From the NCBI GenBank assembly GCA_963753125.1, contig CAVWAU010000004.1:327200-391199 (forward strand): a DNA stretch of 64,000 nt, written 5' to 3'. The notes below the pieces were generated by a model. It searched no databases. It saw only the letters and a list, made by a program, of their open reading frames with translations, and was not told where the DNA came from. Source of the DNA: an uncultured Chloroflexia bacterium (GTDB taxonomy: Bacteria > Chloroflexota > Limnocylindria > QHBO01). Shown one piece after another: positions 1 through 64,000 of the stretch; positions within the stretch are counted from its first letter, which is position 1, and each line of letters begins with the position of its first letter. The position numbers were made by a program, and so were the translations under genes.

Positions 1-540
1 AGCTATGGCTGGGCCGGAGCGCGGGCGGCGGACCTGACGGGCCAACAGCTTCCTCGCGCCATCGAGCCGCTGCGCGCCACCGAGACCGAGTCGTTCCTGG
101 CCGGGGCCGACATCGTCGCCATCGTCATCGGCTCGAACGACGCCACGCACTCGACCCCGCCGGGACGCTTCCGCGCCAGCCTGCGCACGGTGCTCGAGGG
201 GGTACGGGCCGTCGCGCCGTCGGCGCGGGTCGTGCTGGCCGGCATCCCGGCTTTCCGCGGCGCACTTCGCGGCGCGGAGCCGCTGATCTTCCTCGCCGAC
301 CAGTACGCCCGCCTGCTGAGGCCGATCAGCTCGGCGGAGGCCGCGCGCGTCGGCGCCGCCTACGCCGACCTGGCGCGCGACGTCCCGCCGCTCATCCGCG
401 GCCGGACCGACGTCCTCTCGCGCGACCAGTTCCACCCGTCGGTCGTCGGCTACAGCGCGTGGGCCGAGGTGATCGCCGAGGCGCTCCTGTCCGACCCGAG
501 CGAGACGGCGACCGCGCGCCTGGAGCCCGTCGGGACCTAG
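1..540 (+). CDS. SGNH/GDSL-type hydrolase family protein (5' end outside window)
   Basis: Frame 1 is open from base 1 to TAG 538-540. The translation contains ...ADIVAIVIGSNDATH... (GxND block) and ...DQFHPS... near the C-terminus, typical SGNH blocks. Confidence 0.75.
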   Translation, partial: SYGWAGARAADLTGQQLPRAIEPLRATETESFLAGADIVAIVIGSNDATHSTPPGRFRASLRTVLEGVRAVAPSARVVLAGIPAFRGALRGAEPLIFLADQYARLLRPISSAEAARVGAAYADLARDVPPLIRGRTDVLSRDQFHPSVVGYSAWAEVIAEALLSDPSETATARLEPVGT

Positions 541-643
541 CCCGGCTAGTCCTGGGTCGAATGCCTGTTGCACGCACGCCGGGATCGGTGCGATGCTACG
601 GCCCGGCTGATCCTCACCCTTGTGCCCAGCTGGGGGAGTCCCG

Positions 644-1876
644 TTGCGCTCGGTCCTGGTCATCGCCACGCTTGTGGCAACGTTCCTCGCAAGCCTTGGT
701 CTGCCCGCGCCCGCCGCCGCTACCGAGTCGAGCGCCAAGGTGGCCATCATCGTGGGTCCGGTCGGCGAGGAGCTGACCCCGGTCTACATCAGCCTGGCCG
801 ATGCGGCGGCCAAGGCCGCCGAGCAGCGCGGCGCGACCGTCGCGACCGCCTACTCGCCCGAGGCATCTGCGGAGAAGGTGCTGGCCGCGGTCGCTGACGC
901 CAACATCGTGGTCTACCTCGGCCACGGGGTGGGATCGCCCAACCCGTACACGGATGCGCCCAGCCCGCTGACCACCAACGGCTGGGGCCTGAACGGCCCG
1001 GGCGCCCGCGGCGACCACTCCGACTCGCATGCCGACGGTGCGCTGGCCTACTACGGCGAGGCCTGGATCGCGCGAGCACGCGCGAGCCAGCACCGGGCTG
1101 GGTGATGATCTACTCCAACGCCTGCTACGCCCCCGGCGCCGGCGAGGGCCAGCACGAGCCCGCCACGCGCGAGGTCGCTTCCGAGCGGGTGTCGCGCCTA
1201 CTCGCGCGGACCGCTCGCCGACCTCGGTGCCAGTGCCTACTTCGCCACCGACTTCTACGAGGGCGCCGCGCACCTGGTCGGCACGCTGCTCGACACCCCC
1301 GAGCGGCCGTACCGCGACATCTTCGCCAGCGACCCGCGCTTCAGCGCCGACGCGCTCAGCACCCGCCCGCACGCGATGGTCGCCGGGGCGGAGACGTGGC
1401 TGCACAAGTCGCCCTACTTCGAGGGCAAGGTCGACTACTGGTATGCCTTCGCCGGCGATCCCGACGCCAGCCTGGCCGGTGGGGCGACGACCGGCGCGAC
1501 CGCTGCCGCTCCCGAACCGGCCGAGAAGGAACCGCCGATCGCTACCGTGGACGGAGCGGTCACCGGGATGGCCTCGTCCTATCCGGAGAGCCCGGGCTGG
1601 GAGGGCGAGGCCACCGTGGCGCTGCCGGCCGAGATCGGCGGCGGGCTCCCGAACGGCGAGCCGACCTACGTCCTCGTCTGCGCCGACCGATGCGTCTCCC
1701 TGCCGGTCGTCGACTCCTGCCCGTGCTACGTCGGCACGGGCGACCAGCGCGTCGCGAACCTCTCGCACGAGGCATGGCGCCAGGTCAGCGACATGCCTCT
1801 CGTGGAGGGGCTCATCGAGGTCGAGATCACCTTCTCGCCGGTCGCCGTTCGCAGCTCCGGGCCGCCGGACCGCTGA
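644..1876 (+). pseudogene. Secreted protein with a His/Cys-dyad-like N-domain (VYLGHGVG ... IYSNACYAPG) and a Cys-containing C-domain; reading frame broken twice
   Basis: TTG at 644 lies 5 nt after GGGGGAG (632-638). Signal peptide MRSVLVIATLVATFLASLGLPAPAAA. The sequence reads frame 2, then frame 1 (about 1060-1100), then frame 2 (about 1195-1200), to the stop at 1876. The pieces match ORFs 620..1105, the start of 1102..1899, and 1376..1876. Confidence 0.6.
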
Positions 1877-1885
1877 GCCGACCGC

Positions 1886-3439
1886 TCAGCCGACGTTGAC
1901 GTCGATGGCGTGGTGCCCGCGGGCGCCGTCGGGCGCCGGCTCGCTGCGCTGATCGGTCTGGACCTCGCCGTCGCCGTCGGTGGCACGGACGCGGATTCGA
2001 TGCTCGCCGGGCATCGCCTCCCAGGTGAGGCCGAACTGGACCCACGTCGCGTCCGAGATCGGTGCGGAGATCGTGGCCGGCGTCCACCCCAGGTCGTCGA
2101 TGTTCAGCTCGACGGCGCTGATGCCGCGGTCCGGGGCCCATGCCACGCCGGCGATGGTGGTCATCCCGGCCGGGATCGTCGCGCCGCGGCGCGGGACGTC
2201 GATCCGTGACTGCGTCAGGATCGGTCCCTCCTTGGACCAGCCGAGCGGCACCCAGTAGGCGTCGAAGCCGTCCCACGTGGTCAGCTCGATCTCGGTCAGC
2301 CACTTCGTGGCGCTGACGTAGCCGAACAGCCCGGGCACGATCAGCCGCGCCGGGAAGCCGTGGTCGACGGGCAGCGGCTCGCCGTTCATGCCCACGGCCA
2401 CGAGCGGCTCGCGATCGTCGGCGAGGGCGTAGCCGGTCGGGAAGCCGGCAGTGAAGCCGTCGACCGCGCGGCCGACGATCTGCGTCGCCGCGGGATCCAC
2501 TCCCGCCTGGCCGAGCAGCTCCTTGAGCCGCACGCCGCGCCAGAGCGCGTTGCCGACCAGGTTGCCGCCGACCTCGTTGCTGACGCACGCGATCGTCACG
2601 TACTGCTCGACGAGCGGCATCGCGACCAGCTCGTCGTAGGTGAGCTCCAGCTCGCTCTCCACCATCCCGGTGACGCGCAGGCGCCAGGTGTCGATGTTCG
2701 GCCGCGGCACGAGGAGCGCGGTGTCGATCCGGTAGAACAGCTCGTTCGGCGTCACGAGCGGGGTGATGCCCTCGACCGCCAGCTCCGCGCCCTCGGGCGG
2801 CGGCGGAGCGGTCGCCGTCGGCTCGGGCAGCGTCCCGGCCTGGGCGATGGCGTTCTGCCGGCCCCGCTCGAGCAGCGTCCGCCCGACCACGCCACTGACC
2901 ACGGCGAGGCCGATGACCGCGATCGAGGTGCCGATGAACCTGCGGCGACCCCAGGCGGGCATCTCTGCCGCCGGTCGCGCGCCGTCGTCAGCGGCGAGCG
3001 CCAGCAGCCAGCGCGTGGCGTAGATGGCCACTAGCACGGCGGCCCCGACCACGATGAGCGTGGTGAGCGGCTCGGCAAGCGGGTCGCGGAGGGCGGCGAA
3101 GAGCGCCAGGATGCCGAACGCGCCCGCGCCGAGCGGCACGACCCACGGTCGGGTGCGCGCCAGCACGCCGCCGAGGGCGGCGGCACCGACCGCGACCGCG
3201 GCGATGAACAGGTTGAGGACGAGCTTGTCGGCCTCGCCGAAGAGGTCGACCACGAACTGCTTGGCGCCTGGCGGCTGGAGGGAGATGACGAGGTCGCCGA
3301 CCGCGACGATCGGGCTGGCCGCGCCGGGCAGGATGCCGGCCAGCAGCTCCGCGATGCCGAGGGCGAGGGCGCCGGCGGCGGCTCCGGCCAGCGCGGCCCG
3401 GTGAACAGGAATGATCGGCGTGGTCGGCTCGGAGATCAT
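1886..3439 (-). CDS. Molybdopterin-dependent oxidoreductase (sulfite-oxidase-like catalytic domain) with N-terminal multi-TM anchor
   Basis: Intact 517-aa ORF. N-terminal hydrophobic helices, then ...VTIACVSNEVGG..., GFPARLIVPGLFGYVSATKWL and a C-terminal Ig-like dimerisation-type region. ATG at 3439. Confidence 0.85.
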   Translation of the reverse strand: MISEPTTPIIPVHRAALAGAAAGALALGIAELLAGILPGAASPIVAVGDLVISLQPPGAKQFVVDLFGEADKLVLNLFIAAVAVGAAALGGVLARTRPWVVPLGAGAFGILALFAALRDPLAEPLTTLIVVGAAVLVAIYATRWLLALAADDGARPAAEMPAWGRRRFIGTSIAVIGLAVVSGVVGRTLLERGRQNAIAQAGTLPEPTATAPPPPEGAELAVEGITPLVTPNELFYRIDTALLVPRPNIDTWRLRVTGMVESELELTYDELVAMPLVEQYVTIACVSNEVGGNLVGNALWRGVRLKELLGQAGVDPAATQIVGRAVDGFTAGFPTGYALADDREPLVAVGMNGEPLPVDHGFPARLIVPGLFGYVSATKWLTEIELTTWDGFDAYWVPLGWSKEGPILTQSRIDVPRRGATIPAGMTTIAGVAWAPDRGISAVELNIDDLGWTPATISAPISDATWVQFGLTWEAMPGEHRIRVRATDGDGEVQTDQRSEPAPDGARGHHAIDVNVG

Positions 3440-3511
3440 GGGGTGGATACGAGACGGGTTGCGGGCGTATCGTACGCCGCAGGCGGCATCGGTCTTGCTT
3501 GGAGGGGTGAC

Positions 3512-3943
3512 GTGGCCGGACTGGTCTGGGTCAGCGATCGCGAGCCGGGCGTGCGCGAGCTCTTCGGCGAGCTGCTTCCCGAGGCCGAGATCCTGACGCC
3601 CGACGAGCTCGATGCGCGGAGCGCGCTCGGGCAGCGGCCCGACGCCCTGGTGATCGACGGCACCCAGCTCATGGAGCTCCCCGCACGCCGGCGCAGCGCC
3701 ATCCTCGGACTCCCGCGCGTCCTCATCTGCACCGGAATGATGCTGGCGTCGATGCCGATGCGGATCGTGCGCGGCCCCAACGTCGCCGTGCTCGCCAAGC
3801 CGTTCTGCATCGAGGACCTCGAGGCGGCGCTCGACTGGCTGCGCGGCACGCCCTCGGCCTTCCCGCCGGCCAGCGGCCAGCTGGCTTCGATGCTCCAGAA
3901 GCCGCGATCGCGCCGCTCCGGCCCGACCATCCCGATCGCCTGA
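3512..3943 (+). CDS. Stand-alone response-regulator receiver-like protein
   Basis: GTG at 3512 lies 7 nt after GGAGG (3501-3505). LVWVSDRE..., DALVIDG (candidate phospho-acceptor Asp), LAKPF (conserved Lys-Pro). No output domain. Confidence 0.6.
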
Positions 3944-3948
3944 GCCGG

Positions 3949-4993
<1,045 letters not shown>

Positions 4994-5038
4994 ATCCCGC
5001 ATCGGGGTATACGTATATACGTCGAGAGGGGAGACGAG

Positions 5039-5470
5039 CTAGACCTGCTCCATCGGCTCCGGTGGCGGCGCCGACGGGTCGAGCTTCAGCGACGCGGAGT
5101 TGATGCAGTAGCGCAGGCCAGTCGGCTGGTCGCGGGCGTCGTTGAAGACGTGGCCGAGGTGGCTGCCGCAGCGCGCGCAGTTCACCTCCGTGCGGCTCAT
5201 GAAGAAGGACCGATCGGTCTCGGTCTCGACCGCATCGGCCTCCTTCGGCTGGTAGAAGGACGGCCATCCGGTTCCCGACTCGAACTTCGTGTTGGCATCG
5301 AAGAGCTCGTTGCCGCAGGCGGCACATCGGTACACGCCGGGCCGATGCTCGTCCCAGTAGGCGCCGGTGAAGGCCCGCTCGGTGCCCTTCTCGCGGAGGA
5401 CGTGGTACTGCTCGGGGCTCAGCTCCGCCCGCCACTCGGCGTCGGACTTCGCGATCTTCTCGGTGGTCAT
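5039..5470 (-). CDS. msrB: Peptide-methionine (R)-S-oxide reductase
   Basis: 143 aa from ATG 5470. CAACGNELF...GTGWPSF...[12 protein letters not shown], the classical two CxxC plus catalytic Cys MsrB pattern. Confidence 0.95.
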
Positions 5471-5476
5471 GCGACA

Positions 5477-5496
5477 AGCGTACGCCGTCGTATCCT
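5477..5496. promoter_or_regulatory. Back-to-back candidate -10 hexamers for leaderless divergent genes (msrB and hydrolase)
   Basis: The intergenic region is only 33 bp. TATCCT (5491-5496) is 7 nt before ATG 5504. On the minus strand TACGCT (5482-5477) is 6 nt before ATG 5470. Both fit TANNNT. No SD-like motif is present. Confidence 0.3.
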
Positions 5497-5503
5497 CTGA
5501 CGC

Positions 5504-6022
5504 ATGAGTGCCACCCGAATCCTCCTGGCGCCTGGCGCATCGGGGAACCCGAAGCAGCTCGCGCCGCACGCGTCCGGCCTCCGGGCGCGCGGCTACGAGG
5601 TTGAGATCGTCAGCCTCCCGAAGGGCACCGTCGAGCGCGCAATGCCGGTGTACCGAGAGGCGATCGCCAAGGAGTCCTCCGCGCTGGTCACCGGCGGCCA
5701 GTCGTTCGGCGGACGGGTCGCCACGCTGCTGGCGGCGGAGGACCCGCCGAAGGCGCTCGTCCTCTTCGCCTACCCGCTGCACGCGCCCGGCCGCCACGAG
5801 GCGTGGCGCGAGCGCACCGCCCACTGGCCCCGGATCACGTGCCCGGTCCTGCTGCTGTCGGGCGAGTCGGACCCGTTCGCGCGGATCGACCTGCTGCGCG
5901 AGGCCGTCGGCCAGCTCTCGGCGGCGACGCTGGTGACGTTCCCCGGCGTCGGCCATGGCGTCGATCCCGTCATCGACGCCGCACTCGACGAGGCCGACGC
6001 CTTCCTGCGGGCAAATACCTGA
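5504..6022 (+). CDS. Alpha/beta hydrolase (short, dienelactone-hydrolase/KANL3-like)
   Basis: 172 aa. GGQSFGGRV nucleophile elbow, later SGESDPF and GVGHG. Confidence 0.8.
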
Positions 6023-6060
6023 CCGATCCTGTCGCCAATTCGAGCGTATCCTCGGCACCA

Positions 6061-7030
6061 ATGCGCGCGTCGCGGCTCGTCCAGCTGCTCCTGCTCCTCC
6101 AGGCGCGCGGCCGGACCACGGCCGCGGTGCTGGCGACCGAGCTCGAGGTCAGCGAGCGCACCATCCATCGGGACGTCGATGCGCTCAGCGCCGCGGGCGT
6201 GCCGATCTACGCCGAGCGCGGCCCGCACGGCGGCATCCAGCTGGTCGACGGCTATCGGACGCGGCTGACGGGGCTCACCGCGGACGAGGCCGAGGCCCTC
6301 TTCCTCTCCGGCATGCCCGGGCCGGCCGCGGAGCTCGGGCTCGGCACCGTGGTCGCCGCGGCACGTCTCAAGGTCCTCGCCTCGCTCCCCGGCGAGCTCC
6401 GTGCCCGCGCCTCGCGGCTCGTGGAGCGCTTCCACCTCGACGCGACGGCGTGGTTCAGCTCGAGCGAGCCGGTCCCCCACCTCGCCACGCTGGCCGACGC
6501 CGTGTGGGAGGCGCGGCCGGCGACCGTGCGCTACCGGCGCGGCGACCAGAGCGTCGAGCGCCAGCTCGAGCCCATCGGCCTGGTGCTCAAGGCCGGCGTC
6601 TGGTACCTCGTGGCGCGGACCGAGGAGCAGATCCGAACGTATCGCGTGTCGCGCATCACCGAGGTATCGGTCAGCGAGGCGGCGTTCGAGCGCCCGCCCG
6701 ACTTCGACCTGCCCGCCTACTGGACGGAGTCCACGGCCACGTACGAGCAGGGCCGCGCCGCGAGTCACCGTCACCGTGCGCATCGATCCGGCCGTGGTCG
6801 GGGTGCTCGCCGACGCGATCGGGATGCAGGCGGTCCGCGACGCCGAGCGGCTGGTCGTCGAGGATCCCGACGGCTGGCTCCACCTGCGCGTGACCGCCGA
6901 CTGGCCGGAGGAGGTGCCGGGGAGGCTCATCGGCCTGGGGAGCCGTGCCGAGATCCTCGACCCGCCCGAGGTGCGGGAGCGCGCCATCACGCTCGCCCGC
7001 CGCATGCTCGAGCGCCACGGAGAACTCTAG
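6061..7030 (+). pseudogene. YafY-type HTH + WYL-domain transcriptional regulator, one frame change
   Basis: [38 protein letters not shown] (HTH_11), then IGLVLKAGVWYLVA (WYL). Frame 1 reads to about 6750 (YWTESTATYEQG). The protein continues in frame 2 (VTVTVRIDPAVVGVLADAIG...RMLERHGEL) to the stop at 7030. Confidence 0.8.
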
Positions 7031-7044
7031 GCCGGCTCAGAGGC

Positions 7045-7488
7045 TCACACGGCGCTGAAGAGCGTCGAGATGGCGGCGGTGACCAGCCAGATCACGAAGG
7101 CGACCATGCCGACGAGGATGGCGACCACCAGCAGCAGCGCGACCCAGTCGTCGCGCGTCGAGCGATCCGGCTCCTCGAGCCAGCGCCGCGCCATCGCGAG
7201 GTTTCGGGTGTTGGCCTTGAACCAGAGGTCGAACGCGTCGCCGGCGAACGGGATCGCGCCGACGACGAGGTCGATCGCCGAGTTGACGAGCATGCGCACC
7301 ACGACGATCCGCGGCAGGCCCATCCGCGAGGCCCGCCAGACGACGAAGAGGCCGAGCCCTGCGCTGACGAGGTCGCCGAAGCCGGGGACGAGGCCGATGA
7401 TCGCGTCCGCGCCGAACCGCCGCCCCGGAAGGAACGGTACCGGGATGCTGTTGTCGAGCAGCCAGGCGAGCGTCTCGACCTCGGCCAT
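7045..7488 (-). CDS. DUF4112-like small membrane protein
   Basis: 147 aa from ATG 7488. LDNSIPVPFLPGRRFGADAIIGLVPGFGDLV...AIPFAGDAFDLWFKANTRN. The longer listed ORF (to 7914) is Arg/Ala-rich upstream of this Met. Confidence 0.75.
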   Translation of the reverse strand: MAEVETLAWLLDNSIPVPFLPGRRFGADAIIGLVPGFGDLVSAGLGLFVVWRASRMGLPRIVVVRMLVNSAIDLVVGAIPFAGDAFDLWFKANTRNLAMARRWLEEPDRSTRDDWVALLLVVAILVGMVAFVIWLVTAAISTLFSAV

Positions 7489-7603
7489 CGAGCTTGATCG
7501 ATCGGAACGCCTGGCGGGCAGGCGGGTGACGCGGGTCATGGCCGGCCCATGTGCAGGACCGATGCCGTTGCGGGCGCTTGACGAACCGTCGAAACTGACG
7601 CGG

Positions 7604-8035
7604 ATGACCGCCCAGACCGCCGCTCCGCCGGTGGCCGCCGCCCCGAACGCTCGCGTGCCGATGATCGGCGTGCTTCGCGCCCTGCTCATCGGCGAGGCAA
7701 TCGCCGGTCTCGTGGTCGCCATCTTCCTGAGCATGGGGGCATCGCTCGTCGGCTCCCACGAGGGGCCCGATGCCGAGGTGCCGATCCGCTTCGCGGCCGG
7801 TGGAGCCCTTCTGATCGGGATCTTCGCGGCGATCGCCTCGCGCGGCGCGCGACGACGCCGGAGCTGGTCGTGGACGCTCGCGGCCATCCTCCAGGTCATC
7901 ATCGCCATCGGCACCGGGATCGCGGTCCTGATCGTCGAGTGGCACCCGATCTACCTCGCCGCCTTCGCGGCCGCGGTGGCGGTGATGCTCGTCCTGTCAA
8001 CGACATCGGTGCGGCGAGCGCTCGGCCAGGCCTAG
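7604..8035 (+). CDS. Hypothetical membrane protein (3-4 TM)
   Basis: C-terminal part of ORF 7070..8035. Hydrophobic helices (LLIGEAIAGLVVAIFL, ALLIGIFAAIA, LAAILQVIIAIGTGIAVLIV). Start uncertain (ATG 7604 or 7661). Confidence 0.55.
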   Translation: MTAQTAAPPVAAAPNARVPMIGVLRALLIGEAIAGLVVAIFLSMGASLVGSHEGPDAEVPIRFAAGGALLIGIFAAIASRGARRRRSWSWTLAAILQVIIAIGTGIAVLIVEWHPIYLAAFAAAVAVMLVLSTTSVRRALGQA

Positions 8036-8090
8036 CGCTTCGCCCCGGTTCTTGACAGGAACTGGCAGGTTTTCGGCCTAGGATGGACCG

Positions 8091-9107
8091 ATGAGTGACA
8101 CGAGTGCCCACGATCCCGGGCCCGAGGCCGCCGGCGACCGCGGTGAGCGGCACGCGACCGCTGCGCGGGAGCCGTTGACGATCGACGGAGCCACGATCCG
8201 CATCGGTACCGCGTCGTGGACCGATCCGACCATGACCGCACCCGGGGTCTTCTACCCGCCCGATGCGAAGACCGCCGAGGACCGGCTCGTCTACTACGCC
8301 AACCAGTTTCCGATCGTCGAGGTCGACGCGACCTACTACGCGCTCCCCGCCCGCCGCCAGGGCGAGCTGTGGCTGGAGCGCACGCCTGCCGACTTCACGT
8401 TCGACATCAAGGCGCACGCGCTCATGACCGGGCAGCCGTCGGAGCCGAAGCGGCTGCCCAAGGACCTGCGGGAGGCGCTGCCGCCCGAGATCGCCGAGCA
8501 GAAGCGCGTCTACGCCCGCGACCTGCCCAACGAGATCGAGGACGAGATCTGGGCGCGATTCCAGGACGGGATCGAGCCGCTGCGCAGCTCCGGCAAGCTC
8601 GGTGCGGTCTTCCTCCAGTACCCGCGCTGGTTCTTCCCCTCGAACGAGTCGCGCGACGAGATCGTGAAGGCGAAGGAGCGCCTCGGCGACACGCCGTTCG
8701 CCGTCGAGCTGCGCCACGGCTCGTGGCTGAACGACAAGAACCGCGAGCGGACGGTGAGCTTCTTCACCAAGTACGAGATCCCGTTCGTGATGGTCGACGC
8801 GCCACCGGGGACACGCTCCTCCTTGCCGCCGATGACCGTCGTCACCTCGCCGAAGATGGCCGTCGTCCGCTTCCACGGCCGTCGCAGCGAGACGTGGGAG
8901 AAGTCCGGCATCCCGGTCGTCGAGCGCTTCCGCTACCTGTACGACGAGGGCGAGCTCGGCGAGTGGGTGCCACGAATCCGCGAGACGGCTGCGCAGGTGC
9001 CCGAGATCCACGTGCTCATGAACAACTGCTACGCCAACTACGGGACGACGAACGCACGCGAGATCGCCGACCTGCTGGCCTCCGAGGTGCCGCGGCTCGA
9101 CCGCTGA
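8091..9107 (+). CDS. DUF72 (UPF0759) family protein
   Basis: 338 aa. IGTASWTD, YYANQFPIVEVDATYYALP, FDIKAH, GAVFLQYPRWF, VELRHGSW, VVRFHGR, MNNCYANYG: the characteristic DUF72 blocks. Confidence 0.9.
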   Translation: MSDTSAHDPGPEAAGDRGERHATAAREPLTIDGATIRIGTASWTDPTMTAPGVFYPPDAKTAEDRLVYYANQFPIVEVDATYYALPARRQGELWLERTPADFTFDIKAHALMTGQPSEPKRLPKDLREALPPEIAEQKRVYARDLPNEIEDEIWARFQDGIEPLRSSGKLGAVFLQYPRWFFPSNESRDEIVKAKERLGDTPFAVELRHGSWLNDKNRERTVSFFTKYEIPFVMVDAPPGTRSSLPPMTVVTSPKMAVVRFHGRRSETWEKSGIPVVERFRYLYDEGELGEWVPRIRETAAQVPEIHVLMNNCYANYGTTNAREIADLLASEVPRLDR

Positions 9108-9125
9108 GCGGCTACCCTTGCCCGC

Positions 9126-9899
9126 GTGGGGAGCCCGAGCCGCGCGATCCCGATCCTCGTCGTCGTCCTGCTGCTGGCCGCCTGCGTCCTCCCGCCTCTG
9201 CCGACCCCGACGCCGATCCCGACCCCCTCACCGACGCCCTCCGCCTCGCCGACTCCATCCCCGACTCCCGTGCCGAGCCCGACGCCTGCGCCGACCCAGG
9301 ACTTCGGCGCGGTCCCCGACTTCACGGCCGGCGAGCTGATCGTGACCGCCATCTCCGGCCTGCGCGTCCGCCAGCGTCCGGGAGTCAGCGCCAACGTCGT
9401 GACCGGGCTCCTGCCGCTGAGCGCGGAGCTCCAGGTGGTGATGGGACCGATCCCGACCGAGGACCTCGGCTGGTACCTCGTCGCCGACGCCGATGCGGCC
9501 GAGCCGGAGTTCGACGAGGGCTGGATCGCCGCGGGCTTCGAGCCCGACGCGTGGCTGTCGGCGACCGGGGAGACGGCGAGCCGATCCAGGTATCTCGCGT
9601 CGTACGCCCACACCGGCGACGCCGAGAACGGGCCCGTCGAGATCGGCCGCGGCGACCACGCCATTCGCTGGGCGGCCGTGGACCCCGAGGATCTCGCCTG
9701 CCGCTTCGCGGTGTCGCTCGCGGAGGGCGGTGATGAGCCGGTGCCCGCGATCCGGGCGACCGTCGGCAACGCCCTCATCCAGGGAACCCTTCAGCCGGGC
9801 CAGTTCGACGATCTCGACGTGCGTGGCCAGGTCTTCGTGAGCGTCGTCTCGGACTGCGCCTGGACGCTCGTCATCGAGCGCGTGCCGGAATCCGACTGA
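9126..9899 (+). CDS. Lipoprotein with Pro/Thr/Ser linker and SH3b-like domain
   Basis: GTG start. Lipobox LLLAAC. Linker PTPTPIPTPSPTPSASPTPSPTPVPSPTPAPT. Then LRVRQRPGVSANVVTGLLPL...GWYLV (bacterial SH3-like). Confidence 0.7.
   Translation: MGSPSRAIPILVVVLLLAACVLPPLPTPTPIPTPSPTPSASPTPSPTPVPSPTPAPTQDFGAVPDFTAGELIVTAISGLRVRQRPGVSANVVTGLLPLSAELQVVMGPIPTEDLGWYLVADADAAEPEFDEGWIAAGFEPDAWLSATGETASRSRYLASYAHTGDAENGPVEIGRGDHAIRWAAVDPEDLACRFAVSLAEGGDEPVPAIRATVGNALIQGTLQPGQFDDLDVRGQVFVSVVSDCAWTLVIERVPESD
9192..9300 (+). repeat. Low-complexity (Pro-Thr/Pro-Ser)n coding repeat inside the lipoprotein gene
   Basis: Reiterated ccgac(c/g)cc/ccgactcc units encoding PTP/PSP. This is coding low complexity, not an array. 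Confidence 0.6.
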
Positions 9900-9914
9900 C
9901 GCGCCGTAGCGGTC

Positions 9915-9933
9915 GCGACAGGCGAGCTGTCGC
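9915..9933 (+). terminator. Weak hairpin after the lipoprotein gene
   Basis: GCGACAG-gcgag-CTGTCGC (7-bp stem), 16 nt after the stop at 9899. No U-tract. Confidence 0.35.
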
Positions 9934-9978
9934 GCGCGCACGCTAGGCTGCTCGCATGAGGGGGACGAACGCGCACCG

Positions 9979-12900
9979 ATGCAGCTGATCGACGGCCAGC
10001 CCGTCTTCTCGGCGACCGACCTCGTGGGCTACCTGGCCTGCGAGCACCTCACCGCGCTCGAGCGGGCGGCCCTCGCCGGCCTCGTGGATCGCCCGAACCG
10101 GAATGATCCGGAGCTCGAGCTCATCCGAAGGCGCGGCGAGCAGCACGAGGCGCGCTACCTCGAGGAGCTCGAGGCGGATGCTCGCCGCATCGTGCGCGTC
10201 GAGCGGCACGATGGCGAGGAGCGCGGTGACCAAGTGCGTCGCCAGGCGTCCGAGACGCTGGAAGCCATGCGCGGCGGCGCCGACGTCGTGTACCAGGCCA
10301 CCTTCTTCGACGGGCGCTGGCTCGGCTACGCCGACTTCCTGCTGCGTGTCGATGGGCCGTCGGAACTTGGGTCGCACCACTACGAGGTCGCCGACACGAA
10401 ACTCGCGCGCCACGTCAAGGCCGGCGCCGTGCTCCAGATGTGCTCGTACGTGGAGCAGCTCGAGCGACTGCAGGGCGTCCGGCCGAAGCGGATGCACGTC
10501 GTGCTCGGCGGCGGCGCGCATCCCACCGAGTCGCTGCGCGTCGACGACTTCATGGCGTACTACCGCGCCGCCAAGGCCAGGTTCGAAGCATCGGTGCTCG
10601 GTACCGATGCGTCGCCGGCCCCGGCGCCGAGCTATCCCCCCGCCGCGACCTACCCGGAGCCGGTCGAGCACTGCGACGTCTGCCGATGGTCGGAGATGTG
10701 CGCGAAACGCCGCCGGGACGATGACCATCTCTCGCTGGTCGCCGGGATCACCACCCATCAACGAAAGGCGCTGGCGGCGCGGGGTATCAGCACCCTGACG
10801 GGCCTGGCCGGGTCGCCGATGCCCTTCGACCCACCGCTCGACGGTGCCAGCGCGGCGTCAGCCGAACGCATTCGCGAGCAGGCCCGCATTCAGTTCGAGG
10901 GTCGGGGCCGCAGGCCGCCGCTCCACGAGGTGCTCCTCCCGAAGCCTGGCGAGTCGATCGACCCGGAACGCGGCCTCGCGACACTGCCCGAGCCGGACCC
11001 CGGCGACCTGTTCCTCGACCTCGAGGGCGATCCGTACGCGCTTCGACGGCATCGACTACCTCTTCGGCATCCTCGACATCGAGGGTGCCTTCACCGCCTT
11101 CTGGTCCTTTGACCCCGACCGGCCCGAGGACATCGACATCGCTGGCGAGAAGGCTGCATTCGAGGCAGCTCATCGACTTCATCGCCGAGCGGCGGCATCG
11201 GTTCCCCGAAGATGCACGTGTACCACTACGCCGCGTACGAGCCGATCCGCGATGAAGCGGCTGATGGGTCGCCACGCGACGCGCGAGGAGGAGGTGGACG
11301 AGCTGCTCCGCGGTGGCGTCATGGTCGACCTGTATCGTGCGGTGCGACAGGGCCTGCGCGCATCGGTCGAGAGCTACTCGATCAAGAAGCTCGAGGACAT
11401 GTACGGCTTCACCCGTGAGGTCGACCTGCGTGATGCCGGGTCGAGCATCGTCGCGTTCGAGGAATGGCTCGAGCTCGGTGAGGGGGATCGGCCGACTTCG
11501 GGGATTCTGGAGCGCATCGAGCGTCTACAACCGCGACGACGTCGTCAGTAACGCGCGCCTACGCGACTGGCTGGAGGAACTTCGCGGCGAGCTCGCGGAG
11601 CAGTCGGGGCTGCCTGTCCCCCGCCCCGCCGAGCGCCAGGCCGAGGCTCCCGACGCTCTCACCGCCGCCGCAGCCGAGGTGCAGGCCGTCGCGGAGCGGC
11701 TGACGGCCGGCGTCCCCGCCGATCCAGGCCAGCGGACCGACGAGCAACGGGCGACATGGCTGCTGGCGCAGCTGCTGTCATGGCATCGGCGCGAGAGCAA
11801 GGCGACGTATTGGGACTTCTTCCGGCGCGTCGGGCTGACGCCGGAAGAGCTGGTCGAGGAGGACGGCGCCATCGGCCAGCTGGAGCTCATCTCGCTCAGC
11901 GAGCCATATCTGCCCACGCCCCGGGCGAGGCTCTTGCGTCGCCGCGCGGTCTACAGGTTCCCGCCGCAGGAGCATCGCGACTTCGGCAGCCGCTCGGAGC
12001 TATTCGACCCACGGCTGGCCCAGCAGCATGCCGGCGAGTCGCCGTGGCCCTCCTGGAAGCTCGACGTCGAGCTCGGCTCGATCGACGACCAGCACGGCAC
12101 CATCGAGATCATCTGGAAGACCGATGGAGAGCCGCGCGCATCCCGAGGCGATCGTGGCGCTCAACAAGGTCCCCGACAAGGCCGCTGCCGCAGGCGCTCC
12201 TCCGGTTCGGAACCTGGGTCGCTGACCACGGCATCGACGCCGATGGCCCGTGGCGGGCTGTCCGCGACCTGCTGCTCGGCAGGGCGCCGCGATGCGGACA
12301 AGGCCCGGGCGAACCACTGCGGCGACCGGGCGAGGAAGAGCTTGATGCGGCGCGCCGCCTCGCAATGAATCTCGACGGCGCGACGCTCGCCATCCAGGGC
12401 CCTCCCGGATCGGGGAAGACCTACACCGGCGCCCAGATGATCCTCCGGCTCCTGGCTGACGGGCGGCGCGTCGGCATCAGCGCGACGAGCCACAAGGTCA
12501 TCGGAAACTTCCTCAAGGCCATCCTGAAGGCCGCCTCCAAGGCCGGCGTGGAGGTGCGAGCGGTCCAGAAGGCCAAGCCCGAGGAATCGGACATCGACGA
12601 CCCCCGACTGACGGTCATCGACGACAACGGCCGAGTTCGCAAGGCGCTGGAGTCGGGCGACTCCAATCTGGCGGCAGGGACGCCGTGGCTCTGGGGGCGC
12701 GAGGACTTCGCCGGCCTTGTCGACGTGCTCTTCGTCGACGAGGCCGGGACAGATCTCCCTCGCCAACGTGGCGGCCATGGGCGGCGCGACGGACAACCTC
12801 GTGCTCCTGGGCGACCCGCAGCAGCTCGATCAGCCACTCCAGGGTTCGCACCCGCCCGGTGCGGATCGCTCCGCCCTGGCCCATCTTCTCGGTGACCGAG

Positions 12901-13601
12901 GCCACGATGCCCGCCGAGCGCGGCCTCTTCCTCGAGCACACGTGGCGCATGCACCCGGCGATCACCGCGTTCACTTCGGCGGCGTTCTACGAGGATCGGC
13001 TCGAGTCGCGGGAGCACCTCGAGATGCAGACGCTGAGCGGACCGGCGCCGATCGGTGGCGTTGGCACGCGACTCCTGACCGCCGAGCACACCGGCAGCGA
13101 CAACGACTCCCCGAGGAGGCTCGCCAGGTCGCGGCACTCGTGCGCGCGCTCGTGGAGGGAGGGAGTACCTGGGTGAACGAGGAGGGCAAGGAAGAGCCGG
13201 TGAGGTGGAAGGACGTCGTGGTCGTGGCCCCGTACAACGCCCAGGTCGGCGAGATCCAGCGGCTCCTTCCGCTGGCTCGCGTCGGGACGGTCGACAAATT
13301 CCAGGGCCAGGAGGCGGCGGTGAGCGTCTACTCGATGACGACCTCGTCCCCGGAGGACGCGCCGCGCGGCATGGACTTCCTCTACTCGCGGAATCGGCTC
13401 AATGTCGCGACCTCGCGTGCCAGGTGCGTCGCGGTGGTGGTCGCGAACCCGGCACTGCTGCGGGTACGGGCGCGCACTCCCAAGCAGATGCGCCTCGCGA
13501 ACGCGCTCTGCCAGTTCGCAGAGCTGTCGATCCCGGCCGATGTGCCGGCGGCATCAGCCCCCGCCGATCAGCAGGTCGCCCAGATGCCGACCCGGGCCTG
13601 A
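9979..13601 (+). pseudogene. RecB-like (TM0106/Cas4-type) nuclease fused to SF1 (Dna2/Upf1-like) helicase; frame broken about 10 times
   Basis: Nuclease block YEVADTKLARHVK plus Cys cluster EHCDVCRW..MC. Walker A GPPGSGKT (about 12400), VLFVDEAG (about 12740), LLGDPQQL, WRMHPAI, VDKFQGQE, NVATSRAR. Reading through requires frame changes near 11040, 11166, 11210, 11245, 11525, 12130, 12175, 12750, 12885 and 13110, joining ORFs 9979.., 10844.., 11212.., 11313.., 12028.., 11756.., 12717.., 12685... Confidence 0.8.
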
Positions 13602-13603
13602 CC

Positions 13604-14260
13604 TCAGCGATTGGCGCCTCGCTGCGACTCGGAGAGCGGCGTGGCGTCTGCACCTTCGTGGAGGTGGCAGATGAACTCGCGGTCGCCGTCGTTCCAGCCT
13701 TCCTCCGTCGGCGTGATGGCCGACGCCCAGAGCACCGAGTTCTCGTACGGAATCCCGACGTAGGACTCGAACGGTGGGATGCACACCTCAGCGAACGCCA
13801 CCTGGAACTGGGAGTCGGTCGCGGGGAAGGACCCGCCTTCGTAGTCAGCCACCGCGTACACCTCGAAGGAGTGTGGCTCGTCGCACGGGACGCCGTCGAC
13901 GTCACTCACCTCGACCTCCTCGCTGGTGGTGAACTCGCCGGCGTTGAAGCAGTCACCGACCTGAAGGTCGTTGACGGTGACGTTTCCGGCGGTCGAGAGC
14001 GAGCCGTCGTCACCGCGCTGGGCGGTGGTGAAGTAGCCGATCGCCAGCGCGATGGCGGCCGCCGGGATCCACCAGAAGCGCAGCAGCTGGGGCAGCAGGC
14101 CGCGCGGGCCGCCACCGGCGGCCGCCTGGGGCGCATCGGCCCATGCGGTCTGGTCGGCCTCGGTCGATTCGGCACCGCGGGTCAGGCCGCATCGCTGGCA
14201 CGCGCCGGAGCTCCCTTCGTTGTCCGCGAAGCAGCGCTTGCAGACCCATCGCTCGTTCAC
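13604..14260 (-). CDS. Zinc-ribbon / single-TM / septum-formation-type extracellular domain protein
   Basis: 218 aa. N-terminal CKRC...CQRC zinc ribbon, TM segment FWWIPAAAIALAIGYF, then the Cys-containing domain (VGDCFN...VPCDEPHSFEVYAV...CHL) typical of actinobacterial septum-formation family proteins. Confidence 0.75.
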   Translation of the reverse strand: MNERWVCKRCFADNEGSSGACQRCGLTRGAESTEADQTAWADAPQAAAGGGPRGLLPQLLRFWWIPAAAIALAIGYFTTAQRGDDGSLSTAGNVTVNDLQVGDCFNAGEFTTSEEVEVSDVDGVPCDEPHSFEVYAVADYEGGSFPATDSQFQVAFAEVCIPPFESYVGIPYENSVLWASAITPTEEGWNDGDREFICHLHEGADATPLSESQRGANR

Positions 14261-14838
14261 GGCGACACTCTATCCGACGACGCCTCGCGTTCGGCAATGT
14301 GACGTTCGTAGCCCTGCACGAACGCCACCTGTCCTGCCGTCTCGACGGCGGTCGGGTGGCGCACCGCGCGCACACGCGCGATCGCCTCGGCTGCGGAGCG
14401 GCCCGCCGCCACGAGCGCGCAGGCGGCCACCGTGCCGGCCCGGCCGACCCCGCCCATGCACGCCACCGCCGCGTCGCCACGGTCGCGACCGAGCGTCAGC
14501 CGATCCAGGATCGCGTCCATGGCGTCGGCGCTTGGCGGGGCCGACCCATCGGGGATCGGGCGGCGGTCGATCTCGATCCCCGCCACCCGTCCACGCTCGA
14601 CGATCGTCGGGTCGCCCCAGCGCGCCAGCTCGTGGTCCTCGACCAGCAGCACCAGGACGCGCACGCCGGCCGCGTGGAGGGTCTCGAGGTCGCGAGCGAG
14701 CTCGCGACGATAGACGCGCCCCGGATAGCGGAACGACGGTCCGTGCTTCCCGGGCAGGAAGGTCAGGCCGAGCCGGCCCGGCCGCTCGTCTCCGAACTCC
14801 TGGGCGCCCAGCCAGTCGACGCGCAGCGGCGGATCCAT
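14257..14838 (-). CDS. Cys-based protein tyrosine/dual-specificity phosphatase
   Basis: CX5R P-loop VACMGGVGRAGT. ATG 14838 avoids overlap with the upstream gene. Its stop overlaps the start of the next gene by 4 nt. Confidence 0.75.
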   Translation of the reverse strand: MDPPLRVDWLGAQEFGDERPGRLGLTFLPGKHGPSFRYPGRVYRRELARDLETLHAAGVRVLVLLVEDHELARWGDPTIVERGRVAGIEIDRRPIPDGSAPPSADAMDAILDRLTLGRDRGDAAVACMGGVGRAGTVAACALVAAGRSAAEAIARVRAVRHPTAVETAGQVAFVQGYERHIAEREASSDRVSP

Positions 14839-14873
14839 ACCATCGCCGGTCGAGCCGTCTGCGGCGGCCACGC

Positions 14874-15413
14874 TCAGTTGAGGGAGCCGTTCCCGCCGGA
14901 GAGGCAGAAGTGGCCGGTCGGCTCGAGTGGCTGGCCGCAGAACGGGCATGGCGGCCTCCCGCCCGAGAGCAGCGCCTCGGCACGCGCGACGAACCGGCGG
15001 GCATCGGCAACGTCGATTCGCACGCGCAGCAGGTCGGGACCATCCTCCGCGTCATCGGGCAGCTCGAGGTAATCGCCGTCCTCGGTCGGCGTCTGGGCCT
15101 CGACGACGATCGCCTCGTTGGGCGCGTCCCAGGCCAGCGCCATGGCACCGACACGAAAGAGCTCCACGACCGGCTCCTCGAGCCCGCGCTCGTCGGCGGC
15201 CGCGCTGCCATCGGGCGCCTCGACCGCGTTGAGCAGGTCATCCATCCGTTCAGCGAGGGCGGCGACCTGGACCTTCTCCAGGCCAACGCTCACCAGCGAG
15301 CCACCCTTGCGGGCCTGGAGGTAGAAGGCGCGTTCGCCGGGATCGCCCACCGTGCCGGCCACGAACCGATCGGGATCGTCGAAGATGAAGAGCCGTCGCG
15401 TCATCTGAGCCAT
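14874..15413 (-). CDS. DUF3090 family protein
   Basis: FDDPDRFVAGTVGDPGERAFYLQA...C-terminal CPFCGQPLEPTGHFC. Start is ATG 15413 or 15404. Confidence 0.85.
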   Translation of the reverse strand: MAQMTRRLFIFDDPDRFVAGTVGDPGERAFYLQARKGGSLVSVGLEKVQVAALAERMDDLLNAVEAPDGSAAADERGLEEPVVELFRVGAMALAWDAPNEAIVVEAQTPTEDGDYLELPDDAEDGPDLLRVRIDVADARRFVARAEALLSGGRPPCPFCGQPLEPTGHFCLSGGNGSLN

Positions 15414-15484
15414 GCTACCCGCTCGCGGGTCCCGTAGAGTGACGGTGCCCATGAGCACCATCGCACGGGTCGCCGACTAGACCG

Positions 15485-16063
15485 ATGCGAGAGCGCTTCC
15501 TGCCGAGGCGCGCGCGTTCGATGGCGCGCCGGCCGGGCGAGGGCGAGCGCGTCCCGCTCTCCCCGCGGGCGAGGATGCTCGCGGGCTGGCTCGCGGCACT
15601 GCTGCTCGTGCTCGGCATCGCCGGGGCGGTGCGGCTGCTTGGCGAGAGCAGCGATGAGGCTGCCACCGTGCCGAGCCCCTCGGGCGCAGAAGGAGCGTCA
15701 CTGCTGCCGATCGTGTTCGGCACGGAACTCACCGCCGAACGCGTCGTTCCGGTCGAGGCGCGGACGACGAGCTTCGAGCGCGAGATGACCTTCGCCTACG
15801 CCGTCGACGGCGGCGAGCCGGCCGAGACGATCTACGTCGAGGTGGAGCGCACGGACGGCGGGACGCTCGAGACGGTCCAGGAGCCGATCGACGCGCAGCC
15901 GATCCCGGAGGCGCCCGCGCTCATCGGCTTCACCGTGCCGAGCACGAACCTGCTCGACGCGTGGGGGCCGGGAGCCTACGTCATGCGCATCTACCTCGAG
16001 CCCGGCAGCGCGCCGATCGCGGAGGGTCGGTTCGTGCTGGTCGAGGCGGCGCCGAGCCCTTGA
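15485..16063 (+). CDS. Hypothetical membrane-anchored protein
   Basis: 192-aa ORF with one TM (LAGWLAALLLVLGIAGAV), then a beta-rich extracytoplasmic region. Start uncertain (15485, 15521 or 15575). Confidence 0.5.
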   Translation: MRERFLPRRARSMARRPGEGERVPLSPRARMLAGWLAALLLVLGIAGAVRLLGESSDEAATVPSPSGAEGASLLPIVFGTELTAERVVPVEARTTSFEREMTFAYAVDGGEPAETIYVEVERTDGGTLETVQEPIDAQPIPEAPALIGFTVPSTNLLDAWGPGAYVMRIYLEPGSAPIAEGRFVLVEAAPSP

Positions 16064-16085
16064 ATCGGGCGCGGAGCAACGAAAA

Positions 16086-16116
16086 GGGATCGGAGACGTG
16101 CCCCATCTCCGATCCC
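16086..16116. terminator. Strong GC hairpin between convergent genes
   Basis: GGGATCGGAGA-9 nt-TCTCCGATCCC, a perfect 11-bp stem. Confidence 0.6.
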
Positions 16117-16150
16117 GGCAGGCAAGTCGGCGTGCCCATCCGACTCGTCG

Positions 16151-16187
16151 GTTGACAGACTACGGTCCGCAGACCGCACCTGTCAAC
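16151..16187. other. Nested inverted repeat just 3' of the XRE/TPR gene stop
   Basis: Outer arms GTTGACAG (16151-58) / CTGTCAAC (16180-87). Inner CGGTC-cgca-GACCG (16163-76). Confidence 0.4.
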
Positions 16188-16189
16188 AC

Positions 16190-17491
16190 TCAATTGACCG
16201 TGAGCGCCTCGCTGGTGAGCTCGTAGGCACCGCGGTGGTCGCCGGCCGCGGCACGCAGGTCGGCCCATTCGCGCAGCACTTCCCGCAGCCGGTTCGGCGC
16301 GCGGCTGGCGCGGGCAACGCGAGCGGCTTCGGCGAATCGAACCTCGGCCTCTTCCCCGCGGTCGGCGCGGCGGAGGGCGCGCGCCTCGGTGAGCATCGCC
16401 ATCAGGCCGCCGAATTCGTTTCCGCTGCGCTCGGCGAATTCGCGCGCGCGCTCCGCCAGACGCAACGCGCGATCGATGTCGCCCTCGGCCAGCGCGACCT
16501 GGGCCTCGGTGTCGACCACCGCCGCCATCCAGCGCTCGTCGCCGGTCTCCTCGATCTGGCGCCGCGCATCGGCGGCCAGCTCGCGGGCCCGGTCGACCTG
16601 GCCGGTGGCCAGGAAGGCGAGCGCCAGGTCGTTCTCGATGCGTGCCGACTCGAAGATCGCTCCCGCGGCGCGGTACAGCGCCATGCCCTGCGTCCCGGCG
16701 CGGATGGCGGCCTCGTAGTCGCCGACCTCGCGGTAGTTGATGGCGAGGTTGAAGAGGAACGCCGCCCGGCGCCGATCGTCGAGATCGGCGGACAGCCCGC
16801 GCGCCTCCTCGAGGTACGACAGCGCGCGTGACGCCTGCCCGGCCCGCGACTCGACAGCCGCGAGCGAGGTGAGCAGCCGCATCTCGAAGTCGGGCTCGAC
16901 GCGCAGACCGCCGCGAACCTGCTCGAGGAGCGCCGCCAGGATGCTTCGCGCGTCGACCTCGTTGTCCGACTGGTAGAGGCCGTAGGCGAGCCAGTAACGC
17001 GCAAGGGCCGCATCGGCAATGCGACCGGCATCGGCGTAGATGCGCGCCGCCTCGGATGCGGCGGCGACGGCATCCTTGCCGCGATCCAGGCGCGCGGCGG
17101 CCTCGGCCAGCCCGCGGAGCAGGTCGACCCGGGTCGCGTCGTCGGTCGCATCGGCCAGGAGGCTCTCGTAGCCGTCGGCGGCCGCCTGCCAGTCCCCTGC
17201 CGCGAGGCGCATGTCGACCTCGAGCCGGGTCCAGGCCGGATGGCCCTCGTCGATGAAGTGGCTGGCGGGCAGTCCGAGCCGATCGGAGAGGTAGCGCAGG
17301 GCAACCATCGAGGGCCGAGCGATGCCGGTCTCGAGCGCGCTCACATAGGCCTTGGTGTACCGATCGCCGGCGAGCTGCTGCTGGGTCAGTCCCGCACGAT
17401 GACGCGCCTCGCGCAGGCGCTGACCGATGTGCTGCGCGAGCGCCCGATCCTTGTCGGTCGTGGCGCGTGCGCCGGTCCGGGTGCGTGGCAT
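16190..17491 (-). CDS. XRE-family HTH transcriptional regulator with a long TPR-like superhelical domain
   Basis: Intact 433 aa. N-terminal IGQRLREARHRAGLTQQQLAG...YVSALETGIARPSMVALRYLSDRLGL (HTH_3/31). The remaining roughly 350 aa are Ala/Leu/Arg-rich helical repeats (AEAAARLDRGKDAVAAASEAARIY..., LAINYREVGDYEAAIRAG...). Candidate -10 TAAACT lies 6 nt before the ATG (leaderless). Confidence 0.85.
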   Translation of the reverse strand: MPRTRTGARATTDKDRALAQHIGQRLREARHRAGLTQQQLAGDRYTKAYVSALETGIARPSMVALRYLSDRLGLPASHFIDEGHPAWTRLEVDMRLAAGDWQAAADGYESLLADATDDATRVDLLRGLAEAAARLDRGKDAVAAASEAARIYADAGRIADAALARYWLAYGLYQSDNEVDARSILAALLEQVRGGLRVEPDFEMRLLTSLAAVESRAGQASRALSYLEEARGLSADLDDRRRAAFLFNLAINYREVGDYEAAIRAGTQGMALYRAAGAIFESARIENDLALAFLATGQVDRARELAADARRQIEETGDERWMAAVVDTEAQVALAEGDIDRALRLAERAREFAERSGNEFGGLMAMLTEARALRRADRGEEAEVRFAEAARVARASRAPNRLREVLREWADLRAAAGDHRGAYELTSEALTVN

Positions 17492-17622
17492 GAGCGCAGT
17501 TTACACACGCTGGCAAGCCTCACTTGACCCGAGCGTCGACGAAAGTACTGCGCCGCCCGATGCGCGCCGGGACCGATGGGTCATTGCCCGCTGGTCCCAT
17601 CGGGGCGACGGTGGGTTCAGCG

Positions 17623-17645
17623 GCTCGACGCCCAACCAGTCGAGC
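17623..17645 (+). promoter_or_regulatory. Palindrome in the regulator / small-ORF intergenic region (candidate operator or 5'-UTR hairpin)
   Basis: GCTCGAC-N9-GTCGAGC, ending 8 nt before the small ORF's SD. A second repeat is CCGATGGG (17573-80) / CCCATCGG (17596-603). Confidence 0.3.
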
Positions 17646-17668
17646 TCACACCAGGGAGTCCATGACAG

Positions 17669-17794
17669 ATGCGCACCAGCCGAATCGTCCGCACGCTCGT
17701 GGTGGCCGGCACGACCGCGGCGCTGACCCTGCTCAGCATTGCCACGACCGTGATGGCTGCGACCGGCGGAGGCGACTTCCCGCGCTTCAGGTAA
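17669..17794 (+). CDS. Unlisted 41-aa ORF: candidate secreted pro-peptide MRTSRIVRTLVVAGTTAALTLLSIATTVMAATGGGDFPRFR
   Basis: ATG 17669 is 10 nt after AGGGAG (17653-58). n-region with 3 Arg, 20-aa hydrophobic core, VMA|A cleavage-like site, 11-aa tail. About 90% G/C at third codon positions (36 of 40). TAA 17792-94, then a hairpin 21 nt later. Absent from the ORF track because it is under 60 aa. Confidence 0.5.
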   Translation: MRTSRIVRTLVVAGTTAALTLLSIATTVMAATGGGDFPRFR

Positions 17795-17815
17795 GCCGGA
17801 GCCAATCCACACACC

Positions 17816-17840
17816 GAAGGGGGCCCGATGGGGCCCCTTC
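17816..17840. terminator. GC hairpin shared by the small ORF (+) and the Nfu gene (-)
   Basis: GAAGGGGGCCC-gatg-GGGGCCCCTTC (10 pairs with one bulged G), between stops 17794 (+) and 17857 (-). Confidence 0.65.
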
Positions 17841-17856
17841 CTCGTGTCCGCCAGGG

Positions 17857-18450
17857 TCAGTGCTGGTGGCCGTAGTACGGGTTGGTGCCCGCGGCGTGGT
17901 CGGTGGCGTCGACGATGGCGGTCACCTGCGGCACCGCGGCTCGGATCGCGGCCTCGACGCCGTGCTTGAGCGTGACGTCGACGGCCGCACAGCCCTGGCA
18001 GCCGCCGCCGAAGCGCAGGTAGGCCGCGCCGTCGCGCACCTCGACCAGGGTCACCATCCCGCCGTGTGAGCCCACGCCAGGGTTGATCTGGCTGTCGAGC
18101 ACTTCCTGCACGGCCTTCTCCAGCGGGTCCTGCCAGCCCTCGTTGGGGTTGTCGATGCGCAGGCCGCCACCGGTGATGCCGGCGTCGAGGTCGACCGTCG
18201 AGCCGGCCAGGTCGGCAGCGGTGACCGGATCGAGCGCAACGTTCAGGCCGTCCGCGTCCACGACGAGGTCGTCATCGGTTCGGTCGCGCGGGTCCTCGAG
18301 CGCGATCTCGTAGCGGAAGCGCGGGCCCTCCTTGGCGAGGATGCGGATGCGGAGCACCGCGTCGGGGAAGTCGTTGAAGTCGCGGACGCCGTCGATCTTA
18401 TCGCGGGCCGCCGGGGTCACGGTGAGCAGCTTCTCGATCATCGGCACCAT
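17857..18450 (-). CDS. NfuA-like Fe-S cluster carrier (IscA/HesB-like N-domain + Nfu C-domain)
   Basis: 197 aa. C-terminal LDSQINPGVGSHGGMVTLVEV...RFGGGCQGCAAVDVTLKHGVE (Nfu CxxC). Confidence 0.85.
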   Translation of the reverse strand: MVPMIEKLLTVTPAARDKIDGVRDFNDFPDAVLRIRILAKEGPRFRYEIALEDPRDRTDDDLVVDADGLNVALDPVTAADLAGSTVDLDAGITGGGLRIDNPNEGWQDPLEKAVQEVLDSQINPGVGSHGGMVTLVEVRDGAAYLRFGGGCQGCAAVDVTLKHGVEAAIRAAVPQVTAIVDATDHAAGTNPYYGHQH

Positions 18451-18459
18451 CGTAGTCCT

Positions 18460-21066
18460 TCAGCCGAGAGGCGGCAGGGCCTGGTTGTCAGTGAGCACGC
18501 CGGCGAACGGGTCGCCGGCGGTCCGGATGCGCTCCATGGCGTCGCGGATGGTCCACCGGTCCGGCCGCAGCCCTGGGTCGTCGAGCTCCTCCCAGGTGAT
18601 CGGCATGCTCACCGGGGCGCCGGGCGCGGGCCGGGTGCTGTACGGGGCGACGAGCGTCTTGTTGATGACGTTCTGGGTGTAGTCGAGCCGTGCCTTGCCC
18701 TTGCGAGCGCGCTTCGCCCACTCCCAGCTGACGAGGTCCGGGACCGATGCGCCGACGGCGCGTGACAGACCCTCGACCCAGTCGCGGGTGTCCTCGAAGG
18801 TCGGCCCGCGCGCGATGCCGATCCAGATCTGGATGCCCCGCTTGCCGGTGACCTTGGGATGGCCGATGACGCGGAGGTGTTCGAGCGCGGTCCGATACAG
18901 GCGTGCCAGGACGAGGAGCTCCTCCCAGGTCGTATCGGGCCCGGGATCGATGTCGATGAGGGCGTACGACGGTCGGTCCGGCGCGTCGATCGGGCTCGTC
19001 CACGGGTGGAGCTCGACCGCGGCCTCCTGCGCCAGCCAGGCCAGCGTGGCGGCCGAGTCGACCACCGCGTACTCCTTCGGCCCCTCCTCGCGATGGTGGT
19101 ATGTCCAGCGCTTGATCCACTCTGGCGCGTGACCGGGCAGGTCCTTCTGCCAGAAGCCCTTCTGCTCGTTCCCGTTCGGGTAGCGCTGGACTGTCAGGCC
19201 GTGAGTATCGAGGTACGGCACCAGCGTCGGGGCGACCTCGACGTGGTAGCGCAGCAGGTCGCGCTTGGTGACGGGAGCCTCACCCTCGCGGGCGGTGAAG
19301 AGGACCTTCTCCAGGTTCGTGACCCGGATCTCGTGGCCGTCGACGACCCAGGTCCCCTCCTTCTCGATCGCCTCGAGCACGGCGATGGTGTCGGTCGCGT
19401 CCGCAGCGGGCGTTGCGGATGGCATCGGATCGGGAGGATTGGCGCGCTCGGCCTCGGCGGTCGCTCGCTCGGTGGGCACCTCGCGCTCGCGTAGCACCGT
19501 GCGCGGATCGCGATCGGGCTCGAAGCCCTTGAACGCCGCCTGGCGCAGCAGGTCGTCGGCCGTCCATTCGGCGAACTCGACGCGAATCACGATCTCCGGC
19601 TCGACCCAGCGCGCCCCGCGCAGGCGCGGGGCGGGATCGATCACCGAGTCCGGTCGCTCGATCTCCTCGAGCCGCTTTCGGAGCGAGCTGCGCGTTCGGG
19701 CGGCGAGGCCGCTGCCGACCTGTCCGGCGTGCACCCACTCCTTGCCGGAGCGGACGGCCAGGATGAGCGAGCCGAGATCGGCTGCGCTCCCCTGCCCGGG
19801 CAGCCAGCCGACGACGACCACCTCCTGCTCGCTGCGGACTTTGAGCTTCAGCCACGACTTGCTCCGCCGGTCCGGCTCGTACGGGGAGTGGCGCAGCTTG
19901 GCGACGATCCCCTCCAGCTCCTGGGCACGTGCCGCCGCGAAGAACGCCTCCCCGTCGCCCTCGACGTGGCTGGCGTAGCGGACGAGCGGGTGCGGGCGCA
20001 GGCGGCCGCGCAGGAGCCGCTTGCGCTCCTCCAGGGGTACGGCCAGTAACGACTGCCCATCGAGGTGGAGCAGGTCGAAGGCCTGGTAGACGACATCGGC
20101 CGGTATGTCGCGGCGCTTGCCGCCGGGCGTGCGCCAGGTGCGGATGCCGGTGTGATCCTGGAGCAGGCTGAACCGGGGTCGCCCGTGCTCGTCGAGCGCG
20201 ACCACCTCGCCGTCGACGATCGCCTCGCGAGCGTCGATCCACCCCGTTGCATCGGCAAGGTCCGGGAAGTAGGTCGCGGCGTCCTGTCGGCGACGAGTCC
20301 AGAGCCGAGTCCCGCCGTCGCGCACGACCGCCTCGACCCGGTAGCCGTCCCACTTGACCTCGAACAGCCAGTCGGGGTCCGTGAACGGGTGCGTCGCCAG
20401 CGTGGCGCTCATGGGCGGGATGAAGTCGGGCATCGTTGCGGTGCGAGCTGCCGACAGGTCCACCTCGCCCGGTGGCCGCGGCGGGTCGGCCGTGAAGCGC
20501 GGCGCGACGCCATCGCGGACCTCGTCGTTCGTGCGTCCGGTCTTGACGCTCGCCGGGTGGTCCTCCGCGTCCCATCCGCCGACGGCGGCCTCGTCCTTCT
20601 TCTTGATCAGCAGCCAGCGTTCGCGGCCGTCGTCGTCATCGGTCCGGACGATCGTGTATCGGCCATGCAGGCGCTCGCCGTGGAGGATGAACTTGACCTC
20701 GCCCTTGCGCAGGCCCGTGCGTGGCGAGGGCTCGTCCGGCTCGGGCTCGAAGATTCCCCAGTCCCAGACGATGACGTCGCCGCCGCCGTACTCGTTCGCC
20801 GGGATGACTCCCTCGAACGGGAGGTACTCGATCGGATGATCCTCGGTGCGCATTGCCAACCGGCGGGCCTTCGGATCGAGGGTCGGGCCCTTCGGCACCG
20901 CCCAGCTGACGAGTACGCCGTCGATCTCGAGGCGGAAGTCGTAGTGGAGAGCCGTCGCCCGGTGACGCTGGACGGTGAAGCGCCCGCTCCGCTCGACGAC
21001 GTCCGCGGGTGCCGGCTCGGGGGTCCTCCCGAAGTCGCGCTTGCGCCGATATTCCTCCAGCGGCAT
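18460..21066 (-). CDS. ligD: Multidomain ATP-dependent DNA ligase LigD (phosphoesterase - ligase - polymerase/primase order)
   Basis: 868 aa from ATG 21066. PE: FTVQRHRATALHYDFRLE...WAVPKGP. Ligase motif I EVKWDGYR, then GIVAK, WLKLK. Pol: VQRYPNG...ALIDIDPG...KVTGKRGIQIW...DYTQN...APYSTRP. Confidence 0.9.
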   Translation of the reverse strand: MPLEEYRRKRDFGRTPEPAPADVVERSGRFTVQRHRATALHYDFRLEIDGVLVSWAVPKGPTLDPKARRLAMRTEDHPIEYLPFEGVIPANEYGGGDVIVWDWGIFEPEPDEPSPRTGLRKGEVKFILHGERLHGRYTIVRTDDDDGRERWLLIKKKDEAAVGGWDAEDHPASVKTGRTNDEVRDGVAPRFTADPPRPPGEVDLSAARTATMPDFIPPMSATLATHPFTDPDWLFEVKWDGYRVEAVVRDGGTRLWTRRRQDAATYFPDLADATGWIDAREAIVDGEVVALDEHGRPRFSLLQDHTGIRTWRTPGGKRRDIPADVVYQAFDLLHLDGQSLLAVPLEERKRLLRGRLRPHPLVRYASHVEGDGEAFFAAARAQELEGIVAKLRHSPYEPDRRSKSWLKLKVRSEQEVVVVGWLPGQGSAADLGSLILAVRSGKEWVHAGQVGSGLAARTRSSLRKRLEEIERPDSVIDPAPRLRGARWVEPEIVIRVEFAEWTADDLLRQAAFKGFEPDRDPRTVLREREVPTERATAEAERANPPDPMPSATPAADATDTIAVLEAIEKEGTWVVDGHEIRVTNLEKVLFTAREGEAPVTKRDLLRYHVEVAPTLVPYLDTHGLTVQRYPNGNEQKGFWQKDLPGHAPEWIKRWTYHHREEGPKEYAVVDSAATLAWLAQEAAVELHPWTSPIDAPDRPSYALIDIDPGPDTTWEELLVLARLYRTALEHLRVIGHPKVTGKRGIQIWIGIARGPTFEDTRDWVEGLSRAVGASVPDLVSWEWAKRARKGKARLDYTQNVINKTLVAPYSTRPAPGAPVSMPITWEELDDPGLRPDRWTIRDAMERIRTAGDPFAGVLTDNQALPPLG

Positions 21067-21716
21067 CAGGGATGCTCCGGCAGCTCGAGCTCGTCGAGTG
21101 TGCCGATGACCTCCGATGCCCCGGCCTCGCGAAGCGCGTCCTCCCCCACCGCAGCGCCCGCCGTGACGCCGATGGCGCGCATCCCCGCCGCGACCGCCGA
21201 GCGCATGTCCCACGTCGAGTCGCCCACGTACCAGCATGCGTCGGGGGCGACGCCGAGCTGGCGCGCCGCCAGCTGGAGCAGGTCGGGAGCGGGCTTCGCG
21301 TGCTCGACCGCGCTGCCGTCGACGATCCGTGGCCGATGCCGCAGCCCGAGCGCCCCGACGGATGCGGCCACCTGCTCGGCACGCGACGACGTCGCGATGG
21401 CCCAGGTCACCCCGTCGGCGTCGAGTCGCTCGAGCAGCTCACGTGCGCCGGGCAGCGGCTGCGGATCGCGGTTGCGCTCGTCGAACAGCTCGCCCGCCCG
21501 CCGGTCGACGTCTTCAGTCGGGCCGCCATCGCCCATCACTTCCGCCGCGAGGCGGCGACCGTCCATCCCGATCATCGGCTCGAGCCGCTCGCGGCTGACG
21601 GCGATGCCGCGCTCGGCGAACGTCGCCTGCCAGGCCTCGATCCGTGCCGGGACCGTGTCGACCAGCGTGCCGTCGAGGTCGAAGACGATTGCGTCGGGGC
21701 GCGAAGCAGAGCGCAT
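21066..21716 (-). CDS. HAD-superfamily hydrolase (subfamily IA, PGM/phosphatase-like)
   Basis: IVFDLDGTLVDT (motif I), ATSS (II), K...VGDSTWDM (III/IV). The stop overlaps the ligD ATG by 1 nt (TGATG). Confidence 0.85.
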   Translation of the reverse strand: MRSASRPDAIVFDLDGTLVDTVPARIEAWQATFAERGIAVSRERLEPMIGMDGRRLAAEVMGDGGPTEDVDRRAGELFDERNRDPQPLPGARELLERLDADGVTWAIATSSRAEQVAASVGALGLRHRPRIVDGSAVEHAKPAPDLLQLAARQLGVAPDACWYVGDSTWDMRSAVAAGMRAIGVTAGAAVGEDALREAGASEVIGTLDELELPEHP

Positions 21717-21750
21717 CGGCCGTACGATACCGACCGGACGCCATCCGGAC

Positions 21751-22431
21751 CTAGCCGGAGTCCCAACCCTCCGGCAGGGTGAACAGCAGCCGGAACCCCG
21801 CGGGGTTATCCGACGCCTCGAGAGTCATCGACTCGACGATCCGGCGAGCATCGGCGCGCTTGGCTTCGGTGTTGCCGTTCCATCCGCTGACGCTGATGAC
21901 GATGGTCGTGCCTTCGAAGGTGACGGTCCAGACTTCCTCCCGATCCTCGCCGGTGAGCTGCCGATACGTTCCGGGATGGCCCGCCACGACGGCGGTGGTG
22001 GTCCCAGGCTCGGCATCATCTGGCGAACCGGCGGAGATCGTCATCTCGACTCCGGCGCCTTCGCCCGTCACGTTGTGCATCCAGAGCTCGCCGCGCGAGG
22101 GGACCCACCACCATCGGCCGGGCGTGAACCCCCTGACGCCGGCCTGGGCCGTCCACGGCCGTGCCACCTCGCCCTCCACCGCGGTCGCGATCGGCGTCGC
22201 CACGGCGTCCGGCGGGACGGTGCGATCGTCGCTCAGGATCGTGCCGATCAGCGCCGTGCCGGCAAGTGCCGCGACAAGCAGCAGAGCCGTCGCCGCGACG
22301 ACCAGCAGGAGACGGCCGCCGCCGGCTCGGCCCGCGACGGGCTCCTCGTCCAGCTCCAGCGTGGCCGCGACGTATCGGGTCGCGAACGGAGGGCCGGTGC
22401 GCAGGGCGCGCTCCAGGCGCTGCTCATCCAT
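21751..22431 (-). CDS. Membrane-anchored protein downstream of the ECF sigma (candidate anti-sigma factor)
   Basis: 226 aa from ATG 22431. Short cytoplasmic N-terminus, TM LLLVVAATALLLVAALAGTALIG, extracytoplasmic domain. The start overlaps the sigma stop by 1 nt (TGATG). The anti-sigma role is inferred from position only. Confidence 0.6.
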   Translation of the reverse strand: MDEQRLERALRTGPPFATRYVAATLELDEEPVAGRAGGGRLLLVVAATALLLVAALAGTALIGTILSDDRTVPPDAVATPIATAVEGEVARPWTAQAGVRGFTPGRWWWVPSRGELWMHNVTGEGAGVEMTISAGSPDDAEPGTTTAVVAGHPGTYRQLTGEDREEVWTVTFEGTTIVISVSGWNGNTEAKRADARRIVESMTLEASDNPAGFRLLFTLPEGWDSG

Positions 22432-22973
22432 CACGATTCCTCCTCGGTCGCGAGGCGTTCTCGCAGCGTCGCTACGCCGCGGCTCGCATGTGTTCGGGTT
22501 GCGCTGGGTGAGATGCCGAGGACGCCGGCGATCTGCTCGAAGGTCAGATCCGCGGCGTAGTGGAGGTAGAGCACGTGACGTTGTCGTGGGGGCAGCTCGT
22601 CGACGGTCCGCCATACCGTCACGGCGTCGGAGGCCTCCGGCCCGGCGTAGTCGGTGCGGCGCGGGGCGAGCCGCGGGAGGAGCAGCGCGAGCTGCCGGCG
22701 CCATCGGTGCTGCTGCATGGCCAGGCGATAGATGGTGCGGTAGAGCCACGCCGGCGGGCGCTCGATGAGCGTCCCTCGCCGCATCTCCCGCCACAACCGC
22801 AGGATCGCCTCCTGGAGCGCGTCGGCCGCCTGCTCGTCGCTGAGGCCCAGGTGGCGAGCGAAGTCATAGAGCGCGGCACCGTGCGCCTCGTGAAGCTCGG
22901 TCACCAAGGCCGCATCGGTCACGTCGATGCTCTCTGGCGCTACGCCGGCCGCGGAGGACTGCAAACTCGTCAC
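22431..22973 (-). CDS. ECF-type RNA polymerase sigma-70 factor
   Basis: Region 2 ...ALQEAILRLWREM...AWLYRTIYRLAMQQHR. Region 4 LPPRQRHVLYLHYAADLTFEQIAGVLGISPSATRTHASRG. GTG 22973 proposed as start (a TTG 6 nt upstream is also possible). Confidence 0.85.
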   Translation of the reverse strand: MTSLQSSAAGVAPESIDVTDAALVTELHEAHGAALYDFARHLGLSDEQAADALQEAILRLWREMRRGTLIERPPAWLYRTIYRLAMQQHRWRRQLALLLPRLAPRRTDYAGPEASDAVTVWRTVDELPPRQRHVLYLHYAADLTFEQIAGVLGISPSATRTHASRGVATLRERLATEEES

Positions 22974-23058
22974 ATCCAATAGACGCTGGAGGCGGGCAAA
23001 GTGCCTAGTCGCATCATGCGAGGCCCGCTGAGCGCATCGGTCGTACGATAACGAGCCG

Positions 23059-24258
23059 ATGCCCTCCGAGCTCGCCGTCCACTGGACGCTCGACCCCGGC
23101 GTGACCTTCCTCAACCACGGCTCATTCGGCGCGACGCCGCGGGTCGTGCTCGAGGCGCAGGACGCGTGGCGGGCGCGGATGGAGCGCGAGCCGGTCGCAT
23201 TCTTCGCCCGCGACCTCGAGCCCGCGCTCGACGAGGCGCGTGCGGCGCTGGGAGCCTTCCTCGGCGCCGATCCGGACGACCTGGCCTTCGTCACCAACGC
23301 GACGACCGGCATCAACATCGTGGCTCGCAGCCTCCGGCTGGAGCGCGGCGACGAGGTCGTCCTGATCGACCACGCCTACCCCGCCGCCCGCAACGCCCTT
23401 CGGGCCGTGGCCGATGACGCCGGTGCGCGGCTCGTGGAGGCGCGCATCCCATTCCCCGGCGCCGACCCCGACGAGGCGCGGCAGGCGGTCCTGGAGGCCG
23501 TGAACCCGCGGACGCGGCTCGTCATGCTCGACCACGTCACCAGCCCGACGGCTCTCGTGCTGCCGGTGGCCGAGATCGTGGCGGCGCTGGCGGAACGCGG
23601 TGTCGACACGCTCGTGGACGCCGCGCATGCGCCGGGCATGCTCGACGTCGACCTCGACGCCATCGGTGCGGCCTACACCACCGGGAACTGCCACAAGTGG
23701 ATGTGCGCCCCGAAGGGCAGCGCCTTCGTCCATGTCCGGCGCGACCTCCAGGAACGGGTCCGACCGTTGGTGATCAGCCACGGGGCGACCTCCCTGCGGA
23801 CCGATCGCAGCCGCTTCCGGCTCGAACACGACTGGACCGGCACCCTCGACCCGACGCCCTGGCTGAGCGTGCCCGCGGCGATCGCCTTCGGCGACGGCCT
23901 CATGCCCGGCGGCTGGCCCGAGCTGCGCGAGCGCGGGCATCGGCTGGCCGTGGCGGCGCGCGACCTCCTGGCCGCGGCTCTCGACGAGCCGCAACCGGTG
24001 CCGGACGAGATGATCGGCGCCATGGTCAGCGTCCCGCTGCCGGCGACCGCAGAACCACGCCCTGAGAGCACGTACGCCGACCCGGTCCACGCCGCGCTGC
24101 TCGAGGCCGGCATCCAGGTCGCGATCTCGCCGTGGCCGGAGCAGCCCGACGGGCAGCCGTGGCGCCGCCTCGTCCGTGTCAGCTGCGCGCCATACGTGGG
24201 TCTCGACGACGTCGAAAGGCTTGCAGCGACCCTCCCGAACATGCTGGTCACGGCCTGA
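23059..24258 (+). CDS. Class-V aminotransferase-fold PLP enzyme (isopenicillin-N-epimerase/cysteine-desulfurase-like)
   Basis: 399 aa. TFLNHGSFGATP, NATTGINIV, VDAAHAPG, GNCHKWMCAPKG (PLP Lys). Confidence 0.85.
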   Translation: MPSELAVHWTLDPGVTFLNHGSFGATPRVVLEAQDAWRARMEREPVAFFARDLEPALDEARAALGAFLGADPDDLAFVTNATTGINIVARSLRLERGDEVVLIDHAYPAARNALRAVADDAGARLVEARIPFPGADPDEARQAVLEAVNPRTRLVMLDHVTSPTALVLPVAEIVAALAERGVDTLVDAAHAPGMLDVDLDAIGAAYTTGNCHKWMCAPKGSAFVHVRRDLQERVRPLVISHGATSLRTDRSRFRLEHDWTGTLDPTPWLSVPAAIAFGDGLMPGGWPELRERGHRLAVAARDLLAAALDEPQPVPDEMIGAMVSVPLPATAEPRPESTYADPVHAALLEAGIQVAISPWPEQPDGQPWRRLVRVSCAPYVGLDDVERLAATLPNMLVTA

Positions 24259-24261
24259 CCG

Positions 24262-24862
24262 ATGCCGCTCGACCCGACCACCCTCGACCCCGACCCGATC
24301 CGTACCCTCGACGCCTGGCTGCGCGAAGCGACCGATGCCGGCATCCCACTGCCAAACGCCTTCGCGCTGGCAACCGCCGATGGCGACGGGATGCCCTCGG
24401 TCCGCTTCGTCCTGCTCCACGGCCTCGATGCCGAGGGGCTCCGCTTCTACACGAGCCGCACGAGCCGCAAGGGCCGCGACCTGGCGGTCAACCCGTGGGC
24501 GGCGGCCGTCTTCTGGTGGCCCGGCCTCGATCGCCAGGCGCGGGTGACGCGGACCGATCCGCCTGCAGCCCGATGAGGAGTCGCTCGCCTACTGGCGCAC
24601 CCGGCCGCGGGGCGCGCAGCTGTCCGCGACGGCATCGGCCCAGAGCCAGGAGATCGGCTCGCGCGCCGAGCTCGAGGCGCTCGTCCGCGCGGTCGACGAA
24701 CGCCACCCCGACGAGGTGCCGCTGCCGCCCAGCTGGGGCGGCTACCTCATCGTTCCTCGGACGGTCGAGCTCTGGGAGAGCCGGCCCGACCGGCTGCACG
24801 ATCGCGTCGAGTACCGGCGCGGCGGCGACGGCTCGTGGCATCCGCGGCGGCTTCAGCCGTAG
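24262..24862 (+). pseudogene. pdxH: Pyridoxamine/pyridoxine 5'-phosphate oxidase, one frame change
   Basis: NAFALATADGDGMPSVRFVLL...FYTSRTSRKGRDLAVNPWAAAVFWWPGLDRQARV in frame 1. After about 24550 the protein continues in frame 2: EESLAYWRTRPRGAQLSATASAQSQEIGSRAELE...WGGYLIVPRTVELWESRPDRLHDRVEYRR...WHPRRLQP, stop TAG 24860-62. Confidence 0.8.
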
Positions 24863-25250
24863 GCTCCTCGACGACGTCGGGGATCTCGACCACCACGGTC
24901 GCGTGGCGCGGGGAGCGGTTGTAGACCGCCGCCAGCAGCGCGCCGATCAGCGCGCCGATCAGCGCGGCCACGGCCGCGAAGATCACCGCGGTGGCCGGAA
25001 TGACGAGGAACCAGTTCGTGCTGATCCACCGCAGCGCTTCGACCTGGTCGCCGAGCGGCAGCAGCGCTCGCGCCACCCCGAGCGTGAAGGCCAGGTCGCG
25101 CTGCCAGCCGAGGATCGTGCCGGCCATCCAGGCCAGCAGCGCCCCGGCGATCGAGCCGAGCACGAGGCCGAGCGTTGCGCCGACCCACAGGCCCGCCACG
25201 AACGAGGCGCGGACCGAGACGGCGGCCAGGCGACCGCGAACCAGCCTCAT
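24747..25250 (-). CDS. Hypothetical membrane protein (4 TM)
   Basis: ATG 25250 overlaps the GH2 stop (ATGA). Hydrophobic helices. The last roughly 38 codons are Arg-rich and antisense to the pdxH 3' end, so the true stop is uncertain. Confidence 0.5.
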   Translation of the reverse strand: MRLVRGRLAAVSVRASFVAGLWVGATLGLVLGSIAGALLAWMAGTILGWQRDLAFTLGVARALLPLGDQVEALRWISTNWFLVIPATAVIFAAVAALIGALIGALLAAVYNRSPRHATVVVEIPDVVEEPTAEAAADATSRRRRAGTRRDRAAGRAGSPRARPSEER

Positions 25251-27430
25251 CGCGCCCTCCCGATGGCGCGTCCGCCGCGCCGGGTGAGGAGCAGCAGCGC
25301 CACGCCCATCACCGCCGTCGACAGCCCCAGGCCGTAGGCGAGGTAGCCGGCCAGCGCCCACTCCCCCACCTCGCGCACCGGCCGCGCTCGCGGTCGCTCG
25401 AGTTCCGGGTCGAGCATCTGCTGCGGGCCACGACCCGCCGGCGCGTTGAACGACTCGCTCGCCGACACGCCCGCCGGGCGCAGCGAGCCGTCGGGGCGGT
25501 AGAGCCCGAATTGCTCGAGGCCGATGCCCCCGATCTGGGTCGCGAAGTCGTGGAGCGTCCACGACACCGCGGCGCTCACGAAGCCGCCGGGCCGGTCCGC
25601 GCGGAAGTACTCGAGCGACTCGTAGGTCTCCTCGAAGACGACCTGCTGGCGCGCCTCGTCGAACTCGAAGTCGGCCCAGCGGCCGAACTCGAGCGCCAGG
25701 ATCGGCTTGTCCGGGTTCGCCTCGTGGGCGACGCGCAGCGCGCGGCGCGTGTCGGGGCCGGGCTCGGAGCCGTAGAAGACGCCGTGGTACATCGTGAAGC
25801 CCACCACGTCGAGCGGCGCATGGGTCGGATCCTCAGGCTGCCAGCCGTATGCGGCCTGCCCGGTCAGGCGCGTGCCGTCGATGGCGCGATCGACCTCGTG
25901 GAGCTCCGCGAGCGCATCGGTCCGCTCGTCGGCGCCGGTCGACTCGTTCGCGAAGCCATGGAAGAGCACCGACGGACGGTTCATGTCGCGCAGGGCCATC
26001 TCGCGCAGCATCTGCTGCGGGATCCCCCTGGCCATGGTGCGCTCGAACACCAGCGGGGTGGCGTGGTAGAGCGGGATCTCCTCCCAGACGGCGAAGCCGA
26101 GGCGGTCGGCCAGCATGAGCACGGTCGGGTCGGCAGGCAGATGGGCGGTCCGAATGAGGTCGGCGCCGATGGCGCGCGCGTCGTTCAGCTCGGCGAGCGC
26201 GTCGGCCGGCTCCTGGTGCGGCGTGCCGCCGGCCGGCTCGCCGTCGGCGTCGAGGTCGACCGTCTCGGCGTGGAGTCCGACGCCGTGGAAGAAGGCGGCC
26301 TCGCCGTTGAGCATGACGCGCGGCTGGATCGGGTCGACGGTCACGTTGCGGACGCCGAAGGTCGTCCACAGCTCGTCGCGCACCGCGCGGGCCTCGCCGA
26401 GGAGCTGGACGCGCAGGACATACAGCGAAGGTCGAGCCGGGCTCCAGACATCGGCCTCACCGAAGACGAGCGAGATCGGGACGAGCGTCGAGGCGCCTGC
26501 CGGAGGCAGGTCGAGCTGCTCGTTGAGGATCGCGAGCGGGTCGTCCAGGTCGGGGACGAGCGCGCGCGGGTCCGGGTCGAGCAGGTTCACCTCGTCGACC
26601 GAGGCCGGGAAGATCGCCAGCTGGATCCGCTCCGTGTCGGGCTCCTCATCGGCGGCGATGTCCGCGGCATGGTGGACCAGCACGTTCACGTCGAGCGCGT
26701 CGAGGTGCGGCACGACGTCCGCGCGCGCGACGTGCGCCACCGGAGCGGCCTCGAGCCAGACCGGTCCCGTGAGCCCGCCGTAGTTCCACCAGTCGATCAG
26801 GCCCCACGGCACGACGTCGCTCCGCGTCCCGAGCGGGATCGTGTGCACCCGCACGGCGAGCAGGTTCTCGTCGCCGGGCAGCAGCGTCTCTCCGGCGGCG
26901 AACGCGAACGGCGTCGAGCCGCCCTCGTGGTAGCCGAGCCAGGTCCCGTTCAGCCAGGCGTCGGCGACGTAGTTGGCCGATGCGAAGCGGATCGTCACCG
27001 CCTGGCCGGCCCAGTCCGCCGGGACCTCGAAGTGGCGTCGGTACCAGGCGCCGCCCTCCTCGCCGTCCGGCGGCTCGTTCAACGTGCCCGGCACCGCGAG
27101 CTCCTCCCACCCGGCGTCGTCATGGTCCGGCAGCTGGCGCCCCGCCGCCTCCGTCTCGATCGCCTCTAGCGAGAGGACCCGCGAGGTCAACGTGAGGTCC
27201 GTGTCGAGTTCGGCGCGCTCGACCAGCCACGTCCCGTCGAGGTCGATCCGCGGCCGCGGCTGCCACTCGAAGGTCGGCACGGGCATCCCGTTCTGCATGG
27301 CGATGGCAACACCGCCGGAGTCGTCGATGGTGAGGGTCGGCCCCAGCGTGCCGACCGTCGAGATCGGCACGCAGCCGGCGATCGCCACTGCGGCCAGGAC
27401 GATGGCGGCGGCGGCCGTCGCGAAGCGCAT
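25247..27430 (-). CDS. Glycoside hydrolase family 2-like lipoprotein with C-terminal TM anchor
   Basis: Start at MRFATAAAAIVLAAVAIAGC (lipobox), ATG 27430. YVADAWLNGTWLGYHEGGSTPF, NYGGLTGPVWLE, IRTAHLP, WEEIPLY, FANES. C-terminal hydrophobic helix. Confidence 0.8.
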   Translation of the reverse strand: MRFATAAAAIVLAAVAIAGCVPISTVGTLGPTLTIDDSGGVAIAMQNGMPVPTFEWQPRPRIDLDGTWLVERAELDTDLTLTSRVLSLEAIETEAAGRQLPDHDDAGWEELAVPGTLNEPPDGEEGGAWYRRHFEVPADWAGQAVTIRFASANYVADAWLNGTWLGYHEGGSTPFAFAAGETLLPGDENLLAVRVHTIPLGTRSDVVPWGLIDWWNYGGLTGPVWLEAAPVAHVARADVVPHLDALDVNVLVHHAADIAADEEPDTERIQLAIFPASVDEVNLLDPDPRALVPDLDDPLAILNEQLDLPPAGASTLVPISLVFGEADVWSPARPSLYVLRVQLLGEARAVRDELWTTFGVRNVTVDPIQPRVMLNGEAAFFHGVGLHAETVDLDADGEPAGGTPHQEPADALAELNDARAIGADLIRTAHLPADPTVLMLADRLGFAVWEEIPLYHATPLVFERTMARGIPQQMLREMALRDMNRPSVLFHGFANESTGADERTDALAELHEVDRAIDGTRLTGQAAYGWQPEDPTHAPLDVVGFTMYHGVFYGSEPGPDTRRALRVAHEANPDKPILALEFGRWADFEFDEARQQVVFEETYESLEYFRADRPGGFVSAAVSWTLHDFATQIGGIGLEQFGLYRPDGSLRPAGVSASESFNAPAGRGPQQMLDPELERPRARPVREVGEWALAGYLAYGLGLSTAVMGVALLLLTRRGGRAIGRAR

Positions 27431-27535
27431 CGGTCGGAGGATGGCAGCCCTCACGACAAGAAGCATGACGACGCTTCCGCCGCAGGGTGATCGTCCAATC
27501 GTCCGGGGACTTCCGCATCGCGCATACTCCACCCG

Positions 27536-28438
27536 ATGCCTGGCCACGTCGTCGTCATCGGTTCGATCAACGTCGATCTCGTCGTCACAGCCGACCACCT
27601 CCCGTCACCCGGCGAGACGGTGCTTGGCGGCCGATTCGCCGTTCATCACGGCGGAAAGGGTGCCAACGCGGCGGTCGCCGCGGCCCGCGCGGGCGCGCAG
27701 GTGACGATGATCGCGGCGGTCGGCGCCGACGATCACGGCGAGCACGGCGTGGCGTCGCTCGAGGCGGAGGGCGTCGATGTCTCGCGCATCCGTCGCGTCG
27801 ACGGCGAGCCGACCGGCGTTGCCCTCATCGTGGTCGGGCCGCGCGGCGAGAACCAGATCACCGTCGCTCCCGGCGCCAACGCCACGCTCGAGCTCGACGC
27901 CGACGATTACGCGCTCATCGGCGAGGCCGAGGTGGTGCTCACGAACCACGAGATCCCGTCGGCCACGGTCGTCGAGGCGCTGCGCGCGGCGCGCGACGGC
28001 GGCACGCTCGCCATCCTCAATCCCGCCCCGGCGCACGCGCTGCCCTCGGAGGTGCTCTCACTCGGACCGATCCTGACGCCGAACGAGCACGAGCTGGTGG
28101 TCGCCATCGGCAACGACGAGACCGGCCCGGCCCTCGACGAGCTGGCGGTCCGCCACCACGGGCCGATCATCGTCACCCAGGGTCCCGCCGGCGCGCTCCT
28201 GGCCGATCGGGACCGCCGGCAACGGTTCTCCGGCTATCCGGCGGCGGGCATCGTCGACACGACGGGGGCGGGCGACACCTTCTGCGGCGTCCTCGCCGCC
28301 TGGCTGGCGGCGGGCGCGGCACTGCCTGAGGCGATCACGGCCGCCAACGCGGCCGGAGCGCTGTCGGTGGGTGCCGCCGGCGCTCGGGCCGGGATGCCCG
28401 GTCGCGAGGAGATCGTCTCGCTGCTCGACCCGAACTGA
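27536..28438 (+). CDS. rbsK: Ribokinase (PfkB family)
   Basis: VVVIGSINVDL, GGKGANAAVAAARAG, NPAP, DTTGAGDTF, ANAAGALSV. Confidence 0.85.
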   Translation: MPGHVVVIGSINVDLVVTADHLPSPGETVLGGRFAVHHGGKGANAAVAAARAGAQVTMIAAVGADDHGEHGVASLEAEGVDVSRIRRVDGEPTGVALIVVGPRGENQITVAPGANATLELDADDYALIGEAEVVLTNHEIPSATVVEALRAARDGGTLAILNPAPAHALPSEVLSLGPILTPNEHELVVAIGNDETGPALDELAVRHHGPIIVTQGPAGALLADRDRRQRFSGYPAAGIVDTTGAGDTFCGVLAAWLAAGAALPEAITAANAAGALSVGAAGARAGMPGREEIVSLLDPN

Positions 28439-28441
28439 GGG

Positions 28442-29194
28442 TCAGTCGCCGCGGAGGCCGAGGCCCTGGTCACCGGCCATCAGGGTCAGCGAGCCGGCGT
28501 CGATGGCGTACTCGATCTCCCCGGCGTTGAGGACTGCCATCACCGCGGCCTCGAGCTGGCCCGCCGCGCCGCCGCAGGCTTGAAGGGTGGTGATGACGTC
28601 GGTGATGCGCAGGGTGCCATCGGTCACTTCGTAGGCGCCACCCCCCGTGTTGCAGCCGTTTTCGACCGCGACGCGGCCGTCATCGGTGAAGACGAGGGTG
28701 GCGACCGGATCATCCGGCACCGATGACACCGCGTCGCCGCTGATGACCGAGTCGACGGTCCAGGAGGTCCCCGTCAGCGGCGGGTCCGGCTGGGCCACCT
28801 CCGCATCCTGCAGCGCGACCACGGTCGCGCCCGAGGTCAGGGTGAGCTTGTCGCCCTCCTGCGCGACCGATGGCTGCGAGCCGAGGAAGCCGAACAGCCA
28901 GTCGTCCTGCGCGTGGCGCTCGTCGTCGCAGCCCATCTCGGTCATCCCGCCGCCCTCGAAGGCGAGGCGCCCATCCTCGATCCGGTAGGACCCGCCCATC
29001 GTGTTGCAGCCGGCCGATGCGCCAAGCTGGCCATCGGTGAAGGTGAGGCGGATCTGCGTGCCGTCCACGAGCGGCCGATCGGCTCCATCCTCGGTCACGG
29101 CGGTCGAGAGCCACTCGGTCCCGTCGAGGGTCGGGCCCGGCGTCGCTGTGCAGGCCGTGAGCAGTACCGCGACGAGGACCAGGCGGAGAGTCAT
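28442..29194 (-). CDS. Lipoprotein with two META (HslJ-like) domains
   Basis: Lipobox LLTAC. Duplicated G(T)xW...L(T/V)F(T)DG...GCN(T)xGG(S/A)Y blocks. Confidence 0.8.
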   Translation of the reverse strand: MTLRLVLVAVLLTACTATPGPTLDGTEWLSTAVTEDGADRPLVDGTQIRLTFTDGQLGASAGCNTMGGSYRIEDGRLAFEGGGMTEMGCDDERHAQDDWLFGFLGSQPSVAQEGDKLTLTSGATVVALQDAEVAQPDPPLTGTSWTVDSVISGDAVSSVPDDPVATLVFTDDGRVAVENGCNTGGGAYEVTDGTLRITDVITTLQACGGAAGQLEAAVMAVLNAGEIEYAIDAGSLTLMAGDQGLGLRGD

Positions 29195-29255
29195 CGCGCG
29201 GTTGACGCGGGCCGGTCCCTCGGAGTTCCGCTTCCAACCCTACCCCTCTCTCGAT

Positions 29256-30056
29256 TCAATGCGCCGCTGGCGCTGGGGCGAGCTGATCCGCATCCGGCTC
29301 GGTCCGCACGGTCGTCCATCGCGACCAGGAGGTGACGACAATCGGAACGGCGATCAGGGCCATCCCGATGCCGCTGTACGTGAACAGCGTGCCCACGTCG
29401 CTGACCGGGAACAACAGGGATCCGGAGAGGTTGCCTGCGCCGTGCATCAGCGTCGCCAACCAGGCGCTCGGGGTCCCGAGCCATAGCGATGTCAGAAGGA
29501 ACGAGAAGGGCATGACCCAGATCGCGAACGCGAGGAACGAGTTTCCGTAGGAGGGCATGCCCGGGATGAAGTAGAGCGGGCTGTGCCAGAGGATCCACAC
29601 GATCGCGACGATCGCGGTGGCCACGATTGGTGACTGCCTGCGCAACAGGCCCGGGAGGAGGAACCCGCGCCATCCGATCTCCTCCCCGATGACGAGGAAG
29701 AAGAGCACGAGCAGGATCGGTTCTACATTCCCAGGGACCGCAAGCGCCCCATTGCCCGTGAGCACGAATAGGAGGTGGCCGATGGCAGCGCCCGCGAGCG
29801 GCAATCCGAGAGCCGCCAGATACCAGCCCGGATGGACCCGCCAACGAGTGGTGATGGCCCATAGCTCGCCCACGCCGGCGCGGCCGCGCCAAACACGTGC
29901 CACCAGGAAGGCCGCGGCCGCTGGGCCGAAAATCGCGAGCAGGCCGAATGCCAGCGAGACGTTGAGCAGCAGCGCCAGGCTGATCGAAAAGGCATATGCC
30001 AGAACGACGTACGTGGCCAGCGGGTAAGCCCGAACCAGCCTCGCCATGGTCGACAT
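29256..30056 (-). CDS. CPBP-family intramembrane glutamic endopeptidase (CAAX protease-like)
   Basis: Multi-TM. EEIGWRGFLLP motif, later WHSP and HGAGN. Start is ATG 30056 or 30047. Confidence 0.8.
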   Translation of the reverse strand: MSTMARLVRAYPLATYVVLAYAFSISLALLLNVSLAFGLLAIFGPAAAAFLVARVWRGRAGVGELWAITTRWRVHPGWYLAALGLPLAGAAIGHLLFVLTGNGALAVPGNVEPILLVLFFLVIGEEIGWRGFLLPGLLRRQSPIVATAIVAIVWILWHSPLYFIPGMPSYGNSFLAFAIWVMPFSFLLTSLWLGTPSAWLATLMHGAGNLSGSLLFPVSDVGTLFTYSGIGMALIAVPIVVTSWSRWTTVRTEPDADQLAPAPAAH

Positions 30057-30239
30057 CGTGACATCACCCCCAGCCACACGCGGCAAGCGCTATCCCCTGT
30101 TGCCCCTCGAGGAGTATCCCACCTCGCTCGGCGATGGCACGCCGACTGCACGCGTTCGGATCATCTTCCGGCCATAGAAGGTGACCTGCCTTTCGTGCCC
30201 GATGGCCTACGCCAGACGGGGGGCAACCGGGAGGTATAC

Positions 30240-31853
30240 ATGACAGGCCTTCGACGCACCCGACGCATCTCGGCGGTGATGCTCGCAACACTCCTCGTGT
30301 TCACGCTCGGCGCACCGGCGACCGCGAAGGACATCAGCGAGTCGAAGGGGTTCCGCAAGGCGGTGACCGTCGCCGGAATCCGCGAGCATCAGCTAGCCCT
30401 CCAGGGCTTCGCCGATGCGTTCGGCGGCAATCGAGTCTCGGGCGGCGCAGGTGGGTATGACGCATCGGCGCAGTACGTCTACGACACGATGACCGCCGCC
30501 GGGTACAACGTGAGCTTCCAGGAGTTCATCTTCCCCTACAACGCGGACAGGACGCCACCGATCTTCCAACAGCTGGCGCCTGACCAGGTCACGTACGTGG
30601 ACGGCGTGCAATTCTCGTCGATGACGTACTCGCCGAACGGCGACGACGCGGGCAACCTCATCGCCGTCGATATCAACTTCGCCTCGCCACTGGCCTCCAC
30701 GAGCGGCTGCACGGCGAGTGACTACGCGGGCTTCCCCGTAGGTGAGATCGCGCTCGTCCAACGCGGCGGATGCACCTTCGCCGTCAAGAGCCAGGTGGCG
30801 GCCGCTGCAGGTGCTGGCGCGACCGTCGTCTTCAACAATCAGGCAGGGCAGCTTGCCGGCACCCTCTCCGAGCCCCAGACGCACAGCACCCCGATCATCG
30901 GTACGCTGCAGGAGATCGGGAACGATCTCGCCAATGGGGTCGCCAACGGGGACACGGGCGCAGACGTGCGCGTGCGCGTCGACCGTATCAACGAGAACCG
31001 ACCGACCCGCAACGTGATCGCCGAGACCCCAGATGGCGATCCCGATCGAGTCGTCGTGGTCGGGGCGCACCTCGACAGCGTTCCTCGCGGCCCGGGCATC
31101 AACGACAACGGCTCCGGATCCGCCGCACTGCTCGAGATCGCGCAGGTGTACGCGGAGCAGGGACGCGAGAGCCGCAACAAGCTGCGGTTCATGTGGTTCG
31201 GGGCTGAGGAGTTCGGCCTCCTGGGTTCGAGACACTACGTCAGCACCCTGAGCCAGGAGCAGCGAGACGACATCGAGCTGATGATCAACTTCGACATGGT
31301 CGGCTCGCCGAACTACGTGCGCTTCGTGTACGACGGCGACAACTCGATGTGCACATCGACGCCGCCGGCGACTGGATGCCCTGGCGCGATCGGTCCGCCT
31401 GGCTCGGCGTACATCGAGAGCGTCTTCGTCGAGTACTTCAACAGCCAGCGGCTCGCCAACGAGCCCACCCTCTTCAGCGGCCGATCCGACTACGGCCCGT
31501 TCATCACCGCCGGCATCCCGGCAGGTGGCCTGTTCACAGGCGCGGAGGGGATCAAGACAACCGCGCAGGCCACCACCTACGGCGGCACCGCCGGCACTCA
31601 GTACGACCCGTGCTACCACCTCGCCTGCGACACGTTCGCAGGCACCGGCAGCGGTGCGGGAGCCACCTCGCCGGGTCTCGGCGTCAAGGCGCTCGACGAG
31701 ATGTCGGACGCCATGGCCCACGCGGTGCTGACATTCGCTCGGACCAAGGTCAACGTGGCCCAGACGCAGGCCACGACCGCAATTCGCTCCAGCGGAAGCC
31801 CGGCACAGCTCGATTTCGGCCCGGAGACCGATGATGACCGGGTGAGCGAGTGA
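30240..31853 (+). CDS. Secreted M28-family aminopeptidase with PA domain
   Basis: ATG 30240 after GGGAGG. Signal peptide. VVVGAHLDSVPRGPGINDNGSGSA, FMWFGAEEFGLLGS, NFDMVGSPN, GRSDYGPF. PA insert (IALVQRGGCTFAVK). Confidence 0.85.
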   Translation: MTGLRRTRRISAVMLATLLVFTLGAPATAKDISESKGFRKAVTVAGIREHQLALQGFADAFGGNRVSGGAGGYDASAQYVYDTMTAAGYNVSFQEFIFPYNADRTPPIFQQLAPDQVTYVDGVQFSSMTYSPNGDDAGNLIAVDINFASPLASTSGCTASDYAGFPVGEIALVQRGGCTFAVKSQVAAAAGAGATVVFNNQAGQLAGTLSEPQTHSTPIIGTLQEIGNDLANGVANGDTGADVRVRVDRINENRPTRNVIAETPDGDPDRVVVVGAHLDSVPRGPGINDNGSGSAALLEIAQVYAEQGRESRNKLRFMWFGAEEFGLLGSRHYVSTLSQEQRDDIELMINFDMVGSPNYVRFVYDGDNSMCTSTPPATGCPGAIGPPGSAYIESVFVEYFNSQRLANEPTLFSGRSDYGPFITAGIPAGGLFTGAEGIKTTAQATTYGGTAGTQYDPCYHLACDTFAGTGSGAGATSPGLGVKALDEMSDAMAHAVLTFARTKVNVAQTQATTAIRSSGSPAQLDFGPETDDDRVSE

Positions 31854-31874
31854 CCGGCTGACCCATCACGTAAC

Positions 31875-31902
31875 GAGGGCCCTCGCTCCGGCGAGGGCCC
31901 TC
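31875..31902. terminator. Perfect 12-bp GC hairpin between convergent genes
   Basis: GAGGGCCCTCGC-tccg-GCGAGGGCCCTC. Confidence 0.75.
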
Positions 31903-31920
31903 TCCACAGCGCGCGCGCGC

Positions 31921-32661
31921 CTAGTCCCTGACCGCGAACCTCGCCCGATAGGACTGCACGGCGGCCTCGATCAGCTGCTCGTCGGACCGAGGGGCGTTGC
32001 CCGGCCCCTCGGCGAGCTGCTCGCGAACCCGGGCCGCGAGTCGCGCCGCGAGCTGCCGCCTCGCATTCACCTCGAGGCTGGAGCGGCGGGCGAGGAAGGT
32101 CCGCAGCACGGTGTAGTCGTGCGCGGTCAGCCGCGACGTGTCGAGGGTGGGAGCACCTGCCTGGGACGGGACGCGCGAGAGCACCTGCGGTGCCGGCAGC
32201 TTCCGCTCGCGGATCACGATCGTTCCGGCCGCGAGGTCGCCGAGCCGCTGGTAGCGCGGCGTGACGACCATCGAGATCAGGGCCACGAATGGCAGCAGCA
32301 TCACCTCGACGATGCGGACGAGGTTGCGGACCGCGACCGGCGCGAGGCCGGCCGGCTGCCCATCGGTGCGAACCACCCGGATGCCCTGCAGCCGCTTTCC
32401 CGGGGTCTGGCCGCGACGCAGCAGCTCGAAGGCCGGGAAGTAGAGCCACAGGACGACGAACCCGAGCAGGCTGAGGCCGACCGCCTCGACGGTGCCCCCC
32501 ACCCCGTCGAGCACGAAGACGAAGAAGAACGGCAGCAGCACGACGACCTGGATGAGGGTGTCGACGATCAGCGCGATCGACCTCGAGCCGATCCCGGCAA
32601 CGTCGGCTCTGAGCTGGACCGCCTCCGGCGTGATCACGGTCCCCGCGTAGTCCGGCCTCAT
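31921..32661 (-). CDS. RDD-family membrane protein
   Basis: 246 aa from ATG 32661. ...GSRSIALIVDTLIQ..., RRGQTPGKRLQGIRVV, GDLAAGTIVI. C-terminal soluble extension. Confidence 0.8.
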   Translation of the reverse strand: MRPDYAGTVITPEAVQLRADVAGIGSRSIALIVDTLIQVVVLLPFFFVFVLDGVGGTVEAVGLSLLGFVVLWLYFPAFELLRRGQTPGKRLQGIRVVRTDGQPAGLAPVAVRNLVRIVEVMLLPFVALISMVVTPRYQRLGDLAAGTIVIRERKLPAPQVLSRVPSQAGAPTLDTSRLTAHDYTVLRTFLARRSSLEVNARRQLAARLAARVREQLAEGPGNAPRSDEQLIEAAVQSYRARFAVRD

Positions 32662-32703
32662 CGCGCCTCCGTGTCCCTGCTTCGCTCCTACACTGCGCTC
32701 AGC

Positions 32704-33684
32704 GTGGACCTCGATTCTTACATCGCCAAGCACCGAGGTGAATGGCACGCGCTCGAGAGCGCAGTGGGCCGTTCGTACCGTGGCTCGCGTGCCGGCGCCG
32801 AGGTCACCGAGATGATCCGCCTCTACCTTCGCGCGTCGTCGCACCTGGCCGAGGTCCAGTCGCGGTACCACGATCCGGCACTGGTCGACTACCTCAACGG
32901 CCTGGTGGCGCGGGCGCATGCCGCGATCTACGGCACCGCGCCGCGGTCGTTCCGAGCGGCCATCGCGCTGTTCGGGGCCCGATACCGAGCGGCGATCCGG
33001 CGAACCGCGCCGTACATCCTGGTCGTGGCGGCGGTGCTGTTCGGGGTGATGCTGGCCACAAACGCGTGGGTGGCGACCTCGGCGGAGGCCCAGGCCGGCG
33101 TCATCCCGCCCGCCGCGCGCGACGCCGTGGAGCGCGTCGACGACACGGTCACCGACGTCGAGCTGGGCGGCGCCGAGATGTCGACGTTCATCTTCCAGAA
33201 CAACGTCCAGGTCGCCTTCCTGGCCTTCGCGCTCGGCATCACGCTGGGGATCGGAACGCTGTTCGTGATCGTGCAGAACGCCGCGTTCATCGGCCTCCTC
33301 GCCGGCGCGTTCCAGGCTGCCGACAAGGCGCACCTGTTCTGGGCGCTCGTGCTCCCCCACGGATTCCTGGAGCTCATGGCGATCTGCATCGCGGGGGGTG
33401 CCGGGCTGCGCATCGGCTGGTCGCTGGTGGACCCCGGCGATCGGTTTCGTCTCACCGCCCTGGCAGAGGAGTCACGGGATGCGGTGCTGGTCGTCATCGG
33501 TGTCATTCCCGCCTTCGGGATCGCGGCGCTGATCGAGGGGTTCGTGACCGGCCGGACGGGCATGCCGATCCTCGAGGTCGCCCTCGGTGCGGTGGTGGCG
33601 GTCGGCTATCTCGCGTTCCTCTTCGGCTGGCGCCGCTCTCTGCCTGCCAGCCTGCCCGTGCCTACAGCCGCCCGAGCGCCTTGA
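32704..33684 (+). CDS. Stage II sporulation protein M-like (DUF95) membrane protein
   Basis: GTG 32704 (VDLDSYIAKHRGEWHALE...). IFQNNVQVAF, LPHGFLELMAICIAGGAG, EGFVT. Confidence 0.75.
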   Translation: MDLDSYIAKHRGEWHALESAVGRSYRGSRAGAEVTEMIRLYLRASSHLAEVQSRYHDPALVDYLNGLVARAHAAIYGTAPRSFRAAIALFGARYRAAIRRTAPYILVVAAVLFGVMLATNAWVATSAEAQAGVIPPAARDAVERVDDTVTDVELGGAEMSTFIFQNNVQVAFLAFALGITLGIGTLFVIVQNAAFIGLLAGAFQAADKAHLFWALVLPHGFLELMAICIAGGAGLRIGWSLVDPGDRFRLTALAEESRDAVLVVIGVIPAFGIAALIEGFVTGRTGMPILEVALGAVVAVGYLAFLFGWRRSLPASLPVPTAARAP

Positions 33685-34966
33685 CGCGCAGGTACTCGTC
33701 GGCCACCCGGCCTGCGAGCTCGTGCGGGTGCAGGTCGAAGGTCGGCACGCCCATCCGCCGCAGCAGCGCCGCTGCGTCATCGCGCCACTGCAGGAATCCC
33801 GAGGCGGCCGCCTTCTCGTAGGCCTCGGCCGAGGTCCCCGGAGCGGTACGCGCCATCGACTCGACGTCCGGATCGCGGACCGCGGCGATCATCAGAATGT
33901 GGCGCGACAGCAGGACGGGCACGGCCTGGAGCAGGGGTTCGAGGACCGATCGCTCCGAGAGGTCGGTGAAGAGCACCATCAGCGCACGTCGCCGATGCCG
34001 TCGCAGCACGCCGGCGAACGCCCCGCCGTAGTTCGGCGCCTCGAGCCACGGCTGGATGCCGAACAGCAGGTCGATGATCCGATGCGGCTGGTCGCGGCTG
34101 CCGCGCGGGTCGAGCATCGCGCGCACCTCCTGCCCGAAGGCGACGACGCCGACGTGGTCGCCGATCCGCGAGCCGAGCTCGGCGACCGCGATCGCCGCGT
34201 CGAGCGCGTGCTCGAGTCGGGACACTCCCTCCACCTGGCCGGCCATCGCGCGGCTCGCGTCGAGCAGCAGGATCAGCTGCTGGTTCTTCTCCTCGCGATA
34301 CTGGTTCGCGATCGCCGTCGAGGATCTGGCCGTGGCGCGCCAGTTGATGCGGCGGAACTCGTCGTCCGGCACGTACTCCCGCAGGGCATCGAACTCGCTG
34401 CCGCCCCCGCGGATCGCCGACGATCGCACCCCCGACTGGAGCAGCCGGCCGCGGCGGAGGCGCAGCGCAACCTCGTCGCGGCCGCGCAGCGCGGGGTAGA
34501 CCTTCACGTCCTGAACGAGGGGCAGCGTCGCCTGCCGCCCGGCGAGGCCCATCGGTCCGGCGGTCCGCACCGTCAGCGGCCCGAGCGCGAACCGGCCTCG
34601 ACGCGTCGGCTCGACGTCGGCCGGGAGCTCGAGCCAGCCGCCCGGCCCGATCGCGGCCCAGTGACGCCGCGGCGAGCGCCCCATCGAGGGCAGCGTCGCG
34701 TCGTGGAGCGCGACCTCAAGGCGCCTCGCGGTCGGGTTGTGGGCGAAGAGGACGGCCTCCGCCGGCCTCCGCAGTCTGAGCACGCGCGGAGCCTGCCGTC
34801 GGGGCTGGAGGGAGGCGGGCGACGGCGCGAGCGCCACGTCGACTGCCACGAGGGCGAGCACGAGGACGAGGCCGACCGCGAGGACGATCCACGGCGACAC
34901 CGGCGCGATCAGCGCGGCGGCGGCCACCAGCAGGATCGCCAGGGGCAGCCGGCGGCCGAGGTACAT
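33662..34966 (-). CDS. DUF58 domain protein (vWA-like, MoxR partner)
   Basis: ATG 34966. N-terminal TM pair. GGSEFDALREYVPDDEFRRINWRATAR, LILLLDASRAM. Confidence 0.85.
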   Translation of the reverse strand: MYLGRRLPLAILLVAAAALIAPVSPWIVLAVGLVLVLALVAVDVALAPSPASLQPRRQAPRVLRLRRPAEAVLFAHNPTARRLEVALHDATLPSMGRSPRRHWAAIGPGGWLELPADVEPTRRGRFALGPLTVRTAGPMGLAGRQATLPLVQDVKVYPALRGRDEVALRLRRGRLLQSGVRSSAIRGGGSEFDALREYVPDDEFRRINWRATARSSTAIANQYREEKNQQLILLLDASRAMAGQVEGVSRLEHALDAAIAVAELGSRIGDHVGVVAFGQEVRAMLDPRGSRDQPHRIIDLLFGIQPWLEAPNYGGAFAGVLRRHRRRALMVLFTDLSERSVLEPLLQAVPVLLSRHILMIAAVRDPDVESMARTAPGTSAEAYEKAAASGFLQWRDDAAALLRRMGVPTFDLHPHELAGRVADEYLRVKALGRL

Positions 34967-34968
34967 CG

Positions 34969-35919
34969 CTAGCGCGGGACCGGCACGCGATCGACGATGG
35001 CCGCGACCACGGAGTCGGCGGTGCCACCCTCGAGCTCGACTTCGGGCCGGAGCACGACGCGATGCCGCCACGCCGGCTTCACGAGCGCCTTCACGTCGTC
35101 CGGCGTTACGAACTCGCGACCGCCCAGGTAGGCCGAGGCCTTGACGGCGACCAGCAGCATGGCGGCCGCTCGCGGGCTCACCCCGAGGACGAGGGACGGC
35201 GTGCGTCGGGTCTCGGCTGCCAGATCGAGGACGTACTCGACCACCTCGTCGGCCACCTCGACTTCCCGCACCTGCCGAGCGCCCTCGCGGAGCTCCTCGG
35301 CGCCCGCGACGGGCTCGACGCCGAGGCTGGCCAGGTCGTGGGGATCGCGTCCCTCGTCGTGCATCCGCAGGACCGAGCGCTCGTCGTCGCGGTCCGGGTA
35401 GCCGACCGCCAGCTTGAACAGGAACCGGTCCAGCTGCGCCTCGGGCAGCGGATAGGTGCCCTCGAACTCGATCGGGTTCTGGGTGGCGACCACGAGGAAC
35501 GGATCAGGAAGCGCCGAGCTCTCGCCCTCGATCGTCACCTGCCGCTCCTCCATCGCCTCGAGCAGGGCGGCCTGCGTCTTCGGCGGTGTCCGGTTGATCT
35601 CATCGGCCAGCAGGAAGTTCGTGAACACCGGCCCTCGGCGGAATCGGAACTCGCCGGTGCCCGCCGCATAGACGACGTTGCCGGTGATGTCGGACGGCAT
35701 GAGGTCCGGCGCCAGCTGGATCCGGCGAAACTCGAGGTCGAGCGACCTCGCCAGCGCCTTGACCGTGAGCGTCTTGGCCACGCCGGGGACGCCCTCGAGG
35801 AGGACGTGGCCGCGGACCAGCAGGGCGACCAGGAGGCCGTCGACGACATCGTCGTGCCCGGCCACCGCCTTCGCCACCTCCGTGCGGACCGCGGCGAGTG
35901 ACTCGCGAGGATCGTTCAT
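34969..35919 (-). CDS. MoxR-family AAA+ ATPase
   Basis: 316 aa. LLEGVPGVAKT (Walker A), LLADEINR (Walker B), VVATQNP, LDRF. Confidence 0.92.
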   Translation of the reverse strand: MNDPRESLAAVRTEVAKAVAGHDDVVDGLLVALLVRGHVLLEGVPGVAKTLTVKALARSLDLEFRRIQLAPDLMPSDITGNVVYAAGTGEFRFRRGPVFTNFLLADEINRTPPKTQAALLEAMEERQVTIEGESSALPDPFLVVATQNPIEFEGTYPLPEAQLDRFLFKLAVGYPDRDDERSVLRMHDEGRDPHDLASLGVEPVAGAEELREGARQVREVEVADEVVEYVLDLAAETRRTPSLVLGVSPRAAAMLLVAVKASAYLGGREFVTPDDVKALVKPAWRHRVVLRPEVELEGGTADSVVAAIVDRVPVPR

Positions 35920-36920
35920 CTGCTCCCCATCTCTGCTCGGGCGGAAAGCCCTTCCAACTCAGCCCCCAGCTCCATCAGCTCATCGTCGTCACGAGGGTCC
36001 CGGCCCGCGAGAATCTCCTCGACTTCTTGCTGCGGCAGCCCGCTGGCGCGGGCCAGCGCGCCGGAGATGTCGTGACCGCCGCCCGCGCCGAGGCGCCTCG
36101 ACATCCTCGCCGCCGCCGCGCGCCGCATCAGCCCGCCGGCATACGCGGTGGCTCTCGCCTGGCGGTACATGCGTCCCGCGGCGCGGACCAGCTCGCTTCC
36201 CGGGATCGGTGCGACCGGCTCCTCGACCACCGGTCGTCCGAGCCGCCGGGCGCGGACGAGAGCGAAGGCAACCGCCGCCATGACGATCGCCACCAGCGCG
36301 GCACGGGCACCATCCGGCAACGCGTCCCAGAGCCCCATCGCGGCCGGAGGCGCCACCGACGGCGGGCCGAAGACCACCTCGGGGCCCTCACCTGCCACCT
36401 GCGCGGCGAGGACGGCGTTGTCGGACTCGCGCAGCAGAGTCGTCGTGAACGGGCTCGGGCCGCCGAGCAGGGTGACGCTGCCCTCGCCATAAGCGCGGGT
36501 CAGGAGGAGCGCTCCATCCCCCACCGGGAAGCACGACACCATGGCCGGATCGCTCGACCGGAGGACGCGGTCGGTCGATCGGACCGCGATACGCTCGACG
36601 CCGACGACGGCTGGAGCGATGCAGCCCGGCTCGAGCTCCACCACGCCCGTGAACCCGATCGTCTCGGCCGCCGACGCCCCGACCATCCCGACGATCGCGG
36701 AGTCGGGGGACGTCACGACGAGATGACCGCCGCCCTCGACCCAGTCCAGGATCGGCTGCGCCTCGTCGGGGGTCCGCACGTCGGCGAGCAGGACGAGCGT
36801 CCCGCCCGCGGCAGGCAGCCCCTCGCGATCGCTGACGTCGAGGCCGAGACCGGTCAGATATCGGCGCAGTGCCTGCGTGTCGTTCGGGTCCTCGGTGCGC
36901 GGCGTCAGCACCACCAGCAC
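35916..36920 (-). CDS. DUF4350 domain protein (N-terminus possibly frame-disrupted)
   Basis: LVLLADVRTPDEAQPILDWVEGGGHLVV... with an internal TM. A GTG at 36972 overlaps the upstream stop (GTGA) but is in another frame, which suggests a frame change near 36950. The conservative start GTG 36920 is given. Confidence 0.75.
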   Translation of the reverse strand: MLVVLTPRTEDPNDTQALRRYLTGLGLDVSDREGLPAAGGTLVLLADVRTPDEAQPILDWVEGGGHLVVTSPDSAIVGMVGASAAETIGFTGVVELEPGCIAPAVVGVERIAVRSTDRVLRSSDPAMVSCFPVGDGALLLTRAYGEGSVTLLGGPSPFTTTLLRESDNAVLAAQVAGEGPEVVFGPPSVAPPAAMGLWDALPDGARAALVAIVMAAVAFALVRARRLGRPVVEEPVAPIPGSELVRAAGRMYRQARATAYAGGLMRRAAAARMSRRLGAGGGHDISGALARASGLPQQEVEEILAGRDPRDDDELMELGAELEGLSARAEMGSR

Positions 36921-36968
36921 GGCCAGCGCAGCGACGGCTCCGGCGATCAGCGAGTCGCCGCCGGGTGA

Positions 36969-37903
36969 TCACGGGTTCCTCGCCTGCGCGGCGGCGTCGC
37001 GGAGGTGCTCGACGTCCCGTTCGTCGGGCGCCGCTCCGCCGTAGACCACCCGCTCGTACGACTCGGTGGCACGAGCGATCGCGGGGAAGAGCGCCGGTCG
37101 CCTGCGCTGCACCGCGAAGCGCGCCTCGCCCGCGGTCAGCGCCGGCGCTTCCGCGACGATGCCTCGCCCGGCAAGGACGACCAGCAGGGCCAGGTACAGG
37201 GCGCGGACGGCCTCGTGGAGGTCACCTGCCCGCAGTGCCTCCTCCGCTCGCGCCGCCCAGTCCACCGACTCGCTCGCGCGCAGCGATCGTGCGGCCGGCG
37301 ACACGCGATCGGGCACCAGCCGCGCCCGGAACAGGAGCAGCACAGCGATCGCGGCGATGGCGATGAGGACGATCCATGCCAGCGCGTTCCCGGCGTTCGC
37401 GAGCACGTCCCCGAAACGCTGGAGGATCGCCTCGATCACCTCGCCGATGACCCGCAGGATCTCGCTGAGCAGGTCGGGCCGGGGCGGGACCACGCCGCGA
37501 TAGGCCTCGTCGAGCGCCGCGGCGACGCGGGCGGAGTCGACGGGCTGGGCCGAGACCGCATCGGCGAACGAACGCTCGAGGGTCGGCCAGCCGCTCGCTC
37601 GCGACCTCGAAGTCGGCGACGGCGTCGCCGGGCAGCCCCTCGAGGATCGGGTCCGGTCCGACCTCGCCGACCCACTCGCCGATGGCGATCTCGACGGGCA
37701 GGCCCAGCGCATCGCGCACATCGGCCATGCGCTCCGACGATGGGGCGGCTGCCGTCCAGCTGGGCAAGCTCCTGCGCCCGCTGCAGCCTCTCCAGGTACT
37801 CGTCCGGGCTGACCTCTGTCTGGGCGAGGCCCGGTCCGACGACCGCGAGCGTGCCTGCCAGTGCCACGATCGGCACCAGCAGCCGGAGGCCCCTCCGCCT
37901 CAC
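36969..37903 (-). pseudogene. DUF4129 domain protein, two frame changes in the N-terminal half
   Basis: GTG 37903 (VRRRGLRLLVPIVALAGTLAVVGPGLAQTEVSPDEYLERL...) overlaps the upstream stop (GTGA). The frame changes near 37750 (to ...ERMADVRDALGLPVEIAIGEWV...) and near 37590 (to ...FADAVSAQPVDSARVAAALDEAY...). The C-terminal DUF4129 block is ...TAGEARFAV...YERVVYGG. Confidence 0.7.
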
Positions 37904-38763
37904 GACGCGGGCGCGAGCTCCTGCGCCATCACCTCGATGTCGAAGCCTTCCTTGCGGATGCGCATGTCGAAGTAGAAGAGGACGATGATGAGCATGCTGA
38001 AGGGCGTGATCAGGACCGCCGCCAGCGTGGTCCCGAGCGCGGCGACCGGCCACCCGGCTGGACCCAGCATCAGCGCGACGACCTCGGTGGGGATGGTGAT
38101 GATCAGCACGCCGACCGTCGCGATGAGCGTGGAGAGGATCAGCAGTGCGAACAGCCGCCAGAAGTGCCCGCTGGTCAGGCGCCACGATCTGCTCACCGCC
38201 TTCGTCCCGCGGACGTCCTCGACGACCACCACCGGGGGCGTGAGCGACAGCCGGACGAAGGCGATGATCCCCGGGATGATCAGCAGGATGAAGCCGATGA
38301 TCGTGATGATCGAGGTCAGGATCGTGACCCACAGGATGGCCGGCAGCTTGGCGAGCGCGTACCGATACGTGCTCCCGACGCCGACGCGCTGGCCGAGGTA
38401 CGCATCGGCCGCGGCGCGAGCGATCGCCGCCACCAGGAACGGCTGGACGATCAGGAACTGCACCGCGAAGAAGACGAGGCTGACCGCGAAGAACTGGAGC
38501 GCGGCCTCGTTCGAGGGCGTCGAGCCGACCGGCGGGAGCATGACCTGGGTCAGCCAGAACTGGATGAACGTGACCGGCACGAGCACGAAGGCGACGATGC
38601 CCATGAGCGCCAGCCAGTCGCGCCGGTACAGCTTGACCGCCGCATCGATGATCTCGCCGATCCCCATCTGACGAAGCGGCAGCGGGCGCTCGGGGGAAGT
38701 TACTGGGGCGCCGCTCGAGGCGGCCTGCGCTTCGGGGGACTCCCACCGGGGCTGATCGGTCAT
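37900..38763 (-). CDS. Polytopic membrane protein (GPDPase-membrane-domain-like)
   Basis: 287 aa. IGEIIDAAVKLYRRDW..., 6-7 TM, C-terminal FYFDMRIRKEGFDIE. Confidence 0.65.
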   Translation of the reverse strand: MTDQPRWESPEAQAASSGAPVTSPERPLPLRQMGIGEIIDAAVKLYRRDWLALMGIVAFVLVPVTFIQFWLTQVMLPPVGSTPSNEAALQFFAVSLVFFAVQFLIVQPFLVAAIARAAADAYLGQRVGVGSTYRYALAKLPAILWVTILTSIITIIGFILLIIPGIIAFVRLSLTPPVVVVEDVRGTKAVSRSWRLTSGHFWRLFALLILSTLIATVGVLIITIPTEVVALMLGPAGWPVAALGTTLAAVLITPFSMLIIVLFYFDMRIRKEGFDIEVMAQELAPAS

Positions 38764-38793
38764 GTGGCGTGAATCCTAGCGCCTGTGCGTGGC

Positions 38794-39354
38794 CTAGGCG
38801 GGGGCGTACGAGACCAGCATCGGGCCCGCAGCGAACGTCCGCGTCTCGATCAGCCGCAGGCGCTGCGCATCGTCGAGCCGCGGCCAGAACGGCGTGCCAG
38901 CGCCGAGGACGACCGGATGGACGACGAGCCGATACTCGTCGACCAGCCCACGCTGGACGAACTGCCCCGCCAGGTTCGGTCCAGCGACGCCGAGGTCGCC
39001 GTCGAACTCGCGGCGGACTTCTTCCAGCACTTCGCCCACATCGCCGCTCACGAGGCGCGAGTTGTGCTCGACCGAGTCGAGGCTCGACGAGAAGACGATC
39101 TTCGGCAGCGGATTCCAGATACGCGCGAACTCGCGTTCCACATCTGTGATGGCCGGGTCGTCCTCGGCGGTCGGCCAGTGGGCGGCCATCACCTCGTAGA
39201 TCCGGCGGCCGTACAGCGTGGCGTCGAGCGATCTCATCTGGTCGTTGAACCAGCCGTGGATCTCGTCATCGACGGTCGCCCAATCGAGTGAGTGGTCCGG
39301 CGTCTCGATGAACCCATCGAGCGACACGTTGAGGAGGTAGATCAGCTTGCCCAT
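38794..39354 (-). CDS. Dihydrofolate-reductase-fold (RibD C-terminal domain) family protein
   Basis: 186 aa. KLIYLLNVSLDGFIE, LYGRRIYEVM, VAGPNLAGQF...DEYRLVVHPVVLGAG. Confidence 0.85.
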   Translation of the reverse strand: MGKLIYLLNVSLDGFIETPDHSLDWATVDDEIHGWFNDQMRSLDATLYGRRIYEVMAAHWPTAEDDPAITDVEREFARIWNPLPKIVFSSSLDSVEHNSRLVSGDVGEVLEEVRREFDGDLGVAGPNLAGQFVQRGLVDEYRLVVHPVVLGAGTPFWPRLDDAQRLRLIETRTFAAGPMLVSYAPA

Positions 39355-39490
39355 TGGCGTTCCTCACTGTGCATCGAGGGAGGGGACATCCGACTGCTCG
39401 ACGATCGCATCGGTCTGAGGATGTGGAGGAGCGAGCCTTCGGGTCAGGCGGGCAACTCAGGGCGACGTGCGAAAGTGCGGCGGAGGAGGG

Positions 39491-39567
39491 TGGTGGGCGA
39501 CACTGGACTCGAACCAGTGACCTCTTGCATGTCAAGCAAGTGCTCTAACCAGCTGAGCTAGCCGCCC
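39491..39567 (-). tRNA. tRNA-Val (anticodon GAC), CCA encoded
   Basis: Hand-folded cloverleaf: GGGCGGC-TA-GCTC-AGCTGGTTA-GAGC-A-CTTGC-TTGACAT-GCAAG-AGGTC-ACTGG-TTCGAGT-CCAGT-GTCGCCC-A-CCA. One G-U pair in the acceptor stem. 77 nt. Confidence 0.92.
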
Positions 39568-39705
39568 GCCGAAATCGCTCGATTCGTGCTCAATGCTTGC
39601 TTCAGAGCTGTAAGCCGGTGAGCCCGTCGAGCAGGTCGAGATCGTATCAGACCACATGGCCGTTCGCGAATCTGCGACCAGTCGCGAGCGGATCGACGCT
39701 GGCGC

Positions 39706-39732
39706 GCCGGCCGGCCTCAGTGGCCGGCCGGC
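39706..39732 (-). terminator. GC hairpin downstream of the alpha/beta hydrolase gene
   Basis: GCCGGCCGGCC-tcagt-GGCCGGCCGGC, a perfect 11-bp stem. Confidence 0.65.
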
Positions 39733-39758
39733 GGCACGCACATCGGGAAGGCGATCGC

Positions 39759-40640
39759 CTAGGCGAACCGCTTGACGAAGGCGAGCGCGGTCTCGGCGAC
39801 CTCGCGCCAGCCGTGGTCGATCGTGAGGGCGTGCCCTCGGTTCGGGATCTTCACGATCTCCGTCACGCCCGGGTTGACCTTCTGCCGCTTGTAGGCCGCA
39901 TTCGCGATGGCCCACGGCACCGTGTGGTCCTTCTCGCCCTCGATGATCAGCAGCGGACCGCGGTCGGGGTTCTTCGTGTTGACCTTCGCCTCGGTCCACG
40001 GGTTGAGGTTCGCGTTGCCCATCTGCGCGAGAGAGATCCCGGAGGCGGCGACATGGAACTTGTCGTAGAGCTCCATCGACTCCTCCTCGTCCAGCTCGTT
40101 CGCCCAGGCATATCTGAACTGATCGAACGTGAGCGTGATCTCGCGGCCGCGGTTGCGCGGGTTGATGAGGAAGGGACCCGCCGACCTCAGCACGGAGAGC
40201 GGCAACGGCAGAACGCCGCGGAAGACTCCGGGGTCGATCGCGACGGTGACCGCCGAGAGGCTCTGCCCCGCGAGCATCTCCGCCAGCAGGCCGCCAGTGG
40301 AGTGCCCGATGATCACCGGCTTCTTGTCCAGGCCAGTGATGACCTCCGTGGTGTGATCGGCGACCTGCTTGAGGGTCTTGTTCGCGAGGACCTCGGGCTC
40401 CGCCCTGGCGACCTCAACCGTCTCCGGATCATCAGGCCAGTCCGGCGTCAGCGCGACGTACCCGGCCTCCTCGAACAGCTTCGCCCAGTTGTCCCAGCTC
40501 GAGGGCAACAGCCACAGTCCGTGGATGAACAGCACCGGCGTCGCGGTGCTCGCATTCGCACGCTCGATCTGCTCGCGCTCGCGCTCGGAGTTGGGCTGGC
40601 CGACCGCTGGCGACTCGGTTTGCGTAGAAGAGGTATTCAT
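39759..40640 (-). CDS. Alpha/beta hydrolase
   Basis: 293 aa. VLFIHGLW, IIGHSTGG nucleophile elbow, EGEKDHTVP, NRGHAL. Confidence 0.85.
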   Translation of the reverse strand: MNTSSTQTESPAVGQPNSEREREQIERANASTATPVLFIHGLWLLPSSWDNWAKLFEEAGYVALTPDWPDDPETVEVARAEPEVLANKTLKQVADHTTEVITGLDKKPVIIGHSTGGLLAEMLAGQSLSAVTVAIDPGVFRGVLPLPLSVLRSAGPFLINPRNRGREITLTFDQFRYAWANELDEEESMELYDKFHVAASGISLAQMGNANLNPWTEAKVNTKNPDRGPLLIIEGEKDHTVPWAIANAAYKRQKVNPGVTEIVKIPNRGHALTIDHGWREVAETALAFVKRFA

Positions 40641-40664
40641 CGTCGACTCTCCTGGTGTGGTTGA

Positions 40665-41453
40665 TCAGACTGCCGTCTTCACGGCGGTGGACTGGCGAAG
40701 CCAGTCGTCGAGTCGGATCTCCCCGAGACGGGCCCCCTCCGCGGGCACGAGCGTGCGCTCGGTGACGGTGATCCCGAAGTAGCCGGCCTTGGGGTCGGAA
40801 ACCACCTGGCGTTGATCGTCGGCGGCCGCGAGCACGCGTCGGACGACGTCCTCGAATCGGTACTGCTCTGGGCCGCCGATCTCCACGATCCCGTTCACGG
40901 GCGTGCCGACGGCAACTCGGGCCACCCCGGCGGCGACGTCGTCGGCTGCCATCGGCTGGAACAGGATCGGTGGGACCCGCACCGTCCGGCCGTCGGTCGC
41001 GTCGTCGGCGATGGAATTGACGAACTCGAAGAACTGGGTCGCGTGGACGATCGAGTACGGGATTCCGGACCCCCGGATCAGGTCCTCCTGGGTGAGCTTC
41101 GCTCTGAAGTATCCGGCGGTCGTCGTGTCCGGATCACCGCTCTCGGCAAGGGACGCCGTGCCCACGACCGATAGGGCGACGTGGTGCCCGACGCCTGCCG
41201 CCGCCTCGGCGGCCAGCAGGTTGCGGGTCGAGGTCTTGAAGAATTCCAGGGCCGTCTGGTACTCGAAGTTCGGCGAGTTCGAGACGTCGATGACGACGGA
41301 CGTGCCGTCCATCGCCTCGGCGATCCCCTCGCCGGTGATCGAGTTGATGCCCAGCCTTGGCGAGGCCGGAATGGCCTCGTGACCCTGCTCGGTGATCTTG
41401 GCGACGACCTTGGAGCCGATGAGCCCGGTGCCACCTATGACGAGGATCCTCAT
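40665..41453 (-). CDS. NAD(P)-binding NmrA/atypical-SDR-like oxidoreductase
   Basis: MRILVIGGTGLIGSKVV Rossmann motif. 262 aa. Confidence 0.85.
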   Translation of the reverse strand: MRILVIGGTGLIGSKVVAKITEQGHEAIPASPRLGINSITGEGIAEAMDGTSVVIDVSNSPNFEYQTALEFFKTSTRNLLAAEAAAGVGHHVALSVVGTASLAESGDPDTTTAGYFRAKLTQEDLIRGSGIPYSIVHATQFFEFVNSIADDATDGRTVRVPPILFQPMAADDVAAGVARVAVGTPVNGIVEIGGPEQYRFEDVVRRVLAAADDQRQVVSDPKAGYFGITVTERTLVPAEGARLGEIRLDDWLRQSTAVKTAV

Positions 41454-41472
41454 GACTGGTCCTCCGTCGGCG

Positions 41473-42249
41473 TTACTGCTGCTGGACCTTCAGGATGCCG
41501 AATGCGGCGCCCTGCGGATCGGTGACGATGGCGAACCGGCCACCGGGCATGTCCTGCGGAGCAACCATCTCGCGGCCGCCGAGCTCGATCGCCTTCTGGA
41601 ACCGAGCGTCCACATCGTCGGCATTGAAGTAGATCAGCCAGTAGCTCGGAGTCTCCGCGGGGATCTGCGGGTCCATCTCCATCGCGCCGGCGATGGGCTG
41701 GCCGTCGTGCTCGAGCTGGGTATACACCTCGCCTTCGCCGAAGGGCTGCTCGGAATGCGTCCAGCCGAAGACAGTCTCGTAGAACGTGATTGCGCGCTCG
41801 AGCCCGCGCGCATTGAGCTCCGCCCATCCGAAGGTGTCGGGCATGCCCTCGGCGAACTGGCTCATTCCGGCGGCCTGCCAGGCCGAGATGAACGCGCCCG
41901 AAGGATCGGCGAGGACCGTCATGCGGCCCTGGTCCCCGACGTCGAACGGCGGCGCGACGACGGTGCCGCCCGCGTCCTGGACCTTCTTCGCCAGCCCGTC
42001 GACGTCATCGGTACCGATGTAGAGCGACCACGCGGTCGGGCCCTGATCCCCCTCCTGCTTCGGCCCGATGCCGGCGACGGACTTGTCGTCCAGCTTCGCC
42101 GTCGCGTACCCGCCGTACTGCGGGTCCTCCGAGACTTCGAGGTTCCAGCCGAACAGCTTCGAGTAGAAGTCTCGCGCCGCCTGCGCGTCGGTCGTTGCGA
42201 TATCGACCCAGGCGGGCTTGTTGATGAGGGCGGTTGCGACTTGCGCCAT
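41473..42249 (-). CDS. VOC-family (glyoxalase/bleomycin-resistance fold) protein, tandem domains
   Basis: ATG 42249 after GGAGGTG. Duplicated W(V/A)(D/E)...FY..(L/V)FGW blocks and ...GGRFAIVTDPQGAAFGI. Confidence 0.85.
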   Translation of the reverse strand: MAQVATALINKPAWVDIATTDAQAARDFYSKLFGWNLEVSEDPQYGGYATAKLDDKSVAGIGPKQEGDQGPTAWSLYIGTDDVDGLAKKVQDAGGTVVAPPFDVGDQGRMTVLADPSGAFISAWQAAGMSQFAEGMPDTFGWAELNARGLERAITFYETVFGWTHSEQPFGEGEVYTQLEHDGQPIAGAMEMDPQIPAETPSYWLIYFNADDVDARFQKAIELGGREMVAPQDMPGGRFAIVTDPQGAAFGILKVQQQ

Positions 42250-42315
42250 AGGGGAACACCTCCGGTGCACTGTGGGTGTTACCGACAACGATACCCAACG
42301 CGTCCTAATGCAACG

Positions 42316-43080
42316 TCAAGCGGTCTCCACGGGAAGCACCAGCTCGGTGACGAGATCCTCGGACCGCTCGACCACCCAGTCCGGTGGCAGGCGCAGAGCG
42401 GGATCGGCGCCGAACTGGAGGTACAGCGTGCGCATCGGTCCGGCGGGTTCGAGGCCGGACGCCTGCACCCAGCGCAGCAGCGCCGCCCTTGCCTCCGCAA
42501 TGCCCCCGTACGGACCCCGATGGATGACCGATGCGACCCGCGCCGCAGGCAGTCGCCGGTAGGCGATGCGGTCCGTCTCGGGCACCGGACCGCTGACCGG
42601 CACGAAGATCTCGCGCAGCGACGGGATGGCACCCGGAGGCCGATGAGCCCGGCGGCCGAGGTCGCGGACGTAGGCCTCGAGCTCGTCGAAGGCGACCGAG
42701 GCATCGGCTCCGACGCCCATGATGGCGACCGGCTCGTCGGACACCGGGCGGAGGACGACATCGGTGTCTCCGACGGTGATGTCCAGAGCAGCCAGCCGCT
42801 CCTCCGCGAGGCGTCGATCGCGCTCGAGCTCCACGCGGCGCCGGTCGAGCGCGGCACCGAGGTCGCCGCCGCGGATCAGCTCGCCGATCTCCTCGAGACC
42901 CATGTCGAGCTGCCGAAGCGCGAGGATGCGACGTAGCTCGGGCAGCTGCGCCGGGGAGTAATAGCGGTACGCGCTCCACGGGTCGACCCAGGCCGGGCGG
43001 AAGAGTCCGAGGGCGTCGTAGGCGCGCAGCTGCTTGGCGCTGACGCCGGCGAGGCGGGCGAACTGACCGATCGGGAACAT
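42316..43080 (-). CDS. MerR-family regulator with GyrI-like effector-binding domain
   Basis: ATG 43080. FPIGQFARLAGVSAKQLRAYDALGLFRPAWVDPWSAYRYY (MerR HTH), coiled-coil linker, C-terminal GyrI-like region. Confidence 0.85.
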   Translation of the reverse strand: MFPIGQFARLAGVSAKQLRAYDALGLFRPAWVDPWSAYRYYSPAQLPELRRILALRQLDMGLEEIGELIRGGDLGAALDRRRVELERDRRLAEERLAALDITVGDTDVVLRPVSDEPVAIMGVGADASVAFDELEAYVRDLGRRAHRPPGAIPSLREIFVPVSGPVPETDRIAYRRLPAARVASVIHRGPYGGIAEARAALLRWVQASGLEPAGPMRTLYLQFGADPALRLPPDWVVERSEDLVTELVLPVETA

Positions 43081-43093
43081 GTCAGGACGATAC

Positions 43094-43122
43094 CTTGACT
43101 TTCCCTTTGGGGGAAGGTCAAG
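43094..43122. promoter_or_regulatory. MerR-type palindromic operator within a 43-bp divergent intergenic region
   Basis: CTTGACTTTCCC-tttgg-GGGAAGGTCAAG (11 of 12 symmetric). TTGACT / TTGACC -35-like hexamers on each strand, each followed by a 19-nt spacer as in MerR-controlled promoters. The -10 elements are weak. Confidence 0.55.
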
Positions 43123-43123
43123 C

Positions 43124-43966
43124 ATGGGGCTCATGAACACCCATCAGGCCCGACCGATCCGGATCGCGGCCCAGCTGCATCCGCAGCACGGCGACTGGCG
43201 TGACATCCGCTCGGCCGCGGTTCGCAGCGAGGAGCTCGGCTACGACATCCTCTACACCTGGGACCACTTCAGCCCGCTGGACGGACCGCCGGACGGCAGG
43301 CACTTCGAGTGCTGGTCGATGCTGGCGGCCTGGGCGGAGGCGACCGAGCGGATCGAGCTCGGCCCGCTGGTGGCATGCAACTCGTATCGCAACCCGGACC
43401 TTCATGCCGACATCGCGCGCACCGTCGACCACATCAGCGGCGGCCGCGTGATCATGGGCCTGGGAGCCGGCTGGTTCGAGCGCGACTACCGCCGCTACGG
43501 CTACGAGTTCGGCACGCGGGCCTCGCGCATCCGAGCGCTGGAGCGGGCGACGCCGCAGATCATCGAGCGACTGGCATCACTCAACCCGCCGCCGATGCGC
43601 CGCATGCCGATCCTGATCGCCGGCGTCGGCCTGAGCTTGACGCTTCCGATCGTCGCCCGACATGCCGATGCATGGCACGCCTTCTTCCCGGACTCCATCG
43701 AGGAGGTGCAGCCGGCGGTCGCCGCGCTCATCGGCCATTGCGAGGCGATCGGCCGCGACCCGTACGAGATCGAGTGGAGCGTCGGCCTCCAGCCGGACGA
43801 CATCGAGCGGTTCCTGCGAGCGGATGCCGATGCCTACGTGGCGCTCGGCTTCACCCAGTTCACGCTCGGATTCGGCGGACCGGATTGGCGCGTCGATGAG
43901 GGGGCCCGATTCCTGGAGTGGCGCGACCGGCTGAACGCGAAGCGTCCGGCGGCCCGCGTCGCATGA
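43124..43966 (+). CDS. LLM-class (luciferase-like, probably F420-dependent) oxidoreductase
   Basis: LYTWDHF, SMLAAWAEATERIELGPLV, YRNP, GGRVIMGLGAGW, ...HADAWH. The alternative ATG 43133 would be leaderless relative to the operator promoter. Confidence 0.85.
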   Translation: MGLMNTHQARPIRIAAQLHPQHGDWRDIRSAAVRSEELGYDILYTWDHFSPLDGPPDGRHFECWSMLAAWAEATERIELGPLVACNSYRNPDLHADIARTVDHISGGRVIMGLGAGWFERDYRRYGYEFGTRASRIRALERATPQIIERLASLNPPPMRRMPILIAGVGLSLTLPIVARHADAWHAFFPDSIEEVQPAVAALIGHCEAIGRDPYEIEWSVGLQPDDIERFLRADADAYVALGFTQFTLGFGGPDWRVDEGARFLEWRDRLNAKRPAARVA

Positions 43967-44113
43967 CGAGCTGGTGCCCGGGGCAGCCTCCCGGCCCGGA
44001 TCAGCTCCACCTGTACTCCACGCTCACCAGCCCAGATGCGTTCGGGGCGCGAAGTGTGACAGAGCCGACCCGGTCAGCCGGGTGCCGAACTCGTTCGGGG
44101 AAGGATTCCTCGC

Positions 44114-44533
44114 CTAGACCGCGTCGAGGTCCTCGCCGATGTCCACCCTGGTCGTCAGCGCCCAGATGACGAGCACTGAGAGGGCGATCACGATGATCGA
44201 CCAGAACGGCTGGTACGGGATGAACGCGAAGGCCTCGATCGCCGAGATGATGGCGATGATCGTGCCGACCGCGCGCGCCCACGTCTGGCCCGACAGGACG
44301 CTGAACCCGGCGATCAGGACGACGATGCCCCAGATCAGGTGGATCCATCCCCACGTGCCGACGTCGAGGGCGAAGATGTAGTTCTCCGTCGCGACGTAGA
44401 AGTCCTGGTTGAATACGGCGACCAGGCCCATGGCGGCCTGGAAGAAGCCGATGAGGACCAGCATCATCGCCGCGAAGGCCGTGAACCCCACGGCCCAGCC
44501 GCTGACGCTGCCGCTGCTACTGCTCGAAGTCAT
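44114..44533 (-). CDS. Hypothetical 4-TM membrane protein
   Basis: ATG 44533 after GGAGGAG. WAVGFTAFAAMMLVLIGFF..., WGWIHLIWGIVVLIAG..., WARAVGTIIAIISAI..., FWSIIVIALSVLVIWAL. Confidence 0.65.
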   Translation of the reverse strand: MTSSSSSGSVSGWAVGFTAFAAMMLVLIGFFQAAMGLVAVFNQDFYVATENYIFALDVGTWGWIHLIWGIVVLIAGFSVLSGQTWARAVGTIIAIISAIEAFAFIPYQPFWSIIVIALSVLVIWALTTRVDIGEDLDAV

Positions 44534-44609
44534 TGAGTGTGTGCTCCTCCGTTCCTTCAATTCAGTCGTCGCGGGCCGTCACTCGCTCGCTCGGACAGAG
44601 GATAGGCGA

Positions 44610-44876
44610 TCAGCGCTGCCAGTCGCCCGCGTGCGGAACAGCCGAGTCGAGCACGCGCTCGATCTCGGCGCGGTACCGGAAGCCGGACGGGTGGCGAGCC
44701 AGCCAGCGCAGGTAGTCGGGATCGGTGCCGGCGAGCTCGGCGATCGTGTGGCCGGCGTGATGACCGAAGTCGAGGACGGTCGAGTCGAAGCTCGTCGCGC
44801 CGCCCGGGCCGACCGGCATGAGGCCCCCACGCAGCTCCGGGTCGTCGTCACGCCTACCGCGGTCGTCCGCCATCAT
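44610..44876 (-). CDS. Small DUF3820-like protein
   Basis: 88 aa. LDFGHHAGHTIAELAGTDPDYLRWLARHP matches the FGK(H/Y)xGxxxxE...DxxYLxWL pattern. Confidence 0.6.
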   Translation of the reverse strand: MMADDRGRRDDDPELRGGLMPVGPGGATSFDSTVLDFGHHAGHTIAELAGTDPDYLRWLARHPSGFRYRAEIERVLDSAVPHAGDWQR

Positions 44877-44957
44877 TGCCCAGCTCCGCCGATCCTTCGC
44901 TGGCCCGCCCGCCGAGCATCCTATCCCTTCGGACCGGCTTCGGAGTAGCGTTTTCGC

Positions 44958-45870
44958 ATGTCCACCGATGCCGTGACCGGCGCGACCAGCTACACCGGCC
45001 GCTTCATCGGCGAGCGGCTGGTGGCGAGCGATCGTCGGGTGATCGACCTCGACGCGCAGGGCGTGGTCGCCGCATCCGCTCGGACCGCTCGCGGTGAGCG
45101 CCGCGGTCGACTCCGACGCCACCCGGCTGGCCCGGACGCTCGATGGCGTGGACACGCTCTACAACACGTTCTGGATCCGGTTCGAGCGAGGACCGATCAC
45201 CTACCGCTGGGCCGTCGAGCGCTGCCGGGCACTCATCGAGGCCGCACGCACGGCCGGTGTCCGCAGAATCGTCCACCTCAGCGTCATCAACGCCGCCCCC
45301 GACGCACCGACGGCCTACTTCCGCGCCAAGGCCGCCGTCGAGGACCTGCTCGCCGTGTCGGGCGTCGAGCACGGAATCGTCCGACCGACGATCACGTTCG
45401 GACCCGGCGACATCCTCGTCAACAATCTCGCCTGGACGCTCCGGCGGCTGCCGGTGTTCGGGATCCCCGGCGACGGTCGGTATCGGGTCCAGCCGGTCCA
45501 CATCGACGACATCGCCGACCTGGCGGTCCGGGTTGGCTCGATGACGCAGAACGTGACCGTCGATGCCGCAGGACCCGATATCCTCGACTTCGACGAGTTC
45601 GTGACCCTGGTCCGGCGCGCCGTCGGCAGCCGGACGCGCCTGGTGCACGTGCCTGCCGGAGCGGCCCTGGCGGCGGCTCGGCTCATCGGCCTCGTCGTCC
45701 GCGACGTCGTCCTCACCCGCGACGAGATCACCGAGCTGCAGTCCGGACTGATGCTCTCTTCGGCGCCTCCAACCGGCCGGGTGCGCCTGGCCGACTGGCT
45801 GGCGGAGCACGGCGACGCGCTCGGCCGCTCATGGGCGTCCGAGCTGGACCGGCACTTCCGGCAGCGGTAG
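44958..45870 (+). pseudogene. NAD(P)H-binding epimerase/NmrA-like protein, one frame change near the 5' end
   Basis: MSTDAVTGATSYTGRFIGERLVASDRRVIDL in frame 0. From about 45045 it continues in frame 1 (...AVDSDATRLARTLDGVDTLYNTFWIRF...AYFRAKAAVEDLL...) to the stop at 45870. Confidence 0.75.
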
Positions 45871-45892
45871 CCCGAGCGCGGCCAGCGCTCGG

Positions 45893-47527
45893 TCAGACCC
45901 TCGGGGCCTCGACGCCGTCGACCAGGGTGAGGTCGGAGCGGACGCCGGCGAGCCGCTCGTCGGCGGCGAGCAGCGTGTCGAGGTCGACCGACAGGACGGC
46001 GAGGTCGGCGCGAGCTCCGGGTCGCAGGTCCCCCTCGTCCGAGGCACCGATCGCGCGGGCAGGCCCGAGCGTGTACGCGCCCAGGGCCTCGACCACGGTC
46101 AGCGCCTGCGCCGTGCGCCAGTCGTCTCGAGGGTCGCTCGGCAGGCGGCGATGGACGGCCGCGAAGATGCCAAGCCACGGGTTGACCGATTCGACCGGCG
46201 CATCCGACCCGGCCGCCAGGTGGGCTCCGGCCGCGCGCAGCGAGCGCCAGGCGTAGGCGCCGTCCTGGCGCCCGTCCCAGCAGTCCTCGACCAGGTCGCG
46301 GTCGGCCGCGGCGTGGATCGGCTGGATGCTGGCCGTGACGCCCAGCCGCGCGAACCGATCGACCTCCTGCGGACGGAGCAGCTGCGCGTGCTCGATCCGG
46401 TCGTTCGGCGTAGGCCCCGGCCGCACGGGCGCTCGCTCGACGGCGTCGAGGACTGCCGCCGAGGCCCGATCGCCGATGGCGTGCACCGCCAGCCCGATGC
46501 CGGCCGAGCGCCCGGTGGCGAAGAGCTCGTCGAGCTCGCCGGCGGTCACGCGCAGGATGCCGGCGTCCGGCGTGCCGCAGGTGCGCGGTTCGAAGAGCGC
46601 GGCCGTGCCCGAGCCGAGCGCGCCGTCGGCGTACTCCTTGGCCCAGCCGAAGCGCATCGTGCGACGACCGTCGAGCGACAGTCCGGTGCGCAGGCCTCGG
46701 GTGGCGGCAGCCGGAAGGGCGTCAGCCGGGATGCCGAGCGTCAGGCGCAGCCGTCCATCGACGAGGTCGCCGAGGTCGGTGAGGGTCGAGTACGAGTCGC
46801 CGAGCGCGACATCGGCGCCGGTCCCGTTGGCATCGGTGTAGTCCCCCGCCTCGCTGGCGCCGGTCAGGCCCAGGCCGGAGAGATCGCGGAGCGTGGCGTC
46901 GAGGGCGTCGCGCAGCGCATCTCCCTGGTGACGTGCCACCAGTGGTGCCACGAGGTCCATGGCCGTCTCGCGCAGGATGCCGGTCGGCTCGCGTCGGGCG
47001 TCTCGCTCGAGGCGCCCACCGGGTGGATCCGGCGTGGCCGCGCTCAGGCCGGCCAGCCGTCGCGCGCGGGGCGACGCCCAGGCCGAGTGGCCGTCGTGGC
47101 TGGTCAGGAAGGCGAGCCGATTATCCGCCGCGGCGTCGAGCGCGCCGGGCTCCATGCCGGCCACCTGCCGCTCGTTCCAGCCGCGGCCAGTCAGCCACGC
47201 GTCGCCGTCCCCGACCCGCGCGGCGGCGGCCAACCGCGCCGCCACTTCCGCCCCATCGGCCGCGTCATCGAGCGCGATCGCGCTTCGGGTCCGCGCCAGG
47301 CCGACGAGATGGATGTGGAAGTCGTGCAGGCCCGGGATCACGGCCGCATCGCCGGCGTCGAGCAAGCGGGCGCCGCGAGCGGCGCCATCGGTCACGTCGG
47401 AGCGCGTCCCCGCGCTCACGACCCGGCCTCCAAGGATCCCGATCGCCTCCGCGGTCTCCAGCCCGTCCGGCTCGGCGGCAAGCACGATCCGCCCGGCCAC
47501 CACGAGCTCGGGACGCGGCGGGCTCAT
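45893..47527 (-). CDS. Amidohydrolase-3 family metal-dependent hydrolase
   Basis: 544 aa. PGLHDFHIHL, SHDGHSAW, AVHAIGD, IEHAQ, GSDAPVE. Confidence 0.85.
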   Translation of the reverse strand: MSPPRPELVVAGRIVLAAEPDGLETAEAIGILGGRVVSAGTRSDVTDGAARGARLLDAGDAAVIPGLHDFHIHLVGLARTRSAIALDDAADGAEVAARLAAAARVGDGDAWLTGRGWNERQVAGMEPGALDAAADNRLAFLTSHDGHSAWASPRARRLAGLSAATPDPPGGRLERDARREPTGILRETAMDLVAPLVARHQGDALRDALDATLRDLSGLGLTGASEAGDYTDANGTGADVALGDSYSTLTDLGDLVDGRLRLTLGIPADALPAAATRGLRTGLSLDGRRTMRFGWAKEYADGALGSGTAALFEPRTCGTPDAGILRVTAGELDELFATGRSAGIGLAVHAIGDRASAAVLDAVERAPVRPGPTPNDRIEHAQLLRPQEVDRFARLGVTASIQPIHAAADRDLVEDCWDGRQDGAYAWRSLRAAGAHLAAGSDAPVESVNPWLGIFAAVHRRLPSDPRDDWRTAQALTVVEALGAYTLGPARAIGASDEGDLRPGARADLAVLSVDLDTLLAADERLAGVRSDLTLVDGVEAPRV

Positions 47528-48843
47528 CGGTCAGGAGTGCCGGTGAAGCGCGGCGTCTGCACGAAGCCGGCAGGCTCCGGGCCGAACGCGATGCGGACGA
47601 GCACGACGGGCACGACCAGGAGCCAGTGCGACAGGAACAGCGCCCCGCGGGTGGCGCGACCCACCAACGTGGGGCCGCGTTCGCCGGTCGCCCACAGCCC
47701 GCCAAGGGCCAGCAGGAAGATGCCGATCCCGTAGCTCAGGAAGAGCGCCGCCGGCACGCTCCAGTCGGCGGGGCGCGGAAGCGGGATCGTTGCCAGGCTG
47801 GCGACGATGGTCGTGGCGAACAGCGGCGGTACCAGGAACTCGCCGGCGAAGGCCAGGAAGTCGGCCTTGCGGCTCAGCGGCTGCGGGCCGAGCAGCAGGC
47901 CCGGCCCGTGCTCGAGCAGGCGCCGCAGGCTGCCCTCCGCCCAGCGCAGCCGCTGCCGCCACAGCGCCCGGAGCGCCTCGACCGCCTCCTCGCCGACGGC
48001 GACCTCCGGTGCCAGGGTCACGTGACGGCCGTTCGCCTCGAGCCGCGTCGACAGGTCGAGGTCCTCGGTCAGCGCGCGCGGGCTCCAGCCGCCGACCGCC
48101 TCGAGCGCCTCGCGCCGCACGAACATGCCGTTGCCGCGCAGCTCGGCGGTGCCATCGGTCGACCAGCGGCCGCACTGGCTGGTCATGTCCATCAGCTGCT
48201 CTTCGGCCTGCGCCCGCGTGAGCCACGAGACCGATGCGTTCCGCGGCGCGCGCGCCACCTGGATCGCATCCGCGCTCGGGTCGCGCGACCAGGCCCGCAT
48301 CGCGCGCTCGAGGAAGTCCGGCTCGACCAGGGTGTCGGCGTCGATCGCCCCGATGACCTCGCCGCGCAGCGCCGGCTGCGCCCAGGCCAGCACCGCCCCC
48401 TTCGTGCGCGGCCCGGGCCCTCGCTCCCTCCGTCGCACGACGACGTGGGACGCGCCGCGGGCCGCTTCGGTCGCCCAGGCGCCGGTGCGATCGGTCGATC
48501 CGTCGTCGACGACCACCAGCTCGTAGTGCGGGCTCCCGTCGGCAGCGGCGTAGCGCTGCGCGCAGAGCGAGGCCACTGCCTGGCCGATGACCGACTCCTC
48601 GTTCGACGCCGGCAGCACGATCGAAACGAACGGCAGGCCGTCAGCGCGCCCGACTGCCTCGCCGCCGCGGGCCAGCGCATCGCGGATGACGCGAGCGCCG
48701 TGCCATGCCAGCCAGCCGACGTATCCGATCGAGACGACGATGAGCAGCTGGAGCAGCCGCGCCGCGAAGGGCTGCGTGATGGTCAGCCAGGCGACGAGGG
48801 CGGAGACGGCGAGGAACGAGGCGGCGACGACCCTAGTCGCCAT
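47524..48843 (-). CDS. Membrane-embedded family-2 glycosyltransferase
   Basis: VSIVLPASNEE, VVVDDGSTDRT, IDADT, LTEDLDLS, QRLRWAEG (QxxRW). Flanking TM helices. Confidence 0.85.
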   Translation of the reverse strand: MATRVVAASFLAVSALVAWLTITQPFAARLLQLLIVVSIGYVGWLAWHGARVIRDALARGGEAVGRADGLPFVSIVLPASNEESVIGQAVASLCAQRYAAADGSPHYELVVVDDGSTDRTGAWATEAARGASHVVVRRRERGPGPRTKGAVLAWAQPALRGEVIGAIDADTLVEPDFLERAMRAWSRDPSADAIQVARAPRNASVSWLTRAQAEEQLMDMTSQCGRWSTDGTAELRGNGMFVRREALEAVGGWSPRALTEDLDLSTRLEANGRHVTLAPEVAVGEEAVEALRALWRQRLRWAEGSLRRLLEHGPGLLLGPQPLSRKADFLAFAGEFLVPPLFATTIVASLATIPLPRPADWSVPAALFLSYGIGIFLLALGGLWATGERGPTLVGRATRGALFLSHWLLVVPVVLVRIAFGPEPAGFVQTPRFTGTPDR

Positions 48844-50365
48844 GGGCGACGGGGCGATGGCGTCGCCGATGGCGGTGCGGCGGCTCGCTCGACGTCGCCG
48901 GGTCCGTCGCGTCCGGCACCCCCGGCGCGGGGACCGGATCGGGGGCCGGCTCGGGAGGGAGCGGACCCGGTGGGATCCCGCGATCGTGGTCGTGCAGGCC
49001 CTGGCGCGCGTTACGACGCCACGAGATGACGCCGGCCCACAGGGTCGCGACGCCGAGGAAGGCCATCACGATCGGGATTCCCGCGTCCTCGAAGAAGATG
49101 TTGAGGATGTCGGCCATCGCCGGCGCAAGCAGGACCGGCAGGAACGAGGCGACCGACAGCAGCGTGTTGAGGATGCCGAAGATGCGTCCGCGCACGTCGG
49201 GTGGCAGGTCCTCCTGGAGCGCGGTCTGCGCCGGAATGGCGACGAAGGCGTACTCGATGCCGGCAAAGAGGGCGATCACCACCACGATGCCGATGACGCT
49301 GATGAGCGGCGCGATGGCCGGCACCACCTCCTCGAGTGGGCCTGTCGCCGCCCCGAACGCGCCCGCCACCGGCTTGACCGTCGCCAGCAGCACGAGCGTG
49401 ATGCCCATCGACACCAACCCGACGTCAATCACCAGGCGCTTCGGGATCGCCTTGCCGTACGAGTTGAGGAAGAGGATGCCGAGGACTGCGCCGAGGCCCG
49501 CCGGGCCCATGATGAAGAAGAAGTTCTCCGGCGTGAGGCCCAGCACGTCGACGGCGAAGCCCGGACCGATTGCTCCGAGCACCCCGATCAGGCTCGAGCT
49601 GATGCCCAGGTAGGCGAGGCTCCAGGCGATGACGCGGTGGCGCCGCACGAACGCCACGCCCTCGCTGAGCTGGGCGTAGAGCTCATGCACCGCGCGCCCG
49701 GCCGCATCGCCCGCCGCGGCGACGACGTGGTCGGGCCTGATGTCGGGCAGCGGCAGGATCGCGACGGCGGCCGCGGCGAACATCAGCGCCACGATGACGT
49801 ACACCGCGATCGGCCCGAACACGTTGAGCACGAGTGGCCCGAGGAAGCCGAAGCCGATCGCGAAGGTCGCGTTGATCGTCAGCACGAAGATCGAGTTCGC
49901 GGCCATCAGGTTCCGCCGATCCACGATGCGCGGGATGGCGGTCAGCTCGGCCGGGGCGAAGATCGCGGTGGCGGTGGCGATCAGGAAGTTGATGAGGTAG
50001 ACGAGCGGGACGTTGGCGGTCGCGGTCGTCGGCGCCACGAAGATGAAGCCGACGATCCCGATCGCCCGGAACACGTTCGTCGCGAGCATGATCGTCTTGG
50101 CGTTACTGCGCTCGACGAGGACGCCGCCGAGCGTGCTGAACAGCACCGCCGGCACGAGGAAGCTGAGGATGAGGACGGCGACCGCGGTGTCGGAGCCCGT
50201 CGTGCGCCGCACGGTGGCCATGAGCGCGGCCAGGACCATGTTGCTGGCCAGCTGGCTCAGCGTCTGGGCCGACCACAGATAGACGAAGGCGCGGTTCTTG
50301 AAGACGGTTCCGGCGCCGGCGAGGTCGCCGGCGGCGTCGTGGGGTTGCAGCTCCACGTGCGCCAT
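48833..50365 (-). CDS. MFS transporter
   Basis: 510 aa with about 12 TM helices and a Pro-rich C-terminal tail. Confidence 0.85.
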   Translation of the reverse strand: MAHVELQPHDAAGDLAGAGTVFKNRAFVYLWSAQTLSQLASNMVLAALMATVRRTTGSDTAVAVLILSFLVPAVLFSTLGGVLVERSNAKTIMLATNVFRAIGIVGFIFVAPTTATANVPLVYLINFLIATATAIFAPAELTAIPRIVDRRNLMAANSIFVLTINATFAIGFGFLGPLVLNVFGPIAVYVIVALMFAAAAVAILPLPDIRPDHVVAAAGDAAGRAVHELYAQLSEGVAFVRRHRVIAWSLAYLGISSSLIGVLGAIGPGFAVDVLGLTPENFFFIMGPAGLGAVLGILFLNSYGKAIPKRLVIDVGLVSMGITLVLLATVKPVAGAFGAATGPLEEVVPAIAPLISVIGIVVVIALFAGIEYAFVAIPAQTALQEDLPPDVRGRIFGILNTLLSVASFLPVLLAPAMADILNIFFEDAGIPIVMAFLGVATLWAGVISWRRNARQGLHDHDRGIPPGPLPPEPAPDPVPAPGVPDATDPATSSEPPHRHRRRHRPVAHGD

Positions 50366-50369
50366 CGGT

Positions 50370-50579
50370 CTAGGCTGGCTCTTCGGAGCCGCGGGCGAGG
50401 TACTCGGTGAAGCGGCGCTCGACGTCGAGACGGTCCATCAGGATGCGGTGGCCGCAGCCAGAGCAGACGAGGCCGATGTCCGCCCCCAGCCGCACGACCT
50501 CCCAGTCGCGGCTCCCGCACGGGTGCTCCTTGCGCAGTCGGAGCCGATCACCGATGCGGAGCTCGAGCGGGGCGGCCAT
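50370..50579 (-). CDS. DUF951-like small protein
   Basis: 69 aa from ATG 50579. IGDRLRLRKEHPCGSRDWEVVRLGADIGLVCSGCGHRILMDR. Confidence 0.7.
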   Translation of the reverse strand: MAAPLELRIGDRLRLRKEHPCGSRDWEVVRLGADIGLVCSGCGHRILMDRLDVERRFTEYLARGSEEPA

Positions 50580-50581
50580 CT

Positions 50582-51949
50582 TCACCCGGCGCCCTCCGAG
50601 ACGGTCGTGCCCGTGAAGTTGAACGAGCCGAGGTGCAGCGCCGGAACGCGCGAGGCGCCGAAGAACTCGCCGGGAAGGAGCTTCGTCTCGCGGCTCGCGG
50701 CGCGGAGGTCGCTGAAGGCCTCGGGGATCGACTGCGTGAAGCGGAAGTTCAGCACCGGCCGCGTCAGCTTCCCGTCCTCGATCAGGAAGGTGCCGTCCTT
50801 GGTCATGCCGGTGAGGATCGCCTTCTTGGGATGGACCGGGTTGATGTAGTGGAAGCGCGTGACCCACAGGCCGCGCTTGATGCCGCCGATCAGCTCGTCG
50901 CGCGGCGTCGTGCCCGGCGCCATGAACGTGTTCAGCGCCATCGGCCCGATCAGGTTCGGCGCCGGCAGCCCGTGGCCCGTCGAGCCGGTCCCTGCCCGAG
51001 CGCCGGTCGCGGCGTCGTGGACGACGGCGTTCGCGACGCCGTCGGTGATGAGATCGACGCGCTTGCGGACGACGCCCTCGAAGTCGATCGGTGCGGGCAG
51101 ACCGGTCGGGTCCGCGCCGTCGTCCCAGATCGAGACGTTGTCGCCCATGACCTTCTTGCCGATCTCCATGAACGATCGACCCTCCTCGAGGGCGAGGCCG
51201 CTGAAGCCGATGTAGGAGAGGTACTCCATCAGCCCGGCGACGGCGTACTCCTCGAGAATGACCTCGTACTCGCCGGGCTCGAGCGCATCCGCACCGCGCA
51301 TGCGGTCGCCCTTCCCGGCGGCCTCGGCACCGATGGCCTCGGCGTCGATGTCGCCGATGTCGGCGGCGCCGGCGTGCGCGTACCCCGACGCCGCACCCGA
51401 GGCGAATCCGTCCATCATCACCGTCAGCAGGCTGGCCCGCGTCGACCGATGACTGGCCCGAATGCCCTTCGAGTTGGCGACGTCGATCGACATCACGGTC
51501 GTCGAGAACGAACCCGCCGTCTCGAGCCGCGCACCCTGGCCGGCGGCGATGACCGCGCGCGCACCTTCGGCCCGGCGCTGGGCGCCGGCCTGCGCCGTGC
51601 CGCCCACGAATCCGAGCTCGGGGTCGTGGCTGCGGCCGTCGGGCTCCGGGATGATCGCGGCGCGTGGGTTCGGGGCGGAGCGCTCGGCGATGGCCGTGGC
51701 ACGCTCGACGACGCCGCGAATGCCGGCCTCGTCGAGGCGGTTCGTGCTGGCGACGCCGACGCGGTCACCGTGGACGACCCGCACCTGGAGCTGAGCGTCG
51801 TGCTCGCGCACGTTCTGGTGGATCCGGTTGTTGGCGAAGCGGGTGAGCGCGGCGTCCTGCCCGATGTGGAGCGCCTCGGTCGCCTCCGCGGTGGAGTGCC
51901 CCAGGGCGCGGTCGAGAAGGCCGTCGACCTCGGTGCGGGTGGCTACCAT
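50582..51949 (-). CDS. pmbA: TldE/PmbA-family metalloprotease subunit
   Basis: 455 aa from ATG 51949 (7-nt overlap with the tldD stop). ...FANNRIHQN..., GSTGHG, GLWVTRFHY, GMTKDGTFLIEDGK. Confidence 0.85.
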   Translation of the reverse strand: MVATRTEVDGLLDRALGHSTAEATEALHIGQDAALTRFANNRIHQNVREHDAQLQVRVVHGDRVGVASTNRLDEAGIRGVVERATAIAERSAPNPRAAIIPEPDGRSHDPELGFVGGTAQAGAQRRAEGARAVIAAGQGARLETAGSFSTTVMSIDVANSKGIRASHRSTRASLLTVMMDGFASGAASGYAHAGAADIGDIDAEAIGAEAAGKGDRMRGADALEPGEYEVILEEYAVAGLMEYLSYIGFSGLALEEGRSFMEIGKKVMGDNVSIWDDGADPTGLPAPIDFEGVVRKRVDLITDGVANAVVHDAATGARAGTGSTGHGLPAPNLIGPMALNTFMAPGTTPRDELIGGIKRGLWVTRFHYINPVHPKKAILTGMTKDGTFLIEDGKLTRPVLNFRFTQSIPEAFSDLRAASRETKLLPGEFFGASRVPALHLGSFNFTGTTVSEGAG

Positions 51950-53391
51950 CGCCCCACTCCCACCTTCACACCACGGAAGCGTGCGGGAGCCGCACCGTGG
52001 CCGACGTGGCCGGTCTGCACCGGCTCCCCCTTTCCGCAGTTCGGCAGGCCCCACAGCGTCCACTCGTCCGGGCCGCAGATCGCGTCGCAGCTGCCCCAGA
52101 ACTGCGGGGTGATGCCGGTGTAGGTCGGGTTCTTCACGAGCTGCGTCCGCTTGCCGTTGCGGATCAGCCAGCCGGCCTGGTCGCCGAACTGGAAGTTCAG
52201 GCGCCGATCGTCGATCGACCAGCTCTTGTTGACGCTCATGAAGATGCCCTCGCGGGTGTCGCCGATCAGGTCCTCGAGGCTGCCGGCGTCGCCGGCCCGC
52301 AGGTTGATGTTCGTCATCCGGATGAGCGGGATGTTGCTCCACATCCACGCCCGGGAGCTGCCCATGCTGCGGCGGCCGATGCGCGGCGCCGTCTCGCGGC
52401 TGGTGAGGTAGCCGACCAGCGTGCCGCGCTCGATGAGTGGCACCTTCTGGGCCGGCACCCCCTCGTCGTCGTAGCCGAAGGTCCCGAGCCCGCCGGGGGC
52501 GGTGGCATCGGCGTCGATGCTCACGACGTCGCTGCCGTAGCGGAGTTGGTCGAGCTTGTCGGTGGTCAGGAAGCTCGTGCCCGCGAAGCTCGCCTCGGTG
52601 CCGAAGACGCGGTCGAGCTCGGTCGGATGGCCGCACGACTCGTGGATCTGGAGAGCAACCTGGGTCGAGTCCAGGATGAGGTCCATCTCGCCCGACGGGC
52701 ACTGCGGAGCGTCGAGCAGCGCGACCGCCAGCTCCGCGGTCTCCTGGGCGTGGTCGGCGAGGCCCAGGGCACGCACCGCCTCGAAGCCGCCGGTTACCGA
52801 TTGGCCGCCGAACGAGTTCGGATAGCTGCGCTGCTGCATCTCGGACTCGTTGACCGCGGTGGCCTCGATCCCACCACCGGCCTCGACGATCTCCTGCTCG
52901 ATCCACGCGCCGGCCAGCGAGGCGAAGGTCTTGCGCTCGCGCCCGGCGACCATGTTGCCCTCGCGGATCGCCACGCCCGGGACGCGGGCCATGCCCGCAT
53001 CGGCCTCCATGAGGATGGCGATCTTGTCGTCGATGCTGACGGCGAAGGGATCCTCCTCGAAGGCGGTGCGGTAGGTATCGGTCACCGCATCGGTCTCGTC
53101 GAGCTCAACCGGCGGGCCGCCGGCGATGCCCGAGGCCGCCGCGATCTCGAGCGCCTCGCGCGCGATGCGCTCGGCCTCCTCGAGGTCCAGGTTCGCGCTC
53201 GAGCTGAAGCCCCACGCACCGTCGACGAGGACGCGCACGCCGAATCCGGCGCTCGAGTTCGACGTCGCCGCCTCGAGGGCGCCGTTCTTGACGGTCAGCC
53301 CCTCAGTCTCGCGCTCGACCACGCGCACGTCCGCGTAGCTCGCGCCGCCCCGTTGTGCCGCGTCCAGCGCGCGCTCGATCAGGTCTTTCAT
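51943..53391 (-). CDS. tldD: TldD-family metalloprotease
   Basis: 482 aa. YADVRV, GFGVRVLVDGAWGF, HESCGHPTELDR (HExxxH), DDEG, GIFM. Confidence 0.9.
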   Translation of the reverse strand: MKDLIERALDAAQRGGASYADVRVVERETEGLTVKNGALEAATSNSSAGFGVRVLVDGAWGFSSSANLDLEEAERIAREALEIAAASGIAGGPPVELDETDAVTDTYRTAFEEDPFAVSIDDKIAILMEADAGMARVPGVAIREGNMVAGRERKTFASLAGAWIEQEIVEAGGGIEATAVNESEMQQRSYPNSFGGQSVTGGFEAVRALGLADHAQETAELAVALLDAPQCPSGEMDLILDSTQVALQIHESCGHPTELDRVFGTEASFAGTSFLTTDKLDQLRYGSDVVSIDADATAPGGLGTFGYDDEGVPAQKVPLIERGTLVGYLTSRETAPRIGRRSMGSSRAWMWSNIPLIRMTNINLRAGDAGSLEDLIGDTREGIFMSVNKSWSIDDRRLNFQFGDQAGWLIRNGKRTQLVKNPTYTGITPQFWGSCDAICGPDEWTLWGLPNCGKGEPVQTGHVGHGAAPARFRGVKVGVGRW

Positions 53392-53437
53392 GGCATCAGG
53401 CGCCCATGCTCCGTGGTGGCGAACTCAGCACAACAGG

Positions 53438-54109
53438 CTACTCGACCGCGCGCGCCGCCGCCGGCATGAGGTCGCGCTCGGTTGGCGGCAGGACGAGCCG
53501 GTTCACCTGGCTCACCGTGAAGCGGGCGTCGATCGACTGCTCGTACAGGCTCAGGATCCCGCCGGGCCGCTCGATCGCCGCCTGGAGCCCGTCGGGCGAG
53601 CCGATCGCGGTGATCTCGAACGTCGAGCCGATCGGCACGCCGTCGATCTCGATCGCGCTCGTGCCGAGGACCGCCACCGATCGGGCGGTGATGCGGATCT
53701 CGTCGATCGCGATCGCCTCCGCGCCGGCGTTGCGCAGCTCGTGGACGAGGTCGTTCACCGCGATCGGGTCGAAGGAGCCATCGGCCACGATCAGGATCCC
53801 CTGGCCCTCGACGCCCGCGAGTCCGCCGAACGCCGAGATCCGCAGCAGGTCCCCCTCGCTGATGACGACGTCCGACTGGCCCTCGACGGCGGCACGCTCG
53901 TAGTCGCGGATCTGCGCGCGGAGCTCGTCGAGGCCCTCGTCGAGGTCGACGTTCGCGGCGCTCAGCTGCTCGATGACCGCGGAAAGCTCCTGCGCCGACA
54001 GGTTTGACAGCTCGATCGGTCGTGCCTGCGAGCGAAGCTGCCCGACCAGCAGCAGGCCGATGATGAGCGCCACGGCGAAGAGGCTCAGCTGGGCGATGCG
54101 CGCGGCCAT
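53438..54109 (-). CDS. DUF881 domain protein (second of pair)
   Basis: 223 aa. N-terminal TM, coiled coil, then GQGILIVADG...NDLVHELRNAGAEAIAIDEIRI...IEIDG...ITAIG. Confidence 0.8.
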   Translation of the reverse strand: MAARIAQLSLFAVALIIGLLLVGQLRSQARPIELSNLSAQELSAVIEQLSAANVDLDEGLDELRAQIRDYERAAVEGQSDVVISEGDLLRISAFGGLAGVEGQGILIVADGSFDPIAVNDLVHELRNAGAEAIAIDEIRITARSVAVLGTSAIEIDGVPIGSTFEITAIGSPDGLQAAIERPGGILSLYEQSIDARFTVSQVNRLVLPPTERDLMPAAARAVE

Positions 54110-54888
54110 CACTCGGACTCCTCCGAGAGCGCCGTGCCCCAGCGCAGCCGCGTGTTGCCGATGAACTCGGGCAGCGTCACCTCGTCCCGAGCCTCGCTGG
54201 CGAACTCGAGGCCGTAGGCATCGATCCGTCGCGCCACCCGGGCCAGGAAGCTCGGGTGCGCCAGGAAGCGATCGTGGAGCCCTTCCGGCCCGATCGCCTC
54301 GATCCGGAACGGCGGCGATAGCGGGACGGCGTTGACGAGGATCGCCGACCCCGCGCCGTAGATCGAGCTGGTGGCCACGAGGCGCTCGGCCGGGGGGCCT
54401 GCGGTCAATCCGCCGGCTATGGTGATCGCCTCCGCGCCCGACGCCCACAGGGCGGTGACGATGTCGCGCAGGTCGTCCACCAGCACGATGTAGTTCGTCG
54501 CGCTCTCGCCGACCGGCACCTCGCGCAGGCTGTCGGAGATCTCGAGCACCATGCCGGGACCGATGACATCGGTGAGCCCGGTGCGCAGTCGAGCATCGGC
54601 GAGCGCGCGGTTGAGCTGCTCGCGCGCGGCCTGCGATCCGACGTCCGCCTCCTGGAAGCTCTGGACCCGCGCCTCGGCCGCCTCGATCTCGGCCCGCAGC
54701 CGCTCCTGCTCGCGCTGCGCCTGCTCCGCCTCGGTGATGAGCACCCGCTGCGCCGAGGTGATGAACTCCTGGCGCGCCAGTGAGCTGTTCCACTGGGCGG
54801 CGCCCACGAAGCCGATGACGCCGAGCGCCACGGCGATGCTGATCGCCCACCGCCGGCGGTCCCTGCCGAGCGCGTTGCGCCGGGTCAT
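54109..54888 (-). CDS. DUF881 domain protein (first of pair)
   Basis: 259 aa. TM, coiled coil (EAEQAQREQERLRAEIEAAEARV), GPGMVLEISD...DDLRDIVTALWASGAEAITI...IEAIG. Confidence 0.8.
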   Translation of the reverse strand: MTRRNALGRDRRRWAISIAVALGVIGFVGAAQWNSSLARQEFITSAQRVLITEAEQAQREQERLRAEIEAAEARVQSFQEADVGSQAAREQLNRALADARLRTGLTDVIGPGMVLEISDSLREVPVGESATNYIVLVDDLRDIVTALWASGAEAITIAGGLTAGPPAERLVATSSIYGAGSAILVNAVPLSPPFRIEAIGPEGLHDRFLAHPSFLARVARRIDAYGLEFASEARDEVTLPEFIGNTRLRWGTALSEESE

Positions 54889-56231
54889 GCGCGTGACCGC
54901 CGCTCGGCGCGCCGCGCCACGGCCACCGCAGCGCCGCCCGCCGCGACCAGACCGATGGCGAGGGCCGCGACCACCGCGGCATCGCCGCCGAACGTCGACG
55001 GCTCGCCCTCACCGGGCAGGGCCTCGCCGGGCGGCGGCTCGGCGTCGGGATCGACGCCGCCGGGGTCGATCGTGCCCGCGGTCGGGCGGTCCACGTCCGA
55101 GGCCGCGATCGGTTCGGGCTCGATGGGTGCCGGTTCGTCGACGCCGAACCCGGCGAAGAAATCGGCGTACAGCTCGTCGGCCGTGACGCCGGTTCCCGCC
55201 TCGAGGGCTGCCTCGTCCGATGCGCCGTCGCGGTAGGCCGCCGTGGTCCGCGCGATCGCCTCGCGCCCGTACTCGGCGATGATCATGTCGATCATGGTCG
55301 TGCCCTGAGCGTACGAGAGGCGGCCGCCGCGCTGGCCGATCGGGAACTGCTCGCTGATCGCGTCGAACGAGAAGAGGCCGTCGCCGCCGGCCTCGTTCTC
55401 GACGATCGCCCGTTCGCCGGACGCCTCCTGGGTCTCGGACCACGTCGCGACCCCCTCGTTCAGCCAGCGGGCCGGCTCGTGGAACGGGTTGTCGGTCGCG
55501 TCGTGGAAGACGATGTGCGTGATCTCGTGGATCATCGCCGTCTCGAGGTAGGCCGGCGATCCGGCCTCGGCCGAGTTCCACATGAAGATGGTGCGCAGCT
55601 CGCTGTAGGCGGCCGCCCCGGTCCACTCGCGCGCGCCGGGCCCCAGCGCCCCGAAGAAGTCCTCGGCGGTCGTGTACACGAAGACGTCGACCGGACCCGC
55701 CAGCTCGGTGCCGAGCAGGTCCTCCGCGCGCTCGACGCCGACGGCGCTCAGCTCGCCGAAGCGCAGCGCCTGGGCCTCGGCGTCGCCGTACCAGTGGACC
55801 GTGGCCTCGCCGAGCTGGACGCTCTGCCAGTCGAGCCCGGGGCGGTCGTCCACGTAGCGGATCTGCCCCTCCTCGGAGAGGACGACCTCGTCGCCGTCGA
55901 TCCCACGCCACTGGTATGTGATGAGCGTGTTGGGCACGACGTGGTCGACCGAGGTGTCCCAGACGTGCTCGACCGATGCCCCGTCGGGCTCCACCGGAAC
56001 GACCAGCGACCCGTCGCCGCCCGGCGTTCGGATGAGGAGCTCGAGCCTCTCGGGCGCGGGGCCGACCATGGTCGCCTCGAATCGAATCTCCTGGCCATAG
56101 GTCGAGTCGGCACTCAGCCGTTCGAAGCCGTCGAGCGCGGCGACGGCATCGGCCCCCGACACGAGGAGGTATCCGGCCAGGAGCGCGCCGGCCAGGAGCG
56201 GCCGCGCCAGCCGGCGGGTCAGCCGTCCCAC
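54885..56231 (-). CDS. Zinc metallopeptidase (MA-clan, HExxH) with C-terminal TM anchor
   Basis: GTG 56231, 5 nt after GGGAGGG. AMIHEITHIVFHD ... WLNEGVATW. Pro/Gly-rich linker and a terminal hydrophobic helix. Confidence 0.7.
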   Translation of the reverse strand: MGRLTRRLARPLLAGALLAGYLLVSGADAVAALDGFERLSADSTYGQEIRFEATMVGPAPERLELLIRTPGGDGSLVVPVEPDGASVEHVWDTSVDHVVPNTLITYQWRGIDGDEVVLSEEGQIRYVDDRPGLDWQSVQLGEATVHWYGDAEAQALRFGELSAVGVERAEDLLGTELAGPVDVFVYTTAEDFFGALGPGAREWTGAAAYSELRTIFMWNSAEAGSPAYLETAMIHEITHIVFHDATDNPFHEPARWLNEGVATWSETQEASGERAIVENEAGGDGLFSFDAISEQFPIGQRGGRLSYAQGTTMIDMIIAEYGREAIARTTAAYRDGASDEAALEAGTGVTADELYADFFAGFGVDEPAPIEPEPIAASDVDRPTAGTIDPGGVDPDAEPPPGEALPGEGEPSTFGGDAAVVAALAIGLVAAGGAAVAVARRAERRSRA

Positions 56232-57772
56232 GACACCCTCCCGAAGTCGACGAGGCCGATGGTCAGGTTGCCGAGCCCGCGCAGGCCGTCGGCGACCAGC
56301 CACCACGTCTCGCCGTACGACCATGGGATGACCGGCGCCTGCTCGGCGACGTACGCGTCGACCGCGTCGTAGGCGGCGCCGACCTCGGGCTCGGGCGCGC
56401 CCGCCGCCTCCTCGAGCAGCATCGCGAACCGGTCGTCCTGCCAGTCGCCGTAGTTGCTGCCGGCGCCGGGCTGGAGCAGGAGGCCGTAGATCGCGTGCGG
56501 CGACGGGTAGTCGGCGATCCAGTTGACCGTGAAGATGCCCGGCGGCCGCGCGTCGAGCACGGCGAGGTAGTCGGCGAAGTCCATGACCTCGATCTCGACA
56601 TCGGCGCCGAGCTCCTCGCGCCAGATCTCAACCGCCGGGCCGACGCCCAGCCCGGCGCCGCTCACCACGATGGTGCCGAGGTCGCCGCGGTCCGCGTAGC
56701 CGGCCTCGTCGAGCAGCCGGTTGGCCTCATCCGGGTCGTGCTCGAATGCCGGGGCGAATCCCTCCGGCCAGATCGCCGGCGGCACGAGGCTGGCGGCCGG
56801 CGTCGAGGAGGCGCCCTCGGCCAGCGGCACGAGGCGCTCGCGGTCGAGCGCCAGTGCGAAGGCCCGCCGCACGCGCTCGTCGTCGAAGGGCGGCCGCGCC
56901 GTGTCGAAGCCGAAGTAGCTCACCGAGAGTGGCTCGGCCGCATGGAGGTGTGGCCCGAGGTCGGCGTCGTACGCGATCCAGGTCGCGTCCCAGCCGGGGA
57001 CCTGCACGAGGTCGACCGCGTCGATGGAGAAGGCGGTGGCGCCGTCGCTCTCGGTCGTCGCCACCCAACGGATCTCGTCGATCGGCGGCGGGCCGGCGAC
57101 GTACCGCTCGTTGGCGCGCAGCACGAGGTCGGCACCTTCGACGCCATCGATGAGGTACGGCCCGCTGCCGACGAAGCCATCGGGCGTCTGCCAGGTCGGC
57201 GTGGCGTCGGCATTCGGCGGGACGACGAACGTCGCCGGTGTGGCGGTGATCTCGACGAAGTACGAGGCCGGGTGGCGCAGCCGGACGACGAGGGTGGTGT
57301 CGTCCGGCGCCTCGATGCCGACCTCGTCGTCGCCCGCCTCGCCGCTCATGCGCGCCGTGGCGCCCTCCACCACGCTCAGCACGTCGGGCGCGGTCGCGCC
57401 GGTGGCCGGGTCGAGGAGCCGCAGCCACGAGCGGCGAACGTCCTCGGCGACGAGTGGCGTGCCGTCGCTGAAGGCGAGGTCGTCGCGCAGCGTGAACCGA
57501 TACGTGAGCCCGTCGTCACTGACCTCCCATCCCGACGCGAGCGACGGATAGGCCTCCCCGCGCTCGTCGAGCCGGGTCAGGCCCGCGTAGAGCTGGAGGA
57601 GCAGCTGCACGTCGGCGGCATCGGCGATGTAGGCCGGGTCGAGGGAACCGGCAGGCCCCGCCAGGTATCGCAGGGCCGGGCCGGCGGCCTGGATCGGCCC
57701 TCCGGCGGTGGTAGCCGCGAGGACGAGCAGGACCGCGGAGAGGACGGCAGTGACCCCCCGCGCGCGCCTCAT
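56219..57772 (-). CDS. ABC-transporter family-5 (peptide/nickel type) solute-binding protein, no adjacent permease
   Basis: 517 aa from ATG 57772. Signal peptide. LDPAYIADAADVQLLLQLYAGLTRLD, FSDGTPLVAEDV, GSGPY. Confidence 0.85.
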   Translation of the reverse strand: MRRARGVTAVLSAVLLVLAATTAGGPIQAAGPALRYLAGPAGSLDPAYIADAADVQLLLQLYAGLTRLDERGEAYPSLASGWEVSDDGLTYRFTLRDDLAFSDGTPLVAEDVRRSWLRLLDPATGATAPDVLSVVEGATARMSGEAGDDEVGIEAPDDTTLVVRLRHPASYFVEITATPATFVVPPNADATPTWQTPDGFVGSGPYLIDGVEGADLVLRANERYVAGPPPIDEIRWVATTESDGATAFSIDAVDLVQVPGWDATWIAYDADLGPHLHAAEPLSVSYFGFDTARPPFDDERVRRAFALALDRERLVPLAEGASSTPAASLVPPAIWPEGFAPAFEHDPDEANRLLDEAGYADRGDLGTIVVSGAGLGVGPAVEIWREELGADVEIEVMDFADYLAVLDARPPGIFTVNWIADYPSPHAIYGLLLQPGAGSNYGDWQDDRFAMLLEEAAGAPEPEVGAAYDAVDAYVAEQAPVIPWSYGETWWLVADGLRGLGNLTIGLVDFGRVSWDG

Positions 57773-57838
57773 GCGGCCCGCGTCGTTCGGAGGGCCAGGG
57801 ACAAGGCTCGGCGCACGGCGGCTAGTATACGGTCGCCC

Positions 57839-58375
57839 GTGCAGCACGTTCATGAGCACCGATTTCGCCCACAGCCGGCAGGCAGCCTCACCCTGCGCCA
57901 GTTCGTCGAGTCGCTCCGCCGCTGGACGCCGGAGATGCGACAGCTGGTCCAGATCGCTTTGACGCGCACCGAGGCAGAACGCCGCCAGTACCTCCAGCAG
58001 TTCCACTCCGGCCACCACGACCGCCAGCCCGGCCCGAACGACAGCTTCCTGCGCTGGGCGTACTCCGACCCGCGCCTCGAAGACATCCCGCTCCTGCTCG
58101 CGGAGGTCGATCGCGCCGAGGCCGACTACGCGGGCGCCCTCGATCACGAGGCCGATGTCCTCGTCCGCGAGCGAGCGCGCGACAAGAGCCCGGCGCAGCG
58201 CGTCGCCGACTACCTGGCGCTGCTCGGCATGGAGGGTAGCGACCGCGTCCGCGCCGCGATTGCCAGCCTCCTGCCCCCCGGAACCCCGGATGCCGCGGTC
58301 GCGGCCACCATCCGCCAGATGCGCCGCCGATGGCTCGAGCTGTACGGCGACGACCCCTTCTTCGCGGAGGATTGA
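57839..58375 (+). CDS. Hypothetical soluble protein (start uncertain)
   Basis: 3' part of ORF 56495..58375 that does not overlap the SBP gene. High GC3, normal composition (LTLRQFVESLRRWTPEMRQLVQIAL...WLELYGDDPFFAED). GTG 57839 or ATG 57935. An ATG at 57852 is in a different frame. Confidence 0.5.
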   Translation: MQHVHEHRFRPQPAGSLTLRQFVESLRRWTPEMRQLVQIALTRTEAERRQYLQQFHSGHHDRQPGPNDSFLRWAYSDPRLEDIPLLLAEVDRAEADYAGALDHEADVLVRERARDKSPAQRVADYLALLGMEGSDRVRAAIASLLPPGTPDAAVAATIRQMRRRWLELYGDDPFFAED

Positions 58376-58381
58376 GGGCCG

Positions 58382-59002
58382 ATGGGTCGCTCCACGCTGG
58401 CCTGGGGACTGGTGGCTTACGGGGTCGCCGGCGTCGTCCTCTCGATCGTCGGCTTTACGTTCGGGCTGGATGCCGCGGGTCAGCTCGAGCGGCTCGCGGC
58501 CGCGACCGACACGACGCTCGAGGCGGCGGCGCGATCGACCGCCGCAGCGGCCGAGTCGTTCGACTCGATCGACACGTCGCTGGTCAACGCGGAGGGCTCG
58601 ATCGCCCAGGCGGCTACCCTGTCCGCCGACGCCGGGGCCACCCTCGATTCGCTGTCGGTGGCGATGAACCTGTCCGTGTTCGGCGCCCAGCCGCTGGCGC
58701 CGCTTGCCGACGAGTTCGCCGACGCCGCAGACCAGGCCGACGAGCTTGCCGAGACGCTCGCGACCACGGCCTCATCGGTCTCGGAGGTCCAGGTCGACGC
58801 GACGGCCATCGGCGTCGAGCTGGAGAATCTCGCCACCGAGCTCGAGGCGCTGCGCGGCTCGGTGCCGGACAACCCGGTGCCGATCCGCGGGCTCGTCGCC
58901 CTGCTGATCGCGTACCTCACCCTTCCGGCGGTCGCCGCGCTGGTGGCCGGGGTTCTCCTGCTGCGCGCCCAGCGCGCGGCGCAGGAGGCACCGCCGGCCT
59001 GA
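58382..59002 (+). CDS. Hypothetical membrane protein with two terminal TM helices flanking an Ala-rich helical ectodomain
   Basis: 206 aa, starting 6 nt after the previous stop. TM1 LAWGLVAYGVAGVVLSIVGF. TM2 LVALLIAYLTLPAVAALVAGVLLL. Confidence 0.6.
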   Translation: MGRSTLAWGLVAYGVAGVVLSIVGFTFGLDAAGQLERLAAATDTTLEAAARSTAAAAESFDSIDTSLVNAEGSIAQAATLSADAGATLDSLSVAMNLSVFGAQPLAPLADEFADAADQADELAETLATTASSVSEVQVDATAIGVELENLATELEALRGSVPDNPVPIRGLVALLIAYLTLPAVAALVAGVLLLRAQRAAQEAPPA

Positions 59003-59018
59003 TCGGTCCCCGATCGGG

Positions 59019-60206
59019 TCAGTCGGCCCTCCGCAGGATCCGGCGCAGGCGCAGGAGCGAGCCGAAGTAGAGGACCAGGCCGATCGCCGCAAGCGCCCCG
59101 AGCATCCACGTCTGCTGGACCTCGCCGCGCAGCATGTGCTCCTGGAGCAGTGCGATCCCGTGCGTCACCGGGAGCGAGTAGGCGATGTACTGCGTCCACT
59201 CCGCGAAGTCGCTCACCGGCAGCACGAAGCCCGAGAAGAAGACGCTCGCCAGCAACAGGATCATCGACAGCTGCACGGCCTGGCGCTCCGAGTCGGCGAT
59301 GAGCGAGATGAGCAGCCCGACGCCGAGCGACGCGAAGGTCAGAAGCAGCACGATCCCGGCGAACGGCAGCCAGCCGCCGAGCAGCGGAACGTTCAGGACG
59401 ACGACCAGGAGTGCGCCGACGGCCGCGCCCACCGCCAGGCTGAGCACGGCGTACGCGACGTACTTGCCCACGAGCAGCTCGGTCGATGTGACCGGCGCCA
59501 CCCGGAAGCGATCCATCTGGCCGCTGAGCCGCTCGCGGACGAGCGAGAGCGCGGCAATGGTGATGGCCAGGTGCTGGATGACGAGCGCGAACACCGCGGG
59601 CCCGAAGAAGCTGATGACGTCCGGCTCGGTGGGCGCCAGGTTCTCGGTCTCGGCCGTGGTCGGGCGCGCCACGACCTCGGGCGGCACATCGGGCGCGGCG
59701 GGGCCGAGCTCGCCCTCGACGAAGGCGATGCCCTCGGACGCGGCAACCTCGATGATCTCCGCGTTCAGGCTGCTGACCAGGATCGAGGTGGCGAGGCCGG
59801 CGAGCTGGTCGTAGACCGGGTCGATCTGGTTCCACAGCACGCGGATCGTCGTCTGACGGCCGTTGCGAAGCTCCTCGATCGCGTTCTCGGGCGCGATGAT
59901 GACGAGGTCGACCTCTCCGTCGCGGAGGCGCTGCTCGGCGGCGTCCGCATCGGTCCCGATCTCCTCGACCACCAGCCGTCCGGGTGCCAGCTGGGCGTAG
60001 TACTCGGGGTCGCTCGGCAGGTTGGTGCCCTCGGGGATGACGATGTCGGTGGCGAACGGCGCCCTGTAGCCGGAGTAGCCGAGGCCGAAGACGAGCATCA
60101 CCGCGAACGGGCCGATGATCGCGCTGAGCAGCACGCCCGGGCGACGGATCACCTCGCGCAGCTCCTTGCCGGTGAAGGAGCCGATGCGAATCAGGCTACC
60201 CATCAT
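59019..60206 (-). CDS. ABC-2 type transporter permease
   Basis: 395 aa. N-terminal TM, large extracytoplasmic loop, 5 C-terminal TM helices. Confidence 0.85.
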   Translation of the reverse strand: MMGSLIRIGSFTGKELREVIRRPGVLLSAIIGPFAVMLVFGLGYSGYRAPFATDIVIPEGTNLPSDPEYYAQLAPGRLVVEEIGTDADAAEQRLRDGEVDLVIIAPENAIEELRNGRQTTIRVLWNQIDPVYDQLAGLATSILVSSLNAEIIEVAASEGIAFVEGELGPAAPDVPPEVVARPTTAETENLAPTEPDVISFFGPAVFALVIQHLAITIAALSLVRERLSGQMDRFRVAPVTSTELLVGKYVAYAVLSLAVGAAVGALLVVVLNVPLLGGWLPFAGIVLLLTFASLGVGLLISLIADSERQAVQLSMILLLASVFFSGFVLPVSDFAEWTQYIAYSLPVTHGIALLQEHMLRGEVQQTWMLGALAAIGLVLYFGSLLRLRRILRRAD

Positions 60207-61164
60207 TGTCGTCGCCGTTGCGCTGGGCGCGGCGCTGCCCGACGAGCTCGGTGAAGACCTCGTCGAAGGTCGGCTGCAGCTCCTCGATGCCGGCGACGCC
60301 GACGCCGGCGGCCCGCATCGCCTCGACGATGCGCGGCGTCAGGGCCCCGGCGTCCGAGACGATGGCGGTCAGCGTCCGCGGCCCCGGCTGCCGCACGTTC
60401 TCGACGCCGGCAACGCCGGCCAGCAGGTCCGGATCGACCGCGCGGTCGGCGGTGATCTCCAGGACATCTCCGCCGAAGGCCATCTGGCGGACCGCGTCCG
60501 GCACGTCGAGGGCGACGAGCTCGCCGTCGAGGATGAGCGCGATGCGGTCGCAGTACTCGGCGTCGGAGACGTACTGCGTCGTGACGACCAGCGTCCGACC
60601 CTCCGAGCGGAGGCGGCGCAGCTCGTCCCACACCGCCTGGCGCAGCAGCGGATCGATGCCGGCGGTCGGCTCGTCGATGAAGAGCACCTCCGGGTCGTGG
60701 ACGAGCGCGCAGGCCAGCTCGAGCCGGCGCTGCATCCCGCCGGACAGGTCACGCGCGAAGACGTGCCGGGCGTCGAGCAGGTCGACCACCTCCAGCGCGC
60801 GCTTGATGAGGTCTCTCCGCGTGAAGGGACCGATGCCGTACAGCGCCGCGACGAAGCCGACGTTCTCCTGCGCCGAGAGGTCCTCGTAGAGGCTGAACTG
60901 CTGCGGCATGTAGGCCAGCTGACCGCGCACCCGCCGGCTGAAGCGCATCGGGTCTTCGCCGAGCACGGCGATCTCGCCCTTCGTACGGCCAAGCGTGCCG
61001 GTGAGCATGCGGATCGTCGTCGTCTTGCCCGAGCCGCTCGGCCCGATGACGCCAAGGATTGTCCCGGCGTTGACGTCGAAGGTCAGGTCGTCGACGACGA
61101 CGCGCCCGTCGAAGGCGCGCGTCACGTCCCGCGCGGAAATGATCGGTCCCGATGTCTGGGTCAC
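60196..61164 (-). CDS. ABC transporter ATP-binding protein
   Basis: GTG 61164. GPSGSGKTT (Walker A), LSGGMQRRL (signature), LFIDEPTAGID (Walker B). Confidence 0.9.
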   Translation of the reverse strand: MTQTSGPIISARDVTRAFDGRVVVDDLTFDVNAGTILGVIGPSGSGKTTTIRMLTGTLGRTKGEIAVLGEDPMRFSRRVRGQLAYMPQQFSLYEDLSAQENVGFVAALYGIGPFTRRDLIKRALEVVDLLDARHVFARDLSGGMQRRLELACALVHDPEVLFIDEPTAGIDPLLRQAVWDELRRLRSEGRTLVVTTQYVSDAEYCDRIALILDGELVALDVPDAVRQMAFGGDVLEITADRAVDPDLLAGVAGVENVRQPGPRTLTAIVSDAGALTPRIVEAMRAAGVGVAGIEELQPTFDEVFTELVGQRRAQRNGDDNDG

Positions 61165-61253
61165 GCCGGGGCTCAAACGCAAGAGGCGTGCCCCGGGGCA
61201 GGCACGCGATGTGCGACTTGGTTGGCTGACCACACGCACGAAGGGGAAAGACC

Positions 61254-61505
61254 ATGGCCGAGCTCGATGCGGATGACCGCGACAAGCTCCGCAAGGACAA
61301 GTTCGCCTACGTCGACAGCGACGGTGGCGAGCACCTGCCGATCCATGACGAGTCGCACGTCCGCAACGCGATCGCGCGATTCAACCAGACGGACTTCCAG
61401 AGCAAGACCGCCAAGGAGGAGGCACGTCGCAAGATCGTCCGCGCCGCCGAGCGGTTCGGCATCGAGGTCGACGAGGACAGCAACGTCAAGCAGCCGGTCG
61501 GCTAG
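61254..61505 (+). CDS. Small DUF6582-like protein
   Basis: 83 aa after GAAGGGGA. FAYVDSDGGEHLPIHDESHVRNAIARFNQ. Confidence 0.7.
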   Translation: MAELDADDRDKLRKDKFAYVDSDGGEHLPIHDESHVRNAIARFNQTDFQSKTAKEEARRKIVRAAERFGIEVDEDSNVKQPVG

Positions 61506-61508
61506 CCG

Positions 61509-61808
61509 CTAGAAGTGCTCCTCGTGGTCGGCGCGCTCGTCGCCGCCGATCCGGGGATCACGCGCCTCGCGGTCGACGTGCTCCTCGTGCCCCTGATGCT
61601 CCTCGGCCGGAGGCTCCTCCTCGGGCTCGGCGCCCTGGGTAACGTGCTCGTGCGCGTGTGAGGCACTCGAGCGAGTGACGTCGGCGTGGTGCGCGGGATC
61701 GCTTGCCTCGCGCCACTCGCCCGGTTCGAAGTCGCGCTGGATGTCGTCCGGCGTCAGGTCACCGGTGGCTCCGGTCATCCCTCCGCCCGACTGCTCCCGG
61801 CGTGTCAT
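61509..61808 (-). CDS. Acidic His/Glu-rich small protein
   Basis: 99 aa from ATG 61808 (ATGA overlap with the SRPBCC stop). ...SASHAHEHV...EEHQGHEEHVDRE...ERADHEEHF. Confidence 0.5.
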   Translation of the reverse strand: MTRREQSGGGMTGATGDLTPDDIQRDFEPGEWREASDPAHHADVTRSSASHAHEHVTQGAEPEEEPPAEEHQGHEEHVDREARDPRIGGDERADHEEHF

Positions 61809-62278
61809 CGCTGCGAGGGAACCTCGACCTCGCCGCGCCAGGCCCCGGTCTCCGAGCCCCGGCCCTCGATGAACTCCTTGAAGCGCTCGAGATCGCCCTT
61901 CACCTGCCGGTCCAGGAAGCCAAGGGCGGTGCCCACGTTCTCGACGACGCCCTCGGGATCGACGTCCATCTGAAGCGTCACCCGCGTCGTGCCGTCGTCG
62001 ATGCGGTGGAAGGTCACCACGCCGGCATGGCTGGGCCCCGAGATCGAACGCCACGCAACCCGCTCGTCGGGATGCTGCTCGGTGATCTCGGCGTCCCACT
62101 CCTCTTCGTTGCCGGCGATCTCCGCGACCCAGTGGATGTGGGTGTCATCGGTCTGGGTGACCGACTTGACGCTCTCCATGAATCGCGGGAACTCCTCGAA
62201 CTGGGTCCACTGGTTGTAGGCGATGCTCAGCGGCACATTGACGTCGATGCTCTCGACAACCGAAGCCATGACTGCTCC
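61805..62278 (-). CDS. SRPBCC (polyketide cyclase/dehydrase-like) family protein
   Basis: 157 aa from ATG 62278 after GGAGGAG. VESIDVNVPLSIAYNQWTQFEEFPRFMESVKSV...W...RVAWRS...G.VTFH. Confidence 0.85.
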   Translation of the reverse strand, partial: GAVMASVVESIDVNVPLSIAYNQWTQFEEFPRFMESVKSVTQTDDTHIHWVAEIAGNEEEWDAEITEQHPDERVAWRSISGPSHAGVVTFHRIDDGTTRVTLQMDVDPEGVVENVGTALGFLDRQVKGDLERFKEFIEGRGSETGAWRGEVEVPSQR

Positions 62279-62351
62279 TCCACGGATATGCTGCTCGTGC
62301 CGGGCGTGCGTTGCAAGGCCCGCGCCAGAGGCGCTCCTATACTCGGCCGTC

Positions 62352-62732
62352 ATGCATCGCACTCGGGTCGCCATCCCGCTCCTCGTCCTCCTGGCTGCGG
62401 TCCTCGCGGCCTGCGTGGCGGAGAACCGTCCCGAGAGCTGCGACGCGGCGGAGACGACGATCCAGGTGACCGTCACCGCCACGAGCCTCGAGCCGAGCGA
62501 CCCGGCCGCCTGCCGCGACCAGCAGGTCACCCTGATCGTGGAGCCCGAGGTCGACGGCGTCATCCACATCCACGGCCTCGACGCCGTCGTGCCGGCCACG
62601 ACGATCAGCGCCGGCGAGCAGATCCGGCTCGAGTTCAGTGCCGACCGAAGCGGCCAGTTCCCGATCGAGCTGCACCCGGCGGACGATCCGCAGGGCGTGA
62701 GCGTCGGCATCTTCACCGTGCATGAGCGCTAG
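62352..62732 (+). CDS. Small lipoprotein, possibly cupredoxin-like beta-sandwich (no Cys copper ligand)
   Basis: Lipobox VLAAC. ...IQVTVTATSLEPS...VTLIVEPEVDGVIHIHGLD...RLEFSADRSGQFPIELH. Confidence 0.6.
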   Translation: MHRTRVAIPLLVLLAAVLAACVAENRPESCDAAETTIQVTVTATSLEPSDPAACRDQQVTLIVEPEVDGVIHIHGLDAVVPATTISAGEQIRLEFSADRSGQFPIELHPADDPQGVSVGIFTVHER

Positions 62733-64000
62733 GGTTCGCCTGGCGCTGGCGGCCGCTGCGGCGGCCGGGCTCCCTCTTGCGCTGCCGCGGGCGGCATCGG
62801 CCCATGCCATCGAGGGAGCCTTCCAGCTCCCGGTCCCGCTGTGGCTCTACCTGCTCGGCGCGGCCGTGGCGGTCGCCGCATCGTTCGTCGTCACCGTCGT
62901 CGCCACCCGCCGAGCGACCGAGCCGGACTACCCCACCACCGTCGTCCCGACCCTGCTCGCCGGCGTGCTGCGAGCGTCGCTGCGCATCCTCGGCCTGGCG
63001 TGGTGGTACGGCGCGATCGCCGTCGGCTTCGTCGTCGCCGACATCTCGCCGCTGCCGGCGGTGCTGCTGTGGATCGGGATCTGGGTGGCCCTGCCGATCG
63101 TCGCGGCGGTCATCGGCAACCCGTGGCCGTCGCTCAGCCCGTTCCGCACGACGTTCGCCGCGCTCGAGTGGGTCGCGCGCCGCCTCGGCGCAGAGCGCCT
63201 CGACGCCGGCCTCCCCTACCCGTCGGGACTCGCGCGCTGGCCGGCCGTGGCGCTGCTCGCCGCCGCCGTGTGGTGCGAGCTCATCCTGCCGGGCAGCGAT
63301 GTGGCCACCACCGCCGCGGCCCTGATGGCCGGCTACACGCTGCTCACCCTGGCCGGCATGGCGCTCTTCGGGCCGGTGGCCTGGCTGCGCCACGGCGAGC
63401 TGTTCGAGGTGCTGCTCGGCTGGTTCGGGCGCATCGGCCCGGTCGCGCGAAGGTCCGTCAACCGCGAGCTGTGCCAGGGCTGCCAGGAGGCGTGCACGGC
63501 GGATCGCTGCATCGACTGTCCCGAGTGCGCCGCCGCGGCCGAGGATGGCGAACGCCGCCCCGAGCTGCGGACGTGGTTCGTCGGCCTCACCGAGCCGGCC
63601 TCACCGGGCTGGTCTGACGCGACCTTCATCGTCGGGGTCCTCGCCGGTGTCACGTACGACGGGATGCGCGAGACGGCGTTCGGGGCGGCCCTGCTCGAGT
63701 TCTTCCTGACCCCGATCGTCGGTGCCCTCGGCCCGACCTCGCTTGCCTTCCTGCTGACCGATACGGCCGCCCTCGCCCTCGTGGTCGCGACCTTCCTGCT
63801 CGCCTTCGCCGCCACCCTCGCGCTGACTCGCGCGCTGGCGTCGGGCTCCACGCTGCGGCCGGCCGCCTACGCCTCGACCCTCCTGCCGATCGCCGCCGGG
63901 TACCTGATCGCCCATTACCTGACGCTCGTCATTCGCGGCGCGATCTGGCTGCCGTCGCTGCTGGTCGACCCGCTCATGAGCCTGGCGCCGGACATCGGCT
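62722..64000 (+). CDS. Polytopic membrane protein with signal peptide and a Cys-rich loop (3' end outside window; not in the supplied ORF track)
   Basis: ATG 62722 overlaps the previous gene by 11 nt. Hand translation of frame 1 is open to base 64000: MSARVRLALAAAAAAGLPLALPRAASAHAIEGAFQLPVPLWLYLLGAAVAVAASF..., at least 8 hydrophobic helices, loop RELCQGCQEACTADRCIDCPECAAAAEDGE. Confidence 0.7.
   Translation, partial: MSARVRLALAAAAAAGLPLALPRAASAHAIEGAFQLPVPLWLYLLGAAVAVAASFVVTVVATRRATEPDYPTTVVPTLLAGVLRASLRILGLAWWYGAIAVGFVVADISPLPAVLLWIGIWVALPIVAAVIGNPWPSLSPFRTTFAALEWVARRLGAERLDAGLPYPSGLARWPAVALLAAAVWCELILPGSDVATTAAALMAGYTLLTLAGMALFGPVAWLRHGELFEVLLGWFGRIGPVARRSVNRELCQGCQEACTADRCIDCPECAAAAEDGERRPELRTWFVGLTEPASPGWSDATFIVGVLAGVTYDGMRETAFGAALLEFFLTPIVGALGPTSLAFLLTDTAALALVVATFLLAFAATLALTRALASGSTLRPAAYASTLLPIAAGYLIAHYLTLVIRGAIWLPSLLVDPLMSLAPDIG

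Follow-up and report, generated by a model that had tools for sequence, protein, structure and literature searches.

A short ORF paired with an HTH/TPR regulator in Candidatus Limnocylindria: a candidate peptide/receptor module with RRNPP-like logic

The RRNPP/RRNPPA systems, including PlcR-PapR, NprR-NprX, Rgg-SHP, ComR-ComS, PrgX-cCF10/iCF10, Rap-Phr and AimR-AimP, resemble the regulator described here in that their cytoplasmic receptor has an XRE-type HTH at the N-terminus followed by a TPR superhelix. A first-pass annotation of the DNA analyzed here had proposed that an HTH/TPR regulator and a facing short ORF follow RRNPP logic, and that such systems are known from Firmicutes and their phages. 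The literature that we searched agrees with the latter statement in that it describes Bacillota only, with no RRNPP systems outside Bacillota and their mobile elements. The same annotation took the genome to be Actinomycetota-like; instead, it belongs to Candidatus Limnocylindria (Chloroflexota), a class encountered in metagenomes of soil and freshwater, and all named homologues are from Candidatus Limnocylindria or Chloroflexota MAGs. In the following, the window is the whole 64-kb stretch of DNA that was analyzed. All sequence details reported earlier for this locus (regulator, spacer, ORF, RBS, palindrome and hairpin) were recovered at their positions (Table 1).

Table 1. Features of the regulator/short ORF locus, with positions in the 64-kb window
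Feature	Position (nt)	Strand	Details
Regulator gene	16190-17491	-	433 aa
All-helical TPR superhelix	16193-17236	-	~aa 86-433; Pfam TPR_12, E=3.1e-12
XRE-type HTH	17264-17428	-	aa 22-76; Pfam HTH_31, E=2.9e-10
Spacer between regulator and short ORF	17492-17668		177 bp
-10-like hexamer TAAACT	17498-17503	-	Family consensus TAnACT; 6 nt before regulator ATG
DNA blocks GGCAAG-N6-TTGACC, 16 nt, TAC(TGC)	17512-17551	+	Conserved columns, 78 loci
Top-conserved intergenic block ACCGATGGGTCATTG	17572-17586	+	Consensus G.ACcga.GGGtcATTG, 78 loci
Promoter-like element of short ORF, TTGCCC-N17-GACGGT	17584-17612	+	Family pattern TTGnnn-N17-GAnnnT
Stem-loop GCTCGAC-N9-GTCGAGC	17623-17645	+	Predicted hairpin
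Shine-Dalgarno AGGGAG	17653-17658	+	10 nt before ATG
Short ORF	17669-17794	+	41 codons; product MRTSRIVRTLVVAGTTAALTLLSIATTVMAATGGGDFPRFR
Predicted Sec signal peptide	17669-17758	+	Codons 1-30; basic MRTSRIVR, hydrophobic core, VMA at -3 to -1
Predicted released peptide ATGGGDFPRFR	17759-17794	+	Codons 31-41 and stop
GC-rich hairpin	17816-17840	.	Between short ORF and convergent NfuA-like gene

The short ORF represents a genuine gene, and selection acts on it at the level of the peptide. A homologous ORF, open, in frame and with an RBS, is present at the same place in 77/77 species loci with sufficient upstream DNA, at a distance of 165-193 nt from the regulator ATG, and AGGAG or GGGAG, or a sequence similar to them such as GGAG or GAGGA, is found ~5-10 nt 5' of the start codon in nearly all of 78 loci. 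The ORFs differ in length by whole codons only. At the invariant residues R8, A13, A17, G35 and P39, entropy is 0.97-1.7 bits at the third codon position, as opposed to zero at the first two, with four synonymous codons used for each of G35 and P39. Pooled dN/dS is 0.49 for the ORF and 0.39 for its C-terminal tail, which evolves slowly in close relatives; in the window, the G+C content of the ORF is 0.57, 0.63 and 0.90 at codon positions 1, 2 and 3, respectively. The presence in all 77 loci, the synonymous-only change at invariant residues and the whole-codon length changes rule out a chance ORF, and variation of the third but not the first two positions rules out that conservation is at the RNA or DNA rather than the peptide level. 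The earlier proposal of a genuine short ORF beside the regulator therefore stands, and its recurrence next to regulator homologues, which had been suggested as a check along with synteny and dN/dS, is confirmed. By contrast, the gene is not unannotated, as had been assumed, because its homologues are already listed as “hypothetical protein” in public MAG annotations (375 protein clusters). Its product has no Pfam or NCBIfam match.

The short ORF is also specifically coupled to the HTH/TPR regulator, because the two genes stay together in each of three gene arrangements and amid unrelated genomic surroundings. Regulator homologues with 63-97% identity are present in 80 species loci, and among these orthologues the block LigD-(NfuA)-short ORF-regulator-DUF3090 is syntenic throughout, a gene convergent to the short ORF lies 3' of it in all 80 loci, and in close relatives the locus is single-copy and vertically inherited. 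The pairing survives loss of NfuA or of a 192-aa membrane protein. Moreover, metagenome regulators that are only 43-55% identical and outside the LigD/NfuA/DUF3090 synteny have one such ORF within 450 nt; at these distant loci, the neighbors are unrelated and the relative orientation differs. At one distant homologue (L161), no short ORF was detectable. In total, 126 loci have a 33-50-codon ORF in which a basic N-terminus precedes a hydrophobic core and an (A/V)-x-A site; the short ORFs are arranged as divergent-near (88), divergent-far (17) or convergent-downstream (21). A strict pattern for the short ORF matched near the regulator in 55/79 loci, never far from the regulator, and never in a reversed-sequence control of 366 kb; the loci missed by it comprise 12-codon forms, non-ATG starts, ORFs not matching the pattern, cut contigs and loci short of flank. 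Finally, the tail sequence follows the clade of the regulator across the three gene arrangements. No clean covariation was detected between F/W in the tail and regulator residues (e.g. T208M), the signal being confounded by phylogeny. Within the window, there are no paralogues and no additional ORFs with the tail motif.

The regulator, with a dN/dS of ~0.18, has ~9 TPR-like repeats, and its sequence contains neither a signal peptide nor a membrane segment. N287, Y253, R264 and W409 are among its invariant residues. Its AlphaFold2 model (mean pLDDT 81) has 21 helices, 18 of which are in the TPR part (pLDDT 85-97). In a Foldseek search against the PDB, the best matches were LGN/Pins and designed TPRs (E ~1e-10), i.e. 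generic TPR superhelices, while RapI, RapF and pLS20 Rap were at ranks 40-49 (E ~5e-7, TM ~0.5). In a PDB sequence search, PlcR was the best match to the HTH (E=4.5e-6), and this match involves the HTH alone. RRNPP-specific Pfam families (e.g. RNPP_C, Rgg_C, AimR and the Rap models) did not match the window regulator or two distant homologues even at E<=10, and an NCBIfam search of the regulator returned weak generic matches and nothing RRNPP-specific. Thus, of the RRNPP logic originally proposed, the conserved ORF, its coupling to the regulator and its layout are retained, while membership of the regulator in an RRNPP family is not supported, given the lack of an RRNPP-specific Pfam match at E<=10 and the generic TPRs at the top of the Foldseek list. 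Because the short ORF is conserved, is coupled to the regulator and keeps a pro-peptide layout, RRNPP-like logic is, by analogy, a reasonable model.

The genes have a conserved control region. On the regulator side, the -10-like hexamer close to the ATG, conserved as the block AGT.TAC in an alignment of 78 intergenic regions, suggests that the regulator mRNA may be leaderless. The blocks at 17512-17551, the motif of which occurs once in the window, may represent an upstream promoter-like element or putative binding sites for the regulator. The most conserved intergenic block, ACCGATGGGTCATTG, abuts and overlaps the -35 TTG of the promoter-like element of the short ORF and has no second exact match in the window; we consider it a candidate operator. 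In the promoter-like element itself, TTG is present in 77/78 loci and GAnnnT at 17-nt spacing in 72/78; a generic sigma-70 scan made no call at this element. In every gene arrangement, the -35 of the short ORF promoter has conserved boxes fused to it, and AATA[CG]TT[GA]A is present in 41/47 distant loci. No convincing operator motifs were found elsewhere in the window. An inverted repeat around the -35 (17573-17580/17596-17603) was not clearly above shuffled sequences as a family-wide operator, a sigma-54 promoter (TGGCA...TTG) is ruled out by wrong spacing, and a conserved uORF starting at an upstream ATG (MGHCPLV...) is ruled out because this codon is ACG or GTC in relatives.

Two hairpins flank the short ORF, and both had been noted before. 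The palindrome just upstream of the Shine-Dalgarno sequence is present, but an operator role is not supported: nearly all 78 leaders have a predicted stable hairpin at this site, and stem sequences differ widely between species while the pairing is kept. Because pairing outlasts sequence change and the site lies downstream of the conserved promoter-like element, it is better read as an RNA hairpin in the 5'-UTR than as an operator. Rfam returned no known RNA family or leader over 17400-17900, the sole match being meaningless (E=6.5). Similarly, the GC-rich hairpin 3' of the short ORF, after which the convergent NfuA-like gene follows, is present, but it escapes a simple terminator scan because a T-run is absent in the window. 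In many relatives, a hairpin with a T-run immediately follows the short ORF. The window hairpin is likely a terminator, perhaps a bidirectional one, leaving the short ORF monocistronic.

All 116 distinct long peptides have the same general layout, in which a basic N-terminus leads into a hydrophobic core and an (A/V)-x-A site is followed by a short conserved tail, and all 116 end in [FWY or ILMV]-P followed by 0-5 residues. The hydrophobic stretch is ~20 residues. A strict (A/V)-x-A site precedes the tail in 111/116, with Val at -3 and Ala/Gly at -1 conserved in the orthologues; the signal peptide and cleavage site calls are rule-based predictions. The predicted tails are mostly 8-11 aa, Gly/Pro-rich and conserved; for the peptide of the window, the conserved core is T/S-G-G-G-x-[F/W]-P, and tails with other regulators include TTPPPPWP and GSGGPPWPR. 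Eight peptides have a Cys at +1 (after VMA or VAA), and a lipoprotein identity fits this minority only. We also dropped a lasso-peptide/RiPP precursor, because the Asp is too near the putative core start and maturation genes are absent beside the window locus.

A monophyletic, derived clade of 13 species encodes, as do 7 metagenome contigs, a version of the short ORF with exactly 12 codons that has an RBS and no signal peptide. Its forms (MRSAHTGGGWPS, MRNAHTGGGWPS, MRTASCGGGWPR and MRRASTGGSWPS) retain the tail core of the long peptides, and in the main 12-codon clade five of the nucleotide differences are synonymous and one is non-synonymous. Because this clade conserves the tail in the absence of a signal peptide, the data suggest that the tail acts on an intracellular target, most plausibly the TPR regulator. 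Also, because this clade no longer has any signal peptide, export is not needed in every lineage and cell-to-cell signaling is not essential to the module.

Based on these data, we suggest that the two genes constitute a peptide/receptor module in Candidatus Limnocylindria and form an RRNPP-like autoregulated loop, a model to which we give an even chance. In this model, the short ORF would be the sole gene on a transcript that starts at its own promoter, has a 5' hairpin and a strong RBS and ends at a terminator, and in most lineages its product would be exported by Sec. Signal peptidase I would cut after (A/V)-x-A, releasing an 8-11-residue Gly/Pro-rich peptide with an aromatic-Pro end with or without basic residues; for the window, this peptide would be ATGGGDFPRFR with the core TGGGDFP. 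The peptide would then be re-imported in most lineages, while in the 12-codon clade it would be made directly in the cytoplasm. An oligopeptide permease (Opp) gene was not found among ten further window proteins scanned. Inside the cell, the peptide would serve as the ligand of the TPR superhelix of the adjacent regulator, and binding would alter, in one direction or the other, the action of the XRE-type HTH on the conserved boxes at the short ORF promoter. The regulator would probably have other targets as well. Several results count against the model, namely the absence of RRNPP-specific Pfam or NCBIfam matches, the generic TPR matches in structure, a single-copy, vertically inherited locus with a slowly evolving tail in close relatives, in contrast to typical RRNPP pherotype turnover, the clade lacking a signal peptide, the lack of clean covariation and the distant homologue without a detectable short ORF.

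The alternative that survives best, which we consider unlikely, is that the short ORF is a mere target of the regulator or shares its control region, and that its product works outside the cell, secreted or at the surface (e.g. in adhesion, as an antimicrobial or as a matrix signal for another receptor), rather than as the ligand of the regulator. The predicted signal peptide and (A/V)-x-A site in every long form, a conserved control region common to both genes and a regulator without RRNPP family matches in profile searches are all compatible with this explanation. It sits poorly with the 12-codon forms, which lack an export signal and yet are conserved, with the RBS kept and changes that are mostly synonymous, and with the co-diversification of tail and regulator across three arrangements; in addition, an unmodified 8-11-residue Gly/Pro peptide is an unlikely effector.

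We regard it as less probable still that the short ORF encodes a small membrane protein that stays uncleaved (signal-anchor) and modulates a membrane partner or tethers or sequesters the regulator, with the tail as an interaction surface. Small membrane proteins such as MgrB and SafA are known to feed back on regulators, the hydrophobic stretch has ~20 residues, and the invariant A13 and A17 form a small-xxx-small motif that is unusual for a mere signal peptide. However, the (A/V)-x-A site is strictly retained before the tail in nearly all distinct peptides, the positive charges at the N-terminus predict an outward tail, away from the cytoplasmic regulator, and the 12-codon clade lacks the membrane segment.

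The short ORF resembles arrest peptides in architecture, as a signal or membrane segment at the N-terminus is combined with a conserved motif that ends in Pro shortly before the stop codon, and this Pro is conserved. The ORF could, in principle, be a cis-acting arrest or “monitoring substrate” peptide (SecM, MifM, VemP, ApdA) or an attenuation leader, in which the nascent ...G-x-[F/W]-P end stalls the ribosome. This is very improbable: no downstream gene is available for control, a hairpin and a convergent gene following the ORF in 80/80 orthologous loci and unrelated genes elsewhere, the distance from Pro to stop ranges from 0 to 5 codons, and Rfam finds no known leader. The least probable explanation, that the genes are unrelated neighbors held together by conserved synteny alone, has in its favor that the whole block is syntenic in the 63-97% identical orthologues, so that co-occurrence there is not independent evidence, and is largely refuted by a pairing that outlives the loss of adjacent genes and persists in distant homologues with other neighbors and another orientation, and by the absence of the strict pattern elsewhere in the loci and in the controls.

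Returning to the peptide/receptor model, a broader and more tentative proposal, the chance of which we put slightly below even, is that the module represents the first peptide-receptor system with RRNPP logic outside Bacillota. The receptors, a large family of cytoplasmic HTH/TPR proteins throughout Limnocylindria, would each have a separate exported peptide of 8-11 residues with aromatic-Pro at its end, would have evolved independently of the Firmicute families or be only anciently related to them, and would include a clade in which the signal has been “privatized” as a 12-residue intracellular peptide. If true, the logic of peptide signaling via cytoplasmic receptors would reach another phylum, and there would be a first handle on cell-cell or self-signaling in the uncultured Limnocylindria. 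It would also provide numerous natural pairs of receptor and peptide, the examined loci containing 116 distinct peptides, and the variant without a signal peptide would allow the change from secreted signal to intracellular effector to be tested directly.

How does the module relate to known systems? At the level of structure, the closest matches are LGN/Pins- and Hop/PEX5-type TPRs, the inner groove of which binds extended or C-terminal peptides; however, these are eukaryotic scaffolds without a DNA-binding domain, and the likeness is at the fold level only, with 15-20% identity. In Actinomycetota, which are likewise high-GC monoderms, XRE/DUF397 (WhiJ-BldB-like) pairs consist of an XRE regulator and an adjacent small protein gene; there, the DUF397 partner is cytoplasmic and the regulator has no TPR, whereas the short ORF product described here lacks a Pfam match and has a predicted signal peptide. 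With SecM, MifM, VemP and ApdA/ApdP, the module has in common a small ORF that begins with a signal or membrane segment and has a conserved C-terminal motif with Pro near the stop; those ORFs lie upstream of, and are co-transcribed with, the regulated Sec/YidC gene, while the ORF here is likely monocistronic, with a convergent gene 3' of it. The 12-codon clade is reminiscent of ComR-ComS and Rgg-SHP, in which tiny peptide genes without a classical signal peptide lie beside the receptor gene, and in Streptococcus mutans unexported ComS has reportedly been proposed to act inside the cell. However, SHP and ComS are hydrophobic, exported by PptAB and processed by Eep, while the 12-mer is polar and Gly-rich with no evident exporter.

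Compared to the RRNPP systems of Bacillota, their plasmids and phages, the module described here is in Chloroflexota, its receptor is larger because of the ~9 TPR-like repeats, its predicted peptides are Gly/Pro-rich and end in aromatic-Pro, and one of its clades encodes a 12-residue peptide without an export signal. Also, RRNPP pherotype loci are variable or mobile with turnover, while in close relatives here the pair is single-copy, syntenic and chromosomal. Nevertheless, both have, next to the receptor gene, a ~40-codon gene, the product of which has a signal peptide of the Sec type (here predicted) and, at its C-terminus, a short active part (here putative); in both, the genes are divergent or neighboring with a common control region; and in both, the peptide co-diversifies with its receptor.

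The layout described in the first-pass annotation (an HTH/TPR regulator, a spacer and a divergent 41-codon short ORF with its ribosome-binding site (RBS), a palindrome and a hairpin) was found in the window exactly as given (table). The regulator matches Pfam HTH_31 at residues 22-76 and also TPR_12, and the G+C content of the short ORF at codon positions 1, 2 and 3 is 0.57, 0.63 and 0.90, respectively, the coding signature of a 71% G+C genome. The LigD-like, NfuA-like and DUF3090 genes form a stable syntenic block surrounding the pair. The 192-aa membrane protein is 35-79% identical in most orthologous loci and undetectable in several clades.

Features of the window locus and of homologous loci; / marks predicted cleavage
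Locus	Feature	Position	Strand	Detail
Window	DUF3090 protein	14874-15461	-	
Window	192-aa single-pass membrane protein	15485-16063	+	convergent with regulator; no Pfam match
Window	Regulator ORF	16190-17491	-	433 aa
Window	Spacer regulator/short ORF	17492-17668		177 bp
Window	TAnACT	17498-17503	-	same place in L001-L080 (orthologous species loci)
Window	Palindrome	17623-17645		GCTCGAC-N9-GTCGAGC
Window	RBS of short ORF	17653-17658		AGGGAG, 10 nt 5' of ATG
Window	Short ORF	17669-17794	+	41 codons, MRTSRIVRTLVVAGTTAALTLLSIATTVMAATGGGDFPRFR
Window	GC hairpin	17816-17840		3' of short ORF, before NfuA-like gene
Window	NfuA-like Fe-S protein	17857-18450	-	convergent with short ORF; missing in deeper clades
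Window	LigD-like fused NHEJ ligase	18460-21237	-	925 aa; named from size and reading of the sequence
Window	SpoIIM (stage II sporulation protein M) domain in 521-aa protein	32119-33684	+	Chloroflexota genome
Metagenome loci	Short ORF, divergent near	~140-195 nt upstream of regulator		...ATALA/DHGPGTWP, ...SVLA/DNGKGSWP
Metagenome loci	Short ORF, divergent far	~320-420 nt upstream of regulator		...TALA/GSGGPPWPR, ...AVLA/GDGPGPFPR
Metagenome loci	Short ORF, convergent	88-190 nt past regulator stop		...ALA/DGQPPIPR, ...ALA/TTPPPPWP, ...ALA/DAPIPHWP
L058, L060, L064, L066, L069, L070, L072-L078	12-codon ORF, species loci	~170-213 nt upstream of regulator	opposite	
L115, L110, L143, L144, L150, L123, L136	12-codon ORF, metagenome loci			
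L103	Inverted copies flanking short ORF	3872-3890 and 4095-4160		box TAATAGTTGA and motif GAGTGGGCACTGGA
L096	Inverted box/motif copies flanking short ORF	3885-3899 and 4108-4122		
L120	Inverted box/motif copies flanking short ORF	3276-3299 and 3499-3563		
L161	Regulator homologue	6001-7275		

Comparison with close relatives indicates that the short ORF is, as proposed, a real gene. Among 80 species loci with regulators 63-97% identical to that of the window, 77 have sufficient upstream DNA, and all 77 carry a homologous short ORF that is always divergent, starts 165-193 nt (ATG to ATG) from the regulator and in nearly all cases has an RBS (AGGAG, GGGAG or a close variant) ~5-10 nt upstream. 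No frame shifts were found in these relatives; lengths, which differ by whole codons throughout, are 37-43 codons, the exceptions being one locus where the assigned start gives 33 codons and the 12-codon forms treated below. R8, A13, A17, G35 and P39 are invariant, each being encoded by three to four synonymous codons, with an entropy of 0.97-1.7 bits at the third codon position and 0 at the first two. Because variation at these residues is synonymous only, selection acts on the peptide, and conservation as an RNA or DNA element is ruled out. The short ORF, for which codon bias itself limits synonymous change, has a pooled Nei-Gojobori dN/dS of 0.49, compared with 0.39 for the core of the predicted released C-terminal tail and 0.18 for the regulator; weaker constraint on the short ORF than on the regulator is expected for a signal peptide. 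In public gene calls, the short ORF forms 375 protein clusters, all annotated as hypothetical protein and none with a Pfam domain.

The pairing extends far beyond these relatives. An exhaustive search of 1.84 billion representative proteins, made without a profile, gave 120 clusters at E<=1e-30, including ~30 full-length homologues that are 41-56% identical, and a metagenome scan seeded with those homologues gave 80 loci with regulators 43-84% identical to that of the window. At loci below 55% identity, no LigD, NfuA or DUF3090 neighbours lie within the ~2.5-kb flanks. Nine adjoining genes and one farther gene in L098 were examined at distant loci; eight of these ten have Pfam matches, and the neighbours are diverse (cupin, methyltransferase, EAL/PAS protein, histidine kinase, metallo-beta-lactamase-fold, GFO/IDH/MocA-type oxidoreductase, SHOCT/PLDc_N and another TPR protein). 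A strict ATG-only pattern matched in 55 of 79 loci, at most 450 nt from the regulator; it had one spurious match inside the regulator, none elsewhere outside it and none in a 366-kb reversed-sequence control. The 24 loci missed comprise seven with 12-codon forms, six recovered by a looser scan (non-ATG start or missed by the pattern), eight with cut flanks and three (L105, L092 and L141) with too little flanking DNA to call. The first-pass annotation had named recurrence beside homologous regulators as a check, and in the looser scan one adjoining short ORF of the same design was present at essentially every metagenome locus with sufficient flank, in three arrangements. Since the pairing is kept at distant loci in unrelated contexts, conserved synteny alone is largely ruled out as the cause of adjacency. 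At L161 (DASQFR010000318.1, labelled Thermoleophilaceae), which encodes a distant homologue of the regulator, no short ORF was detected. Therefore, the pairing, which these comparisons mark as a property of the regulator family as a whole, is not absolute at its edge. The flanks of L161 contain PhdYeFM-like antitoxin genes, Tad/T2SS-like secretion genes (T2SSE, T2SSF and CpaE-like) and genes for a Gln_deamidase_2 protein and MbnB/TglH (DUF692).

The long forms, i.e. those with a predicted signal peptide, occur at 126 loci and represent 116 distinct sequences. They have a basic N-terminus followed by an uncharged hydrophobic stretch, and a rule-based scorer places V-x-A or A-x-A at positions -3/-1 in 111 of the 116. 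The predicted tail is mostly 8-11 residues long, with the cleavage site ambiguous by ~2 residues in some sequences, and always ends in a hydrophobic-proline pair ([F/W/Y]-P in 95 and [I/L/M/V]-P in 20 sequences) with 0-5 residues after the proline, often R, K or H. In eight peptides (L019, L047, L055, L057, L061, L079, L101 and L147), Cys occupies +1 (VMA/C, VAA/C or AMA/C); this resembles a lipobox, and the tail might be lipid-anchored as in lipoproteins in those lineages.

Thirteen species form a monophyletic clade, surrounded by long-form clades in the regulator tree, in which the short ORF has the same position and RBS and only 12 codons (MRSAHTGGGWPS or MRNAHTGGGWPS). Seven metagenome contigs carry further versions, MRTASCGGGWPR and MRRASTGGSWPS, with an RBS and exactly 12 codons. 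Among the seven distinct coding sequences of the main clade, five of the variable sites are synonymous and one is non-synonymous. These forms have no signal peptide: the whole hydrophobic segment is deleted, while the initial M-R and the T-G-G-G-x-W-P tail are retained. Because the tail is kept without the hydrophobic segment, we infer that it is the functional part and is able to act inside the cell.

Based on these data, which are comparative throughout, we suggest, as the reading with most support, a model whose chance of being correct we put at about even. In this model, the short-ORF product would be exported and then cleaved by signal peptidase I, and the released tail would serve the adjoining TPR regulator as ligand, entering the cell by re-uptake in most lineages and being synthesized in the cytoplasm in the 12-codon clade; the regulator would in turn act at least on the promoter of the short ORF. 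Classical quorum sensing is disfavoured by a locus that is single-copy and vertically inherited among close relatives, by a tail that evolves slowly there, and by the dispensability of export in the 12-codon clade; the module may provide cell-autonomous feedback, or may sense diffusion or the state of the envelope. Covariation between tail and receptor residues gave no clear pattern. Alternatively, the product could be solely a secreted effector with a role outside the cell, or a membrane-anchored modulator, but both are opposed by the 12-codon clade, which argues more strongly than anything else for an intracellular target. An arrest peptide is unlikely because no gene lies downstream of the short ORF on the same strand.

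The control region is consistent with regulation of the short ORF by the regulator proposed in our model. In an alignment of 78 orthologous spacers, TAnACT is conserved 6-9 nt upstream of the regulator ATG; no RBS precedes this ATG, and given the short distance the regulator mRNA is probably leaderless. Further conserved blocks are GGCAAG-N6-TTGAC followed after 16-17 nt by TAC, and G.ACCGA.GGGTCATTG fused to a TTGnnn-N17-GAnnnT element (TTG in 77 and GAnnnT in 72 of the 78 loci). Downstream of this promoter-like element, nearly all leaders contain a stable hairpin, then the RBS and ATG. The stem sequence varies widely among species while pairing is maintained; the palindrome pointed out in the first-pass annotation is this hairpin and is more likely a 5' stem-loop in the RNA than an operator. 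The promoter of the short ORF is canonical at distant loci (TTGAC/T, 17 nt, TAnnnT); an AT-rich box, AATA[CG]TT[GA]A, precedes it in 41 of 47 and has only 59 matches across 733 kb in total. Of the 21 convergent-type loci, at least 11 carry this box a second time, across the short ORF from the first, and in three examined closely the second box adjoins a 14-16-nt motif, GAGTGGGCACTGGA, present there as an inverted copy. The inverted copies, 200-260 bp apart, look like two operator-like sites and could support DNA looping. In many relatives, a GC hairpin and T-run directly follow the stop codon of the short ORF, which is therefore probably transcribed alone.

The host had been described as Actinomycetota-like, which is wrong: in a 5.8-billion-protein collection and in GTDB contigs (one genome per species), regulator homologues come from MAGs of Candidatus Limnocylindria, a class of Chloroflexota in the NCBI taxonomy, of Chloroflexota or of "uncultured Chloroflexia". 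For metagenome loci, taxonomy was inferred from a few named homologues. The syntenic LigD-NfuA-short ORF-regulator-DUF3090 locus is also present in L018, L020, L024, L027, L032, L053, L057 and L075, labelled Steroidobacteraceae, Binatia, Angelobacter or Methylomirabilota; these MAGs are probably mis-binned or mislabelled.

An AlphaFold2 model from a shallow alignment has an 18-helix TPR superhelix (pLDDT 85-97) and a low-confidence HTH. Foldseek matches in the PDB are led by LGN/Pins TPR domains, which hold extended peptides in their groove, with RapI, RapF and pLS20 Rap-Phr* at ranks 40-49. Sequence matches to solved structures are confined to the HTH (PlcR best, E=4.5e-6; ComR and RapH weakly). 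In RRNPP receptors, a conserved Asn grips the peptide backbone; N287 (motif E-N-D-L-A-L), which is invariant among orthologues and also kept in the consensus of distant homologues, is a lead for a counterpart. The RRNPP logic suggested earlier holds for an HTH/TPR receptor beside a predicted pro-peptide gene and fails for family assignment, since RRNPP-specific Pfam models do not match the regulator even at E<=10; on paper, the module would work like an RRNPP system without assignable membership of those families. A full-text literature search found no description of RRNPP/RRNPPA systems outside Bacillota, their plasmids and phages, and no paper tying Limnocylindria or Chloroflexota to them. 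A large survey with RRNPP_detector describes peptide systems of this kind as a Bacillota trait (PMC10075063). We therefore regard the receptor/peptide family and the phylum as new here, and the proposed logic as already known from these systems.
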